Shown: one piece after another, positions 1 through 64,000 of the stretch
Position numbering within the stretch: the stretch's first letter is position 1
Layout: the number at the start of each line of letters is the position of its first letter
From: an uncultured Chitinophagaceae bacterium
GTDB taxonomy: Bacteria > Bacteroidota > Bacteroidia > Chitinophagales > Chitinophagaceae
Length of the DNA stretch: 64,000 nt
Direction: 5' to 3'
NCBI GenBank assembly: GCA_963782225.1
Contig: CAWAIQ010000001.1
Location: forward strand, 29,455-93,454
The notes under the pieces: generated by a model
What the model saw: the letters and a program-made list of their open reading frames with translations, nothing else
What the model was told of the DNA's origin: nothing
The model's database searches: none
Program-made: the position numbers and the translations under genes

Positions 1-447
1 AGATTTGAAAAAAGTACCTGCCATACTTTCTGCCTTTTGCATGGACGATGGGGATGAAACTTTTTCGACGATTTTTTTACCGATAGGATTTTGATTTAAT
101 GTGGCCTTTGCTTTATCAATCATTTCAGGCATCTTATCACTCAATTCCGTTACCTGGGTTTGAAGTTTGGCTCCGATCAAATAGAGTACTCCGCCAATTA
201 AAAGTATCATCCCAATAACAGCAATGGCCAGACATGCTTCTTGCTTCCATTTCGTTTTTCGACAGATAAGGTCACTCAATCCTCTAAAGAATATCGCGAT
301 CAATGCACCGGCTAAAATGAGAAGGAAAACCGAGAAGGTTGCCTTGAAGAACAAAATGAGCAATACGATTAAAGCGTAGGTGCCGCCCTTTATCCAAACT
401 TTCGTTTGATAGCTTAATTCGGAATCGGGTTTCTTGTGTGTGTTCAT
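1..447 (-). CDS. AI-2E family transporter (PerM/UPF0118-like), N-terminal part; gene runs off the left edge
   Basis: ATG at 445-447 on minus strand, frame open to base 1 (absent from ORF track because no stop in window). My translation MNTHKKPDSELSYQTKVWIKGGTYALIVLLILFFKATFSVFLLILAGALIAIFFRGLSDLI... is TM-rich and resembles the usual N-terminus of this family. Confidence 0.55.
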   Translation of the reverse strand, partial: MNTHKKPDSELSYQTKVWIKGGTYALIVLLILFFKATFSVFLLILAGALIAIFFRGLSDLICRKTKWKQEACLAIAVIGMILLIGGVLYLIGAKLQTQVTELSDKMPEMIDKAKATLNQNPIGKKIVEKVSSPSSMQKAESMAGTFFKS

Positions 448-576
448 TTCCACGCTGCTGCTTAAAATGCTTTGTACTTATTTCGGCTAAGTCTTTCGTC
501 TCACATCGAACGAGCACATTTTGCAATAGTCGTTCCATGTGCAATGCCGCCAACTCCTTTCAAGCTCGCTGGCAGC

Positions 577-619
577 AAAAAAATAAGCCGGAACGTTGAA
601 TGCCTTACGTTCCGGCTTA
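577..619 (-). terminator. Strong rho-independent terminator (13-bp perfect stem, 10-nt loop, T7 tail) reading on the minus strand
   Basis: taagccggaacgt (584-596) / acgttccggctta (607-619) perfect inverted repeat; A7 at 577-583 becomes a U-run directly 3' of the stem on the minus strand; no T-run on the plus side. Confidence 0.65.
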
Positions 620-782
620 CACCTAAAACTCATGAAAAGATTCTAATAGCAATTTTAAAGTTAGTGAATATGGGTTCCCAGGAACGAAAACGTCCTTGAT
701 TTTAATCAAACTATAATGCGGATTAATTTCTTTTTAATTCCTTTTCTTATAGCAAAAATGATAAAAGAATTAGTTTTGAATC

Positions 783-1040
783 GTGCAGAACGTACTTACT
801 ATACCAGCTGTTTACAACGACGATAAATATTACCTGTTGGTGCAGAAGCGCGGCCTCAACGAAACTTATAAACTTCATGTAACTGCTTTAACCGAAGCGG
901 AAACAAGAGTTTATGGCGCATACATCTTCGAAGTAAAGAACAACTTTTTCTGCATCATCAGCCAGCCAGCCGGTGCATTGACAGATTTGGCAGAATCCAT
1001 TGCCCTAACAATGAAGAAGACGATCTTCAATGCGTTATAA
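783..1040 (+). CDS. hypothetical protein (85 aa from GTG); an ATG at 758 lies in the -1 frame, possible +1-split start
   Basis: ORF track; protein-like composition, no family recognised. Confidence 0.4.
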   Translation: MQNVLTIPAVYNDDKYYLLVQKRGLNETYKLHVTALTEAETRVYGAYIFEVKNNFFCIISQPAGALTDLAESIALTMKKTIFNAL

Positions 1041-1401
1041 TAGTAAGAAGCACTTTTCACGGAACGTTATCAATCAAAACGAAGCAGAAGCGTATGAGGT
1101 TCGTATACCTGCCTGGCTGTATCTCGTTTTAATAGTTTTGGGCGCAATCGTTGTTTTTTCATCGGTCTAACCTTATAGAATTCGATTACGCGGAACTTTT
1201 TGCGCGCTTATTTTTATCGCCCTGTTTTATGTAGACATATTTTCGCCTCCTTCCGACTCCTTCTTTCACTCAATTAAAAGTATATTAAAAGCTTAAGATG
1301 TTTTATCTTGTAAGGTCGTTCATTTATGTCTTGCACCGCTTAGTAGCACAGTCTTTGACCATACCGATAAGGATTATTTGATCACCCAAAAATAAAATTT
1401 T

Positions 1402-1731
1402 ATGAAAGGTTATCATCAGTACCAGGCTTGCATCGAGGCATGTTTGCGGTGCGCAGCGCTATGTAATCATTGTGCGGCATCCTGTACAAAGGAAGACGAT
1501 GTAAAGATGATGGCGCGATGTATAGAACTGGATATGCAGTGTGCGGCGCTTTGTTATGCGGCAGCTCAGCTAATGAGTTTTGGTAGCGACAAAGCGAAAG
1601 ATATATGCAGAATTTGCGCGGAGGTATGTGAGGCTTGTGGTAACGAATGCAAAAACCATAAGAACGAGCATTGCCAGGAGTGTGCGAAGGCTTGCTTAGC
1701 CTGTGCGGAAGAATGCAGGAAAATGGCATAG
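1402..1731 (+). CDS. four-helix-bundle copper-binding protein (DUF326 / Cys-rich YhjQ-like)
   Basis: 109 aa with 19 Cys arranged in repeated CxxxC/CxxC heptad-like spacing (CIEACLRCAALCNHCAASC ... CRICAEVCEACGNEC ... CQECAKACLACAEEC), typical of this family. Confidence 0.85.
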   Translation: MKGYHQYQACIEACLRCAALCNHCAASCTKEDDVKMMARCIELDMQCAALCYAAAQLMSFGSDKAKDICRICAEVCEACGNECKNHKNEHCQECAKACLACAEECRKMA

Positions 1732-1768
1732 AATATAACAGGAGTGTATTTCTTACCAAATCATATTT

Positions 1769-2218
1769 ATGAAAAGTAACTTTTCCAGGGGACCCGTATG
1801 TAGCTGGCTTCTCTTTCCGTTTTTATTGTTAATGATCGTGTCATTGGGATCTTGTGCGCGCAGCATCAACTTCAATTCTTCGGCGGTAGTACCAGCAGCG
1901 GAGGGTAAGATTAAACTAAAGAAGGACCGCAATAACAATTATGCTATACAAGTACGCATTAACAACCTTGCGGATCCCGGCAAGCTTCAGCCGGCACGTT
2001 CGACATATGTACTGTGGATAGAGTCAGTTGACAACGGTTTCAAAAATCTTGGGCAGTTGCGCATTTCCCGAGGCGCAATCGGCTCAAGACTCAGAGCTTC
2101 GCTGCAGACGGTGACGTCGTTCGAACCACGCAGGTTCTTTATTACGGCGCAAGATGACGGAAAGGCTCAGTATCCAGCCAATGAACGTGTGTTGGAGACT
2201 AACGTGGTTAAGAGGTAA
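1769..2218 (+). CDS. lipoprotein of unknown function
   Basis: Signal peptide ending in lipobox-like LGSC (…LLMIVSLGSCARS); 37 nt after the Cys-rich gene, 34 nt before the OM receptor gene. Confidence 0.6.
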   Translation: MKSNFSRGPVCSWLLFPFLLLMIVSLGSCARSINFNSSAVVPAAEGKIKLKKDRNNNYAIQVRINNLADPGKLQPARSTYVLWIESVDNGFKNLGQLRISRGAIGSRLRASLQTVTSFEPRRFFITAQDDGKAQYPANERVLETNVVKR

Positions 2219-2252
2219 GGGAACTGATAAAAATCGATAAGTTTGGCGCCGC

Positions 2253-4643
2253 ATGAAGCTAATCGGTTCCCTTTTATTGGCGCTACTTTGCCTAAACGTG
2301 TGCGCTCAACATCAACTTACCGGTAAGATATATGGCGCGGGCAACGCAGCCGTTGCTTCGGCAGTTGTTACAATAAACGAAATAAAAGTATTAGCAGACA
2401 GCACCGGTTTTTTTGTGGTAGATAAACTTGCCACTGGCAAATATTCGATAGAAATCACACACCTGCAATACAACGCGTATCACACCGAATTGAATGTCAC
2501 CCACGACACGTCGATTCACGTACAACTGTTGTTGTCTGATAAAATATTACAGGAAGTAGTCGTAACAGGAAATACGGCTTCATTGCAAAAAAGCGATGGC
2601 AAGCTCACTTACAACCTCGCAAACAGTGTGATGGCCTCGGGAAGCACGTTGTATGAGGCGGTGACGCAGGTGCCGGGTATCAGGGTAGATAATAATACAA
2701 TCGTAATGGCAGGCAGGAGCGCTGTGAAAGTAATGATCAACCGCAGGATCGTGTATCTCACAGGTGAAGACCTTGTGCGGTATCTTAGATCCATCCCCGC
2801 AAATGATGTTTCAAAAATTGAACTTATTTCGAATCCGTCTGCCGCATATGATGTGGAAGGAAACAGCGGCATCATTAACATTATAACAAAGAAGAATCGC
2901 AACGCTGGTTCGTCCGGAAACCTTCAATTGTCCGCCCAGCGCACAGCACCTTCGCGCTCCAATATATATGGTATTAAGAATTTTGGTGAAGTAGGAGTGA
3001 GCGGTAGTTATTTTTTCAATTCAGACAGGTGGTCCACAAACATCACTGTTCATGGTGCCAAGGGACATTTACTCGAAGGATTTGAAACTGATGTATTTTA
3101 TCCAACACAACAATGGTTGCAAACCGACACCGGTATCTATAAATACCCGGTGCTAAATGCCTCCGCTGGTGTAGAGTTCCGTTTAAATAAAAATGTTGTG
3201 CTGGGCGCATCTTACAACGTTAACAGAACGGTTTATAAGGGTTCGGACCATGTAAATAATCCAATACTGAATGCGCAGGGAGCAATTGATTCGACGTTAA
3301 AGACCTATGCGGTATATTATCCCATCGCCTGGAATAATTCTTACAATGTGTTCAGCGAAATCAAACTCGACACATCAGGCACGCTGCTTACACTTAATGC
3401 AGATTACCTGAATTATTACCGTACAGATCATTCTGATTTTGAAAGTAACGGATACAATGGGCAGGGTGCGTTGAAGCCGGGAAGCAGGGCATTGTACACG
3501 TACGACAACAAACAAAATATTTCGGTATACACATTTCGGGGTGATGTGGATTTCGCCACTCCGTTTGCTAAATTTTCGACGGGTAGCAAAATCAGTTTCA
3601 TTGATAATTACAGTAATGCATTTTATTACAACAGGTCTGCTTCCGGCGCATTAACTTATGATACCAGCCTGAGCAACGAATTTAATTACCAGGAAAACAC
3701 GCAGGCGTTGTATGGAAGCATGACTAAAGAGCAGGAAAAATGGAAGGTGAATATTGGTGCGCGGGCAGAGCTTACGCAAACAAAAGGATACTCGTATACC
3801 TTAAAGGTGACTACACCGAAAAATTACTTCAAGTTGTTTCCATCGGCACTTATTTCCTACCAGGCAGATACTAACAACAGCTTTTCGGTTTCGTATGGGA
3901 AAAGAGTTAATCGCCCTACATTCTGGAGTTTGAATCCTTTCAAGTCACTTTACACTGCTTACAGTTATGGGATGGGTAATCCTTACCTGCAACCGGAGTA
4001 TACCACAAATATAGAAGTGTCGCATAATTACAAACGCAAACTCACGTCAACATTGTTTGCAACCATTACAAGCAATGGTTTTACTGACATCACGTTTGTT
4101 TCTGCTGACACAAATTTGGTATACAGGGCTCCGCTCAATTTTATAAGCCTTCAGAAATTTGGATTATCCGAAAATCTTTCGTTGAAGATCAGCTCCTGGT
4201 GGGAGAGTAACCAATTGGCTATGGTGTATCATACGGATGCACGGTTTTCAATCCCTGAATTGGTTGATATAAGTGGGTTCGGGGGGTATTTCTCAAGCAA
4301 CAATACATTTACCATTAATAAAACCTTTACTGCGGCTGCTAATTTCTGGTACCAGTTTCCGGAGATCAATACCATTGGCCGTTCAGACAGATATTATAAA
4401 CTTGACGTGGGTGTGAAAGCGACAGCAATGAAAAGCAAAATGGATGTTGCGTTTAACCTGTTTGATGCCTTTCGTACGAGCGCTCCATCCATTACTGCTA
4501 TTGTTAACGGCATACCACAACGGTTTACGCGCTTCCAGGTAAACCGGTTCTATCAGCTGGCCGTTACTTATAGATTCGGAAGTAAAACTACGCGTGAAAA
4601 CCACAGGACTCCCGGTAACGAAGAAGAAAAAGAACGTATATGA
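2253..4643 (+). CDS. outer-membrane beta-barrel / TonB-dependent-receptor-like protein with N-terminal carboxypeptidase-regulatory-like domain
   Basis: 796 aa; signal peptide, CarbopepD_reg-like start (LTGKIYGAG...VTINE...TDSTGFF), plug-like segment (GIRVDNNTIVMAGR...VMINRRIVYL...IELISNPSAAYDVEGNSGIINIITKK), aromatic C-terminal barrel strands. Confidence 0.8.
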   Translation: MKLIGSLLLALLCLNVCAQHQLTGKIYGAGNAAVASAVVTINEIKVLADSTGFFVVDKLATGKYSIEITHLQYNAYHTELNVTHDTSIHVQLLLSDKILQEVVVTGNTASLQKSDGKLTYNLANSVMASGSTLYEAVTQVPGIRVDNNTIVMAGRSAVKVMINRRIVYLTGEDLVRYLRSIPANDVSKIELISNPSAAYDVEGNSGIINIITKKNRNAGSSGNLQLSAQRTAPSRSNIYGIKNFGEVGVSGSYFFNSDRWSTNITVHGAKGHLLEGFETDVFYPTQQWLQTDTGIYKYPVLNASAGVEFRLNKNVVLGASYNVNRTVYKGSDHVNNPILNAQGAIDSTLKTYAVYYPIAWNNSYNVFSEIKLDTSGTLLTLNADYLNYYRTDHSDFESNGYNGQGALKPGSRALYTYDNKQNISVYTFRGDVDFATPFAKFSTGSKISFIDNYSNAFYYNRSASGALTYDTSLSNEFNYQENTQALYGSMTKEQEKWKVNIGARAELTQTKGYSYTLKVTTPKNYFKLFPSALISYQADTNNSFSVSYGKRVNRPTFWSLNPFKSLYTAYSYGMGNPYLQPEYTTNIEVSHNYKRKLTSTLFATITSNGFTDITFVSADTNLVYRAPLNFISLQKFGLSENLSLKISSWWESNQLAMVYHTDARFSIPELVDISGFGGYFSSNNTFTINKTFTAAANFWYQFPEINTIGRSDRYYKLDVGVKATAMKSKMDVAFNLFDAFRTSAPSITAIVNGIPQRFTRFQVNRFYQLAVTYRFGSKTTRENHRTPGNEEEKERI

Positions 4644-4785
4644 TCAAGGGGTTCGTTGACCTTCATCAAACTCTTGGTGAATTTCATCTACGTGTACACT
4701 TGTAAGTTCATCTAAGCGTTAACACTTAGGTGATTCCTGGAATTACAAGGTTCCTTTTATCGCCGACCCTATAAAAAAACCCATA

Positions 4786-6639
4786 ATGAAAGTTCTTCTA
4801 TTCCTGTTTTCCGTACTCTTTGCGTGCGTATCCGAGGCGCAAACTAATTATGGATTGAGCTTTAATGGAACAAACCAGTATGTAAGTATTGGCTCGCCAT
4901 TATCGAATAACACATCTTACACCAAAGAAGCGTGGGTTTACTCGACTACCAATACGGGATCGCGCAACATCATATCCTCGTCGAATTCGCCATTTTGGTT
5001 CAACAATGGAATTCTGTCAGCCGGCCACGGTGGCAACACCGGCCAGGTGGTGGATGCGACTGCGTTTCCGTTAAATAAATGGACGCATGTGGCCGTAACC
5101 TACGATGCGGCGAGTACTACAATGAAATTATACCGGGATGGAACGTTGATCAGCACTAACGCAGCGGTAGCATCAAACTACGCGAGCCAGGTTACTTATA
5201 TCGGTTCTTCGTCTGCCGCCGCAGGATATTTACAGGGATCGGTTGATGAGGTGAGAATATGGAATGTGGCGAGAACGCAAACTGAATTAAAGCATTTCTT
5301 GATAAGGGCGCCCTCAAATACTGCAAGTGGTTTGGCCAGTTATCATAAATTAAATAACGGATCGGGAACAACTTCAACCAACTCAACAGGCGGCACAAAC
5401 GGAACATTGGTCAATACACCCGGATGGGTGTTGAGTCCCGTTTCTTTCGTCGGTAATGCGTTAAATTTTGATGGAACGGATGATGTTGTCACTGCTGCTT
5501 CGAACAGCACGTTGAACATTACTTCGTCGATAACGCTCGAAGCGTGGGTATATGCTACAAAAAATTCGGGTATACAGAATGTGGTGAGTAAATCGAGCCA
5601 GAGCATAAATACCGGATATATATTTCCAAGAACAGATAATGGATGGACGAGCGCAGTGATGTATTTATATATTGGAGGCAACTGGCGCACGTTGAGTGCT
5701 CCTTTCCCTTCGTTGAATGCATGGCATCACCTCGCTGCAACATATGATGGTGCGAATATGAGGATATATGTGAATGGAGTATTGTCGGCAACGCAGGCTC
5801 AAACAGGTGCAATTGCCACTAATACAAATGTGCTCGCATTAGGTAATCAGCCCGGTTACTCGGAGTATTTCGGGGGATCGGTTGATGAAGTGAGAATATG
5901 GAACATTGCGCGTACAGGTGCACAGATATTAGCAGATAAAAACAAAGTGCTTGAGCCTTCTGTGCAGACGGGACTCGTTACATACTATACGTTCGACCAG
6001 GGATTAACCGGCGGTGCAAATGCGGGCATGAGTTCAATAGTTGATCTGAAGAACGAAAACAATGGAACGCTTACAAATTTCGCACTTACCGGAAGCTCAT
6101 CGAATTTTTTAGTGCAGAATGCGGTATTGCCGGTACGTTGGTTGAATTTCTCCGCCCGCGAGAATAAATCCGGGGTTAGATTGGATTGGAGCACTGCGAG
6201 CGAACAGCACACTGCTGAGTTTATTGTTCAGCACAGTGTGAATGGACTAGATTTTTCTGATGTTGGAAGCGTTGTTGCGGCAGGTAATAGTGATGTTGTT
6301 TCGCGGTATCAATTTTTGCATTCATCACCGGCGGCTGGTATTAACTATTACAGATTACTACAGGCAGATATCGATGGCAGGAGCACTTATAGTGAGGTGA
6401 AGACGATCAAATTAAGTTTCAACGATGAGTTTGTTTTGTTGAACAACCCTGTAGAGGCTGGCAGTATTAACATCAAACTAAATAAAGATGATCTTGTGTC
6501 ACTCTTTAGCGCTGACGGCCGGTTATTGTTTTCAAAGCACTTTCCTTCCGGGGTTAACCGTATTTCAGTAAAAGGTTTTGTTAAAGGGGCGTACTTTATT
6601 AAAACTTCAACGTCGACAAGACAAGTCATCATCAAATAA
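4786..6639 (+). CDS. secreted protein with two LamG (concanavalin-like) domains and a T9SS-type C-terminal sorting domain
   Basis: Signal peptide; duplicated LamG signature (WTHVAVTYD...LYRDG...GSVDEVRIWNVARTQTEL and WHHLAATYD...IYVNG...GGSVDEVRIWNIARTGAQIL); C-terminal ~80 aa beta-sandwich tail (…GAYFIKTSTSTRQVIIK). Confidence 0.8.
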   Translation: MKVLLFLFSVLFACVSEAQTNYGLSFNGTNQYVSIGSPLSNNTSYTKEAWVYSTTNTGSRNIISSSNSPFWFNNGILSAGHGGNTGQVVDATAFPLNKWTHVAVTYDAASTTMKLYRDGTLISTNAAVASNYASQVTYIGSSSAAAGYLQGSVDEVRIWNVARTQTELKHFLIRAPSNTASGLASYHKLNNGSGTTSTNSTGGTNGTLVNTPGWVLSPVSFVGNALNFDGTDDVVTAASNSTLNITSSITLEAWVYATKNSGIQNVVSKSSQSINTGYIFPRTDNGWTSAVMYLYIGGNWRTLSAPFPSLNAWHHLAATYDGANMRIYVNGVLSATQAQTGAIATNTNVLALGNQPGYSEYFGGSVDEVRIWNIARTGAQILADKNKVLEPSVQTGLVTYYTFDQGLTGGANAGMSSIVDLKNENNGTLTNFALTGSSSNFLVQNAVLPVRWLNFSARENKSGVRLDWSTASEQHTAEFIVQHSVNGLDFSDVGSVVAAGNSDVVSRYQFLHSSPAAGINYYRLLQADIDGRSTYSEVKTIKLSFNDEFVLLNNPVEAGSINIKLNKDDLVSLFSADGRLLFSKHFPSGVNRISVKGFVKGAYFIKTSTSTRQVIIK

Positions 6640-6684
6640 CCGCCGATAATACGTTACCTTGTTAGCCATCAAACTTTTAAGCTT

Positions 6685-6879
6685 ATGACCGACGGCCTAA
6701 GACGCGCGGAAAAAGAAGATGACCTCCGCGTAAACGTTCACAAGTCTCATGAAATAAACTACTGGGCCAGGCAGCTGCGCACCTCACCAGAACGAATAAA
6801 AAAGGCTATAGACACTGTGGGACCGATGGTAAAGGATCTGAAGAAGTGGTTATCATTGAATTCTTTAAAAGCCAGTTGA
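6685..6879 (+). CDS. DUF3606 domain-containing protein
   Basis: 64 aa; VNVHKSHEINYWARQLRTSPERIKKAIDTVGPMVKDLKKWL matches the DUF3606 pattern (…YELRYWTKELGVS.EEL..AV..VG). Confidence 0.7.
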   Translation: MTDGLRRAEKEDDLRVNVHKSHEINYWARQLRTSPERIKKAIDTVGPMVKDLKKWLSLNSLKAS

Positions 6880-6896
6880 AGCCAGCGCGGAAGTAC

Positions 6897-7055
6897 TTAG
6901 TTTAATGCAAACTTTTGGAAATGCAGTTGCTTTTCAACATGTTTGATAGCTAAGAGCATTACGCCGATCTCTGTAACGTTCCTGTTACTTACAATAGCCT
7001 GATCCCGTCCTTTGCGTAGTTGATCGAGCTGAATTTTGAGGTTAACTATTTCCAT
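6897..7055 (-). CDS. small helical hypothetical protein (52 aa), below ORF-track cutoff
   Basis: My reading: ATG 7053-7055 to TAA 6897-6899, MEIVNLKIQLDQLRKGRDQAIVSNRNVTEIGVMLLAIKHVEKQLHFQKFALN. Confidence 0.25.
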   Translation of the reverse strand: MEIVNLKIQLDQLRKGRDQAIVSNRNVTEIGVMLLAIKHVEKQLHFQKFALN

Positions 7056-7280
7056 TTCCAGTACTCAGGGGTTGAAATACTCAGTAATGCTTAGTAGCAT
7101 TCAAAGGGATCGGAAATTCGGAAAAGGCGTTTTGGTTACGGCCCTGCTAACAGAACGAATGTAAACTTATTCTGCTTAGCCTGATCTTTTCTTTTAAGCG
7201 TTGTTCAAAGAAAACCAGAACGCAAAGGGAAGGGAACAAAGTTGAAACAATACACTAGATTACACTACGATAACCACATC

Positions 7281-7436
7281 ATGCCAACCGAAGTCTTGCT
7301 CCTGACCGAGCAGTTACTCAATTTAAAAGTCTTGTACGAAGATGCCGTTCTCGGCAAACCTATAGCGGTAATCAAAAACATCAGCAGCCAGATCCAGGAG
7401 ATAGAGAAAAAGATTAAGGCGGATCTGCAGAACTGA
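7281..7436 (+). CDS. small helical hypothetical protein (51 aa from ATG; track ORF starts at TTG 7242)
   Basis: MPTEVLLLTEQLLNLKVLYEDAVLGKPIAVIKNISSQIQEIEKKIKADLQN; same architecture as the small ORF at 20799. Confidence 0.35.
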   Translation: MPTEVLLLTEQLLNLKVLYEDAVLGKPIAVIKNISSQIQEIEKKIKADLQN

Positions 7437-7497
7437 GGTGACCTGATTTCAATGCATTTGCCTTCTTCATTAAAAATGGGTGTACCTTGGTTACACC

Positions 7498-7704
7498 ATG
7501 AGTGAAAAAGACGAATACATCATTTGGAAGGGCAGTCAGTTTCGCATTACTACAAAAATATCGATGACGAAAAACGGTGTCTCAATGATTCTGGCACAGG
7601 GTAGTAATGTAGCATACCCGTCTCAAAAATTTGAAGAAGATATGGCGGAAGCCACTTATAAAGAGGCAAAACGACAAGCCACTTTGAAGAATGTCGGGAT
7701 TTAG
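7498..7704 (+). CDS. hypothetical protein (68 aa from ATG 7498)
   Basis: ORF track 7480..7704 (GTG); first ATG gives MSEKDEYIIWKGSQFRITTK... Confidence 0.4.
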   Translation: MSEKDEYIIWKGSQFRITTKISMTKNGVSMILAQGSNVAYPSQKFEEDMAEATYKEAKRQATLKNVGI

Positions 7705-7996
7705 ATCGCTTCTGTGTTCACTCACCATTAACACGGCTTGTCGCAACCTTTATGAGCAGAAAGATTTTCTCTCAAAGAGGCTGGCGCGAAATGGTCATTA
7801 AAAAAACTTTTTATTTATTCTCCTGATACGATGTGTGGCCCCTACATCCGTCTGCTTTAAACTCCTGGGCAGGGTATAACGGACCGATGAGCTACCGTAC
7901 TTAGCCGTGATAGATTGTGTGAACCCTTGGATTGGAGCGTTACGGAACGGCGCAGGGATATGCATTATTAGTAGATGTTGCATCATCGAAAAGATG

Positions 7997-8182
7997 TTAC
8001 TGAGGTTGTGCTTTGCGCTTTTTGATCTCGCGCATTATATGTCCCATAAATTCGCTGACGTAGATATTGTTTTCAGACAGTAAGTCTTTATTATTGGGAT
8101 CGTTAACAAATGTAACGTACTTCTGTACCTCTTCGCGAAAGGCGGCTTGCAGTTCGTCGTTACTGAGATGAATTAGGTCCAT
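7997..8182 (-). CDS. small helical hypothetical protein (61 aa)
   Basis: MDLIHLSNDELQAAFREEVQKYV...IMREIKKRKAQPQ; same architecture as 53812..54021. Confidence 0.45.
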   Translation of the reverse strand: MDLIHLSNDELQAAFREEVQKYVTFVNDPNNKDLLSENNIYVSEFMGHIMREIKKRKAQPQ

Positions 8183-8297
8183 TATGTATAAACTCCCTGG
8201 TTGGGGTGGTTCAGCGGAAGATACTTAAAATGTCGTGCCGCGCACATTTATCTCTGTTTTAGGGGATCTTTTCATTCAGCGTCTAAATAAGTTGTCT

Positions 8298-8681
8298 ATG
8301 ACCGATAAAGGAAGAATAGAGAAATCCGTTTCAAGAATATTCAAAGCTGTGTTTCCCGACAGCACCAATCACTACGACACTTTGTTTGGCGGTGCGGCGA
8401 TGCAGCTGATGGATGAGGTGGCGTTTATAACGGCAACGCGGTATAGCCGGCAGAAAATGGTGACGGTGAGTAGCAGTAAAATAGATTTTGAGAAGCCTAT
8501 TCCTGCCGGTACAATCATAGAGTTGGTGGGCGAAATTTCTCATGTGGGCAATACCAGTCTGAAAGTAAGAGTAGATATTTTTGTAGAGCAGATGTATACC
8601 GACGTTCGCGAGAAGGCTATTACTGGTGAGTTTACGCTGGTGGCGATTGATGATAATAAGCAGGCAGTGAAGATAGTTTAG
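8298..8681 (+). CDS. acyl-CoA thioesterase (hotdog fold, YciA-like)
   Basis: From ATG 8298: ...IFKAVFPDSTNHYDTLFGGAAMQLMDEVAFITATRYSRQKMVTVSSSKIDFEKPIPAGTIIELVGEISHVGNTSLKVRV, the standard thioesterase core. Confidence 0.8.
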   Translation: MTDKGRIEKSVSRIFKAVFPDSTNHYDTLFGGAAMQLMDEVAFITATRYSRQKMVTVSSSKIDFEKPIPAGTIIELVGEISHVGNTSLKVRVDIFVEQMYTDVREKAITGEFTLVAIDDNKQAVKIV

Positions 8682-8738
8682 AGTCACGCAGAATTCATGA
8701 CTAGCGATGGAAAGATTTACGTGTTATTATCGCTTGCA

Positions 8739-10517
8739 CTAAGTATAAAAAAGTTTGAAGTAGAATGTACTTCCTTCGCCGGGGATACTATCTACGCCGA
8801 TTAATCCATGATGCTGCCGGATGATCTCGGCAGCGATATACAAGCCAAGGCCAAAGCCGGGCTGACTCGGTAGACGTTGGCCCGATCCCCGGTAATATTG
8901 CTTGAACACATGTGCCCGGTCTTCAGCGGCAATACCAGGTCCAAAATCTCTTACTTTAATCACTGCCCCATCAAGCGCATCTTCGGTAGAAATAATAACC
9001 TCGCTGTTGCCTCCGTATTTAATTGCGTTGGAAAGCATGTTTGTCAATACCTGCCCTATTTTTTCTTTATCTGCTTTAACGAGCCCAATGCGTGCGGGAT
9101 TAAAAATTAATTTGCGATCACCTGCCAGGCCCCTCAATTCTTCTACCCGCTCGAGCGCCAGATCATTCAGATCAAAAGTTTCAACGTTTATCGCCATTCT
9201 ACCGTGCGTGATTTTCGTGGAATCTATCAGCACGGTAAACAGGTGAATGAGGCGGTCGACCTGGCCATTCAATTTTTGCACGATGGCAGCACTTTGCGTT
9301 TCATCGGACTCCTGAAAGGATTCTAAAAGGTATTCGGTGTAAGCTTTGATGCTCGTGACCGGAGTTTTTAATTCATGGCTGGCTACGCTGATAAAATCGT
9401 CCTTTTGTTTCTCTAATGCTTTTCGTTCAGTGATGTCGTATAGCACTCCGATCATTTGCGGCGCAGCATCCTGGTGGGAGACAACGCGGCCGTAGCAATT
9501 GATCCATTTCATGTCGCCACTCCTGGCGCCGAAGATTCTTAGTTCTGATTGAAAAATGTTCGACCCGTTAACACTTTTTTCGAACTCAGCCTGCACATCG
9601 GAAAGGTCATCAGCATGAATGCTTTTCCAGATGGAGTCAGCATCAATGGTGTCATTGTCCATTTCCAGAATTTGCCGGGCCTTCTCATCAATGGCTAAGG
9701 TATCTTGTTTAACATCCCAGCGCCATTCGCCCATATGCGCTGAATCCATTGCCATATTGTTTCGATGCTCTGCCAGGAGCAGGGCTTCTTCAGCCAGTTT
9801 TCTGTCTGTGATGTCGCGCGTGATTTTTACAAAACCGTCATAATCTTTCATTGGCGCCATCACGCCGCTCATAAAGAACGTTGAGCCATCTTTTCTTTTA
9901 TGCCATCGCTCATCGAGGGAACGCCCTGTATCGCGAGCCCTGATTATTTCGGCTTCCACGATACCACCAGCTATATCCTCGTCGGTAAACACGATTGACG
10001 AATGCTGCCCGATCGCCTCCTGCTCCGTATATCCGAACATTTTCTCGGCACCCCTGTTCCATGCGATGATCGTTCCCTTGCCGTCGAGGTTAATAATCGC
10101 AAACTCAACCGCCGCGTCCAAAATGGCTTTCAGATAGCTCGACGTTTCCCGCAGACGTTTTCTCTCTTCTTTAAGAGTGTGAATGTTGGTAGCGGAGCCG
10201 AACCAACGGACAGCTTTCTGCTGGCCGTCGTTATAGGGCACATTGGTAAGCCGGTGCCACTGATATTCGTTGTGTTTATTGCGAAGCCGCGCTTCGGCCT
10301 CGAAAGTCCGGTCTTCATTAAATGCACTCCACCATTCCCGAACTGCATCGATGTCCTCTTGATGGGCTACCGCTACCCACCCATCTCCTTTTGATTGCTC
10401 GTAGGTGAGACCCGTGTAGTCGAACCACCGTTTATTAAAATAATTAGCTTTACCATCTGCGTCATTTGTCCAGATGATCTGCGGCAACATGTCTGTGATA
10501 TTGAGCTGTTCCAACAT
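8739..10517 (-). CDS. multi-PAS sensor histidine kinase
   Basis: 592 aa; three PAS-like blocks, H-box SVASHELKTPVTSIKAY, N-box NMLSNAIKYG, G-boxes RDFGPGI and GFGLGLYIA. Confidence 0.9.
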   Translation of the reverse strand: MLEQLNITDMLPQIIWTNDADGKANYFNKRWFDYTGLTYEQSKGDGWVAVAHQEDIDAVREWWSAFNEDRTFEAEARLRNKHNEYQWHRLTNVPYNDGQQKAVRWFGSATNIHTLKEERKRLRETSSYLKAILDAAVEFAIINLDGKGTIIAWNRGAEKMFGYTEQEAIGQHSSIVFTDEDIAGGIVEAEIIRARDTGRSLDERWHKRKDGSTFFMSGVMAPMKDYDGFVKITRDITDRKLAEEALLLAEHRNNMAMDSAHMGEWRWDVKQDTLAIDEKARQILEMDNDTIDADSIWKSIHADDLSDVQAEFEKSVNGSNIFQSELRIFGARSGDMKWINCYGRVVSHQDAAPQMIGVLYDITERKALEKQKDDFISVASHELKTPVTSIKAYTEYLLESFQESDETQSAAIVQKLNGQVDRLIHLFTVLIDSTKITHGRMAINVETFDLNDLALERVEELRGLAGDRKLIFNPARIGLVKADKEKIGQVLTNMLSNAIKYGGNSEVIISTEDALDGAVIKVRDFGPGIAAEDRAHVFKQYYRGSGQRLPSQPGFGLGLYIAAEIIRQHHGLIGVDSIPGEGSTFYFKLFYT

Positions 10518-10524
10518 ATTTATT

Positions 10525-10884
10525 TTAAGGTTCCAGCGCTCTTCGAACGACCTCCCTAAGCGTTTTTATGCTAAATGGTTTTTCGACGATATCGGATGCG
10601 CCAGAATTCCTGGCAAGCGAGCGGATATTCGGACTGGCCGAAATAATTACCACAGGTATATCCCTGGTTGCCTCTTGTTCCTTTAATAGTTGGCATAGAG
10701 CCAGTCCGTCCATGCCGGGCATTTGCTTATCAATCAGGTACAGATCCGGGGGAGGCGTAGATAAATCCTGCAGGAAAATGTATGCGTTCGGGTAGCCGAT
10801 GATGTTGTAGCCTGAGGCCTCCAACAAAAGCTTCAGTGACTCAAGAATATCTTTGTCATCGTCTATTATGACAATCCTTTTCAT
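10525..10884 (-). CDS. response regulator, receiver domain only
   Basis: 119 aa; IVIIDDDKD..., phospho-acceptor context LYLIDKQMPGMDG, ...VVIISA..., ...KPF. Confidence 0.9.
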   Translation of the reverse strand: MKRIVIIDDDKDILESLKLLLEASGYNIIGYPNAYIFLQDLSTPPPDLYLIDKQMPGMDGLALCQLLKEQEATRDIPVVIISASPNIRSLARNSGASDIVEKPFSIKTLREVVRRALEP

Positions 10885-10992
10885 TTGGCTGTTCCTTTCG
10901 GGTGAATACTACCGGGCTGGTTTTGACGAAGGCATAAACTATACCATAGTTTCCAGGATAGTCAATTTACAGGCTTGTAAGGTGCCTGAGCG

Positions 10993-11256
10993 TTACCCCA
11001 CAGCGTTCGTGATGTCGACCTGGTCAAGGAAGGGTTCAAGAAGTTCATACCCCGACGAATAGACAATCGTGTCAACTTCGCAGCGGTAAGTGATAAAGAA
11101 AATTTCGGCGTATTGGTGGCCGATCGCGTAAAGCAGACTTATGTTACCCCCCGTCGATCGTTTCGCCACGTATACTCCATGCTGATAGAGATTTTGTATT
11201 TGCTGTTCGAGAGGAAAGCTTGCGAGATTTGTGTTGTCCATATGGGTGGTTAACAA
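10993..11256 (-). CDS. hypothetical protein (87 aa) embedded in the two-component cluster
   Basis: ORF track only; no family recognised. Confidence 0.4.
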   Translation of the reverse strand: MLTTHMDNTNLASFPLEQQIQNLYQHGVYVAKRSTGGNISLLYAIGHQYAEIFFITYRCEVDTIVYSSGYELLEPFLDQVDITNAVG

Positions 11257-11301
11257 ATCTAATCCTTCAACATCCGGGCCGTCTTCAAACTGGGGTGATT
11301 T

Positions 11302-11715
11302 TCAGATTGCGTCAGAACAGTGGGTAAGTAATTTCTCTGTAATTAACCGCATTTGCGCGCCGTTGATCGGCTTAGTGATAAAGCCAACCTGATTGTCGCG
11401 TGCGAATTTTTTGTCCATCGGGTGAGATGAGGTGGTGAAAATGACCACGGGCACGTTGTGAAACCGTTCCAGGTCTTTAATAACGCCGACGGTAACTTTG
11501 CCGTCAAATTTGGGCATATTCATGTCTACAATGATCAGGCAAGGCAGTGAATCAAATTCGGAATATTGGTAAAGGTATTTTGTGAGGTCGTAGCCATCAG
11601 GGAAGGTGATCAGCTCAATATGAGGCTTAAATGCAGCAAAGGAATGTTTCAGGAGCTCAATATCGTCGCTATCATCATCGGCGTACAAAATCCGGATGGG
11701 TTCGTTCGGGCTCAT
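11302..11715 (-). CDS. response regulator, receiver domain only (Rcp1/CheY-like)
   Basis: 137 aa; ILYADDDSDD..., LIIVDMNMPKFDG, ...VVIFTTS..., ...ITKP. Confidence 0.9.
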   Translation of the reverse strand: MSPNEPIRILYADDDSDDIELLKHSFAAFKPHIELITFPDGYDLTKYLYQYSEFDSLPCLIIVDMNMPKFDGKVTVGVIKDLERFHNVPVVIFTTSSHPMDKKFARDNQVGFITKPINGAQMRLITEKLLTHCSDAI

Positions 11716-11762
11716 TTTGGATTCTATTGAGGTGGTAAGGTAGGTATTCCTAATGCATTAAT

Positions 11763-14038
<2,276 letters not shown>

Positions 14039-14043
14039 AGCAG

Positions 14044-14646
14044 CTAATATTTATTACATTTCGGTAATTGACACCCGTATGCAGTTAAGGCATAACGGTC
14101 AAATGATACGTTCGCAGAATTCTTCAGCAATGCATTGAGCGCAATCTGCGCATAGTTTGTTTTTTTATCGGTGCAATAGCGGGTCTTATTATAATTGCCC
14201 CTGTAAAAGAGGTGCTGATCTTTATCGAGGATTGCCGCCTGGGGAGTTGAATAAACGCCACAGGATGTTGCGAGAGAAGTATCGAAACTCACAGGAATGT
14301 CTAAACCGAATTTGTCCTGAATTTCTGTTGAAGTGTAACGATCATTGTTCAGTACAACGATCATAAAATTCACCTGTTCTTTATGTTCCCTGACAAGCGA
14401 TTTAAAATGTGTGATGTTGAATTTTGAACAAGGGCAGTCCGGATTGAAGAAATGAATGAACACAGGTTTATCCCGGTTTACTTTCAGTTGTCCGGGCAAG
14501 GCAATCTGTACTCCGTTTTGAACCGGTTTATAATGTTCCGGCACAGGCGTGGGGAGCTGGTAGATCCAGTCACTATACCAGAATATTCCCAATATCCCGG
14601 TAAACAGGATTGCCAGCAAGGCGACTACAGCCACTCTTCTCTTCAT
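14044..14646 (-). CDS. membrane-anchored thioredoxin-fold protein with atypical CPC motif
   Basis: 200 aa; N-terminal TM helix, [16 protein letters not shown] where TlpA-type proteins carry WCxxC; further Cys pairs near C-terminus (RYCTD, GCQLPKC). Confidence 0.6.
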
Positions 14647-14726
14647 GGGGATTGGATTGCCTGTACAACGCTGCGCGGCTTCTAACTTGTTCGTTAGTAG
14701 GAGAAAATCTTTTTTTTTAGGTAGAA

Positions 14727-14744
14727 ACCCTTATTGGTAAGGGT
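14727..14744. other. 7-bp hairpin (ACCCTTA-TTGG-TAAGGGT) in the spacer between the methyltransferase and thioredoxin-fold genes
   Basis: Perfect inverted repeat, flanked by T9 upstream and T-rich tract downstream on plus strand; function unclear. Confidence 0.25.
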
Positions 14745-14791
14745 ATTTCTTTTTCGCGGGCTCTAAGAGTGAATGTTATTCGTTACGATAA

Positions 14792-15601
14792 TTAAACGTT
14801 TCTAAGCAACGGCATTTTCGTGTATCGATAGGGTATCGAAGCTGGTGGTTCTTCGATGATCAATCCTTCGCGTTTAACCGCGATGGCGCGCACATATCCC
14901 AAAAACTCGCCTGCATCGGCATTCAAGGCTTCAATTTCAATAGCATTGTCTGGCGCGATCGTGTGATGCCAGTTCAACCAAAACCTCCAGCCTTCCTCCA
15001 GGGTATCTGCCGTTAACACGTCAACGAGGTCTGTACGTTGCCAGTGCTTTCTCCACCATTCTGCACTATGAAGGCACCAAAGGTCCGACGTCCACCATTG
15101 TTTAAGATGCGCCGGTAACGTTTGAATTTCCCGGGTCAATCCGGCGCCGGCAATCGCAAGCACACCGTTAGGCTTCAGGTATCTTAAAATTGAACTTAAG
15201 TAAAGATCATCGGTGCCATAGTAGAAAAATGAATCGATACTGATGATGGCATCAAAGAATTCGGCGGCGAAAGGAAGGTGACGTGCATCTGCCTGTAATG
15301 GAAAAATATTGTCGGCCATCCCGGCATCGCGAACACGTTCTGAATTTTCGGAAGATGATACCATCATATCAACTGCCCATACCTGGACCTGGAATTCGCG
15401 GTGCAAAAAGATCGACGACATGGCCCGGCCGCAGCCGAGATCTAATACACGCATCCCGGGTTTGAGGTCTAGTTTTTCGGTTAGCCATTCGGTTAACCAG
15501 AGCGGGTTAGCGCCACCACTTACCGAGGCTTTGATCCAGTCAGGATGATATTTTGATGAGCGTGGAAAACGGGGTGATAGTAAAAGATCGAGCATGTGCA
15601 A
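14792..15601 (-). CDS. class I SAM-dependent methyltransferase
   Basis: 269 aa; motif I VLDLGCGRAMSS, post-I acidic residue WAVD, motif II/III region FDAIISIDSFFY...LKPNGVLAI. Confidence 0.8.
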   Translation of the reverse strand: MHMLDLLLSPRFPRSSKYHPDWIKASVSGGANPLWLTEWLTEKLDLKPGMRVLDLGCGRAMSSIFLHREFQVQVWAVDMMVSSSENSERVRDAGMADNIFPLQADARHLPFAAEFFDAIISIDSFFYYGTDDLYLSSILRYLKPNGVLAIAGAGLTREIQTLPAHLKQWWTSDLWCLHSAEWWRKHWQRTDLVDVLTADTLEEGWRFWLNWHHTIAPDNAIEIEALNADAGEFLGYVRAIAVKREGLIIEEPPASIPYRYTKMPLLRNV

Positions 15602-15663
15602 ACTTAAGCAGGGTTTATTAAAAGGATATGAGCATCAAGCGCAGGGGACTTGCTTTTCGGCAG

Positions 15664-16215
15664 TTACTCAATCGGTTCACCTTGATAATGCGCCAGCCGG
15701 GCTTCGAAAACTTTCATTTTAATCCCTGGGTAAGTGCCTTTGCTTCGCAGGATCCCGACAGCTTTTCGTTGCGCTTCTTCAGCATTCGACGTGTCGTTTG
15801 CGCGCCAATACCATGCAGCCATCCTGCTATAATAATCCGGCATGGGAAAGATTTCCGGGTAAGGGATTTGATCAATTTTAATCTGATAGGCCTGGGCACC
15901 TAGCGTATATATTTCACGAGATAGCTTGAATTTATCCGAATTTTCTTTTATAGCTGAGATAATAGCATCATAAGCCGGATCATCATAGGTAGGAGTGGTG
16001 ATTGCAACCTTCCCATAATCAAGTGCCTTATTCAGGTCTGTTTTCAGAAGAAATACAAATGTATTGAAGGCTATGAAAGGCGCATACTTAAGTGCCGGTT
16101 CCGTTTTGATCATTTCCTGAATGGCCAAAAGACCTGAGTCCGGTTTTCCACGATAATCATGTTTGTAATAGTTACCATGATACTGAAGCAATTCATAGTT
16201 GAGACGAATCGTCAA
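15664..16215 (-). CDS. helical (TPR-like?) protein, 183 aa from TTG; probably the C-terminal half of the upstream TlpA-family gene
   Basis: Starts at TTG overlapping the stop of 16212..16838; lies two +1 steps from that frame, with an intermediate frame reading KFDRYLAALDDS. Confidence 0.45.
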   Translation of the reverse strand: MTIRLNYELLQYHGNYYKHDYRGKPDSGLLAIQEMIKTEPALKYAPFIAFNTFVFLLKTDLNKALDYGKVAITTPTYDDPAYDAIISAIKENSDKFKLSREIYTLGAQAYQIKIDQIPYPEIFPMPDYYSRMAAWYWRANDTSNAEEAQRKAVGILRSKGTYPGIKMKVFEARLAHYQGEPIE

Positions 16216-16787
16216 GCGCTGCTAAATATCTGTCGAACTTTTCTTTTAGCATGCGCTTTCCTAATGTCCCAGGTGTGGTTAACAATTTTGTCCAGTACAT
16301 CACCCAGATCTTTAGGATGGCCAATCCATGCAATCCGCCCTTCGTCGTCCACTACAAAGGTTTTCGGAATTCCCTGCTCCGCGGAGGCATTCATCCAGGC
16401 TGCCGACATAGCCTTATCCTGCATTGCTACCGCGTAATCCATTTTAGTGCCCATACTGTCCACAAAAGCATGAACAGTTTGTTTGGTCGTATGTGGTTCT
16501 TCAAAAGAATTAATCCCTAAAACAGTCACCCGGTCGCGATATTGTCGGGCTAATACTGAAAGATGAGGCATTGCAGCTTTGCAAGGTTTGCACCAGGTGG
16601 CCCAATATTCAAGTACATACGTGTGGTTTTTGACAAATTTCTGAACAGTGTCGCCTTTTATCCAGGCAATTGTCTTAAAGCGTGGAGCAACATCGCCGAT
16701 ATCCAAAGATGACACCCGCCTTTTTTGTGCACTAACCGCGGCGCATACAACCGACAACAATAGCATTAGTCGAATGTTCAATTGCAT
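16212..16787 (-). CDS. TlpA-family thiol:disulfide oxidoreductase (thioredoxin fold), secreted
   Basis: From ATG 16787: signal peptide MQLNIRLMLLLSVVCAAVSAQ, active site YWATWCKPCKAAMPHL, ...GIPKTFVVDDEGRIAWIGHP. Confidence 0.8.
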   Translation of the reverse strand: MQLNIRLMLLLSVVCAAVSAQKRRVSSLDIGDVAPRFKTIAWIKGDTVQKFVKNHTYVLEYWATWCKPCKAAMPHLSVLARQYRDRVTVLGINSFEEPHTTKQTVHAFVDSMGTKMDYAVAMQDKAMSAAWMNASAEQGIPKTFVVDDEGRIAWIGHPKDLGDVLDKIVNHTWDIRKAHAKRKVRQIFSSA

Positions 16788-17016
16788 ATCAACTACGATT
16801 ACCGTAAAAGATGAGAAATAGCTTTTATAGAGCCACAAACGATGCGGGCATCAACAACAGCATCCGTCCGTTTGCGTATGGCTTATGAACTTAATTTACA
16901 CAGAATACTCGTGACTTGGGGCGCTTGTCCAAGGTAGTGGGAGCGGATCAGTGTTTTGCATTGACATGCTCGTATGACTTTATGTAAAGTAAACTTGACA
17001 AATTGAAATGTTTGCC

Positions 17017-17024
17017 TATCTTTG
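17017..17024 (+). promoter_or_regulatory. Bacteroidota -7 box candidate TATCTTTG (TAnnTTTG)
   Basis: Exact match to TAnnTTTG 21 nt upstream of ATG 17045; TTG-containing tract about 20 nt further upstream. Confidence 0.3.
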
Positions 17025-17044
17025 GTGCATTAAAACCGCTAACA

Positions 17045-17440
17045 ATGGAACAATCTAACAAAATCGCCGCCCCCCGCTCTATCGCCTTTGCAGCGATACA
17101 CGCAGCCACCTACGTGGTGGGCACGTGGCTACTGACCTCTTACAACTTTGAGCAACCGGTTGCAGTCATCATCGCCGTGGTGCCGATCATTACATTCGCC
17201 CTCTTTGTTTTTCACTACATCAAAGCGATTGCGGCCATGGACGAAATAAAACAGCGTGTGCAACTGGAAGCCGTTGTCGTTGGTTTTTCGTTGATCACGA
17301 TGTTACTGATGCTTTTGTTCCTTCTGAATCTTTCTGGTATCGAAACGTCCCACTGGTTTGGGCATGCGTACCTGGTTATTTACTGCTGGGCGTTTTATTT
17401 CATCGGTTGGTTGATTTCGAAAAAAAAGTATGGCGTTTGA
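17045..17440 (+). CDS. small integral membrane protein (4 TM) paired with HTH regulator
   Basis: Hydrophobic helices throughout; stop TGA 17438-17440 overlaps the start of the HTH gene. Confidence 0.6.
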   Translation: MEQSNKIAAPRSIAFAAIHAATYVVGTWLLTSYNFEQPVAVIIAVVPIITFALFVFHYIKAIAAMDEIKQRVQLEAVVVGFSLITMLLMLLFLLNLSGIETSHWFGHAYLVIYCWAFYFIGWLISKKKYGV

Positions 17441-17646
17441 AAAACACAATCAAAGTAGAACGGGCCAGGAAAAACTGGACCCAGGCGGAACTTGCGAAAC
17501 ACATCGGCTTATCGAGGCAGGGACTGAACGCGATCGAAACCGGTAAATTCATTCCCTCGACTTTACTTGCGTTGCGGATGGCGAAAGTCTTTGATACTAC
17601 AGTTGAAATTTTATTTCAACTGGATGAGGATGAAAAGATGGAATAG
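17437..17646 (+). CDS. XRE/Cro-type helix-turn-helix transcriptional regulator (YozG-like)
   Basis: (L/M)KNTIKVERARKNWTQAELAKHIGLSRQGLNAIETGKFIPSTLLALRMAKVFDTTVEILFQLDE; TTG 17437 gives the usual MKN.IK.ER start. Confidence 0.75.
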   Translation: MKNTIKVERARKNWTQAELAKHIGLSRQGLNAIETGKFIPSTLLALRMAKVFDTTVEILFQLDEDEKME

Positions 17647-17715
17647 GCGCAAAGACGAATAGGGGGGACCGGACTGTCGGCGTCATTGCGTTAAGCCTTA
17701 TATTCGGATGACCAT

Positions 17716-19218
17716 ATGCGCAAAAAGTTAACCCTCCCTACTGCCACCACACTGATGATGACGGTAATCGTTCTTGCTGCTGTCGGCACCTGGGTTTTAC
17801 CTGCGGGACAGTATAGCAAACTGACGAACGACAACAACAAAAGATTTCTCATCACGTCATCATCGGGTTCAGTTGCGGTGCCTTTTACGCAGGCAACTTT
17901 AGACAGCCTTTCAATACTTATTCCGCTTGAGAAATTTACAAGAGGCGAAATCGGAAAGCCCATCTCCATTCCAAACACTTACCAGGCTGAAAAGAAAAAT
18001 CCGCAGGGGTTCATCGCCATACTCCAGGCGCCAATCAAAGGCATCATCGAAAGCATAGATATAGCGTTGTTCATTTTGATCATCGGCGGTTTCATGCAGA
18101 TATTCAATAACACCGGGGCAATGTTTACGAGCATCAAGCATTTTGCTCACAGCATGAAGGGTAGGGAACGATTGCTGATCATTATACTGACTTTTGTTTT
18201 TTCATTTTTGGGCGGCTCATACGGAATGGATGTCGAGTCTGTTATATTTTATCCTGTTCTGGTACCGCTGCTGCTGGCAGCCGGGTACGATTTGATCGTG
18301 CCATTGGGTGTTGTGTTCGGCGGTGCGGGTATTGGTTATATCGCGAGCTTTTCAAATCCTTTCTCTACAATCATTGCCAGTAACACGCTGGGTATTAATT
18401 GGCTTGATGGGTTTTACGGTAGAGTTATTTATTTTATTGTTGCTACAACTTTGTTCACCTGGTACCTGCTGAGGTATGCGGCGAGAGTAAAACGTAAACC
18501 CTCTTCCTCGCTCGTGTACCGGGTTGATGGAAACATCGGTTCTCCATTTGATTTGCATGTATCGGAGCAAAGCAGCGTGAAAACACTCGATAAGAAAACA
18601 ATTCTCCTTATGATCCTGTTTCTGCTCACATTTTTAAGCATGATCGCAGGTATCATCTTCTTTAAGTGGTGGACCTTGGAAATGTCTGCTTTGTTTTTAG
18701 GCGCATCAATGTTGATTGCTGTCATTGACAGGATGAATGAAAAAACATTTGTAAAGGAGTTTACTAAAGGGATGGAATCGTTGCTTACCGTTGCGCTGAT
18801 CGTGGGATTGGCGCGTGGAGTGACCATTGTGCTTAATGATGGATTAGTAAGTGATTCGATTTTATATTATGCCTCGAATGTGGTTCGCGGTTTTTATCCC
18901 GCGGTTTTTATCGTGCTGGTGATGTTGTTTTATTTTTTCTTTACTATACCGGTGAGTTCATCGTCGGGGATGGCTGTGCTCACGATGCCGATTATTGGTG
19001 CGTTGGCGATACTATTGAATCTTCCCGGGCGGGAAGTGGTTAACTCATATATATATGGCATGGGCATTATGTTCCTGATTACGCCCACTGGTTCCATTTT
19101 TCCCGCGTTAACGATGGTGAATGTGAGTTACAAGGCATGGTTGAAGTTTATTATGCCGTTTGTGTTTGTGTTGTTATTGTTGAGTGCAGTGTTTCTTTTA
19201 GTGGGAATAAGGCTTTAG
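17716..19218 (+). CDS. YfcC-family transporter (C4-dicarboxylate anaerobic carrier-like)
   Basis: 500 aa polytopic; N-terminus MRKKLTLPTATTLMMTVIVLAAVGTWVLPAGQYSKL typical of YfcC. Confidence 0.8.
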   Translation: MRKKLTLPTATTLMMTVIVLAAVGTWVLPAGQYSKLTNDNNKRFLITSSSGSVAVPFTQATLDSLSILIPLEKFTRGEIGKPISIPNTYQAEKKNPQGFIAILQAPIKGIIESIDIALFILIIGGFMQIFNNTGAMFTSIKHFAHSMKGRERLLIIILTFVFSFLGGSYGMDVESVIFYPVLVPLLLAAGYDLIVPLGVVFGGAGIGYIASFSNPFSTIIASNTLGINWLDGFYGRVIYFIVATTLFTWYLLRYAARVKRKPSSSLVYRVDGNIGSPFDLHVSEQSSVKTLDKKTILLMILFLLTFLSMIAGIIFFKWWTLEMSALFLGASMLIAVIDRMNEKTFVKEFTKGMESLLTVALIVGLARGVTIVLNDGLVSDSILYYASNVVRGFYPAVFIVLVMLFYFFFTIPVSSSSGMAVLTMPIIGALAILLNLPGREVVNSYIYGMGIMFLITPTGSIFPALTMVNVSYKAWLKFIMPFVFVLLLLSAVFLLVGIRL

Positions 19219-19287
19219 CCGATTCCGTGAAAACACCCTTTGCGATTAAAGTGTTTCTCTGTAAAATTACTTACCAGGATCTATGTA

Positions 19288-19413
19288 ATGAGAGCATTCA
19301 GCGCAAATGAAATAATGAATATTGCTTTGTTGGGAACATCGCTTCTGATGCTCAGTATTTTGATTGTTGTGGTAGTTAGTGTTGTTCTTTTTAAGTTCCG
19401 TAATTTAAGTTGA
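19288..19413 (+). CDS. tiny single-TM ORF (41 aa), speculative
   Basis: My reading MRAFSANEIMNIALLGTSLLMLSILIVVVVSVVLFKFRNLS; below track cutoff. Confidence 0.2.
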   Translation: MRAFSANEIMNIALLGTSLLMLSILIVVVVSVVLFKFRNLS

Positions 19414-19528
19414 CCAACCTACCTGGCACACATACTTGTGAAAAGACCCTTATTAATCCTATCATTGCATCATATATTGCGCTGCTGGCGCGCTTCGATT
19501 GCTGCCTAATTCAACAAAGAATCAGGCG

Positions 19529-20359
19529 ATGATAATTAATGTTCAATCCACTTTACAATACCAGGCTGAAGCGCAATGCTCAGTGATCCTGAATATTTGC
19601 GCGTTACAGCCACAATGGGAGAGTATTCTGTGCAACCCGACGCATCATCTTGTGCCGGACCCATCGTTCAATAACCACCGCCTATTGCAACTAAATGTTG
19701 CGGATGCCGGAACTTTCGACCTCATCTACACTGCAACGGTTTCACCGCTTAATCGCCTGATCGACTGCTCCAATACACCAGCGCTTGAGGTGCCTCCTTT
19801 TCATCCCGACGTGTTGCCATTTCTTTATCCAAGCCGATATTGCCCGTCGGACCGGCTCACTGGTTTTGCGGAGACACGGTTCCTGAAATATGCGAATGCA
19901 TTTGAGCGCGTGCTGGCGATCACCGATTGGATTCATGAACATGTCACGTACGTCAGCGGATCTACGGATTCATCTACGGACGCCGCTGACGTGATCCTGC
20001 AGCAGCAAGGCGTGTGTCGCGATTTTGCACATATCGGCATTACACTGTGCCGTGCGTTGAACATTCCCGCCCGTTATTGCTCCGCATATGCTTTTCAATT
20101 GGAGCCGCAGGATTTTCATGCCTGCTTCGAAGCTTTCATCGGCACCGAATGGATCGTTTTTGATGCTACCCGGCTCGCGCCGCTAAACGGACTGGTTAAA
20201 ATTAGTCATGGCAGGGACGCGGCCGACACAGCGGTGGCGAGTCTGTATGGTAACGTAGCGGGTACATATATGGAAGTATCAGTAACCTGCGACGATGCTG
20301 CGTTTGAACCGCTCTTTTATGAGGTTGGAAACCTGGAAGGATTTTCTTTCGGTTTATGA
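19529..20359 (+). CDS. transglutaminase-like cysteine protease-fold protein
   Basis: QQGVCRDFAHIGITLCRALNIPARYCSAY...FHACFEAFIG.EWIVFDAT: Cys-His-Asp core of transglutaminase-like superfamily. Confidence 0.8.
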   Translation: MIINVQSTLQYQAEAQCSVILNICALQPQWESILCNPTHHLVPDPSFNNHRLLQLNVADAGTFDLIYTATVSPLNRLIDCSNTPALEVPPFHPDVLPFLYPSRYCPSDRLTGFAETRFLKYANAFERVLAITDWIHEHVTYVSGSTDSSTDAADVILQQQGVCRDFAHIGITLCRALNIPARYCSAYAFQLEPQDFHACFEAFIGTEWIVFDATRLAPLNGLVKISHGRDAADTAVASLYGNVAGTYMEVSVTCDDAAFEPLFYEVGNLEGFSFGL

Positions 20360-20409
20360 TGATTTAAATTGCTACCATACTAATGGATGTTGAATAAATT
20401 CGCAAGCGA

Positions 20410-20595
20410 ATGAACACGTTAAACGAACAACTTTTATCAGCCGCATCAAACTCCGATCTGAAAGGCGTTGAATAACTCGTGACCCGGGGGCGCCGACATA
20501 AACTATATAGACTCAATGGGAAACCACACGCCATATTTACGGGATTCGGATTACTGCGGTTATTACTTTACGAAGGCGTAGTTGGCATTTGGTAG
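20410..20595 (+). pseudogene. decayed ankyrin-repeat gene remnant
   Basis: MNTLNEQLLSAASNSDLKGVE-TAA(20473)-LVTRG then +1 frame GADINYIDSMGNHTP (G5 run at about 20484-20488); ankyrin consensus (…LV..GADIN..D..GNTPL) broken by a nonsense codon and at least one frame step, truncated after about 1 repeat. Confidence 0.5.
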
Positions 20596-20798
20596 CAAGA
20601 AAATAATCAGAGCCGAAGCTTTGTTTTATGTACACGGGCGATAAGCCCCAATTGTTTAAACAAGCTGTGAGTAAATTAAAATAGTCGGCAAATGTTTGGC
20701 TAACTGCAAATCAAAATAGTACTATTGCAATCACGCCTTGCATCTAAGGTTGATACTTACATCCGCATATCTTTTTATCAACCTGAAAATGCACCAAA

Positions 20799-20969
20799 AT
20801 GCTCACTCAATCCGAACTTCAGACTAAATTAGTTTTACTTCATCTTGACTTTCACAAAGCGATTAGTGATGGCCAGACGTTCGACGAGGTTAGAACTATA
20901 TTTATGGAGATAAAGAAACTCCAAAGAGAACTTTCTATATTAGAACCTCAACTTAAGACAATAACTTAA
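20799..20969 (+). CDS. small helical hypothetical protein (56 aa), below ORF-track cutoff
   Basis: My reading MLTQSELQTKLVLLHLDFHKAISDGQTFDEVRTIFMEIKKLQRELSILEPQLKTIT. Confidence 0.3.
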   Translation: MLTQSELQTKLVLLHLDFHKAISDGQTFDEVRTIFMEIKKLQRELSILEPQLKTIT

Positions 20970-21085
20970 GCCGATTAATTCAGCAGCCTAAGCTATCTGA
21001 CTTCCAGTGCGAGAAATCAAGGCTCCCGCCACTAGCTTGTTAAATTTTTGCAAACTGAAAAGTCTGACATTCCGTACTTAGTTGC

Positions 21086-22069
21086 ATGAGGCATGTGATA
21101 TTGAGTATTCTCGGATCTTTTTTAGCTTGTCTGACGCTATCTGCGCAGCAATCTCCGACTTATCAACTCGCAGACAGCGCGTTGCCTAAACTAAAAATTA
21201 AGGACGAGGCGCGCTTCTACATCAATATTCACGGGGGTTACGCCCTGGGACTCGGTTCAACGTTTAAGTTTTATCCCGACGATGTAAGATCAATCACTAT
21301 CACTCAAACAAACAACAATCAGCCGGTAAAAAACACAACCTACCAGGCACCGAAGAAAGGGCTTGGCCAGGGACTACGAGTGGGTGTGGGAGTGTCGTAC
21401 ATTATGAATGACTTTCTTAACGTGGGATTGGATATTGATTACTTTCAAAGTACTATTCGCAAAACACGCGATTCTTCCTTTAACATGACGGAATCTGTCA
21501 ATGGGCCCACGTCGCGCAGCTATACAGAAAAATATACTATCAGCTACGAGACCAGGCTGCTTACTTTCACGCCCAACATTGTATTCAAAGCTATTTCCAG
21601 GCCCAACTGGTATGTATATAATAAGCTCGGCATTGTAGCCACGTTCAGGCCTAACAGTCTGCAGCGCGAAAAAACTGATGGTCGTTACGAAACCACCACG
21701 CAAGGTGCCTCAACCGATTCAGCCGCATCCAGCGAAAAAGTGTACGACTGGGGAATCAGAAACCCCTCAATCGGTTTCATGGGAAGCATAGGCGCGCAGT
21801 TCAAACTTTACGGACGTGTAAGGGTGTTCGGCGAAATTCAGTTCTCGCATATTGTATTTGTGGTGCGGGATCGTACGGTGTCAAGTTTCAAAGTAAACAA
21901 CACTGAGATGGTCAACACCCTGGCGCGGATGGATCGTGAATTGCTATTCGAACGTAATCTGAGCTCCACCGACCTTACACCTAATCCTAATCAACCCACA
22001 AGAACGATTATTCAACGAATTCCGATCACTTACGTAGGAGCGCAGGTAGGGTTTGCTTACCGGTTTTAA
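21086..22069 (+). CDS. outer-membrane beta-barrel protein (porin-like), unknown function
   Basis: Signal peptide …LTLSAQQ; alternating-hydrophobic strands; C-terminal …GAQVGFAYRF aromatic terminus. Confidence 0.65.
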   Translation: MRHVILSILGSFLACLTLSAQQSPTYQLADSALPKLKIKDEARFYINIHGGYALGLGSTFKFYPDDVRSITITQTNNNQPVKNTTYQAPKKGLGQGLRVGVGVSYIMNDFLNVGLDIDYFQSTIRKTRDSSFNMTESVNGPTSRSYTEKYTISYETRLLTFTPNIVFKAISRPNWYVYNKLGIVATFRPNSLQREKTDGRYETTTQGASTDSAASSEKVYDWGIRNPSIGFMGSIGAQFKLYGRVRVFGEIQFSHIVFVVRDRTVSSFKVNNTEMVNTLARMDRELLFERNLSSTDLTPNPNQPTRTIIQRIPITYVGAQVGFAYRF

Positions 22070-22082
22070 GAAATAAAATATT

Positions 22083-23057
22083 ATGCACAACCAATCCGCG
22101 TCGGGCTCAACATCGGGCTTTAAGAAAGTGGCTTTAATAGCCGGCATCGCAGGAGCGGTGATATTGGCCATTGTAATCATCACTACAGGCAGCCTGAGTC
22201 AAAAAAAGAAAACTGGGCAAACTGTTGACAATGGTGAGTCGACATTGCAGGTTGTTCATAACATTCATCGCGAATTCGCGGCACTGCAGGAACAGGATGA
22301 AAACTATGCAGTAATGCTGGGCTCTACCGGAATAAATATGGACAGCGCTGACAAAGTAATCCTGGGTGCCGAAAAAAACTTTACTACTTATATCGATAAC
22401 ATAGAACAAAACTTATCATCTTATCCCCCGGCTGACCGATTATTAGTAGACAGCCTGATCTCGAATTTCCGTCTCGCGATCATCAACAGGCAGTATCTCT
22501 CTGGTATAAGGAGCAAACTGAATGATAAAGATATTTTCATCTCGCCCCGCCAGGGTGCTGTTGAAAAACTAAAGCTAATGTTGTTTGAAAAGGATAGACA
22601 ACTACAACAGTTGTCGGGCCGCGATGTTAACACGGCAAAAACTGTCAAAACGAATCGTCGTGATTCACTTGCCAGGATGCTGGATGAAGAGGAGAGCAGG
22701 TCGACCGGGCTTTTGGATATTGTAAATGATTTAAAAGCAGAGGTTGCTTCACTTCGGGCGCGCAATAACTTATTGCAATCAGACCAACGGAAGAGTGTTG
22801 ATATTGCCAGGTACCATGATTTACAACGCGAGATCGAAGAAATTTCAGCAGAGCTTTACCTCGCCAAAGTAGACTGCAACCTCACTCGTGTTGATGCAGA
22901 TAAGATCGTATCTACCTCCCGGCAAAGAAAGCAACTGCTTAGTGATGCGTTACAGGTATTGGACAATATGTCGCAATCTGATAATGAAACCATAAAGGCC
23001 AAAGCGCTGGAAAAGCGGCAGTATCTACAGGAAGTATCGGCCAAGATACGCGAATGA
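22083..23057 (+). CDS. N-terminally membrane-anchored coiled-coil protein
   Basis: One TM helix (VALIAGIAGAVILAIVIITTG) followed by about 280 aa heptad-rich sequence; 13 nt after the OM barrel gene. Confidence 0.55.
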   Translation: MHNQSASGSTSGFKKVALIAGIAGAVILAIVIITTGSLSQKKKTGQTVDNGESTLQVVHNIHREFAALQEQDENYAVMLGSTGINMDSADKVILGAEKNFTTYIDNIEQNLSSYPPADRLLVDSLISNFRLAIINRQYLSGIRSKLNDKDIFISPRQGAVEKLKLMLFEKDRQLQQLSGRDVNTAKTVKTNRRDSLARMLDEEESRSTGLLDIVNDLKAEVASLRARNNLLQSDQRKSVDIARYHDLQREIEEISAELYLAKVDCNLTRVDADKIVSTSRQRKQLLSDALQVLDNMSQSDNETIKAKALEKRQYLQEVSAKIRE

Positions 23058-23136
23058 TTAAGACAGATCTTAGCGTAGCCCAAATAAAAAACATAACGTA
23101 ATTTCTCGCTTGTAAGCTGACAGATAACATCAAGCG

Positions 23137-24465
23137 ATGGCCGAGAACATTACCAATAGAACAGTCTTCTCTCTGCTGGAAGTCACCAAAAGTGTGAAAA
23201 ACACGCTGGAGCAACGATACAGCTCATCATATTGGGTGAAAGCGGAGATGAACAAGCTCAACTTATACCCGCAATCGGGACACTGCTACCCGGAACTGGT
23301 GGAAAAGCAAGATGGAAAAGTCATCGCCCAGATGAAAGCAATTATCTGGAAGGATCACTACACACGCATCAACAATATGTTTGTGAAAACCATCCGGGAG
23401 CCGTTGAAAGATGGAATAAAAATATTGTTGCTGGCAAGAATCAATTTCGATCCGATACATGGGCTTACGCTTACGGTGCTCGACATTGATCCGTCTTTTA
23501 CGCTGGGTGATATTGAAAGAGAACGACGCGAAACTATAATTGCCCTTCAACAGGAAGGAGTCTACAGCAACAACAGGGCACTGAAATTTCCACTGCTTCC
23601 GCAGCGTATTGCAGTGATTTCAGATGAAACCAGTAAAGGCTATGCTGATTTCAAAAACGTAATCGATACTAACCCGTGGAACTACAAAATATTTTACATG
23701 CTCTTCCCTTCACTACTACAGGGAGAAAGATCGGTGCCGTCGATCATTGAGCAGCTAAAGAGAATTAAACAGGTGAGGCAACATTTTGATGCCGTAGCGA
23801 TCATCAGGGGCGGGGGAGGAGATATTGGGTTATCCTCATACAATCAGTACGCCCTGTGCAGGGAGATCGCACTGTTTCCAATTCCCATAGTCACCGGCAT
23901 CGGGCATTCAACCAACGACACAGTAGCAGAATTGGTGGCCTATTCAAACCAGATTACACCTACAAAGCTTGCAGACTTTATCTTACAGTGTTTTCATAAC
24001 TATGCCGTACCCGTTCAGAAAGCACAAGAAAGGATCACGGAGCAATCGAGGAGAATCATCAGGGATGCAAACAAAGATCTTACTACTAACCAGCGAATAC
24101 TTATTCAGCAAGCCAATAATATTGTGAAAACTGCGAAGACGAATTTATCTGTCACTCGTCAGCTAATGAAAAAAGATGTGAATGCGCAGCTGCGTACCTT
24201 CGCGCAGGTACTGGGCCAGCAGCAGGCCGCCATAGTGAGCGGCACAAAACAATACTTAAAAAGTAAGCAGACAGGTGTGGAAAGCCTCGAAAGAAATTTA
24301 ACCAACATGAGCCCGGAGAAGGTGCTTAGACGCGGATACAGTATTACTTTGCAAAATGGCAAAGCAATAACAAGCGCCGATGATATCCAGGTTAATGACA
24401 GCATCGAGACGGTATTGTTCAAAGGCACTTTAAAAAGTTCGGTAAAAACAAAGAGCAATGAATGA
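23137..24465 (+). CDS. xseA: exodeoxyribonuclease VII large subunit
   Basis: 442 aa; OB-fold start (…VKAEMNKLNLYPQSGHCYPELVEK), catalytic core …IAVISDETSKGYADF…AIIRGGGGDIGLS…PIVTGIGHSTNDTVAE. Confidence 0.9.
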   Translation: MAENITNRTVFSLLEVTKSVKNTLEQRYSSSYWVKAEMNKLNLYPQSGHCYPELVEKQDGKVIAQMKAIIWKDHYTRINNMFVKTIREPLKDGIKILLLARINFDPIHGLTLTVLDIDPSFTLGDIERERRETIIALQQEGVYSNNRALKFPLLPQRIAVISDETSKGYADFKNVIDTNPWNYKIFYMLFPSLLQGERSVPSIIEQLKRIKQVRQHFDAVAIIRGGGGDIGLSSYNQYALCREIALFPIPIVTGIGHSTNDTVAELVAYSNQITPTKLADFILQCFHNYAVPVQKAQERITEQSRRIIRDANKDLTTNQRILIQQANNIVKTAKTNLSVTRQLMKKDVNAQLRTFAQVLGQQQAAIVSGTKQYLKSKQTGVESLERNLTNMSPEKVLRRGYSITLQNGKAITSADDIQVNDSIETVLFKGTLKSSVKTKSNE

Positions 24466-24673
24466 TACAAATTATACTGAAGCGTTCGAAGAGTTAAACC
24501 AGATTGTGTCGGAAATAGAGCAGGGTGAGATTTCGGTAGATGAGCTTTCGCAAAAAGTAAAGCGAGCCGCAGAGCTGATCAGGATCTGCAAAACGAAACT
24601 GACGTCGACAGAAGAAGATGTGTCGAAAATTTTAAAGGAACTTGACGCGACGACGCCCGGGAATGACTTATGA
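24458..24673 (+). CDS. xseB: exodeoxyribonuclease VII small subunit
   Basis: 71 aa; YTEAFEELNQIVSEIEQGEISVDELSQKVKRAAELIRICKTKL; 8-nt overlap with xseA. Confidence 0.85.
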   Translation: MNDTNYTEAFEELNQIVSEIEQGEISVDELSQKVKRAAELIRICKTKLTSTEEDVSKILKELDATTPGNDL

Positions 24674-24817
24674 ATTTCGCCGAGGTATCGGCCAGAGGTC
24701 CGCTCTACGGGATCTTCACCAGGATACTTAAGACGAGGCGCTTCTAAACCCGGCGAAAAGCGGGCTTTTCTTCTGGCTCGGGAATTGAATAGTGGTTCAT
24801 ATACCTAAAGCACACTT

Positions 24818-25027
24818 ATGATAAATAACCCTTTCGCAACTTTGGATATTGAACCAACAATAAACGAAGAGATTATTACACAGGCTTACCAGGTTTTGAA
24901 ACAGAAAGGAGGAACTGCCGAGCATCTGAAGCACCTGGATGCTGCGTTCGAGGAATGCCTGCTTTATGCGCGGTCAGAAGGCGGAATAGAAGCGTTTACT
25001 CATAACGATCTTAATCAGGATTCCTAA
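24818..25027 (+). CDS. hypothetical protein (69 aa), J-domain-like first helix without HPD
   Basis: NPFATLDIEPTINEEIITQAYQVLKQK resembles the start of a DnaJ J-domain but no HPD tripeptide follows. Confidence 0.4.
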   Translation: MINNPFATLDIEPTINEEIITQAYQVLKQKGGTAEHLKHLDAAFEECLLYARSEGGIEAFTHNDLNQDS

Positions 25028-25051
25028 GCCACTCGCAACTGTTACTAAACA

Positions 25052-25969
25052 ATGAAGTTGTCCGATCTGCACATCGCGTGGGATATTGACTATGTATTAC
25101 CGTTACCTCCAGGTCATCGTTTTCCGATGGAAAAATATGAACTCGTTCCGGGCCAGTTGCTCTACGAAGGCGCCATCACTTCAGCTAATTTACGATCACC
25201 TCATGATTGTGACAGGGACGATCTGCTCCGGGCTCATGACCAGGAATATCTCGATAAACTTGATAACAACTTATTGTCACCACGGGAGCAGCGCGTTATA
25301 GGTTTTCCGCAGACGCCACAGATGATTCGTCGCGAGCGGATGATTGCACAGGGCACAATCGATTGCTGCAAAGCGGCCCTATCGCATGGAGTAGCACTTA
25401 ATGTTGCGGGCGGAACGCATCATGCATTCAGGGATCACGGCGAAGGATTCTGCATTCTTAACGATTTTGCTGTGGCTTCGCTCCATATGCTGGCTCAGAA
25501 ACTGGCGAGCAGAATTCTGATCATTGACCTGGATGTTCACCAGGGCAATGGAACCGCAAGCATCATGAGCGGCAACGAGTCGGTTTTTACTTTCAGTATG
25601 CACGGACAACATAACTACCCTTTCAAAAAAACGATCAGCGACCTGGACATTGGGTTGACCGACGGAACGGGCGATGAGATTTACCTGCAAATTTTAGAAA
25701 CAGAATTAACCGGTGTGTTAGATAGATACAAGCCAGACTTTGCGTGTTTTGTAGCAGGCGTTGATGTGTTAAAGACAGATCGCTTCGGCAAGCTCGGATT
25801 AACAATGGAAGGGTGTGCGCGGAGAGACCGTATGGTAATGGAAGCTCTTTTTTCACGCGATGTACCTTGTGCGATTTCGATGGGCGGGGGTTACTCACCG
25901 GATATTCGCACTATCGTTACTGCGCATGTAAATACGTTTAAAACGGCGATTGATATTTATGTACATTAA
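25052..25969 (+). CDS. histone deacetylase-family (HDAC/AcuC/acetylpolyamine amidohydrolase-like) zinc deacetylase
   Basis: 305 aa; charge-relay GGTHHA, zinc ligands DLDVHQGNG and …AGVD…, catalytic Tyr in MGGGYS all present. Confidence 0.9.
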   Translation: MKLSDLHIAWDIDYVLPLPPGHRFPMEKYELVPGQLLYEGAITSANLRSPHDCDRDDLLRAHDQEYLDKLDNNLLSPREQRVIGFPQTPQMIRRERMIAQGTIDCCKAALSHGVALNVAGGTHHAFRDHGEGFCILNDFAVASLHMLAQKLASRILIIDLDVHQGNGTASIMSGNESVFTFSMHGQHNYPFKKTISDLDIGLTDGTGDEIYLQILETELTGVLDRYKPDFACFVAGVDVLKTDRFGKLGLTMEGCARRDRMVMEALFSRDVPCAISMGGGYSPDIRTIVTAHVNTFKTAIDIYVH

Positions 25970-26050
25970 ATGAAAAGCCCGGGTAGAAATCAGGCCGCGT
26001 GCAGCTTTTCTTAACTCCGGAATTGCGTACATTACATTAAACCCCCAAAC

Positions 26051-26365
26051 ATGAGTAAAGCAAGAAAAAAGAAACCCGCCCCGAAAAGTTTTTTTGATAA
26101 AATAGGTGATACTTTAAGCCACGTTAAGGACGCGGTTGTTGAAAAGAAAGATGATTTAGTAGACGCTGTGGAAGACAAAGTAGCAGCGTTTAAAGAAGCG
26201 CTCCAGGAAAGAAAAGATCGAAAGAAAAAGGCTGCGGCAAAAAAGAAAGCACCTGTTAAAAAAAAGGGAAGCGTCCTGGTAAAGAAGAACGCGGCCGCTA
26301 AAAAGACGAAGACTACCGCTAAGACACCCGCAAAAAAGAAGGCCATTAAGAAAAAGGCCAGGTAA
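26051..26365 (+). CDS. Lys/Ala-rich histone H1-like nucleoid protein
   Basis: 104 aa; short helical N-terminal part then KKKAAAKKKAPVKKKG…AAKKTKTTAKTPAKKKAIKKKAR low-complexity basic tail. Confidence 0.75.
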   Translation: MSKARKKKPAPKSFFDKIGDTLSHVKDAVVEKKDDLVDAVEDKVAAFKEALQERKDRKKKAAAKKKAPVKKKGSVLVKKNAAAKKTKTTAKTPAKKKAIKKKAR

Positions 26366-26418
26366 AGTGGGGGTTATAACGCTCGCGGGGATTTACCCAA
26401 AGCAATTATTCTGCTCAA

Positions 26419-26574
26419 TCACGCCTCCAGGTCCGGGCTGGTCAAATGCTCTTTTGCCATCGCAAGGTCGTCGGCAAGCTGTGCCAGCCTTTCCCGAAGG
26501 AGTGACCCTTTTTCGGGAGCAATAAGAATACCGGTTACAACACCAAGAGCAAAGAAGCACAAAACTATTTTCAT
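26419..26574 (-). CDS. YtxH-like small membrane-anchored protein (51 aa)
   Basis: My reading MKIVLCFFALGVVTGILIAPEKGSLLRERLAQLADDLAMAKEHLTSPDLEA; G..GILIAPEKG…R..L is the YtxH signature; replaces the 87-aa track ORF in another frame. Confidence 0.5.
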   Translation of the reverse strand: MKIVLCFFALGVVTGILIAPEKGSLLRERLAQLADDLAMAKEHLTSPDLEA

Positions 26575-26783
26575 GGCTTAAAGTATTAGACAAGATCTTA
26601 TTAAAATGTCGTGCCCGACGTGACTGCGACTTTTTTACTTGGCAAGGTCCACCCAATCCGTTTTAATGGCCTAAGTTCTAATTTTCGCAAGGGGTTTCGA
26701 TGTCACGCACAACATGCCAACTAAAACATTTAATTTGGATGGCACTATTGTGACAACAATTCGCTAAAAACGAAACTCCTTGT

Positions 26784-28748
26784 ATGAAAAGGTCCTTCTT
26801 TATTTCTGTATTCATTGTAATATTTTCTCTTACTGTTTCGGCCGACGTTAAGCTTCCATCTTTGTTCAGCGACAATATGGTATTGCAGCGCGATCAGGCA
26901 ATACCCGTATGGGGCTGGGCAGCACCGGGCGAAAAAATAACCGTACAGATAAACGAAGAAAGTAAAAAAGTAACTGCGGGTAAAGACGGTAAGTGGATGA
27001 TAAAGTTGCCTGCAATGAAGGCAGGAGGTCCGTTCCAGCTCATAGTGACCGCCAAAAACACCATCACGATAAAAAACGTACTGATAGGTGAAGTTTGGTT
27101 GTGTTCCGGTCAATCAAATATGGAAATGCCAATTGAAGGCTGGGGCAAGATTAATAACTACGAACAGGAAATTAAGGATGCGAAATATCCGTTGATCAGG
27201 CAGTTCAACGTTTCGAAATCTATCAACGCAAATCCCCAGGACGAAGTAAAAGGTGACTGGATGATCTGTGAGCCGGCAAACGCAGGGAATTTTATTGCTA
27301 CCGGATATTTTTTCGCGAGAGAATTAGCTCAGAAGCTGAATGTGCCTGTTGGTATCATCAATTGTTCGTGGGGCGGATCGATGATTGAGACCTGGATCAG
27401 CCGGGATGCATTTGAGAAAAGCAACGACTTCAAAGAAATGATTAACGGCATTCCGGCAAACGAGATGTCAAAGCGCGATCAACAAATGAAAGAAGCAATT
27501 TCGAGTGCTGTGAAACAGGTACAGGCCGACATCCCGGAAAAGAACCAGGAAGGAAGTTGGTCTCAAAAGGAATTCGAGGATAGCAAATGGCCTTCGATGA
27601 AACTGCCTGGATTTTGGGAGACAGCAAATCCTAAACTAGCCGAGCTGAATGGAGTTGTATGGTTTAGAAAATCGTTTGAACTGTCCTCCAAATTAGAAAA
27701 TGACTTAACGATTTCGGTAGGCCAGCCCGATGATGTGGTGGAAGTTTTTCTGAACGGTGTTAAACTCAATTCTACTACAAACCTGGAGGGGCAGGTTCAC
27801 ACTTTTTCAGTTAGTGGTAACTCCGTGCAAGCAGGTAAAAATGAAATTGCGATGAGGATGAGAGATTATGGTGGATCAGGAGGTGTTATCGGGGAGGATA
27901 AGGATATGTTCATCAAGGTAGGTGATACTACCTTGCCGCTGAATGGCGAATGGAAGTACCAGGTTGAGAGTATCGGGTTCGGTGCCAATCCGAATAGTTA
28001 TCCGACACTATTGTATAACTCAATGGTAAATCCACTCGTTCCTTTTGCGATAAAGGGTGCATTGTGGTACCAGGGTGAAACAAATGCCGGCCGCGCATAT
28101 GAATACAGAACAACATTTCCGCTTCTTATAAATAACTGGCGTGAGAAATGGGGACAGGGCAATTTTCCATTCTATTTTGTTCAGCTTGCGAGTTTCAACG
28201 CAAACGGTGGTAACAGCGAAAAGGGTAGTACATGGGCCGAGTTGCGTGAAGCGCAGGCTATGACCCTAAATGTTGCGAACACAGGAATGGCTGTAACTAC
28301 CGATATTGGCGACTCTACCGATATCCATCCAAAGAATAAGCAAGATGTTGGTAAGCGGTTAGCGTTCGTTGCGCTCGCGAAGACGTATAAGGTATCTATT
28401 CCTTCGACAGGTCCGGTATATTCGGACATTAAAATCGATGATGATAAAGTGATTGTTTCGTTTGTAAACAGCGGAAATTTGATAGCGAAAGACAAATATG
28501 GTTATCTCAAAGGATTTGAAGTTGCCGGGGCCGACCAGAAGTTTCATTGGGCGATGGCGCGTATTGAAGGAGATAAAGTGATCGTTTCCAGCAAAGATGT
28601 TTCTAATCCCGTTGCAGTTCGTTATGCATGGTCCGACGTTACCGACGATGCTAATCTGTTCAGTGATGCGGGACTTCCCGCGCCGCCCTTTCGCTCAGAT
28701 AAATGGAAAGGTGTGACGGAAGGGGAGAAGTATTCGGTTGGGCGATAG
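26784..28748 (+). CDS. sialate O-acetylesterase (SASA/DUF303 family) with inserted beta-sandwich domain
   Basis: 654 aa; signal peptide, …LFSDNMVLQRDQAIPVWGWA…, SGNH-type block VLIGEVWLCSGQSNME, …GALWYQGETNA…, …TDIGDSTDIHPKNKQDVGKRLA. Confidence 0.85.
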   Translation: MKRSFFISVFIVIFSLTVSADVKLPSLFSDNMVLQRDQAIPVWGWAAPGEKITVQINEESKKVTAGKDGKWMIKLPAMKAGGPFQLIVTAKNTITIKNVLIGEVWLCSGQSNMEMPIEGWGKINNYEQEIKDAKYPLIRQFNVSKSINANPQDEVKGDWMICEPANAGNFIATGYFFARELAQKLNVPVGIINCSWGGSMIETWISRDAFEKSNDFKEMINGIPANEMSKRDQQMKEAISSAVKQVQADIPEKNQEGSWSQKEFEDSKWPSMKLPGFWETANPKLAELNGVVWFRKSFELSSKLENDLTISVGQPDDVVEVFLNGVKLNSTTNLEGQVHTFSVSGNSVQAGKNEIAMRMRDYGGSGGVIGEDKDMFIKVGDTTLPLNGEWKYQVESIGFGANPNSYPTLLYNSMVNPLVPFAIKGALWYQGETNAGRAYEYRTTFPLLINNWREKWGQGNFPFYFVQLASFNANGGNSEKGSTWAELREAQAMTLNVANTGMAVTTDIGDSTDIHPKNKQDVGKRLAFVALAKTYKVSIPSTGPVYSDIKIDDDKVIVSFVNSGNLIAKDKYGYLKGFEVAGADQKFHWAMARIEGDKVIVSSKDVSNPVAVRYAWSDVTDDANLFSDAGLPAPPFRSDKWKGVTEGEKYSVGR

Positions 28749-28761
28749 AAGCAGTGAGATT

Positions 28762-29130
28762 TTACTTTGGTTCGCGCATTATTTTTTCAAGCGTCTTGCC
28801 TTTCGCTAGTTCATCAACAATTTTGTCGAGATACCTTACTTTCCTGGTCAGCGGATTTTCAATTTCTTCAATTCTATATCCGCATATCAAACCGGTGATC
28901 AAATGTGCATTTTTATTCAGTGTCGCATTATCAAAGAATGTTTCGAAAGTTGCTTTTTCCTCAATTAATTGATGAATCCTTTTATCCTGATAACCGGTAA
29001 GCCATGTAATAACTTTGTTGAGCTCCTCTTTAGTTCTGCCTTTCTTTTCCACTTTCGTGACATACAGGGGATAGACTGTACTGAAAGTCATGTTCCGCAT
29101 CCGGTCATCGTGTGTGCTGGTGGTTTTCAT
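28762..29130 (-). CDS. DUF2200 domain-containing protein
   Basis: …MTFSTVYPLYVTKVEKKGRTKEELNKVITWLTGY…ICGYRIEEIENPLTRKVRYLDKIVDELAKGKTLEKIMR, full-length DUF2200 pattern. Confidence 0.75.
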   Translation of the reverse strand: MKTTSTHDDRMRNMTFSTVYPLYVTKVEKKGRTKEELNKVITWLTGYQDKRIHQLIEEKATFETFFDNATLNKNAHLITGLICGYRIEEIENPLTRKVRYLDKIVDELAKGKTLEKIMREPK

Positions 29131-29188
29131 TCGTTACAATAGTTTTGATAGTTACAATTTCCGAAAATTTAAACAATGGCTGCGTTAG

Positions 29189-29424
29189 TTACTGCTTCGT
29201 GCATTCGTATCCATATCGAACAGCTCTTTTGAGTACATCCACATTTATATCCTGCAAGGATTTGAACTTTATACAATAGCCGGTCACCCTGGCTTTTCCG
29301 ATAGTCTTGTCAAAGGTCTCAGGTAGGTATTGTCTGATAAAATGAGATGCAACGCCTGGAGGTCACGCCGCTTCGGTTCAGGGTGGTTGCCAATATAATT
29401 TTGAATTTCGCTTTGAACGTTCAT
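29189..29424 (-). pseudogene. DUF1801 (YdhG-like) gene remnant with internal deletion/stops
   Basis: My reading: MNVQSEIQNYIGNHPEPKRRDLQALHLILSDN… (typical DUF1801 start) runs into stops after about 45 codons; typical C-terminus …IKFKSLQDINVDVLKRAVRYGYECTKQ* is recoverable in another frame only about 20 codons later. Confidence 0.45.
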
Positions 29425-29562
29425 GCAATACGAAGATAGCTTTGGCAAAAACTCTTTAAGCGTTAAGGCTCTTAAAATTATTATCTTTCAATATACATTT
29501 TTATCAACTCTATAAAGACCATCGAACAATCATCTCGCAAAATATTATCCAGGGCAGGCAAC

Positions 29563-30099
29563 GTGGTATTGATTGGTGTGCTGCTTCTCTTTTTGCTGAA
29601 TCCTGAAGCAAAGGTTTGGGTCCTGCGACAATTGATGTGGACAGGTTTATACAATGCGGACATCGGTAAAATTGATACGGTTTCGAAATCATCTATGGCC
29701 TTTTCTTTCAGGGACGAAACAGGAAAGGTTTCATCTACTGGCGACTTAAAAGGGAAAATTGTATTCATTAATTTTTGGGCAACCTGGTGTCCGCCTTGTC
29801 GGGCGGAAATGCCCTCACTCGACGATCTCTATCAACAATTCCGCGGAGACGAGAGAATTGTTTTTCTTTTTATAAATGAAGAGAGTGAAGTGTCCAAAGT
29901 AAAGGCGTACCTCGCAAAGAATAAGTATTCAATACCATATATGTCCAGGGTTGGTAGTGTTCCCGACGAAATCTTCAGCGGAACGCTGCCCACTACCGTT
30001 CTGCTGGATCGCCAAGGCCGAATCGTTTATAAACACGAGGGTCTGGCAAAATATAACACTACCGAATTCGTCAATCTGTTAAACAGTTTGCGGGAATAG
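29563..30099 (+). CDS. TlpA-family thiol:disulfide oxidoreductase, membrane-anchored
   Basis: 178 aa from GTG; TM helix then FINFWATWCPPCRAEMPSL … TLPTTVLLDRQGRIVYKHEG. Confidence 0.8.
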   Translation: MVLIGVLLLFLLNPEAKVWVLRQLMWTGLYNADIGKIDTVSKSSMAFSFRDETGKVSSTGDLKGKIVFINFWATWCPPCRAEMPSLDDLYQQFRGDERIVFLFINEESEVSKVKAYLAKNKYSIPYMSRVGSVPDEIFSGTLPTTVLLDRQGRIVYKHEGLAKYNTTEFVNLLNSLRE

Positions 30100-30249
30100 C
30101 TCTTTTTTTATTCAAAAGATGTTCAGCATTATCACATCTCATAAAATAGTACAAAATACCCATTAAAGGGGGTGGAAATAAACTTTTATCTCTTATATTC
30201 AGGCTCGACCGGCTCCTGTGCAAGAAGTTTCTCAACCAGTTAAGCAGCT

Positions 30250-32097
30250 ATGTGCGGGATTAGTGCTGTCGTAAACATACGAAACGCTCCGGTCGAACAC
30301 GACATCATTCGGAAAATGAACGCGTCTATTGCGCATCGTGGCCCGGATAATGATGGTGCGTACTTCTTTTCAAACTTCGGGTTGGGCCACCGCCGCTTGT
30401 CCATCATGGACACGAGCCATTTATGCCATCAGCCCTTCAAGTATAAAGATTTCATCATTACCTACAACGGCGAAATCTATAATCACCTCGAAATACGCGA
30501 TGAATTACAAAAGCTGGGATACGATTTCACTACTTCCGGTGATACCGAAATTGTTTTAGCAGCATATGAAAGATGGGGCGAACAATGTGTTTCCCGCTTC
30601 GAGGGAATGTGGTCGTTTATCATTTATGATTCCGCAAAGAACATTCTCTTTGGCAGCAGGGATAGGTTTGGTCAGAAGCCTTTTCATTACGGAGAATTTA
30701 ATTCCTATTTTATCGTCGCGTCAGAAATAAAGCAGTTCATGCACGTGCCTGGCTTCAAGGCAACGTTGAATCACAAAGAGGGTTTTAATTTTCTTAATTA
30801 CGGCGGATTAAATTATTCTGACGATACGCTTTTCGAAGGCGTTCGTTCGCTGCCATCCGGGCATAATCTCTATTACGATCTGTCGACACACAAGTACACA
30901 ATTTCGGAGTGGTATTTCTTTCCGGAAAGGAAAACGAATAGAATCGGCCTGCACGAAGCGGCCCAGGAATTCCGCCGGTTGCTGGAACAAAGCGTACAAC
31001 TCCGCATGGGAACAGATGCCAGGCTGGGTTCATGTTTGTCTGGCGGGTTAGATAGCTCGTCCATTGTTTGCATTATCGACAAGCTCATAAAAGATAAAGA
31101 GAACTTCGTAACACTGAGTATTTGCTGGCACGATAAATCGATTGACGAACAAGAATACATTGACATCGTTTCAGATCATACATCACACGGTATTAACGAA
31201 AAGATATTTCCGGATCTCGATGATCTGAACCAGCGGAATATTCTTGAAAAAATTATTTATCACCAGGACCAACCGATTCTTACCGCGTCTCATTTTGCAG
31301 AATACAAAGTATATGAAGCGGCAGGCGAAAGAGGGTTGCGTGTAGTAATGGATGGACAGGGTGCAGATGAGTATTTGGGAGGATACGGGCTTTTCAACTG
31401 GTATCATATGCATGGTTTGTTTAACCAGTATCGGTTCCGTTCACTTTCCAGGGAGTGGCGCGCAATGCGCGAGCGTTCCGACATGCGTCACCACCAGATA
31501 CTCAGGCATCTCTTGTACATGAAGTATACACGGAGAAAGCCGGCGATGGCGGGATTCATTAATCCGCAGTGGGCAAAGGATCTCATTGATGAAAATCCAA
31601 TGCTGCCGCCAAATAACGCGCGGTTGAGTGCGAAATTTCTTTCGCGTCACCAGGTGTTTAATTCGAGTCTTCCTTATCAATTGCATTCCGCCGACCGGAA
31701 CTCGATGTGTCATTCTGTTGAATCGCGTTTGCCGTTTTTAGATCATCAGCTTGTAGAGTTCTGTTATCTGTTGCCTGATACTTTAAAGATTTCAGCAGGA
31801 AAAAGTAAAATAGTTTTGAGAGAGGGCATGTCGGGCGTGTTACCTGATGAGATCAGGGACCGGTCAACCAAATTAGGTTTTCCTTCTCCCCAGAAAGCAT
31901 GGATGTTGAAAAATGCTAATTGGATAGGAAAGGAATTGAATGGAAACGCAGTGGCCTATGGCGATTTAATTGATCCATCTAAAATAAAGGACGAGTTCTG
32001 TCACTTTGCAGCTTCAGGCCGCGGCGACCACGATCACTTCTTCAGAATTTTAAGTTTCAACCAGTGGTTGAAAATCTTTGATGTTTCTATTTCCTGA
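30250..32097 (+). CDS. asnB: asparagine synthase (glutamine-hydrolysing)
   Basis: 615 aa; N-terminal nucleophile MCGI, …HRGPD…, GDTEIVL, PP-loop SCLSGGLDSSSI. Confidence 0.9.
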   Translation: MCGISAVVNIRNAPVEHDIIRKMNASIAHRGPDNDGAYFFSNFGLGHRRLSIMDTSHLCHQPFKYKDFIITYNGEIYNHLEIRDELQKLGYDFTTSGDTEIVLAAYERWGEQCVSRFEGMWSFIIYDSAKNILFGSRDRFGQKPFHYGEFNSYFIVASEIKQFMHVPGFKATLNHKEGFNFLNYGGLNYSDDTLFEGVRSLPSGHNLYYDLSTHKYTISEWYFFPERKTNRIGLHEAAQEFRRLLEQSVQLRMGTDARLGSCLSGGLDSSSIVCIIDKLIKDKENFVTLSICWHDKSIDEQEYIDIVSDHTSHGINEKIFPDLDDLNQRNILEKIIYHQDQPILTASHFAEYKVYEAAGERGLRVVMDGQGADEYLGGYGLFNWYHMHGLFNQYRFRSLSREWRAMRERSDMRHHQILRHLLYMKYTRRKPAMAGFINPQWAKDLIDENPMLPPNNARLSAKFLSRHQVFNSSLPYQLHSADRNSMCHSVESRLPFLDHQLVEFCYLLPDTLKISAGKSKIVLREGMSGVLPDEIRDRSTKLGFPSPQKAWMLKNANWIGKELNGNAVAYGDLIDPSKIKDEFCHFAASGRGDHDHFFRILSFNQWLKIFDVSIS

Positions 32098-32215
32098 GTA
32101 TTAACTACATGGTGCATTATTGATCCTGCGCAAGAGATATCGTTGAGAATAATCAAGCAATTAAAGCCCTCCAGAAACGTTTTTATAGCAGAATTCCGTC
32201 CATTAATCCATACCT

Positions 32216-34777
32216 ATGACCCACTTATTACGTCTTGGTTTTACCTTACTATGTATTACGTTAGTTACTAACCTTTCAGCTCAATGTATCAGCCTGAATT
32301 ATAGCTCCACCGACGTTTCATGTTATCTCGGAACTACCGGCTCTATCACCGCGAACGCATCAGGCGGCGCAGACCCTTACCAATATCAACTCGCTGAAGC
32401 AGGCGCCGGCGCATGGTCATCCAATAACGTTTTTACCGGTCTTGCTGCAGGTACTTATCCTGTTTCAGCAAAAGACGGTGCAGGATGCGTAAGAACCATC
32501 TATGTAACCATCAGCCAACCGGCCGCACTCTCGGTAACCTATTCATCAACCGATCCTGTCTGTTCAAGTTCTAATAACGGTTTCATCAGCACGCAAACAA
32601 CAGGTGGTGTGGCCCCTTATTCATATAACTGGAAGAAAGATGGTGCAGCATTCGCCACTACTGCAAGTATTACCAACCTCGCACCAGCAAACTACGACCT
32701 AGTAGTAACAGATGCAGCAGGCTGCTCAGCGAAACCGTCGGTTCCGCAAACGGTTCGTCCCGTTACACTCTCCGGCTATAATGCCGATGTAGTGGCTAAC
32801 GGCACAACTACCACAGCAACAGCAAGCACCTCCACATCACTCGACCAGGCAACTGGCTACGTATTGTTTGGAGGGGGCTACACCAATAGTGGCAGCACGG
32901 CAGGTACGAACGGATTACCCTCTAGCCGCACGTTCAATAGTGCGCAGGATAACGCACGCGCTTACCAGCTTGCATCGTATTCATCTAACAACGTTTTGTT
33001 ATTGCGCTCATCGACCGATAATGCCGCAGGCGGTGCAACATCGGGCACACTAAGTTTCGGATCAACCTATCAAAGTAATTATTCAACACTATATGTAGTA
33101 GGTACCACCGGTTCAGGTACAGGTACCATTAACTACCAGGTTAATTATTCTGACGCAAGTACCAGCACCGGAACGCTAAACTTTCCGGATTGGTTTTTGG
33201 CATCGTCGAGCGCATCAACAATTCGTGCGTTAGGTGGACTGAATCGTGTGGCCAGAACAAATGCATCTGCATTTGAAACCGGCGGAAACTTCAACCTATT
33301 CGAAGCGCCCATCACCATTACGGTGGCTAACCAAAGTAAGGTTGTATCGTCAGTAACTTTTACCTGGTCGGGTAGTGGTTCTGCAAGAACGAGCATCTTT
33401 GCTATTACAGGTTATACATCTAATACTAATGGTATCCGTATCAATGATGGCCCCGCGTCAAGTGTGGTACCAGCAGTGTCAATTGCATCTGATGCTACGA
33501 ACAATCAAATATGTTCAGGTCAACCGGTAACATTCTCAGCAACGCCAACAAATGGTGGCACAACACCATCGTACCAGTGGAAACTTAACGGCAGCAATGT
33601 GGGTACTAATAGTGCAGCTTATACTACATCGTCACTTGCTAACAACAGCCAGGTAAGTGTTGTACTTACTGCTGCGGGCAATGTAGGTTGCCTAAGCACC
33701 AGCACTGCAACCAGTAACGTGATTACCACAACAATCGCCAGCAATGCAGCTTCGGTTGCAGTGGCGGCAAGCGGCAACAATATTTGTTCGGGAACAAGCG
33801 TAACGTTTACAGCGGCGCCAACAAACGGAGGTCCTGCTCCATCATATCAGTGGCGACTGAATGGAATAAATGTGGGATCTAACAGCAGCACCTACACTAC
33901 AACGAGCTTAATAAACAATGATAAGGTAAGCGTAGTGATGACGAGTAATATTGGATGTGTAACCGGCAACCCGGCAACATCTAATCTTGCTACGATGACG
34001 GTTAATCCATTATTGACCCCGGTAGCGACAGTTTTGGCAACTAAAGTTAACCCTGGTTTGCAGCTTACCTCAACGGTAGCGAACGCGGGACCAACACCAT
34101 CGTACCAGTGGTATAAAAACGGTGTGGCAATAGCCAGTGCAACATCTACCTCTCTTAGTGCACCAACCGCTGCCTTGGGTGAAGTATTTTCGCTTAAAGT
34201 AACATCATCATATTCGTGCCCTTCTCCTGCCGCAACCATGAGTAACTATGTTACTGTTAGCGCAGCACTGCTGCCGTTAACGCTTGAGTGGTTCCGTGGT
34301 ACAAAGGACGATAACTATGTTACACTTACCTGGAAAACAGGTGCAGAAGAGAACCTGAAAATATTCGAAGTGCAGCGTGCAGACGAAGCAAACGGTGCGT
34401 TTGTAACCATTGGCAGTGTGCAGCCTAAAAACGTTGCGGAAGGTGCAACTTACAGTTACCGCGATCAGCCGCAGGTGAAAGGAACATTTACTTACAGGTT
34501 AACACATCGCGACCTTAGCGAAAAAAGTTATGTGGATGGAACCGTAACCGTTCGTCTTGCGGGGTTGAACGACATCCGGATTGGCACTAAAAACGCCAGC
34601 TGGCAGGTGTTCACAACAGGTTCTACGAAGTATTGGTTGGTAGATGCTTTCGGTGTGAAGATCCAAAAGGGAGAGGCAGAAGGCAGCTTTGAAGTGTTTA
34701 AACCAAAATTAAAAGGTATTTATTACCTGCAGTTGCAGAAAGAAAAGGAAACGTTTACCTATAAAGTGATTAATTAG
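32216..34777 (+). CDS. large secreted adhesin-like protein: 2 SprB repeats, central unknown domain, 3 Ig-like repeats, T9SS-type C-terminal region
   Basis: 853 aa; signal peptide; SprB-type units (…DVSCYLGTTGSITANASGGADPYQYQL… and …DPVCSSSNNGFISTQTTGGVAPYSYNW…); three PTNGG..PSYQW.LNG units; C-terminal module shared with 4786..6639. Confidence 0.75.
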   Translation: MTHLLRLGFTLLCITLVTNLSAQCISLNYSSTDVSCYLGTTGSITANASGGADPYQYQLAEAGAGAWSSNNVFTGLAAGTYPVSAKDGAGCVRTIYVTISQPAALSVTYSSTDPVCSSSNNGFISTQTTGGVAPYSYNWKKDGAAFATTASITNLAPANYDLVVTDAAGCSAKPSVPQTVRPVTLSGYNADVVANGTTTTATASTSTSLDQATGYVLFGGGYTNSGSTAGTNGLPSSRTFNSAQDNARAYQLASYSSNNVLLLRSSTDNAAGGATSGTLSFGSTYQSNYSTLYVVGTTGSGTGTINYQVNYSDASTSTGTLNFPDWFLASSSASTIRALGGLNRVARTNASAFETGGNFNLFEAPITITVANQSKVVSSVTFTWSGSGSARTSIFAITGYTSNTNGIRINDGPASSVVPAVSIASDATNNQICSGQPVTFSATPTNGGTTPSYQWKLNGSNVGTNSAAYTTSSLANNSQVSVVLTAAGNVGCLSTSTATSNVITTTIASNAASVAVAASGNNICSGTSVTFTAAPTNGGPAPSYQWRLNGINVGSNSSTYTTTSLINNDKVSVVMTSNIGCVTGNPATSNLATMTVNPLLTPVATVLATKVNPGLQLTSTVANAGPTPSYQWYKNGVAIASATSTSLSAPTAALGEVFSLKVTSSYSCPSPAATMSNYVTVSAALLPLTLEWFRGTKDDNYVTLTWKTGAEENLKIFEVQRADEANGAFVTIGSVQPKNVAEGATYSYRDQPQVKGTFTYRLTHRDLSEKSYVDGTVTVRLAGLNDIRIGTKNASWQVFTTGSTKYWLVDAFGVKIQKGEAEGSFEVFKPKLKGIYYLQLQKEKETFTYKVIN

Positions 34778-34857
34778 GTTTTCCGCAAGGCTCAAATAAT
34801 TAAATGTATCTGTAACTTTCGGGGTGCCTGGTGCGTAATAGCACCAAACAGTCCCTC

Positions 34858-35592
34858 ATGTGCAGTTTTACCCGTTTTTTGAGCGTTGCTTTACTGGTTC
34901 TTGTTACTGGTAACAGCTATAGTCAAACCATCAATACCCGTTCTTTTGATAAAGTGATCATCAGCCCTTTTATCGAGGCCACCTTTATTGAGGGTGACCA
35001 GGAGCAGGTTGTGATCAATAGCTGCATCGTTGACCCTAAAAAGCTGCATGTAGAGACCAAAAACGGCACTCTAAGAGTTTACCTCGAAGGAGCGAAAGAA
35101 ATTCCACGCGACTCGCGTGAGAACAGAAACAGCAATCGAGACTTATACCCCGCGCATGCGGTCAACGCTACCATTTATTACAAGAAGCTGGATGCACTTT
35201 CTCTTCGGGGAGAGGAGAGCTTTACCTTCCCGCGCAGGTTATCGGCTGAACGCTTCACTCTAACTCTATACGGCGAACCCATTATCACCTTCGCCGATGT
35301 ACATATCAACGAACTGCGTGCGACACTGTATGGCGAAGGCTCTCTCGAAATTCAATCAGGATTAGTCAACACGCAAATTTACACTTCCTACGGCGAGGGC
35401 AAGGTGACTACTACCGGAATCTCAAGCAACGAAGCGAAGCTTAAAGCTTACGGCGAGGCTGAATTCAACGTTAATGTTTCTGAGCGTATCAAGATCACCT
35501 CATTCGGCGAAGCAAAACTTCGTTACAAAGGCAACCCCGAAATCGTGAAAGGTCTTCATGTTGGGGGAGTAGATGTGGCAAGATTAGATTGA
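34858..35592 (+). CDS. head GIN domain (DUF2807) protein, secreted
   Basis: From ATG 34858: signal peptide …LVTGNSYSQ; FDKVIISPFIEATFIEGDQEQVVIN…LHVETKNGTLRVYL and repeated YGEG/YGEA beta-helix rungs. Confidence 0.7.
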   Translation: MCSFTRFLSVALLVLVTGNSYSQTINTRSFDKVIISPFIEATFIEGDQEQVVINSCIVDPKKLHVETKNGTLRVYLEGAKEIPRDSRENRNSNRDLYPAHAVNATIYYKKLDALSLRGEESFTFPRRLSAERFTLTLYGEPIITFADVHINELRATLYGEGSLEIQSGLVNTQIYTSYGEGKVTTTGISSNEAKLKAYGEAEFNVNVSERIKITSFGEAKLRYKGNPEIVKGLHVGGVDVARLD

Positions 35593-35677
35593 TTGATATA
35601 GTACCTATTTTGTTTTGCGCACCGTCGCCATGGGCATACGTTTTGCGATAAACAGGATATCATCAAATTATCCTGTG

Positions 35678-36112
35678 ATGGTTCACTATCTTATTTATCT
35701 AAGCACCGCTACCGATCTTTTCACCGATGATACGTTGCAATCTATTCTCGAATCAAGCCGAAAAAATAATAGTAAAAAGGGCATTACCGGTTTGCTCCTC
35801 TACCACGATGGCGCCATACTACAGGTGCTGGAAGGAGACCGGGAAAGTGTAACTCAGCTATACAAATTGCTGGAGCTCGATTACCGTCACCGAAGTGTTA
35901 TTAAGGTAATGGAAGGCGATGCCGACACACATTATTTTAAAGACTGGTCGATGGGTTTTAGAAGAGTGAGCTCAAAGGAGTGGGAGGATATCGAAGGATA
36001 TTTGCCAGTGAATGGCACGCCGTTTAGTCGTGAAGCTGAGCAAGACGATAGCCGACAGGGTATGCTGGCTTTTCTACATTCTTTTTACAGAACCAATTTT
36101 AGCGCCCGATGA
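35678..36112 (+). CDS. BLUF-domain blue-light FAD photoreceptor (short, stand-alone)
   Basis: From ATG 35678: MVHYLIYLSTA (Tyr), …GITGLLLYHDGAILQVLEGD (Gln), …HYFKDWSMGF (Trp-x-Met); about 50-aa C-terminal extension. Confidence 0.85.
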   Translation: MVHYLIYLSTATDLFTDDTLQSILESSRKNNSKKGITGLLLYHDGAILQVLEGDRESVTQLYKLLELDYRHRSVIKVMEGDADTHYFKDWSMGFRRVSSKEWEDIEGYLPVNGTPFSREAEQDDSRQGMLAFLHSFYRTNFSAR

Positions 36113-36139
36113 TCTTTGCGCTATACTGTTTGCATTGAA

Positions 36140-36147
36140 TATCTTTG
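36140..36147 (+). promoter_or_regulatory. Bacteroidota -7 box candidate TATCTTTG
   Basis: Exact TAnnTTTG 37 nt upstream of ATG 36184. Confidence 0.3.
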
Positions 36148-36183
36148 AGAAGTTCTTCAGCCTAACAACTTCATCCCCCCCAC

Positions 36184-36540
36184 ATGCGAAATCGTCCATG
36201 GCCTGTTATAATTGTTTGCATACTGTTCCTGGTTGCGGGCGGCGTGGGTTTCCTGTATCATCTTCCGGAAGTATTTACATCGGGTGACCAATTATATGAT
36301 TCGGTATGGGTAGAATTTGTACGATTACTAGCGATTGTTTGTGCTGTGTTCTTGTGGAGAAGAGCAAACTGGGCGAGATGGTTAGCGCTGGCATGGGTGG
36401 GTTATCATGTATATGTAAGCAGTAAACATTCGATGAGCGAAGTAATTACGCACATTGTAGTTTTGCTAGTGGTTGCGGTGCTATTGTATTTGCCGCGGTC
36501 ATCAGCTTTTTTCCGAATGAATAAAGTGAGAGAGAAATGA
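36184..36540 (+). CDS. small integral membrane protein (4 TM)
   Basis: 118 aa hydrophobic; ATGA overlap with the next gene. Confidence 0.55.
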   Translation: MRNRPWPVIIVCILFLVAGGVGFLYHLPEVFTSGDQLYDSVWVEFVRLLAIVCAVFLWRRANWARWLALAWVGYHVYVSSKHSMSEVITHIVVLLVVAVLLYLPRSSAFFRMNKVREK

Positions 36541-36950
36541 ATGTAGAAAGATTTATTACGGCGCAGGAAGGGACTTACGAACGCGCTTTAGCGGAGATAA
36601 TAAATGGGAGGAAAGTAACTCATTGGATGTGGTACATTTTTCCGCAAATAAAGGGATTGGGTTTTAGCGAAACCGCGAAGTTCTATGCTATTGCTGATAT
36701 ACAGGAAGCGGAAGCTTTTCTCCGGCATCCTGTTCTGGGTGAACGCCTTATTCGCATTTGTAAGGAGCTGTTAAAGGCAAAAAGCGATAATGCCTTAGAG
36801 ATTTTTGGAAGTCCTGATCATTTGAAGCTGAAGTCGTCCATGACTTTGTTTGGTTCTTTGAAAATGGAACCGGTTTTCGATTCGGTACTGGATAAATTTT
36901 TCAACGGCGAAAAAGACGAACGGACGCTTAGCATTCTTAACAGGCAATAA
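36537..36950 (+). CDS. DUF1810 domain-containing protein
   Basis: …RFITAQEGTYERALAEIINGRKVTHWMWYIFPQIKGLGFSETAKFYAI…AFLRHPVLGERL…. Confidence 0.8.
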   Translation: MNVERFITAQEGTYERALAEIINGRKVTHWMWYIFPQIKGLGFSETAKFYAIADIQEAEAFLRHPVLGERLIRICKELLKAKSDNALEIFGSPDHLKLKSSMTLFGSLKMEPVFDSVLDKFFNGEKDERTLSILNRQ

Positions 36951-36962
36951 ACTGATCAAGAC

Positions 36963-37370
36963 TCATAACTCATTTATCTTTCTGCCACTTATATCCTCGC
37001 CAAATACAAGCTCATACCCGTTATTATCCAAAATGCTGAAGTCTCTCATCATGTATTCGCGATCCGCGATGGGTGATTTGACTTTCACTTTATTCTTTAT
37101 CTCTTCCCATAATTCATCAACACTTTGCATGAAAACGTAGATGCTGCCAGTGAAGATTGGTTTTGGAAAGAATGCCTCGGTGGTGTCGCAGTCTTCGCGA
37201 TCGTCTGTTGGAACAATGGCCATTATCTGCACTTCGTCCCGTTGAAAGGAAGCGAAGTTTGGAAAGTTGCTCCGGCTCTTAAATCCCAAAGCGTTTACGT
37301 AAAATGAAATGGTTTCATTGAGGTCTTTTGTCCAGACAATCAAACTGAGTTGATGAAGAAGGCTGCCCAT
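36963..37370 (-). CDS. VOC-family (glyoxalase/bleomycin-resistance fold) protein
   Basis: 135 aa; …IVWTKDLNETISFYVNALGFK… and …DREYMMRDFSILDNNGYELVFGE. Confidence 0.75.
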   Translation of the reverse strand: MGSLLHQLSLIVWTKDLNETISFYVNALGFKSRSNFPNFASFQRDEVQIMAIVPTDDREDCDTTEAFFPKPIFTGSIYVFMQSVDELWEEIKNKVKVKSPIADREYMMRDFSILDNNGYELVFGEDISGRKINEL

Positions 37371-37561
37371 AAAAGATTCGTTACAGGTAATAATTTACGA
37401 AAACTTGTTAACCATACCTGATCGCATCGAAAGACCTGTGCACCGGACACCCGTCCGCAAACGTACACTTTCGCTAAACTCCTAAAACCCATAGTGCTGA
37501 TTTACAGTAGCTTTTAATTGCGGCATTGGATTCGTGACCCAATTACAAATCTCTTGATACT

Positions 37562-39943
37562 ATGTTTCGGCATATCATGCTCATCGCTTACAGGAACATC
37601 ATCCGGCACAAAGGTTCTTTCTTTATCAACCTTATCGGCCTTTCGACAGGCCTCGCCTGTACGTTCCTCATTTACCTGTGGGTAACGGACGAACTGACCT
37701 TTGACAAGTTCCATCGTAACGACGGGCAACTTTACCAGGTTATACAGAGAAGTGTTGAAAATGGAAGTGTGATCATCCACGAAGGCACACAGGGTCCACT
37801 TGCAGCAGCAATGAAAAATGACCTTCCCGAGGTAATAAGTTCAGCGCCGGTGATGTCGCTCGAGAAGAATGGCATGAAGATACCTTTGCTGTATAATGAT
37901 AAGGTAATTACGGGAGCAGGCATCTTTGCAGGCACGAGCTTTTTCGGGATGTTTTCTTTTCCCCTGAGGGCCGGCAATGCAAACACTGCCTTAACGAACA
38001 AAGAGAATATTGTTTTATCAAATGAATTTGCGATCGCATTATTTGGTTCGCCTGAAAAAGCAATCGGCAATAATATATCATGGGAAATATTGGGAAAGAA
38101 ACAAACATCGAGAGTTTCGGGCGTGTTCGCTTCCCTGCCTGCTAACAACTCAATGAAATTTGATTTTGTTGCACCGTTTGATCTGATGTATTACGACCTC
38201 TTTCCAAATATGCAAAAGTGGTGGAATACAGGTCCGGATACTTACCTGCTTTTGAAGCCAGGCACAGACGTCGCACGATTTAATACGAAGATTGAAAAGT
38301 TCATCAACAAATATCTTGAGAACAACGAGTTTACGATGTCTGTACGGCCTTATTCAAGCGCTTACCTGCATGGTAATTACGAAAACGGTGTTCAGGTGGG
38401 AGGCAGAATTGAATACGTTCAATTGTTTTCTGTTGTAGCGCTTTTTATACTGGTGATAGCCTGTATCAATTTCATGAATCTTGCTACGGCTAAGTCGTCG
38501 CGCAGATTGAAAGAAGTAGGCATTAAGAAAGCTATAGGCTCTACACGAAAAGCACTCGTGCTTCAATTTATGAGCGAAGCAATGTTAATGGTATTGCTGT
38601 CAATGATCACTGCAATTCTGCTGGTAGTTGCAGTGCTGCCCTACTTCAACCATCTAACGGGCAAATATCTAAGCATAAGCTTTAATCCGAAAATTATCTC
38701 ACTCGCGCTGCTTACAACAGTAATTACCGGCTTGTTCGCAGGGAGTTATCCAGCATTCTATATGTCGGCGCTAGAAGTAGTGAGTGTATTCAGGAGAAAT
38801 ATAAAGAAGTCGTTGCCGGAGTTGTTTGCAAGGAAGGGTCTGGTTGTATTTCAGTTTGCGCTTTCGCTCGTGTTGATAGTGGGAGTAATGGTAATCGTTA
38901 AGCAGGTGAATTTTGTACAGCAGAAGAATATCGGGTACGATAAATCTAATATCATTCATTTTAATAAAGAGGGCAAACTGATTGAGAATGGAAACGCATT
39001 TCTTGCCGAATTGAAAAAAGTTCCGGGCGTGATGAATGCGTCGAGCCTTGAACAGAATGTAATGCAGAAAGGAAATGGTTCATCAACCTATGGTATCAAC
39101 TGGCCGGGAAAACCGCCTGATGCAAGAATCGACTTTGCCATCAGGGTGGTAGATGAGGGACTGATTGAAACGATGGGAATGCAAATAATGAAAGGAAGAT
39201 CGTTTTCAAAAGCATATGGTACCGACGAAAATGGGTTGATCTTTAATGAATATGCTGTGAAAGTGATGGGCTTGAAGGATCCGGTTGGAACTAAGGTAAA
39301 CCTGTGGGGCGAAGACAAGACGATCATCGGCGTTGTGAAAAACTTTCATATATCATCTTTGCATGAACCCATAGCGCCGTTGGTGTTTAGATTTGCGCCA
39401 GCGAATACTTCTACGTTTATGGTCAAAATTGCGCCGCGCAAAGAAAGCGAAACGATCGCGCAAGTGCAGGCTCTTTATCGCAAATTCAATCCGGGATATT
39501 TATTTGAATACAGGTTTTTGGATGAAGTGTACCAGGCGCAGTATATTTCAGAACAACGTGTGTCGGTGATCTCAAAATATTTCGCTGCGCTTGCCATTAT
39601 TATTTCATGTCTCGGTTTGTTCGGGCTTGCCACTTTCAACGCAGAAGTGCGTACGAAGGAAATAGGAATCCGTAAGGTGCTGGGTGCTTCGGTAAGTAAT
39701 GTGATGGTGATGCTGTCGCGGGACTTTGTAATTCTTATTATCATCGCGATGATGATTGGGTTTCCTGTGGCCTGGATCGCCATGAACTCATGGCTTAATG
39801 GCTTCGCTTATCATGTAGATGTTAGTGCCGATTTGTTTGTGATGGCCGGTATTGCGTTGATTGTACTTACTTTAATTACTGTTAGTTATCAATCTTTGAA
39901 GGTTGCGTTGCGTAGCCCCGTGAAGAGTTTGCGCAGCGAATAA
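37562..39943 (+). CDS. ABC transporter permease, FtsX/MacB-type (duplicated FtsX domain)
   Basis: 793 aa; MFRHIMLIAYRNIIRHKGSFFINLIGLSTGLAC start, two periplasmic MacB-like domains, two FtsX 4-TM blocks (…EVGIKKAIGSTRKALVLQF… and …EIGIRKVLGASVSNVMVML…). Confidence 0.9.
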   Translation: MFRHIMLIAYRNIIRHKGSFFINLIGLSTGLACTFLIYLWVTDELTFDKFHRNDGQLYQVIQRSVENGSVIIHEGTQGPLAAAMKNDLPEVISSAPVMSLEKNGMKIPLLYNDKVITGAGIFAGTSFFGMFSFPLRAGNANTALTNKENIVLSNEFAIALFGSPEKAIGNNISWEILGKKQTSRVSGVFASLPANNSMKFDFVAPFDLMYYDLFPNMQKWWNTGPDTYLLLKPGTDVARFNTKIEKFINKYLENNEFTMSVRPYSSAYLHGNYENGVQVGGRIEYVQLFSVVALFILVIACINFMNLATAKSSRRLKEVGIKKAIGSTRKALVLQFMSEAMLMVLLSMITAILLVVAVLPYFNHLTGKYLSISFNPKIISLALLTTVITGLFAGSYPAFYMSALEVVSVFRRNIKKSLPELFARKGLVVFQFALSLVLIVGVMVIVKQVNFVQQKNIGYDKSNIIHFNKEGKLIENGNAFLAELKKVPGVMNASSLEQNVMQKGNGSSTYGINWPGKPPDARIDFAIRVVDEGLIETMGMQIMKGRSFSKAYGTDENGLIFNEYAVKVMGLKDPVGTKVNLWGEDKTIIGVVKNFHISSLHEPIAPLVFRFAPANTSTFMVKIAPRKESETIAQVQALYRKFNPGYLFEYRFLDEVYQAQYISEQRVSVISKYFAALAIIISCLGLFGLATFNAEVRTKEIGIRKVLGASVSNVMVMLSRDFVILIIIAMMIGFPVAWIAMNSWLNGFAYHVDVSADLFVMAGIALIVLTLITVSYQSLKVALRSPVKSLRSE

Positions 39944-39983
39944 TTGCGGAGACGCGCACCGCTTTCACTTCGTTCATCAAACG

Positions 39984-40427
39984 TCAATATAGTAGTATTG
40001 GCAGTTCGTGCTGCCTGCTTCCGTCTTTCGCGCTGGCCTCGAACAAGGTCAGTTGCGGAAGGCTTTCGGGTCCGTGCTTTGCGGCGGTGACCTCGAAAGT
40101 AAATTTGCCCCATTCAGGCGCGCCGGCACTTGTAGTTCCGTGACCCTGCTTAATTACGTGTTGTCCATCTTCTATCGCCCAACTGAAAGCCGCCTCAAAA
40201 ACCTGGGCCTCGCCTTTAACCTCAAAGGTGGAGTCTCCGGTTTTATTTACCTGCACATTACGAAATCGCCCACCGGAGAATACGTCGAGAGTATCCGGGA
40301 TATGCTCGTCATCTTCAAAAACGGCTACCGTATCAGTGGTGGGGGGTGGCATTTCTGCGGATTCATCCTGGCACGCGAAAAGTAATGTAAGAGTGCAAAT
40401 GACAATTAATAACCTGTAGGGCATCAA
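39984..40427 (-). CDS. Gmad2 immunoglobulin-like domain lipoprotein
   Basis: Lipobox LLFAC; …FEVKGEAQVFEAAFSWAIEDGQHVIKQGHGTTSAGAPEWGKFTFEV. Confidence 0.7.
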   Translation of the reverse strand: MMPYRLLIVICTLTLLFACQDESAEMPPPTTDTVAVFEDDEHIPDTLDVFSGGRFRNVQVNKTGDSTFEVKGEAQVFEAAFSWAIEDGQHVIKQGHGTTSAGAPEWGKFTFEVTAAKHGPESLPQLTLFEASAKDGSRQHELPILLY

Positions 40428-40506
40428 TTAAAGTTTGGTTTGTTTGATTGTGGCATGACAAATGAAAGCATTTCCGTAGAGACGTAGTTACAAAAACCGA
40501 ACCTTG

Positions 40507-41073
40507 ATGCTTACACTTTTTCCAAATGAGTTGATTTTGCCAGCGGGATTTCTGTATGTGCCGGACTTTATAACGGAACACGAAGAACAACGATTGCTTG
40601 ACGTGATCTCTAATATCGAACTGCACAACTTTACATTCCGCGGATTTGAAGCGAAGCGTAAAGCGGCGAGTTTCGGATTCGATTATCACTTTGAGTCCGG
40701 CCAGTTGACTAGCGGAGCCCCGATACCCCTCGACTTTATTCCGCTCATTGAGAAAGTCAGTACATACTTATCATTGCAAAAAGAGATCGCTGAGTTGCTG
40801 GTGTTACAGTATCCGGAAGGCGCTGTGATCAACTGGCATCGCGATGCGCCTCCATTCGATATCATCATCGGCATTTCCCTGTTAGCTGAGTGCACTTTTA
40901 TGCTTCGGCCGTATGACAAAGCAAAGCAGTCGCGCAAGTCAATTATTCGGTTACAGGTTGGGCGGCGGTCGCTCTATGCTATGCAAGGCCCCGCACGCAG
41001 TGAGTGGGAACATAGTACGGCGCCTGCGGCGGCGCTGCGATATTCCATTACGCTACGAACCTTAAAGGCCTGA
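40507..41073 (+). CDS. alkB: alpha-ketoglutarate/Fe(II)-dependent dioxygenase, AlkB-like
   Basis: …GFLYVPDFITEHEEQRLL…; facial triad context INWHRDA … EWEHS; …RYSITLR (2OG-binding Arg). Confidence 0.8.
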   Translation: MLTLFPNELILPAGFLYVPDFITEHEEQRLLDVISNIELHNFTFRGFEAKRKAASFGFDYHFESGQLTSGAPIPLDFIPLIEKVSTYLSLQKEIAELLVLQYPEGAVINWHRDAPPFDIIIGISLLAECTFMLRPYDKAKQSRKSIIRLQVGRRSLYAMQGPARSEWEHSTAPAAALRYSITLRTLKA

Positions 41074-41081
41074 ACATAATA

Positions 41082-41100
41082 TTTTATGTAAAACATAAAA
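41082..41100. promoter_or_regulatory. perfect palindrome TTTTATGT-AAA-ACATAAAA in AT-rich spacer: candidate operator of the downstream HTH regulator
   Basis: 8+8 bp inverted repeat 49 nt upstream of ATG 41149; further ACATAA/TTATGT half-sites at 41074-41079 and 41134-41139. Confidence 0.35.
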
Positions 41101-41148
41101 CATTTTATATATTGCATATAATATTACTAAATTTACATAAAAACAGCC

Positions 41149-41757
41149 ATGAGCCGAATCTACACCCGGATACTCTATGTTATCACGACCATAGCCTGGT
41201 ACCTTTTCCTTTTACTCTTCATATTTGTGTTTGGCGTAATCGTTTTGAGATTAGTCACCAATGGTTATGTTATCCAGGATGTGGTCGCGCATCTGAAATC
41301 GGTGGATAGCCTTCCGAGCCTTTCACCGAACACCACCACATATACTTTACATTCCATTCCCGGCGCGGAAGCATTGCTTAAACTGAATATCCGGATGACG
41401 CCGCTGAATGCAGTGCTTGTGATGGTGGGATTTCTATTATATGCTTTCCTTACGTTAACTATAATTGTGCAGCTGCGAAGATTATTCTCTTCACTACTCA
41501 AACAAACACCTTTCGACACGGTGAATGTGCGGCGCCTTTACAGGATAAGCTGGTGTCTTGTGGGTATATTCATCATAAACCTGGCGACTAATTTATGCCA
41601 CGGGTATATCTTGTCCCATTATTTTGACCAGCCGAAATACATCGCGAAATTAGACCCGGGATGGAGCCTTTTATTGATGGCAATGACCGTGTTTGTGCTA
41701 TCTACGGTGTTTTATAAGGGGTATGAATTGAAAAGCGACAACGAAACTATTATCTGA
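41149..41757 (+). CDS. DUF2975-like integral membrane protein
   Basis: 202 aa, 5-6 TM; fixed partner position immediately upstream of a YozG-type HTH gene. Confidence 0.65.
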   Translation: MSRIYTRILYVITTIAWYLFLLLFIFVFGVIVLRLVTNGYVIQDVVAHLKSVDSLPSLSPNTTTYTLHSIPGAEALLKLNIRMTPLNAVLVMVGFLLYAFLTLTIIVQLRRLFSSLLKQTPFDTVNVRRLYRISWCLVGIFIINLATNLCHGYILSHYFDQPKYIAKLDPGWSLLLMAMTVFVLSTVFYKGYELKSDNETII

Positions 41758-41963
41758 TGCCAATTATTATTAACCTCGACGTGGAGATGGCAAAAAACAA
41801 AATGTCGCTGACGGATTTGTCGGAGAAGGTTGGTATCTCCATGACTAATCTCTCTTTATTAAAAACGGGTAAAGTAAAAGGTATTCGGTTCGAGACGCTA
41901 GAGGCTATCTGCCGCGTGTTGAAATGTACGCCTGGCGATATTCTTGGTATTTCGAAGAAATAG
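41757..41963 (+). CDS. XRE/Cro-type HTH transcriptional regulator (YozG-like)
   Basis: MPIIINLDVEMAKNKMSLTDLSEKVGISMTNLSLLKTGKVKGIRFETLEAICRVLKCTPGDIL; start overlaps upstream stop (TGATG). Confidence 0.85.
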   Translation: MPIIINLDVEMAKNKMSLTDLSEKVGISMTNLSLLKTGKVKGIRFETLEAICRVLKCTPGDILGISKK

Positions 41964-42066
41964 ATGAGATCTGGAACTGCCGTTAATTCTTCACAACATT
42001 TTAGCAAAACTTCCGCTGTTACTCGCTATATTTAAGTACCCTCTTTTAAAGGCGAAAAAATATATA

Positions 42067-42447
42067 GTGATGAAAGAAAATGAAGGTATAGCAATCGAGT
42101 ACCAGGCGCAAACAAACGACTTTCAACAATTTCTTCAAACCCACCTCGATCACTCCCATCCATGCGTTGTAAATTTTTGTTTTGAGCATATTGTGGATTA
42201 CATGCTTGTACACAAGGCTGATGGCGATCTCCGACAAATTAAAACGGAAACACTTAAACAAAAAAAGGCCCTGGAGTCGATTCTTGATTTGATGCAATGG
42301 AATGAAAAGCATCAGCCAAGCATCACCCTGCTGCAAGCCGCAATCCCTATGGTATCTGCAATCGCCGATATTTTTCCGGTTGAAGCGTTTACCCGAAAAG
42401 ATTTTCCAGCAGAAGTGCCTATTTACAGCCTGCCGGACCACGGTTGA
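42067..42447 (+). CDS. hypothetical protein (126 aa, GTG start)
   Basis: ORF track only. Confidence 0.4.
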   Translation: MMKENEGIAIEYQAQTNDFQQFLQTHLDHSHPCVVNFCFEHIVDYMLVHKADGDLRQIKTETLKQKKALESILDLMQWNEKHQPSITLLQAAIPMVSAIADIFPVEAFTRKDFPAEVPIYSLPDHG

Positions 42448-42492
42448 TTGCAACGATTGGCCACTATAAGGTGTCTTACTAAAAAAGATGCT

Positions 42493-42888
42493 ATGCGCGT
42501 ATTTATTTTCCTGACGCTTGTTTTTATATTCGCTTCATGCGAGCGTGACGATGTTGACAATCAGAACACAAGCCTTCTTGGTAAATGGAAACTCACTGCC
42601 TTCAACATCTCGAATGGCGGTCCGTCAACGTGGCAGGACGCCGACCCTGACGACTCGTCTTATGTTACGTTTACTTCCACAGGAAAACTGATCTTTTCGA
42701 CCCATAATGTAGAAACGCATTTCGACTACCAGATCCTGGAAGAAGGGAAATTCACCGCCACCCGCGATAGCAGTTCTTTCGATTATTGGTATACTCTCGA
42801 GGGAAATATATTAGAACTCACCGGTGGAGGATGCATTGAAGAGTGTTCCAGGAGGTATAAACGTGTTTCAGACGCATTTGAAGACTAG
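42493..42888 (+). CDS. lipocalin-like lipoprotein
   Basis: From ATG 42493: MRVFIFLTLVFIFASCERDD (lipobox), LLGKWKLTAF… beta-rich. Confidence 0.55.
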   Translation: MRVFIFLTLVFIFASCERDDVDNQNTSLLGKWKLTAFNISNGGPSTWQDADPDDSSYVTFTSTGKLIFSTHNVETHFDYQILEEGKFTATRDSSSFDYWYTLEGNILELTGGGCIEECSRRYKRVSDAFED

Positions 42889-42912
42889 CGTGACTAAACC
42901 CTGTTCTTTCAC

Positions 42913-43275
42913 CTATTTTATTTTCATAACCGGTATGAGCGGGTCAACTTCTACAAGTTCCAGCGATTTTACCATATTAGCTGTGGCATTTTTATATTTC
43001 AGGAAGTGCGGCGTTTGTATGTGTGCTTTATAGGCAGCAGAACCTGCGTAAATTTCAAGTATCGTAACTTTCGTAGGGTGCTGTTTCTCGAAAACCGCAT
43101 ACAGCGTTAACACTCCTGGTTCAACTTTTACTGACGTTTCTATTTCTTCTTTAAGAAAAACTTTATACGCATCAAGTTGTGCTGAATCTATTTCAAGCTT
43201 CGCAAGTCGTGTCATGCGATTCTGCGCAGCGGCTTTACATGAAAGGAAAAGGGAAAAGATAAGCAGATACTTCAT
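42913..43275 (-). CDS. ABM-domain (antibiotic-biosynthesis/quinol monooxygenase-like) protein with signal peptide
   Basis: …LAKLEIDSAQLDAYKVFLKEEIETSVKVEPGVLTLYAV…ILEIYAGSAAYKAHIQTPHFLKYK. Confidence 0.7.
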   Translation of the reverse strand: MKYLLIFSLFLSCKAAAQNRMTRLAKLEIDSAQLDAYKVFLKEEIETSVKVEPGVLTLYAVFEKQHPTKVTILEIYAGSAAYKAHIQTPHFLKYKNATANMVKSLELVEVDPLIPVMKIK

Positions 43276-43300
43276 CCTCCAAAATTACAATAACGCGTCC

Positions 43301-43729
43301 TTACATTTTAAGGGAAACATTCCTGTTGCAGATTGATTTGAAGAGGCCCCCAACCTCTTTCATTTCATCGAGGCGTATAGGCTTATTAATAAAATCCTCT
43401 GCTCCCAGCGAAAGGCTTTGATCGTAGTCGCTTCGTGCTTTTGAGCTGCTAAACATATACACCGGCAGCTTCGAATATTGTTTGCTGGCCTTTAATTGCT
43501 CCAGCGTGTATAAGCCATTCCAGATGGGCATATTTACATCGAGCACGATGCAGCAGGGGAGTGGAGTGCCTGCAGGCAGCTTATCGAGAAATCTCATCGT
43601 TTCGCGCCCATCCGGCACACACACTACCCGGAGGGCAGGATCGGCCTCGCTGAGGATTTCAATAACGGTCTCCCGGTCGTCGGGATCGTCGTCCGCATAC
43701 AGAAGATACTTTTCCGCAGTATTGGTCAT
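43301..43729 (-). CDS. response regulator, receiver domain only (Rcp1/CheY-like)
   Basis: 142 aa; LLYADDDPDD…, CIVLDVNMPIWNG, …VYMFSSS…, …INKP; divergent from the hydrolase-kinase pair. Confidence 0.85.
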   Translation of the reverse strand: MTNTAEKYLLYADDDPDDRETVIEILSEADPALRVVCVPDGRETMRFLDKLPAGTPLPCCIVLDVNMPIWNGLYTLEQLKASKQYSKLPVYMFSSSKARSDYDQSLSLGAEDFINKPIRLDEMKEVGGLFKSICNRNVSLKM

Positions 43730-43821
43730 TGTAAAGAAAGCTAATCAAATATAAAAATATGGTCAAAAAAAAGAGCCCGGCATCCAACTTTTAATGTATC
43801 GCCTTACCGTGCTCATTTCCG

Positions 43822-43829
43822 TACTTTTG
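43822..43829 (+). promoter_or_regulatory. Bacteroidota -7 box candidate TACTTTTG
   Basis: Exact TAnnTTTG 18 nt upstream of ATG 43847. Confidence 0.3.
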
Positions 43830-43846
43830 ACCATTAATCCTCCAAC

Positions 43847-44644
43847 ATGTCGGTGATCCAGCGAAATAATGTCAATGTAAGTGGTAAAGGTACAGTGCCA
43901 ATGCTTTTTGCCCACGGTTTTGGATGTGACCAGGAGATGTGGCGGTATGTAGCCCCGACTTTTGAGAAAAATTATAAAGTAATACGGTTCGATTATGTGG
44001 GCCACGGGAGGTCGGACCGCTCTGCGTATAATGCAAGCAGGTATCAGTCGCTTCGCGGATACGCACAGGATGTGCTGGACATTTGTCACGAACTGGCCCT
44101 GAAAGATGTAGTATTTGTTGGACATTCTGTAAGCAGCATGATTGGTATGCTCGCTGCGATCGAAGCACCCGGTGTATTTTCTAAACTCATCATGATTGGG
44201 CCCTCGCCGTGTTATATCAACGAAGCCGATTATACGGGTGGATTTGAAAAAAGTGATATAGAAGCGTTGTTGCAAACGATGGATAAGAATTATATCGGTT
44301 GGGCAAATTACCTGGCGCCGGTAGTGATGGCTAACCCGGATAAGCCGGAGCTTTCTGCAGAGCTTGCCGAAAGTTTTTGCTCCACTGATCCGAAAATTGC
44401 GCGACAATTTGCACAGGTAACATTTTTATCCGACAACCGCGACGACCTGCATAAGCTGAAAACACCATCGCTCATTCTGCAATGTTCTAACGATTTGATA
44501 GCTCCCGCAACTGTTGGTGAGTACCTTGCGAAAAATTTACGTAATAGCCAGCTATGGAATTTGGCGGCGACAGGGCATTGTCCGCAGATGAGTGCACCGC
44601 AGGAGACGATCGACGCAATACAAAAATTTTTAAGAGTAGCTTGA
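43847..44644 (+). CDS. RsbQ/KAI2/D14-type alpha/beta-hydrolase
   Basis: 265 aa; collinear with Bacillus RsbQ as I remember it: NNVNVSGKG…MLFAHGFGCDQEMW…FDYVGHG.SD…GYAQDVLDIC…VFVGHSVSSMIGMLA (Ser), …NYIGWA…FCSTDPKIARQFA…SLILQCSNDLIAPATVGEY (Asp), …ATGHCPQMS (His). Confidence 0.85.
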   Translation: MSVIQRNNVNVSGKGTVPMLFAHGFGCDQEMWRYVAPTFEKNYKVIRFDYVGHGRSDRSAYNASRYQSLRGYAQDVLDICHELALKDVVFVGHSVSSMIGMLAAIEAPGVFSKLIMIGPSPCYINEADYTGGFEKSDIEALLQTMDKNYIGWANYLAPVVMANPDKPELSAELAESFCSTDPKIARQFAQVTFLSDNRDDLHKLKTPSLILQCSNDLIAPATVGEYLAKNLRNSQLWNLAATGHCPQMSAPQETIDAIQKFLRVA

Positions 44645-45843
44645 TAACTGAAGGATATTGGCATACCGCACCAGCATTGTATCTCACCTTCACCGACGAT
44701 GGTAAAATATTGTCGTTTAATGACACGTTATGTCATTTGCTCGGGTATGATTCGAGTGATTTAGAAGCGGCCACTCTCGATAACATTCTTCCTGTATCAT
44801 CGCGGATATTTTATCAAACTCACTGGTTTCCGACACTGCGGTTAACTCAAAACGCAAATGAGCTTTTTGTTTTATTCAGGCATAAGAATAAAAGTGATCT
44901 TCCTTTTCTGTTGAATTCAAAACGGCAGGAAGTTGATGGTATGATGGTTACTGCATGTGTGGGCATACTTGTACTGAACCGGGTGAAGTATGAAGATGAG
45001 TTGCTCGCTGCAAGAAAAGCCTATGAGTCGGCCCTGAGTACAAATGCTGCACTTTTTGACGCGCGTGAACAGCTTGCGAAACATAGCGAGCAGCTCGACA
45101 AAAATTTTTCTCAGTTGAATCAGCAACATAGTGAGTTGCGACAAATAAGTAAAGTAGTGACGCACGATTTGCAGGAACCGCTTAGAAAACTACTTTACTA
45201 TGCGGATGTATTGCATGAATATGGCGACACGCTTCCTGCTGAGGTGGCGAAAAAACTAAACAGGTTGCAGTCGGTTACTTTGCAGTTGCAACGCAGAATT
45301 GGCGGCCTGCAACAATATATGTGGCTAACGGAGGACGATGCGCCGGTGAGAAATGTGTCGCTCGAAAATGTAATGGATGTTGTAAAGGATACACTTGACC
45401 TCAGGTTTGGTTCAGGTCAGTTTATGTTGGCATGTGATCCATTGCCCGAGATACTGGGAAATGAGCGGCAGCTCGAAGTATTATTCACGCATATATTAGA
45501 TAATGCCGTGCGGTTTGTTCCGGCGGATAAAAAACCTGCTGTAAAAATCAGGGCGACACAACTTCAAAACAATCACTTCAGGAATCTGAAAGAAGAATAC
45601 AGGTACACCGATCATTTGCGTTTGGAAATTGAGGACAATGGAATTGGGATTGAAGACGAATTGCGAGAGCAGGTGTTTGCGATGTTTTATTCCTCGAATA
45701 ACCCCGACGGTGCGGGGATGGGGCTGGCACTTGTTTCGAAGATTGTAGAGTTTCATCATGGAACGGTTAGTGTTCACAGCGAACCAGGGAAGGGTACAGT
45801 CGTGACGGTCACTTTTCCGATGGGCAACCTCATTATTCATTAA
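44641..45843 (+). CDS. PAS-domain sensor histidine kinase (phytochrome-type H-box)
   Basis: Start uncertain (TTG 44641 overlapping the hydrolase TGA, or ATG 44554 with 91-nt overlap). PAS-like about 125 aa, coiled coil, H-box KVVTHDLQEPLRKL, N-box HILDNAVRF, G-boxes EDNGIGIE and GAGMGLALV. Confidence 0.8.
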   Translation: MITEGYWHTAPALYLTFTDDGKILSFNDTLCHLLGYDSSDLEAATLDNILPVSSRIFYQTHWFPTLRLTQNANELFVLFRHKNKSDLPFLLNSKRQEVDGMMVTACVGILVLNRVKYEDELLAARKAYESALSTNAALFDAREQLAKHSEQLDKNFSQLNQQHSELRQISKVVTHDLQEPLRKLLYYADVLHEYGDTLPAEVAKKLNRLQSVTLQLQRRIGGLQQYMWLTEDDAPVRNVSLENVMDVVKDTLDLRFGSGQFMLACDPLPEILGNERQLEVLFTHILDNAVRFVPADKKPAVKIRATQLQNNHFRNLKEEYRYTDHLRLEIEDNGIGIEDELREQVFAMFYSSNNPDGAGMGLALVSKIVEFHHGTVSVHSEPGKGTVVTVTFPMGNLIIH

Positions 45844-45855
45844 AAAAACTACAAA

Positions 45856-46599
45856 TTGGAATTCAACCCAGGCAACCAGGTAGTAAAAAGGTGTCTTGAA
45901 GGCATGGCGCTCGAAGGGCGCGGCAACGACCCAGAAGCTGCCCGCGTTTTCATGCAGGCATGGAACGAGGCAACGAACGACTTTGAAAAGTTTCTGGCAG
46001 CGTATTATGTGGCACGACACCAGCAAACGGCTAATGATCAGGTGCAATGGCTAAAGACCGCTCTGGCATGTGCAGCCAAAGTAAACGACGAATCGGTGAG
46101 GGCAGGAATGGTGGCATTGCATGAGCGTTTAGCACAGTGCTATCAAGAATTAAATGATGCCGACAACGTAAGGGTGCATCAAAAGTTGGCGGCAGCGCTC
46201 AATACTACGCCGGCCGACAAAGGACCTTTTTATCATGGCACGCGGGCTGCTTTAAAGGTGGGGGAGTTGCTTATACCAGGCTACATGTCGAATTACAAGT
46301 CGGATTTAATGATGAATCATATTTACTTTACGGCGTTGGCGAATGGTGCCGGCCTTGCTGCAGCTTTGGCGAAGGGGGAGACTAGCGAACGGGTGTACAT
46401 TGTTGAGCCGACCGGTGTGTTTGAGGATGATCCTAATGTTACAAATAAAAAATTCCCGGGTAACCCAACAAGATCCTATCGAACGCAGGAACCATTAAAA
46501 GTGGTGGGTGAATTAACGGAATGGATGAGAATAACGCCGGAAGAACTTCGGAAATGGAAGGAGAAATTAGCGCAAAGTGATGGCGAGATTATTAATTAG
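45856..46599 (+). CDS. arr: NAD+--rifampin ADP-ribosyltransferase (Arr family) with about 105-120-aa N-terminal helical extension
   Basis: C-terminal 125 aa: GPFYHGTRAALKVGELL…MNHIYFTALANGAGLAAALA…RVYIVEPTGVFEDDPNVTNKKFPGNPTRSYRTQEPLKVVGEL, the Arr core (compare Arr-2 GPFYHGT…HIYF…YIVEPTGPFEDDPNLTNKRFPGNPTQSYRT). Start TTG 45856 or ATG 45904. Confidence 0.8.
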   Translation: MEFNPGNQVVKRCLEGMALEGRGNDPEAARVFMQAWNEATNDFEKFLAAYYVARHQQTANDQVQWLKTALACAAKVNDESVRAGMVALHERLAQCYQELNDADNVRVHQKLAAALNTTPADKGPFYHGTRAALKVGELLIPGYMSNYKSDLMMNHIYFTALANGAGLAAALAKGETSERVYIVEPTGVFEDDPNVTNKKFPGNPTRSYRTQEPLKVVGELTEWMRITPEELRKWKEKLAQSDGEIIN

Positions 46600-46650
46600 G
46601 ATGTGAGTTAGATGCAAGATATACGCGTACATTCGAAATAAAACCTAAGG

Positions 46651-47112
46651 ATGGCTAAGGAAATGGTAATTGAAAAAAAGGTTTCTATCGATAGAAGTGT
46701 TTCTGAAGTATTTGAGTTTTTGAAAGAAACGAAAAACCAGGACCTCTTCAGTGTGTGGAACATGAAAGACCCGGACATGAAGAAAAGTTACTCCGGCACC
46801 GATGGCACTGCAGGTTTTATTTATTCATGGGACAGCCAGGACAAAAGTGTTGGCGCGGGCTCCCAGGAAATTACCCGCATTGCACCCGACAAGATGATTG
46901 AGTATGAGATGAGGTTTCTGCGGCCGATGAAAAATACTGCGTCAGCTACATTTTTAATTAGTAAGGTTGTAGGCGAAAGCACTCTGGTTACCTGGACTTT
47001 CAAAAGCCCTACGAAATTTCCGATGTCGCTTTTCAGCCCAATATTTAAAAACATCTTAGGAAAGCAGCTTCAGCAAAGCCTGGATAATCTAAAGGCGCTC
47101 CTGGAGAAATAA
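46651..47112 (+). CDS. SRPBCC-family (START/polyketide-cyclase-like) protein
   Basis: 153 aa; …VSIDRSVSEVFEFLKETKNQ…LVTWTFKS…. Confidence 0.7.
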   Translation: MAKEMVIEKKVSIDRSVSEVFEFLKETKNQDLFSVWNMKDPDMKKSYSGTDGTAGFIYSWDSQDKSVGAGSQEITRIAPDKMIEYEMRFLRPMKNTASATFLISKVVGESTLVTWTFKSPTKFPMSLFSPIFKNILGKQLQQSLDNLKALLEK

Positions 47113-47180
47113 AGCATCAGCCGGGGCATTGGCATAAGATTTATAGCCCATATTATCCATTCTTTTACAAATGTGATTAT

Positions 47181-48393
47181 ATGAGGCGTAGTAGATGCTG
47201 GTGGGTGTGCATAATCTTATTCTGCATTTTTAGCAATGAAATTTATGCGCAGCGAGGCCTTCCTCCCAAAAAAAAGACACGGTCGACACTCGTAACGAAG
47301 TATCCCCAACACCTGGACTTTTTACCAGACATGGTAAAACTTCTTAAGGTGCCTGATGGGTGGGAAGTTAAAGTGGCGGCGTCTGGCCTTGGCAGGCCGC
47401 GAATGATGTATAGTCAACGCGAAGGCGAACTGTATATCACACGCCGTGATGCAGGCGATGTGTTGTTGCTTAAAGACACCGATAATGATTCAGTCTTTGA
47501 CGATGTCAAAACCATTGTATATCCATTCAAAGGCGTTCATGGCATCGCCATAAAAAATGGATGGCTCTATCTCTGCAATAACACAGAACTCCGCAGATAT
47601 CTCCTCAACTCAGATGGCACTGTAAGCAACGAAGAAGTGCTCATAACGGATTTGCCTAGTGGAGGCCAACATCCAAACAGAACAATAGCGTTTGGTCCCG
47701 ATGGTAAACTATATATCAGCGTCGGCACGCTTTGCAATGATTGCAAGGAGAGCGATAAAGAAACTGCATCAATTTTGCAGGTTGACACCACAACGTGGAA
47801 GCGTACTATTTACGCCAGCGGCTTAAGAAATACTATTGGTTTCGACTTTAATCCCGAAACCGGTAAGCTGTGGGGTATGGATAACGGCGGTGACGGTAAA
47901 GGAAATAAATGGCCACCCGAAGAGCTTAATTTAATTGAAAAGGATGGCAACTACGGCTTTCCATTCGCTTATGGAAAAAAGGAAGTTGACCAAACGCGCG
48001 AAGATCCCCCGGGTGATGTAAAAGAAGAATGGGTGAAAAATACTCAGCCTTCGGTGATGGAATTTGCCGCACATATGGCGCCTATCGGTTTTACATTTTT
48101 GAAGAATACAAGGGGAAGTTCAGATATGTCGGGTGATGCGCTGGTGTGCTGGCATGGATCATGGAACCGCAGTAAACCTGTGGGTTTTAAAGTACAGATG
48201 AATATATTTTGAAAATGGCCAGCCCACGAGAGCAGAAGATTTTCTAAATGGATTTCTGAAGCCTGGATTTTTGATGTTTAAAAGGAAGGCGAGGTTTGGT
48301 CGTCCTGCGGGTGTAACCTCGTCGCCTTCCGGCATTATATATGTTTCGGATGACGCAAATGGAGTTATCTATTCTATCCAAAGAAAAAAATAA
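47181..48393 (+). pseudogene. PQQ-dependent sugar (sorbosone/glucose) dehydrogenase-family beta-propeller, one +1 frame step near the 3' end
   Basis: …GGQHPNRTIAFGPDGKLYISVGTLCNDC…GLRNTIGFDFNPETGKLWGMDNG…; track ORF stops at 48212 but the expected C-terminus (IYFENGQPTRAEDFLNGFL…GRPAGVTSSPSGIIYVSDDANGVIYSIQRKK*) continues in the +1 frame to 48393; junction about 48197-48205. Confidence 0.75.
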
Positions 48394-48394
48394 C

Positions 48395-49431
48395 ATGAAG
48401 AAGATAATTGTGATTGTGATAGCGGTTATTGCTTATGGATGCATCGCCATTAAGCCGACGGAAAGAATAAACTTCGATGCGCCTGGAACTTATCCTGAAG
48501 GTATCGCTTACGACAGCGCAGCTAAAACATATTATGTTTCAAGCGCACGACTCGCGACAATCGGGAAGGTAACGCCGGAAGGCGCTTACTCGGTGTTTCA
48601 TGCAGATAGCACACTTAAGTCGACTTACGGAATGAAAATTCATCCCGATGGAAAGCGTTTGTTTGTTTGTGTGAGCGACGCCAATTACAGCAAATTTACT
48701 TCACCGGATACGCGGAAGAAATTAATACGATTACTCAGTTTCGATGTGGCATCAGGAAAGAAGGTAGGGGATGTTGATTTATCGTCGTTGGTGCCTGGTG
48801 AGCATTTTGGAAATGACCTGGCGTTTGATGATGCTGGCAATGCATATGTTACGGATAGTTACGCGCATGTATTTATAAAGTAGATGCAGGCGGTAAAGCG
48901 AGCGTATTTGTCAAGGATAAAATGTTTGAAACGAAAGGCATTGGGTTAAATGGTATCGTGTATCATCCTTCCGGATTTTTGCTCGTTGATAACACCAATA
49001 CTGGTGCATTGTATAAAGTTGACATTAAAGATCCGACAAAAGTGAGTAAAGTAAAGTTGAACCAGTTTTTTCTGGGAGAGATGGTTGATTTGGAAAGATC
49101 CTGAAAGTTAGTGATGGTGGTAAATGGGAACAATGATAAGATTTATCAGCTTACTTCCGAGGATAACTGGAATAGTGCTGAAATGAAAGCTACTACTATA
49201 ATTGCGGATCGGTTTACTTATCCTGCCACTGCAGCGCGCAATGGTAATGATATCTGGATAATGAATGCAAAGTTTAATGAATTGGTAGATAGCAACAATG
49301 TGCCTTCAAAATCCTTTGCTATTCAACGGGCGGTTTTTAAGCCTATCCCTAAGAAGCTTAAGAAAATAAGTTGTGAAATTAAGCACGCCTCGATTGATAT
49401 TTGTCAAAGCGTGCTATCTTTTATTCGTTGA
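48395..49431 (+). pseudogene. SMP-30/gluconolactonase/LRE-like beta-propeller lipoprotein, disrupted at two or more sites
   Basis: Three track ORFs (48341..48883, 48922..49104, 49111..49431) read as one protein: lipobox IAYGC, …YPEGIAYDS…, …AYVTDSYAHV|IYKVDAGGKASVF… (junction about 48870), in-frame TGA at 49102-49104; 3' end uncertain. Confidence 0.6.
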
Positions 49432-49810
49432 TTACTTCGAGTATTGTGAAAGTCTTTTTACCTGCGGGTACTTCCCAATTAATTTGTTGACCTTTTCGAA
49501 ATCCGATCAATGCCGTTCCTATAGGTGCGAATATTGATATTTTTTGCTCCTTTATATTTGCTTTGTCTGGTGTTACGAGTATTACATTCATTACTCTTGT
49601 ATCGTCTTCCGCTTTGATTGCAACTTTTGAGTTTAATCTTACAATGTCCAGTGGTATACTGTCGCTGCTTACCAGCTTCGCTTTCCTTAATTCTCCTCTC
49701 AGATCTTCTAAATTTTTTCTGTCGAATGCGGTTTTACCGAACAGGCCGTTGAGATATGAGGTTAAAAGCCTGTGGTCTTCTTTTGTAAGAATAAGATTGT
49801 TCTTTTTCAT
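49421..49810 (-). CDS. GreA/GreB-family protein (Rnk-like, nucleoside diphosphate kinase regulator type)
   Basis: 129 aa; short N-terminal coiled coil, C-terminal …NSKVAIKAEDDTRVMNVILVTPDKANIKEQKISIFAPIGTALIGFRKGQQINWEVPAG. Confidence 0.8.
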   Translation of the reverse strand: MKKNNLILTKEDHRLLTSYLNGLFGKTAFDRKNLEDLRGELRKAKLVSSDSIPLDIVRLNSKVAIKAEDDTRVMNVILVTPDKANIKEQKISIFAPIGTALIGFRKGQQINWEVPAGKKTFTILEVINE

Positions 49811-50178
49811 GATTATTTGATTTTATAGTTGATGGCACATGCGGCTGCATGCCTTAATAGGTAGAAAGTAATTTCGCCTAGCGTTCCGAGTGTTTGAAGG
49901 CTAGGGCTTACTTAGCAAAGTCCTTAAAACAAGGAAGGAAATCGTTTGATGTGCCAGAAGAAAAACGGCGAGAAGCAGTAGGTACAGACACCTTTGCGAG
50001 GAGATTTCGCATGTAACAGGCAATATGTTGTTCTACTTTGGCCATTTTTACAAATATAACGATTATCGCGCTGTAAGCGTTGGGGATAGGGCAGTAGATT
50101 TGTTAAATGGGGAGGCATGAAGAACAGGTGAACAGGAGTTAAGCGATTCTGGTCAATAACTTATTGCCTTTGTAGAAC

Positions 50179-50967
50179 TTGAAGTACACACTATTCGCGA
50201 TATTATTATTGACTACAGTTTGGAGCCATTCCCAGGTACGAATGGCTGATACGTGTGTTGTGTATTTTCAGTTTAACAAAACAACCCTTCACCAAAACCA
50301 GGTTACTGCCCTGGATGAATGGGTATCGCGTCAAGCATTGAGAGCGTTTTCCGAAATTTGTATTTCTGCTTATGCCGATTCGGTTGGTAGCGAACATTAT
50401 AATCTTCGCCTTACGGCGGAGCGTGCAAACACTATCAAACAGCTGTTAGCTGATCGCATGGACGAAAGCATTTCGATTCACAGCTACGGAGAACAGTACG
50501 CGTCCACTGCGCCGGCAGCCGCCGACCGAAAAGCAACAATCATCGTCAAATACTCGGAAAAACAATTAGATCAGGAAACGCAAAAAACAACAACAGCAAT
50601 CGATACCATTATCACCCTGAAAAATATTCAATTCATCGAAGACCTCCCATACCTGACAGCCGAAGGCGAGGGGGTAATCAAAACGTACATCACGATGATA
50701 AAACGATTCAGGTTTGACCGTATGGAGATTGTTGGATACTATTTTTATGATGGGCCCTCTTTAAAACCAACAGATTCGAGATTCAAGCTCTCTGAACAGC
50801 GCGCAAAAGTGATTGCCGATATTTTCAGGAATGAAGGCTTCGATGCCGCGAGAATATCATCAAAAGGAGGTGGAAACAGCAAGATGGTGATAGAACACGC
50901 TAATACTGATGAGGAGAAAAGGAGAAATATCCGAGTAGAAGTGATTCTGCACTCCGCCGGGAACTAG
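50179..50967 (+). CDS. OmpA-family protein with two OmpA-like peptidoglycan-binding modules
   Basis: TTG start, signal peptide …WSHSQ; …AYADSVGSEHYNLRLTAERANTIKQLL… and …LSEQRAKVIADIFRNEGFDAARI…RRNIRVEVIL. Confidence 0.75.
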   Translation: MKYTLFAILLLTTVWSHSQVRMADTCVVYFQFNKTTLHQNQVTALDEWVSRQALRAFSEICISAYADSVGSEHYNLRLTAERANTIKQLLADRMDESISIHSYGEQYASTAPAAADRKATIIVKYSEKQLDQETQKTTTAIDTIITLKNIQFIEDLPYLTAEGEGVIKTYITMIKRFRFDRMEIVGYYFYDGPSLKPTDSRFKLSEQRAKVIADIFRNEGFDAARISSKGGGNSKMVIEHANTDEEKRRNIRVEVILHSAGN

Positions 50968-50977
50968 ACACAAGAAA

Positions 50978-51005
50978 CCATCCAGGAAGTTACCCTCCTG
51001 GATGG
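50978..51005. terminator. 10-bp perfect hairpin between convergent ompA-like and RRM genes (bidirectional terminator candidate)
   Basis: ccatccagga-agttaccc-tcctggatgg; only weak T tracts on either side. Confidence 0.4.
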
Positions 51006-51085
51006 GAAAATATTTAGGAGATAAAGATCAAATGCGTCGCCCGCTTGTAGCCACCTGCAAATGACCCTTAAACGTGATAGCCGCC

Positions 51086-51424
51086 TTAGTATCTTGATCC
51101 GCGATCATATCCACCGCGTCCACCGCCGCCGCCTGGCCTTCTGCCACCGCCGCCTGAACCGCCTTGTCCGCCTGATCCACGGGGTTTATCCTCCGCTTCT
51201 TTAACGGTCAGCGTTCTGCCTTCGATGCTTGCGCCATTCAACGCCTTTACAGCCGCCTGCGCCTGTTCGTCGTCTTGAAATTCTACAAATCCGAAACCGC
51301 GGCTTTTGCCTGTGTCCCGGTCCATGATCACCTTGGCAGAAGCCACTGTACCATGTTCGCTAAAAACTTCCTGGAGTTCGTTGTCATCCATGTCGTAAGG
51401 GATGCCTGCAACAAATAATTTCAT
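51086..51424 (-). CDS. RRM-type RNA-binding protein with Gly/Arg-rich tail
   Basis: MKLFVAGIPYDM (RNP2), KSRGFGFVEF (RNP1), C-terminal GSGGQGGSGGGGRRPGGGGGRGGYDRGSRY. Confidence 0.9.
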   Translation of the reverse strand: MKLFVAGIPYDMDDNELQEVFSEHGTVASAKVIMDRDTGKSRGFGFVEFQDDEQAQAAVKALNGASIEGRTLTVKEAEDKPRGSGGQGGSGGGGRRPGGGGGRGGYDRGSRY

Positions 51425-51452
51425 TCGTGATGTGTTTTAAATAAGAGAGGTG

Positions 51453-51460
51453 CAAAATTA
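51453..51460 (-). promoter_or_regulatory. Bacteroidota -7 box candidate TAATTTTG for the RRM gene
   Basis: Reverse complement of caaaatta; 28 nt upstream of ATG 51424. Confidence 0.3.
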
Positions 51461-51775
51461 ATACCGACCTCGCGGTGTGAAGGTAAGCACATAGCGGTAA
51501 TTAAAGCAGCATTTATTTGACTATTACGGTAGGGGGTAAACCGGCGGTGGAGCGCGGGGGGATGAGGATCCATCGATTATGGCGAAGGAAAAGTATTCTT
51601 CCGAAAGATGGGGTAAGAAATCATCATCAAAAAATAAAAAATGTTAACAATCCGATACATAACCGCAGTTGATAAATAGCAAGTGCACTGAGAGAAATAC
51701 AACAGGTACTAAGGCATACTAATTGGATACAATCGTTCAGGAAATCTCATCATTGATCTTTTAATCACTTAGTTT

Positions 51776-52837
51776 ATGTTTTATCATATCAAAGAACTAC
51801 AGTTTAATGCCCGTGTGTCAAAACCCGATCCTGCATTTGCCACATTGTTACTCGAACAATTCGGCGGTGCCAATGGTGAACTCGCGGCAGCACTCCGTTA
51901 TTTTGGCCAGGCGTTCGCGGCGAAAAAAGCGTATCCGGATAAATACGACCTGCTGATGGATATTGCCACAGAAGAATTCAGCCACTTGGAAATTGTGGGG
52001 GCTACTATTCAAATGCTTACGGGCATCAACGGCGACTTAAAAAACGCGGCTGATAATTCGGAAATAATGCAGTTCTTAATGGCAAAGCCGCGAAAGAAGA
52101 AATGATTCACCAGGGAATGGTTGCGCCGCAATTTTTTGTTGGTACAGCAGGCGGACCTGCCTATACCAATAGCCAGGGCGTACCATGGACCGCGGCATAT
52201 ATAAACGGTGATGTACAGGGCGATCTTACTTCGGATTTACGCTCAGACATCGGCGCAGAAACAAGGGCCAAGATGGTGTATGAATACCTGCTTCAGTTTA
52301 CAGACGATCCTTATGTAAAGGAGACGCTTCGCTTTCTTATGACACGCGAAGTGGCGCACTATCCAAATGTTTGAAGCAGCACTTGCTACCATTCAACCTA
52401 ACTTTCCTCCGGGAATTTTGCAAAGTGATCCACGCTACAGTAACTTGTACTTCAACATGTCGACCGGCAACGATTTTCGTGGACCATGGAACCAGGGACA
52501 AAGTTCCCAAATGGGCGAAACATTCCAATTTGTTGATGATCCTATTAAGCATGTGATGGATACAAATGGAATGCTGAAGCAGGAAGCTGCCGGCACCGAC
52601 AGAACAGAAAAAGAAGTAAGTAAATTAGATAAATCATTAAGTGCGCTGAGGAGTGGGGAAGTTAATACCGCGAATGTGATGGGCGCTCAACAGTGGAACG
52701 ATCCCGAGGCAGAAGAAGAAATGCAAACCAGGGTTTTGGCGAACAACGCTGTACCAACGCCTGGTGAGGACGCCAACATCACCGCCAGGGAAGCGCAACA
52801 ACCCGGCACGAATGCGAAAAGAAGTAACGGCAAATAA
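51776..52837 (+). pseudogene. manganese catalase-family protein split over three frames
   Basis: Track ORFs 51776..52105, 52102..52374, 52367..52837 are collinear with one Mn-catalase: …FGGANGELAAALRYFGQAF…TEEFSHLEIVGATI… | …LNGKAAKEEMIHQGMVAPQ…TRAKMVYEYL…LMTREVAHY | QMFEAALATIQPNFPPG…; junctions about 52057-52075 and 52363 (extra C in tatCCaaatg). Confidence 0.85.
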
Positions 52838-52865
52838 CACAACAGACTCTACCGGCTACCGGATC

Positions 52866-53522
52866 ATGTGTACGCTTTACACTGATCCGGTATGTTGTTG
52901 GAGCTGGGCAATGGAATCGGACTTAGAGCGGCTAAAAGAATCATTAGGCGATCAGGCGCAATGGACAACAAAAATGGGCGGATTAATACCCTCGTGGAAT
53001 AATTACCACGATGAATCTAATTCTGTTACACGCCCTGCGCAAATGGGCCCCGTATGGATGCATGCGGCCACTGTTGCCAATAGACCAATCAATCATCTGA
53101 TATGGGCGAAAGACCCGCCTGCATCGTCTTTCCCTGCATGTATTGCAGTGAAGTGCGCCCAACTTCAATCCCCCGATATGGGCGAATCGATGTTGCACTT
53201 GCTACGCGTTGCCATGATGCAGAACGGTGAAAACATCGCAAAGCCCGTGGTGATTTCTGAAATCGCAGAACAACTTGCTGCGACGACTCCTTCTTTTGAT
53301 ATTGAACGATTTATTTCAGACTATAACGGAGATGCGGGCGCTGCTGCATTAAAGGCAGACCTGCACGAGTTGCAATATCACCGCATCAATCGCTTTCCAT
53401 CAATATTAATACGATCTGTGGAGGGGAAAGTTATTTTATTGCAAGGGTTCCGCACGTTTGCTGATTTACAAAGAGAAGTGACAACGTCGTTCCCGGAAAT
53501 AACGCTTACTTCACCTGTATAA
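52866..53522 (+). CDS. DsbA-family thioredoxin-fold protein (SpxH/YjbH-like arrangement, CxxS-type motif)
   Basis: From ATG 52866: MCTLYTDPVCCWSWAMESDLERLK…; start uncertain (track ORF begins 52764 inside the catalase 3' end). Confidence 0.65.
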   Translation: MCTLYTDPVCCWSWAMESDLERLKESLGDQAQWTTKMGGLIPSWNNYHDESNSVTRPAQMGPVWMHAATVANRPINHLIWAKDPPASSFPACIAVKCAQLQSPDMGESMLHLLRVAMMQNGENIAKPVVISEIAEQLAATTPSFDIERFISDYNGDAGAAALKADLHELQYHRINRFPSILIRSVEGKVILLQGFRTFADLQREVTTSFPEITLTSPV

Positions 53523-53566
53523 CGCGGGAGATACCGGTTAGGCACATTTTTTAAAGCTGACCCAAT

Positions 53567-53776
53567 ATGCCGTCCACCGTAATCAAATCATATGACTTTG
53601 ATGCCGCTGCGCGTATCCTTACCATCCGTTTCACCAGCGAAGCGGTATATAACTATTTGGAAGTGCCGCAGGAAGTGTATGATGCTTTTAGAATGTTCCG
53701 GGAAAAGGGTATCTTTTATAACCAGAATATCAAAGGGAAGTATCAGTTTCAACGAATAGATTTTTTAAAAAGATAG
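53567..53776 (+). CDS. KTSC domain-containing protein
   Basis: …IKSYDFDAAARILTIRFTSEAVYNYLEVPQEVYDAFRMFREKGIFYNQNIKGKYQFQRI. Confidence 0.8.
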   Translation: MPSTVIKSYDFDAAARILTIRFTSEAVYNYLEVPQEVYDAFRMFREKGIFYNQNIKGKYQFQRIDFLKR

Positions 53777-53811
53777 TACCTTGAGGGAACAGGCTTTGCC
53801 TGGCTATTTAT

Positions 53812-54021
53812 ATGGATTTTGATGAGATAAGCGATAGTAAGTTGTTTGATCTTTTTCTTGAATACAACGAACGATATATCAGGATGATTTCGGGGCCTGT
53901 TGACAAGTATATCAGCGATCCGAAACTAGAACCGCTTCAGCATAATTTTAAGTTGGTACTTGAAGAATTACGCCGGCGAAGGCGGTATCCGAGTACTCCC
54001 ATCAATTTCCATCAGCAATAA
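53812..54021 (+). CDS. small helical hypothetical protein (69 aa)
   Basis: MDFDEISDSKLFDLFLEYNERYIRMISGP…LVLEELRRRRRYP; same architecture as 7997..8182. Confidence 0.4.
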   Translation: MDFDEISDSKLFDLFLEYNERYIRMISGPVDKYISDPKLEPLQHNFKLVLEELRRRRRYPSTPINFHQQ

Positions 54022-54049
54022 AGGGGATGCCCAGCATATAAAACCAAAC

Positions 54050-55571
54050 ATGAACAGAATATATTTAGCGCTCACTTTCGTGGTTCTCCTTGCGCAATGT
54101 GATCGAAAGGATAAAACGTCTAACAGTACCAGATAATACGGAGGTTACCTATAAAGAAAGCCTTGAAGACTTTGCAAACCCGGAGCGGGGCTTCTACATT
54201 TATTCTGAAACAAAAGCAAGTAACCCTTCGCCACTAACGGCGGATGATCTTAACGGGTACAAACCATCCACACAAGCCAGCAACGGCAATTACTCCGTTT
54301 TCAGCACGCTCATCTTTAGGTATTATGTGCTCGATATCTTCAAAGACAAAGCGATCTCTACGTCGTTCTTAGAGAGCATATCGGAAGACTTTGCTATCGC
54401 ACGGCAAACAGGCTTCAAACTGATTCCGAGATTTACTTACACCACAAAACAAACAGCCGGAACATGTCCGGAAGGGTTCATTTGTCCACCATACGGCGAT
54501 GCTCCGAAAGCAATCGTGCTGCAGCATATCGCGCAGCTCAAACAACTTTTTGAAACCAACGCCGACGTGATAGCAGCAGTGCAGATGGGCTTCATCGGCG
54601 TGTGGGGCGAACAATACTATACCGACTACTTCGGCGATGCATCTCAAAATACCCCTACTCAAAAGCTCCTCGACCCAAACTGGCAGGATAGAATAGAAGT
54701 GCTCGGCGCACTGCTCGATGCAGTACCTGCAGACAGAAACATCCAGGTGCGCTACCCGCAGATCAAACAGCGATTTACTAATGGCGTCAATGCCAACATT
54801 ACTATTGCGCCAATGCAGGAGTCAGACGCTTTTACAGAGAGTGATAAAGCACGGCTGGGATATCATAACGATTGCTTCCTGGCCAGCGAAAATGACTACG
54901 GTACATACGAGGATTATGGAAACTCATCGTCGCCGCGTCAGGACGCTAATACCGTAATGCGGTCTTTCATGAAAGCAGATTCTAGATATGTAGCAGTTGG
55001 TGGAGAAACGTGTGATGACGCGTTTAGTCCGCAGAATGATTGTGAACCCGCAGGACGTGCACAGACGGAAATGAAAGAGATGCACTATAGTTATCTGAAC
55101 AGTGCTTACAATAACAAAGTGAACGACGATTGGCAGAGCGCCGGCTGTATGGACAGCATCAAAAGAAATCTCGGCTATCGTTTCGTGTTAACGCGGGCCA
55201 GCCTTCCGAAAGCTGTCGAACCTGGAGGAAGTGTAACTTTTTCATTTACTATCGCGAATCGCGGCTACGCATCGCCGTTTAACAAACGACCTGCAAAACT
55301 AATATTGAAAAGTAAACAAAACGGTGAGGAAAAAGAGATAGTGCTGAGCGCAGATGTGAGAAAATGGTTTAGTGGAACGACTACCGTTGAGGAGAAACTA
55401 TCTCTGCCGGCGAATATGGTGAAAGGTGAGTATGATGTGTTCTTATCGCTTCCCGATCAATATGAATCAATAGCAAAACGACCTGAGTATGCAATTCGGC
55501 TGGCTAATGAAAACATTTGGGACCCCGCCACAGGTTACAACAATTTAAATGCAGTGTTAACAGTGAATTGA
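54050..55571 (+). pseudogene. DUF4874/DUF4832 glycoside-hydrolase-like lipoprotein; signal peptide separated from the body by a +1 frame step
   Basis: ATG 54050 gives MNRIYLALTFVVLLAQCDRKDKTSNST then stop; body (…PDNTEVTYKESLEDFANPERGFYIY…GVWGEQYYTDYFGD…GYHNDCFLAS…) is in the +1 frame from 54090; junction about 54115-54135. Confidence 0.7.
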
Positions 55572-55578
55572 GCGCTGC

Positions 55579-56956
55579 TTATTTGATTTTGAAACTCACC
55601 CCTGCGGTCGCATCCAATTGCTTTGTCGGCTGCGCGATGCTGGTGAATAAGCCCGACGAGCCAAGGGTGACGAAGCGATATCGCATCATAACACCTGCAC
55701 GGGTGCTTGACAACCAATCGTACGTTACAGGAACAGCAAAAGCAAAGTGTTCACTTTCATAGCGCGGAATAAGCGATACATAGTTCCACGCTGCTTCGGT
55801 AAGTGCAATGTTCGAAGACGAAGCAACAAAGATGTTTTTAAGTATGCGTTGATCAAGATCTACATGCAAAGCGGTGGGTAACGTTGACCTGAACTGTGGT
55901 TTGTCCGTTTCTGGTAATGCCTGGAAGTTCTCGGGATGAGAATCGAATAGTTGGCGCGCTTTTACAAGGTCGAGACCAAAGAGTTCCCTTAACCGCAATG
56001 GCGTTGCAGCCCGAACGTCGATGTTATAGCTTCCGCTTTGTCTCAAATCTTTCCTGTATTTAATATTGCCAATGTCAACGACCGCAACCCCCATTCTGAA
56101 GTTGTGATTATCGCTTTCGTCGTCGGCTCTAAATTCATAGGTCATACCGATATCCAATCCAATCCCCCTGTTATTAAACGCCGGAAAATTATCGCCATCT
56201 CCTTTTATCTGCACTTTCGATAAACCAGGCGTGCCTTCAGTGATTACTTTATTGAGACTTAACCCTGATATTTTCAGTCCCGAAATATTAAGCGACACAT
56301 TGCCGTTTGCCTGGTTAATAGCATAGTCTTTAATTGATTTATTATACCCACCCACACCTTCAAAGGCGCGCAAAATCAAAATCCGCACTCGCTATACCCG
56401 AGAGGAACTTTACGCCGGATCCTGCACTGAATTTGTGATTACCGTTGTCAACAAGGGTTCTTGAATACGAAAAACCGATTTCCGTCCATGCATTCAGACT
56501 CCCACGCATATGTGATGAAGAGGACAGTCTAAATGGCTGCGCCTGCGTGCTAAAGTATTGTTCGTTTAAACTGTGGGCGAGTTGCCCATCGAAGTCGCGA
56601 ACGTATCCGCTCATCCGCGCACGTGTGTACAATGCAAAAGTGTTTTGACCAGACTTTTTCATGACTGCCGGGCCCATTACATCTACGGATGCCGAGCCAG
56701 ACACAGTCGCTGTATTCTGAAATATTGTATTGCTAAAATGTTTTGGACTCAGATTGGCCAGCGAAAAGTAAGGTTGATTGCCGGAGAAATTTGCTGATGC
56801 GGAAAATATTTGGATCTGCAGTTTGTTGCGCGACGAAGAGATGAGCGATGGATTGGTGCTGATGGAGGATAATCCCGGGTGGGAACTTATAAAGTTTTGG
56901 CCATAGCCGATATTGCACATGATGCCCATAAACACCAGGCAGATCAGTGTTTTCAT
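55579..56956 (-). pseudogene. outer-membrane beta-barrel-like protein of unknown function (possibly DUF5723-type), one +1 frame step
   Basis: Track ORFs 56360..56956 (signal peptide MKTLICLVFMGIMCNIGYGQ…) and 55579..56388 join as …ASADFDFAR|FEGVGGYNKSIKDY…; removing one C at about 56366 restores the frame. Confidence 0.55.
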
Positions 56957-57074
56957 AGGAGAAATTGGATTATTACACTTTAACGGCGATGAGAAACAAT
57001 TTATTGGAACGTTGGGGTAATTATTGTTTTTTCGCCGGATGGGTCAGGTCAGGAATGAACAGTTGCTTCGCAGG

Positions 57075-57266
57075 ATGGCGTTGGTACTTAAACAACTTAG
57101 GGAAGAGCAGAATCTTACCCAGGGAGAGGTGTATGCGGAGACGGGCATTCATATTGGTAGGATAGAGGCGTGTAAGTCGAATTTAAGTGTGAGTACATTG
57201 TTTGAAGTTTTAAAGTTTCTTAGAACTGATTTGTCAGTGTTTTTTGAAAGGGTCGAAAAGAAATAA
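57075..57266 (+). CDS. XRE-family HTH transcriptional regulator
   Basis: From ATG 57075: MALVLKQLREEQNLTQGEVYAETGIHIGRIEACKSNLSVSTLFEVLKFL. Confidence 0.7.
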   Translation: MALVLKQLREEQNLTQGEVYAETGIHIGRIEACKSNLSVSTLFEVLKFLRTDLSVFFERVEKK

Positions 57267-57290
57267 AAAAGCCCCGGTATAAACCGGGGC
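57265..57290 (-). terminator. rho-independent terminator of glnN (8-bp GC stem, ATAA loop, U6 tail on minus strand)
   Basis: gccccggt-ataa-accggggc at 57271-57290 preceded by A6 (57265-57270) on plus strand; 29 nt past the glnN stop. Confidence 0.7.
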
Positions 57291-57318
57291 TCCACATATA
57301 ACTGTTATTCCTAAAATT

Positions 57319-59516
57319 TTAACGAAGAAAAAGCATCTCTCTATACTTAGGCAGCGCCCAGTAATGATCGCCTACAAGCAATTCGAGCTTGTCAACACTA
57401 TACCTGATCTTATCGAAGAACGCTTCTTTCACCTGCTCGGAGTAAGCAATCGCTTTCTCGCGAGTATCAGTCAAAGCATTAACCTTCTTCCTTGCTTCAA
57501 TCATCTTTTCAACAAGGTCGCTGGTTTTGCTGATGTGCTCAGAAATCTTCATCAGAATCTGTTTCTGATTAGCATATGATTCACCATCAAGCCCAATATC
57601 TTTCAAACCCCTGATATTTTCAATCAGCACATTCTGATAACGGATCGCTGCAGGCAGGATATGGCTGGTAGCCATCTCACCCATAATACGCGCTTCGATC
57701 TGAACCTTCTTAATGTACTTTTCTAATTCAATTTCATGACGTGCTTCAAGCTCAGCGTGAGAATAAACACCATTGCTTTCGAAGATATGCTTAGCCCTTT
57801 CTGTAACCATTGCATCGAGTGCATATGGAGTTGTACGAACATTCGGTAAACCTCTCTTCTCTGCTTCAGCATGCCAGTCGTCGCTGTAACCATCGCCTTC
57901 GAACAATACTTTCTCGCTGCTCACGATGTACTCGCGAATAACGTGCATGATTGCGATTTCTTTCTTTTCACCTTTCTCGATCAGTCCATCAACATCTTTT
58001 TTGAACTGGCCGAGTGTCTGAGCCATGATAGTGTTCAATACTGTCATTGCGTTAGCGCAGTTTGCAGCAGAACCTACAGCGCGGAACTCAAATTTATTTC
58101 CGGTAAACGCGAACGGTGAAGTACGGTTTCTGTCGGTGTTATCCATCAACAGTTCAGGAATGCTTCTGTGAAGATCGAGCTTGAGGATCGCTTCGTCCTG
58201 TTCGTCGAACTTATCACCAACTCTCTGCTTAACATCTTCCAGAACCTTTGAAAGGTAACCGCCGATGAACACAGAAATGATAGCCGGAGGAGCTTCGTTT
58301 GCACCAAGACGGTGATCGTTACCCGCAGACGCAATAGATGCGCGGAGAATATCTGCATAGTCATGTACCGCTTTGATGGCATTCACGAAGAACGTGAGGA
58401 ACATCAGGTTGGTTTTTGGTGTTTTACCTGGTGCGAGCAGGTTAACGCCTGTGTCGGTAGCCATGCTCCAGTTATTGTGTTTACCACTACCGTTAATGCC
58501 GGCGAATGGTTTTTCGTGGAGCAGTACTCTTAATTTATGTCTCTTGGCAACGCGGTCCATAATGTCCATCAACAATGTGTTGTGGTCAACCGCAACACTT
58601 ACTTCTTCAAATATTGGTGCACACTCAAACTGTGAAGGTGCCACCTCGTTGTGCCTTGTTCTTAAAGGAATACCGAGTCTGTACGATTCAGTTTCGAAAT
58701 CTCTCATGTAGGCGTACACTCTTTCGGGAATTGAACCGAAGTAGTGGTCTTCGAGCTGCTGGCCTCTTGCAGGTGCATGTCCGAATACTGTTCTGTCCGC
58801 TCGATACGAGGTCAGGACGTGCATTGAACATCGCTTCGTCAACAAGGAAATATTCCTGCTCCCATCCGAGGGTAGCAGTAACTTTCGTTACATTTTTATC
58901 GAAGTAGTTACAAACTTCTACTGCGTTTTTTCCGAGGACTTCAACTGCTTTCAGCAATGGTCCTTTGTAATCGAGAAGTTCGCCTGTATATGATACGAAG
59001 AGGGTAGGGATACAAAGCGTTTTACCCTCACCGATATCCATGATGAAAGCCGGAGAAGAAGGATCCCATGCAGTGTAACCGCGTGCTTCGAAGGTTGCCC
59101 TTAAGCCGCCGCTTGGAAATGAAGATGCATCGGGTTCCTGCTGTATAAGCGTGTCACCATCGAATGTTTCGATAGGAGTACCATCGCTTTTAAGAGTAAA
59201 AAATGAATCATGCTTTTCAGCTGACGATCCGGTAAGAGGCTGGAACCAGTGTGTGAAATGGGTTACACCCTTTGACTCTGCCCACTGGCGAAGTGCCAGA
59301 AGCAATCTGGTTAGCCACAGCGCGGTCGATCTTTTTGCCGCCTTTTATAGATGTTGCCAGGCTCTTATAAGCCTCATCGCTCAAAAATTCCCTTGCTACT
59401 TTAAGGGTAAACACATTCTCATTAAAAATGCCGGTGATTTTGGTTGAACGTCCCAGTTCCTTCCCGTTCGAAGAAGAAGTGAGATCGTTAATAGCTTTGA
59501 AGCGTAATGATTCCAT
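57319..59516 (-). pseudogene. glnN: glutamine synthetase type III, split over three frames by two +1 steps
   Basis: Track ORFs 59217..59516, 58688..59305, 57319..58845 are collinear (about 732 codons, right for GSIII): …KKIDRAVANQIAS|ALRQWAESKGVTHFTHWFQPLTG… (extra G/C at about 59295) and …LGWEQEYFLVDEAMFNARPDLVSSG|RTVFGHAPARGQQLEDHYFGSIPERV…TRHNEVAPSQFE (about 58796). Confidence 0.9.
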
Positions 59517-59691
59517 TTAAAAGATAATTTTAGGAGCTGCAAATAAACGATAAAATGACGGGGTAAAAAATTTTTGGATGGCTAAACGGTCAAAAAAAAT
59601 CCCCATTTTAACCACAAAAATGCGAAAGAAATGAATACTATGTTCTAGTTAACCCGCAATTAGTACCCAAAAAGAAATATATATAATAATC

Positions 59692-60855
59692 CTAATGTTT
59701 CTGGCTATTGCACCGCGAAATACTTGCTAAGCTACACAGGATCAGCAATTCAGGTATTGCTTTATATCGCACATATGCGCCCGGAAATGGAACAATATAT
59801 GAAATAAATACATATGTACTGATTCCGAGAATAACCAGCGCCAGGAGGGCAGGTGTTTGTAAACGGTTTTTCCATAAAGGGTGTCGAAAAACAACGCAGG
59901 CAACGATGATAATCCAGAATGCTGCAATTTCTGCGGATGCCAAAAATTGTAATACTCCTTCGGCCTCCCATGGCAACGGCCGAAAAAAGATATTTGCTGC
60001 TGCGCGCGGAAAAGATCTGATGTAACTCGCGGGGGACGGGTCGAGATTACCAATCCCGAATTTAGTGCCTTTTAACATGAGAAAGGCATGTTGTTTTTGC
60101 GCAACGGAAGCCGAGATATTCAGGCCGGGCAAAAAGAATAAAACGATTCCTGTAAGGTATAAGCCACCAAATGACAGCAGTATTTTGCCCGTCCGCTCAG
60201 CCAGATACCACGCAACGGTTACCAGTATTAATAATATCCCTATCTCCGGTCGGCAGATGAATACACCAATGAACCCGATAATCACAGGAACAAGTCGCGC
60301 TGCACCACGTTTAGTTTTTGTAAACAGGTGAAATAAATACATACCTGTAAAAAAGAATAACATTCCGTCTACCCTTATTCCACTCAGCCAGAACACGGCA
60401 GGCAAAAACAGGAACAACAGGATAAAGTATAAAGCCTTCTTTTCGGGGAATAACTCAGTCATCAACCGGTATAACCAATAATGGCCGAAGAAAAATATAG
60501 CATTGAGCAGAACTACATTCACATAATAGTTACCACCAGTAACAAGATTGAATACGGCCATCGTTTTTACAAGCAGCACATATTGCAGGTCGTCGAGGTA
60601 TACACCCAGGACCTCTACAATCGTTTTCCCGGTAACGAGCGCGTTATGAGGTGAAAATTCATTGGTAAAAAACTGGCCTGGCTTATTAAGTAACAGGTCC
60701 GTTTCGAGTAGTGAAGAACGGAACAACTTCCAGGTGTCGTCGCCGTTGTAAAAATGCAGGAACACATAACCATAGATGAGTCCCAGTAGTACTTTTACCA
60801 GAAACCCCGCAAGCAGCCAGCGTTTATCGTCACTGTTTTTAAAAGGCGAATCCAT
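59692..60855 (-). CDS. polytopic membrane protein, possibly GT-C-type glycosyltransferase/polymerase
   Basis: About 11 TM helices; from ATG 60855 (track start 60915 would overlap the divergent GT4 gene by 22 nt); no specific family recognised. Confidence 0.5.
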   Translation of the reverse strand: MDSPFKNSDDKRWLLAGFLVKVLLGLIYGYVFLHFYNGDDTWKLFRSSLLETDLLLNKPGQFFTNEFSPHNALVTGKTIVEVLGVYLDDLQYVLLVKTMAVFNLVTGGNYYVNVVLLNAIFFFGHYWLYRLMTELFPEKKALYFILLFLFLPAVFWLSGIRVDGMLFFFTGMYLFHLFTKTKRGAARLVPVIIGFIGVFICRPEIGILLILVTVAWYLAERTGKILLSFGGLYLTGIVLFFLPGLNISASVAQKQHAFLMLKGTKFGIGNLDPSPASYIRSFPRAAANIFFRPLPWEAEGVLQFLASAEIAAFWIIIVACVVFRHPLWKNRLQTPALLALVILGISTYVFISYIVPFPGAYVRYKAIPELLILCSLASISRCNSQKH

Positions 60856-60893
60856 TTTTACATAGTTACCTATTTTTGATATAATATAATTGA

Positions 60894-62036
60894 ATGCGAG
60901 GTCCGATAGCGCCAAATAAAACGATAGCCTTTGTTTCGAACAACGCGTGGTCGGTTTATAATTTCAGGCTCGATGTTATCCGATGGTTGATTAGTCAGCA
61001 GGTAAAGGTGTTGGTGATATCTCCTTCGGACGATTACGCATCTAAACTAACTGATGTGGGTTGCCGGTTTATTCCGATCGAGTTCAATAATAAAGGAGTA
61101 AACCCGCTGAATGACTATTCCTTCTACAAAAATCTCAGGAAGTTATACAAGGAGCAACGGCCTGATTTTATTTTCCATTATGTAGCGAAGCCAAATATCT
61201 ATGGCTCGCTGGCGGCTGCAGCCGAAAACATTCCGAGTGTGGCGGTCATCACCGGTCTAGGTTACCCGTTTGCGAAAAGAAATTTCCTCTTTCATGTTAT
61301 CCGCGCGCTCTACCGGCGGTCGCTTAAGCATACCAGTGAGGTGTGGTTTCTGAATAACGAAGATGCAAAGGTTTTTATCACCGAAAGGATCGTGTCGATC
61401 AGCAAAATGAAAGTGTTGCCGGGCGAGGGGGTAGATACAAAACATTTTGCACCTCCTCCGCACCATTCCCCCGGCGAAACTTTTCAATTTCTGATGAGCA
61501 CTCGACTGTTGAAGAGTAAAGGCGTAGGACTTTACGCCGATGCTGCGCGGCTCCTCAAAAAGAAAAATTACCGGGTATCGTTCGCATTGATTGGTTTTTT
61601 TGAACAGAACCACCCCGACTCCATTACTCCTGAACAATTGAGCAGCTGGGAAAAAGAAGGTCTGATAGAATACAAAGGATTTGCGGATGATGTGCGGCCT
61701 TTTTTGAAGGAAGCGGACTGTATTGTTTTCCCTTCCTTTTATAATGAGGGCGTTCCGCGATGCCTGATGGAGGCGGCAAGTATGGAGAAGCCTGCGATCA
61801 CGTCCTTAAATCGCGGTTGTAAGGAAGTGGTGCTCAACAATTCAAACGGATTTATCTGCAACCTCAACGATCCGTTCGACCTTGCGGATAAAATGGAGAA
61901 AATGATCAATCTTCCGCCCGAAGAAAGACAGCGTATGGGCAAAAACGGCCGGCAGCTGGTGTTGAAAAAATTCGAGATATGCAAAATCATAGAGGAATAT
62001 TCGAATACCTTAATTTCGGCCTTTGAAACACTAACC
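60894..62036 (+). CDS. GT4-family (group 1) glycosyltransferase; no stop codon before purL in the sequence as given
   Basis: …KTIAFVSNNAWSVYNFRLDVIRWL… (N-domain), …LMSTRLLKSKGV…, …FPSFYNEGVPRCLMEAASMEKPAITS… (E-x7-E region); reads in frame into purL ATG 62037. Confidence 0.75.
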
Positions 62037-64000
62037 ATGGAAGTAACAGTTAATACGGCCGCGCAGTTAAGGATTACCGCGGAAGAATTTGAACTGATCA
62101 GGCAAAAGCTAAAAAGAACTCCCAACTTCAACGAACTCTGTGCATTTAGCGGCATGTGGAGCGAACACTGCAGCTACAAGAACTCAATAAAATGGCTCAA
62201 AACCTTACCCCGCGACGGTGAACGTATGCTGGTGGCAGCCGGTGAAGAAAATGCCGGGTTAATGGATATCGGCGACGGCTACGGTGTGGTGTTTAAAATA
62301 GAATCGCATAATCACCCTTCTGCCATCGAGCCCTTCCAGGGCGCGGCCACAGGTGTAGGAGGTATTCACAGCGATATTTTTACGATGGGCGCGCGGCCCA
62401 TTGCATCGCTTAATTCTTTACGCTTCGGTAAGCTTGAAGAAGCAAAAACACGCCACCTTCTTGCAGGTGTGGTGCATGGCATTGGTCATTACGGCAACTG
62501 CTTCGGCGTGCCTACTGTAGGCGGTGAAATATATTTTGAAGAGCGCTATCATACCAATCCACTTGTGAACGCAATGAGCGTTGGTATATTAAAAGAAGGC
62601 GAAACAGTTTCGGCTACTGCCAAAGGTATTGGCAACCCGGTATTTTTTGTTGGAAGCGCCACCGGTAAAGATGGTATCGGCGGAGCATCGTTTGCGTCTG
62701 CAGATATTACTGCGGAAAGCGCGGAAGACCTGCCCGCAGTGCAGGTGGGAGATCCATTCCAGGAAAAGAAATTACTTGAGGCTTGTCTCGAGGTATTGCA
62801 AACTAAAGCAGTAGTGGGCATGCAGGATATGGGTGCCGCAGGCATCATTTGTTCCACTGCAGAAATGAGTGCGAAAGGAAATGTGGGGATGAGGATAGAC
62901 CTGGATAAAGTGCCTACGCGCCAGAAAAACATGAAGACGTGGGAATTGCTGTTAAGCGAGAGCCAGGAGCGGATGTTGATGGTGGTGGAGAAAGGGAAAG
63001 AAAGCGAAGTGTTGAGGATATTTGAGAAATGGGATCTGCCCTGTTCAGAAATTGGTGAAGTAACCGATGATGGTCTCCTCAAATTTTATATGAATGGCGA
63101 ACTGGAAGCCGAAATGCCTGCGTATGAGTTAGTGCTTGGTGGTGGCGCACCACAATACGAAAGAGAATACCGCGAGCCGGCATATCTGTCAAAAGTAAAA
63201 AGCTTCGATCCGTCAATCAGTTGAGGTTCCGGATAATTTAAAACAGGTTGCGGAACAAGTTGGTGTCGCAGCCAAACATCGCATCGAAGAGATGGATATT
63301 TACACAGTATGATAGTATGGTAGGAACAGGAAACGTTTCTACAAACGATCCGAGTGATGCAGCAGTGGTGGTGGCAAAACCGACAGGGAAAGGACTGGCG
63401 TTAACAACGGATTGTAACAGCCGCTATGTTTTTGCAGATCCTTATAAGGGTGCGATGATAGCAGTAAGCGAGGCAGCGCGAAACATTGTGTGCAGCGGTG
63501 GTGAGCCATTAGGTATTACAAACTGTTTGAACTTTGGTAACCCGTACGATCCGGAGGTATATTACCAGTTTGTTGAGGCGATTAAAGGAATGGGAGAGGC
63601 GTGCAGAAAATTCAATACACCTGTAACAGGTGGTAACGTTAGTTTTTACAATCAGAATCCTGATGGTGCGGTTTATCCAACGCCTACAATAGGAATGGTA
63701 GGATTGCTGGAAAATGTAAATGATAAGATGACGCTGAGTTTCAGAAACGAAGGTGACATGATATTACCTGATAGGAAAGAGTCAGCAACGATATCAATTC
63801 ATCTGAGTATCTGCAAAAAGTTGCAGGTGTTGATTTTAGTCCTGCTCCTGAATTTGATCTCGACACGGAATTTAAATTGCAAGAGACAGTTTTGAAATTG
63901 ATTAAGAAGGGATTGATAGAATCGGCTCACGATATAAGTGAGGGTGGTTTATTTATTACATTGATAGAATAGTTCGTTTACACAACGATCTTGGTTTTGA
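62037..64000 (+). pseudogene. purL: phosphoribosylformylglycinamidine synthase subunit PurL, 5 or more frame steps, 3' end beyond window
   Basis: MEVTVNTAAQLRITAEEFELIRQKLKRTPNFNELCAFSGMWSEHCSYKNS…IESHNHPSAIEPFQGAATGVGG…; continues …EVPDNLKQVAEQ|LVSQPNIASKRWIFTQYDSMVGT…GDMI|YLIGKSQ|NDINSSEYLQKV…HDISEGGLFITLIE|VRLHNDLGF; junctions about 63199-63224, 63259, 63764, 63784, 63970. Confidence 0.85.

Follow-up and report, generated by a model that had tools for sequence, protein, structure and literature searches.

An RsbQ-type hydrolase gene overlapping a PAS histidine kinase gene, with a divergent receiver gene: a probable bipartite sensor wired to two-component signaling in an uncultured Chitinophagaceae bacterium

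Three genes make up the locus described here, which lies in a 64,000-nucleotide stretch of DNA (hereafter the window) from an uncultured Chitinophagaceae bacterium. As can be seen in Table 1, the gene for an RsbQ-type α/β-hydrolase is followed on the same strand by that for a soluble PAS histidine kinase, and a receiver-only response regulator is encoded divergently. The coordinates of all three open reading frames are those of the initial annotation, which had been made from the sequence alone. The kinase frame is open from an ATG at 44554 to 45843 and contains an in-frame TTG at 44641; both this frame and the overlap of the TTG with the hydrolase stop codon, noted at that stage, were confirmed in the sequence. 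Public gene calls start the kinase at the TTG, and homologues begin where this start would predict, 6-10 residues ahead of an AP(C)G motif, so that the 29 aa added by the ATG are without homologue support. The kinase thus starts on the hydrolase stop codon and not far downstream of it, and the 4-nt overlap suggests that the two genes are translationally coupled.

The region between the divergent genes is a candidate for promoters in both directions, each start codon being preceded by an exact TAnnTTTG box. The box first reported at 43822 is indeed present, but it is statistically meaningless, since there is no enrichment of the motif in the window (46 found vs. 55.9 expected by chance). With a count below chance expectation, a TAnnTTTG box alone is no evidence of a promoter, and the promoter role of these two boxes is putative. 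Scans for sigma-70 promoters and intrinsic terminators around the locus gave results at chance level.

Table 1. Features of the locus, in window positions
Feature	Position	Strand	Basis
Receiver-only response regulator, 142 aa	43301..43729	-	Pfam Response_reg E=4e-17
Phospho-acceptor D64 codon of the receiver	43538-43540	-	Read from sequence
Divergent intergenic region, 117 bp, candidate divergent promoters	43730..43846	.	Two TAnnTTTG boxes
TAnnTTTG box, ends 17 nt ahead of receiver start codon	43746-43753	-	Exact motif
TAnnTTTG box, ends 17 nt ahead of hydrolase start codon	43822-43829	+	Exact motif
RsbQ-type α/β-hydrolase, 265 aa	43847..44644	+	PDB 1WOM match, aligned triad
Nucleophile S94 codon of the hydrolase	44126-44128	+	Alignment to RsbQ
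D216 codon of the hydrolase	44492-44494	+	Alignment to RsbQ
H244 codon of the hydrolase	44576-44578	+	Alignment to RsbQ
TTGA, overlap of kinase start TTG and hydrolase stop TGA (44642-44644), 4 nt	44641..44644	+	Read from sequence
Soluble PAS histidine kinase, 400 aa (P0002)	44641..45843	+	HATPase_c E=5.7e-24; AlphaFold2 model
RsbP-type PAS domain, kinase residues 6-110	44656..44970	+	BLASTP vs. RsbP; signature residues
Continuous 80-residue helix (114-193), PAS-kinase linker into DHp helix 1	44980..45219	+	AlphaFold2 model
Phospho-acceptor H175 codon of the kinase, H-box VTHDLQEPLRKL	45163-45165	+	Read from sequence
Catalytic ATP-binding domain, kinase residues 237-393	45349..45819	+	Pfam HATPase_c E=5.7e-24; AlphaFold2 model

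The hydrolase clearly is an RsbQ homologue. Comparison with PDB sequences revealed 56.5% identity to RsbQ (1WOM) over 262 aligned residues (E=3.4e-101, 341 bits), with residues 2-263 collinear with residues 6-268 of the 1WOM chain apart from a single one-residue gap, which bears out the whole-length collinearity originally proposed. The plant receptors for strigolactones and karrikins are considered to descend from bacterial RsbQ, and KAI2 and D14 also match the hydrolase over its full length (E about 1e-55). The motifs first quoted as an intact Ser-Asp-His triad are present, and S94, D216 and H244 align with RsbQ S96, D219 and H247. As for the ligand pocket, in which four of 21 positions were mapped, F25, Y123 and L141 correspond to RsbQ F27, Y125 and L144, and RsbQ F197 is replaced by L194. 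All four of these RsbQ residues have been assigned roles in the pocket, which F197 narrows (bioRxiv 2023.12.05.570042), and since this position is a Leu here, ligand specificity may differ from that of RsbQ. The RsbQ proteins of Bacillus subtilis and Stenotrophomonas hydrolyze butenolides, their catalytic His becoming covalently modified (bioRxiv 2023.12.05.570042, 2025.03.14.642314). Signaling by B. subtilis RsbQ is inhibited, not activated, by synthetic butenolides (bioRxiv 2023.12.05.570042 / 2025.03.14.642314), and the native ligand, given as unknown in both 2011 (PMC3183031) and 2023 (bioRxiv 2023.12.05.570042), may therefore not resemble these compounds.

The pairing of the hydrolase with a PAS protein is strictly conserved. 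We surveyed the neighborhoods of the best 80 related loci, drawn from at least seven phyla, and in 80/80 the gene right after that of the hydrolase encodes a homologous PAS, so that the adjacency proposed as a check does extend to relatives. Most partner starts fall within -20 to +50 nt of the hydrolase stop, with outliers at -70, -62, +52, +92 and +290 nt. The outputs of the partners comprise HATPase_c (67 loci), hybrid receiver (6), STAS (5), GGDEF (1) and SpoIIE (1), which suggests PAS-STAS as a further output class, and they vary while the hydrolase-PAS pair stays constant, as would be expected of a portable input module. The neighboring Arr-like, ABM and SRPBCC genes were considered as parts of the system and rejected, being absent from all 80 loci; they are shared solely with one relative, at 92% identity of the hydrolases.

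This conservation bears on whether the hydrolase could be an ordinary catabolic esterase or lactonase that lies beside a PAS kinase without any sensory meaning. An NCBIfam scan, in which there is no RsbQ-specific model, does return matches to enol-lactonase and BioH-type models, and NCBI names the relatives just "alpha/beta hydrolase" (JGI already labels such hydrolases RsbQ). Yet these matches are all sub-threshold and fall far under the cut-offs (e.g., 94 vs. 390 bits), while RsbQ itself scores 341 bits. Together with the adjoining of one specific PAS class in every surveyed locus across phyla, and with the finding that no catabolic genes are conserved near the pair in this locus, the 80 related loci or the close relatives, this makes a purely catabolic role scarcely credible.

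The N-terminal portion of the kinase, originally described as PAS-like and possibly as in RsbP, can be assigned specifically to the RsbP type, and is not an unrelated PAS. BLASTP against B. subtilis RsbP (P0152, its sequence obtained by exact look-up) aligns kinase residues 10-129 with RsbP 8-127 without a gap (E=3e-21), the two PAS domains being collinear and 31% identical. The residues specific to RsbP-type PAS domains are L48, F55, Y59, P62, E72 and P86, along with basic/aromatic positions 53 and 56, and alanine at L48, F55, Y59, E72 or P86 abolished or reduced RsbP function (PMC3183031). These five correspond to L50, F57, H61, E74 and P88 in the kinase, and P62 to P64; all six, as well as R55 and Y58, are the majority state among RsbQ-linked homologues. 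No DIT, DVT or DLT motif occurs anywhere in the 400-aa kinase. One departure concerns the AP-C-G motif, where the kinase has A12-L13 vs. Cys in 75/80 and Gly in 72/80 of the RsbQ-linked homologues. The Cys of the hPhG motif (RsbP C10), found in 80% of class members, is a frequency feature and no prerequisite, and the C10A substitution had no significant effect (PMC3183031). More speculatively, this Ala-Leu variant and the F197L replacement in the hydrolase pocket might be signs that specificity has diverged.

PAS homologues were gathered by an exhaustive HMMER search, a word-indexed search with the PAS region having retrieved one relative alone. The domain is N-terminal in nearly all homologues listed, one multi-PAS protein matching from residue 77. 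With the PAS region as the sole query, PDB sequences gave no significant match, and no structure of the RsbP PAS is deposited. In B. subtilis, the PAS is necessary and sufficient for interaction with RsbQ, and binding is disrupted by RsbP F55A (PMC3183031). In an AlphaFold2 2:2 model, RsbQ sits where PAS and linker of RsbP meet (PMC12143880).

A different division of labor would make the PAS the true receptor, with the hydrolase making or releasing a small-molecule product or cofactor that binds in the PAS pocket, instead of docking itself. The intact triad is compatible with this, as is the far higher conservation of the hydrolase across phyla (61-69% identity vs. 28-48% for the PAS), which is what would be expected of an enzyme with a fixed substrate. 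However, the PAS residue that speaks against this reading is near-invariant (79/80 in the RsbQ-linked set and 74/77 in a second homologue set), strict adjacency and tight linkage fit a stoichiometric complex, and D14 and KAI2 are receptor-enzymes. We thus consider a PAS-pocket receptor unlikely and favor direct docking of the hydrolase.

The AlphaFold2 model of the kinase, built on an alignment of database proteins (mean pLDDT of 92.6), displays the PAS at residues 6-110 and then a single continuous helix that runs through H175 and is followed by the catalytic domain. Along this helix, the means of 10-residue blocks range from 83 to 96 in what is a single-chain model. In RsbQ-PAS modules, PAS and output are joined by 21 or more residues of helix or coiled coil (PMC3183031), and the predicted helix of this kinase agrees with that. 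R114, E118 and H175 are near-invariant among homologues. Although Pfam HisKA scores below threshold (18 vs. 26.9 bits), the H-box is nonetheless clear; at E<=0.001, HisKA is found in 59 of the 81 proteins scanned (this kinase and the 80 PAS partners of the related loci). The description of this H-box (THDLQEPLRKL) as phytochrome-type agrees with the best PDB sequence match of the kinase core, the RpBphP2 kinase domain (8F71, E=5e-22). The HATPase domain is complete, as first annotated, with recognizable N (LDNAVRF), G1 (EDNGIGI), F (FAMFY) and G2 (GAGMGLA) boxes. The top Foldseek matches of the model are PAS(LOV)-coiled-coil-kinase structures (4GCZ and 8A7H) and again 8F71, a similarity that is architectural, at 13-18% identity.

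The divergent gene encodes a receiver with a complete active site (D13/D14, D64, S94-S96 and K116) and no output domain. Its PDB matches include the phytochrome regulators RcpA, RcpB and Rcp1 (1K68, 1K66 and 1I3C are among the matches) and the bacteriophytochrome-response regulator fusion 8avv, in keeping with its initial description as a stand-alone receiver of the type that partners phytochrome-like kinases. Its similarity is highest to 5IC5 and 5BRJ, presumably bacteriophytochrome regulators as well. A receiver-only gene adjoins the hydrolase-PAS pair in 19/28 Bacteroidota/Rhodothermales loci, and also in the close relatives L082 and L083. The link between kinase and receiver is circumstantial, because the position of the receiver gene varies and none is found near the pair in 9/28 loci.

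Such resemblances raise the question of whether the PAS might itself sense light, oxygen or redox through a flavin or haem, in LOV- or FixL-like fashion, with the hydrolase merely an accessory. The best full-length structural analogues of the kinase are indeed LOV-kinase chimeras, and both kinase core and receiver are similar to partners of photoreceptors. The likeness to the chimeras is nevertheless one of architecture, the kinase has no flavin-binding NCRFL motif, and where Dos and FixL carry their haem-ligating His (RsbP C56) it has Tyr58, with a Tyr in most homologues too. On these motif grounds, we rejected both a LOV and a haem interpretation of the PAS, and a flavin- or haem-based sensor is highly improbable.

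We therefore regard the locus as probably encoding a bipartite sensor of the RsbQ-PAS kind that feeds into two-component signaling. In its capped pocket, the hydrolase would bind, and probably hydrolyze, a small hydrophobic molecule, which would be an ester or a lactone and possibly a butenolide-type one, and would then dock, depending on ligand, onto the N-terminal PAS domains of a dimeric kinase. The resulting change would travel down the long helical linker to the DHp helix that bears H175, altering autophosphorylation or the balance between kinase and phosphatase activities. The phosphoryl group would pass to D64 of the adjacent receiver, which might act on its targets through protein contacts or further relay. 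In this scheme, direct contact between hydrolase and PAS, the need for hydrolysis and the passage of the signal along the linker are carried over by analogy from work on B. subtilis RsbQ and RsbP.

The initial annotation had implied that the wiring of such a hydrolase to a PAS kinase was new. It was not, since the "RsbQ-PAS module" had been defined from an original set of 45 pairs by Nadezhdin, Brody and Price, who included histidine-kinase outputs in Gram-negative bacteria (PLoS One 2011, PMC3183031), and was cited again in 2025 (PMC12143880). The accompanying statement that no characterized example was known still stands, as our literature searches found no experimentally characterized RsbQ-linked member with a kinase output. 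An apparent Bacteroidota match in the literature was merely a citation in a reference list. The locus belongs to a very widespread family, in which it is unexceptional, and its architecture is not new. It extends by one member a module that was defined by bioinformatics in 2011 and that, with no fewer than 7,998 hydrolase clusters at E<=1e-50, is now seen to be very large. Being compact and soluble, the set of hydrolase, PAS kinase and receiver could provide an autophosphorylation or phosphotransfer readout for screening RsbQ ligands, and cultured carriers from our survey include Dyadobacter (D. luticola and Dyadobacter sp. CY356), Cnuella takakiae, Bizionia arctica and Archangium. More speculatively, and with a rather low likelihood in our estimation, kinase-output RsbQ-PAS systems in soil Bacteroidota may be receptors for a diffusible signal, a butenolide or lactone made by plants, fungi or bacteria, read by His-Asp phosphotransfer to a single-domain regulator. 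If so, the three proteins could serve to find the native RsbQ ligand, since kinase autophosphorylation is easily assayed in vitro.

Among the closest known systems is the RsbQ-PAS module itself (PMC3183031), in its class with histidine-kinase outputs. As in that module, an RsbQ homologue is encoded immediately upstream, the most N-terminal PAS is of the RsbP type (by definition, significantly similar to RsbP residues 1-109, as it is here), a helical linker leads to a histidine-kinase output, and the F-alpha signature is kept without a DIT motif. The locus differs in having Ala-Leu for the usual Cys-Gly of the AP-C-G motif and in the recurrent receiver-only partner gene, which the 2011 paper does not describe. 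B. subtilis RsbQ/RsbP shares the triad of the hydrolase, the collinear PAS and the helical linker next to it. However, the output of that energy-stress pathway is a PPM phosphatase that targets RsbV and sigma-B, in contrast to the DHp and catalytic kinase core and receiver found here, and there are no partner-switching genes in the neighborhood of the locus.

The plant KAI2 and D14 proteins have the same fold and triad, and, among the four pocket positions mapped, the Phe, Tyr and Leu common to RsbQ and eu-KAI2 are kept in this hydrolase. Plants, however, signal via the F-box protein MAX2 and SMXL degradation, whereas the partner here is a PAS kinase. Finally, pairs of bacteriophytochrome kinases and single-domain regulators resemble the locus on the output side, with an H-box core (HDLQEPLR) matching that of RpBphP2 (8F71) and a receiver resembling RcpA, RcpB and Rcp1. 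Unlike bacteriophytochromes, this kinase lacks a PAS-GAF-PHY photosensory module and a bilin site, its input being the RsbQ-PAS pair.

The locus consists of an RsbQ hydrolase gene, a downstream gene for a histidine kinase with an RsbP-type PAS domain and a divergently transcribed receiver gene, with the three ORFs positioned exactly as in the initial annotation (see table). That annotation, in which a hydrolase and a PAS sensor seem to be wired to His-Asp phosphotransfer, was correct in substance. When all PDB sequences were searched, the best match of the hydrolase was B. subtilis RsbQ (1WOM, E=3.4e-101), with 56.5% identity over residues 2-263 and a single one-residue gap, which bears out the full-length collinearity noted earlier. 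The proposed comparison with KAI2 and D14 places these behind RsbQ: the Oleispira homologue 3QVM comes next, followed by dozens of KAI2, D14, DAD2 and HTL entries at ~1e-55, and unrelated alpha/beta-hydrolases reach only ~1e-15. The Ser-Asp-His triad is indeed intact, S94/D216/H244 aligning to S96/D219/H247 of RsbQ. Among the 4 of 21 pocket positions mapped, F25, Y123 and L141 correspond to RsbQ F27, Y125 and L144, residues common to RsbQ and eu-KAI2 that were highlighted by the Waters laboratory (bioRxiv 2023.12.05.570042), whereas the pocket-narrowing F197 of RsbQ is replaced by Leu194. The family comprises at least 7,998 clusters (90% identity) at E<=1e-50, many named "sigma-B regulation protein RsbQ" by JGI, the NCBI name being "alpha/beta hydrolase", and the nearest named relatives are from Chryseolinea, Flavisolibacter, Chitinophagaceae and Chryseosolibacter, in support of the window being of Bacteroidota origin. 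A search of the protein collection for the exact 265-aa sequence gave no match. The public gene call, made on L081, another, independent assembly of this region (L081:764-1507, window 43901..44644), uses an internal Met and yields 247 aa; ATG 43847 is the better start, since the RsbQ alignment already includes residue 2 of the longer, 265-aa form.

Coordinates of the features of the locus, its neighbors and related loci
Feature	Position	Strand	Remark
Receiver, 142 aa	43301..43729	-	ORF
TAnnTTTG box	43746-43753	-	ends 17 nt before receiver start codon
TAnnTTTG box	43822-43829	+	ends 17 nt before hydrolase start codon
Hydrolase, 265 aa	43847..44644	+	ORF
Kinase frame	open 44554 to 45843	+	ORF
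PAS fold	kinase residues 6-110	+	AlphaFold2 model
Single uninterrupted helix into H-box (H175)	kinase residues 114-193	+	AlphaFold2 model
Second DHp helix	kinase residues 200-231	+	AlphaFold2 model
Catalytic domain	kinase residues 237-393	+	AlphaFold2 model
Arr-like gene, 247 aa	45856..46599	+	TTG start 12 nt past kinase stop
ORFs resulting from indels	47181..48212, 48341..48883, 48922..49104, 49111..49431		window vs L081
PAS-linker-STAS proteins	L015:1933-2706, L030:2834-3619, L031:4824-5630, L035:4834-5610, L042:4822-5613		related loci

In the kinase, Pfam detects the annotated HATPase domain (HATPase_c, E=5.7e-24), and PAS and HisKA signals are sub-threshold only. As an RsbP reference we used a 403-aa B. 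subtilis sequence, an exact database match named RsbP by NCBI and UniRef, which BLASTP aligns to the kinase at E=3e-21 with 31% identity across 182 residues. Kinase residues 10-129 pair with RsbP 8-127, ungapped across the PAS domain, and the alignment runs on into the linker. When the class-specific residues of Nadezhdin et al. (PMC3183031) were mapped with an offset of +2, L50, R55, F57, Y58, H61, P64, E74 and P88 fell at RsbP L48, Q53, F55, C56, Y59, P62, E72 and P86. All eight are in the majority state of RsbQ-linked homologues, and they take in all five RsbP positions where alanine abolished or reduced function. The window kinase has no DIT motif, as reported for the class (PMC3183031). 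It departs from the class at A12-L13 (44674..44679), where RsbQ-linked homologues have C (75/80) and G (72/80) in an AP-C-G motif; Ala-Leu is a minority variant (Ala in 5/77 and Leu in 10/77 of a second homologue set), and C10A in RsbP had no significant effect (PMC3183031). The PAS-like N terminus of the initial annotation is thus RsbP-type.

The AlphaFold2 model of the kinase (78 sequences, mean pLDDT 92.6) has as its best full-length Foldseek analogues the PAS(LOV)-coiled-coil-kinase proteins YF1 and SB2F1. That the PAS domain is itself a light or haem sensor is a poorly supported and unlikely reading, since the LOV flavin motif NCRFL is absent from the window kinase and the residue in place of the haem-ligating His is a Tyr. 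By sequence, the kinase core is best matched by the kinase domain of the bacteriophytochrome RpBphP2 (8F71, E=5e-22), and "phytochrome-type H-box" was therefore a fair description.

The hydrolase stop TGA (44642-44644) does overlap an in-frame TTG at 44641, the two genes sharing 4 nt. Although direct reading of the sequence gives further in-frame starts 5' of it (ATG 44554 and TTG 44578), TTG 44641 is favored because public gene calls use it, giving a 400-aa product (P0002), because in kinase homologues only 6-10 residues precede the conserved AP(C)G motif, which agrees with this start, and because L082, a metagenomic relative with a 92% identical hydrolase, has the identical 4-nt overlap. Of the tight coupling first claimed, the overlap stands as observed, and from it and the evidence for this start we reasonably infer translational coupling. 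The annotated TAnnTTTG box at 43822 is present but carries little weight, since the 64-kb window has no excess of the motif (46 found vs. 55.9 expected by chance). Together with its counterpart ahead of the receiver, symmetrically placed within the 117-bp divergent spacer, it would fit, rather than prove, candidate back-to-back divergent promoters of the Bacteroidota type.

In the receiver the active site is complete (D13, D14, D64, S94-96, K116), and there is no output domain. Its two best PDB matches are 5IC5 and 5BRJ, which we take to be bacteriophytochrome regulators as well, and others include the phytochrome regulators RcpA, RcpB and Rcp1 and a bacteriophytochrome-response regulator fusion, in line with its description as a stand-alone receiver akin to partners of phytochrome kinases. 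In the neighborhood survey that had been suggested, a receiver-only gene (~128-150 aa) adjoins the hydrolase-kinase pair in 19 of 28 Bacteroidota/Rhodothermales loci, placed divergently upstream (as in the window), immediately downstream or convergently. Two metagenomic relatives (L082 and L083) between them show both receiver layouts.

With one genome per GTDB species, we found 393 hydrolase relatives and examined the best 80 (61-69% identity), which come from Bacteroidota, Rhodothermales, Myxococcota (Archangium), Gemmatimonadota, Acidobacteriota, Chloroflexota, Armatimonadota and cyanobacteria. Adjacency proved conserved: all 80 loci encode a homologue of the window PAS (28-48% identity) immediately downstream on the same strand. 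That the hydrolase is a catabolic enzyme is poorly supported. Measured from hydrolase stop to chosen partner start, most distances fall within -20 to +50 nt, with outliers at -70, -62, +52, +92 and +290 nt, the first two of which may reflect start-codon choice. Over at least seven phyla, the hydrolase keeps 61-69% identity to that of the window, whereas the PAS partner keeps 28-48%; this asymmetry suggests either that the ligand site or an interface of the hydrolase is very constrained, or that horizontal spread has taken place.

Scanning the outputs of 81 proteins (the window kinase and the 80 partners) revealed HATPase_c in 67, an added C-terminal receiver (hybrid kinase) in 6, STAS in 5, and GAF-GGDEF and SpoIIE/PPM in 1 each. 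Searched exhaustively with HMMER, the PAS region matched 415 representatives at E<=1e-10. Nearly all matches listed carry the domain at the N terminus, the exception being a 1410-aa multi-PAS protein matched from residue 77, and the architectures of ten of the longer matches include GAF-kinase, hybrid kinase and GAF-GGDEF. The PPM/SpoIIE output occurs in an Armatimonadaceae MAG and the GAF-GGDEF output in a Microcoleus cyanobacterium (L040:1341-3092 and L068:4819-6423); Armatimonadota lie outside the Gram-positive phyla. The 2011 paper reported PPM output for Gram-positive bacteria (PMC3183031). In five Pyrinomonadaceae (Acidobacteriota) loci, an RsbQ homologue is followed by a short PAS-linker-STAS protein of 258-269 aa (STAS E=3e-13 to 3e-10), an output outside the three classes listed in 2011 (PPM, kinase, GGDEF; PMC3183031), which would tie the RsbQ-PAS module directly to partner-switching-type signaling.

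Among the neighboring genes, those encoding ABM, Arr-like and SRPBCC proteins were rejected as conserved parts, being unconserved beyond the relative with the 92% identical hydrolase. The Arr-like gene, which may be co-transcribed with the kinase, is kept in L082 and in 0/80 GTDB loci; its Arr domain (residues 123-240) scores 154.7 bits against a cut-off of 130 for the NCBIfam NAD(+)-rifampin ADP-ribosyltransferase, and is preceded by a ~120-aa extension without assignment. Compared with L081 (99.3% identity), the window carries one inserted nucleotide at 48199 and several indels within 48870-49399, and these split a GSDH-like gene of 403 aa and a second gene of 325 aa (region 47181..49431). 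Substitutions cluster at 48835-49727, and the frame breaks reflect either errors of assembly or pseudogenes at the strain level. No tRNA gene, and no Rfam family at gathering threshold, is present anywhere in the 64-kb window.

Work on B. subtilis suggests how the system might operate. The PAS domain is necessary and sufficient for RsbQ binding, which F55A disrupts (PMC3183031). B. subtilis RsbQ and a proteobacterial RsbQ hydrolyze synthetic butenolides, their catalytic His becoming covalently modified (bioRxiv 2023.12.05.570042, 2025.03.14.642314), and such compounds inhibit RsbQ signaling in B. subtilis (bioRxiv 2023.12.05.570042). By analogy, the hydrolase is most likely the ligand-binding and ligand-hydrolyzing subunit, and would dock on the dimeric kinase at its PAS domains. 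A signal dependent on hydrolysis would then run along the 80-residue helix to H175 and determine whether the adjacent single-domain regulator, the candidate partner, is phosphorylated. The main rival, in which the PAS domain binds a product made by the hydrolase, seems improbable to us.

As the initial annotation supposed, we found no experimentally characterized kinase-output member in the literature searched. The interest of the locus lies mainly there, and in the simple biochemical assay that a kinase-output system would offer in the search for the RsbQ ligand. The novelty that the initial annotation implied, by contrast, does not hold, since the architecture was described in 2011, histidine-kinase outputs included: in 45 adjacent RsbQ/RsbP-PAS pairs, Nadezhdin, Brody and Price saw the PAS and coiled-coil joined to a PPM phosphatase in Gram-positives, to a histidine kinase in Gram-negatives, or else to a diguanylate cyclase, and they proposed that the RsbQ-PAS module carries a common signal to diverse outputs (PMC3183031). 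A 2025 eLife paper restates the module, models RsbQ at the PAS/linker interface of the RsbP dimer and argues for common coiled-coil transmission among phosphatases, kinases and cyclases (PMC12143880). The window locus is thus a further member of this bioinformatically defined kind rather than a new one.
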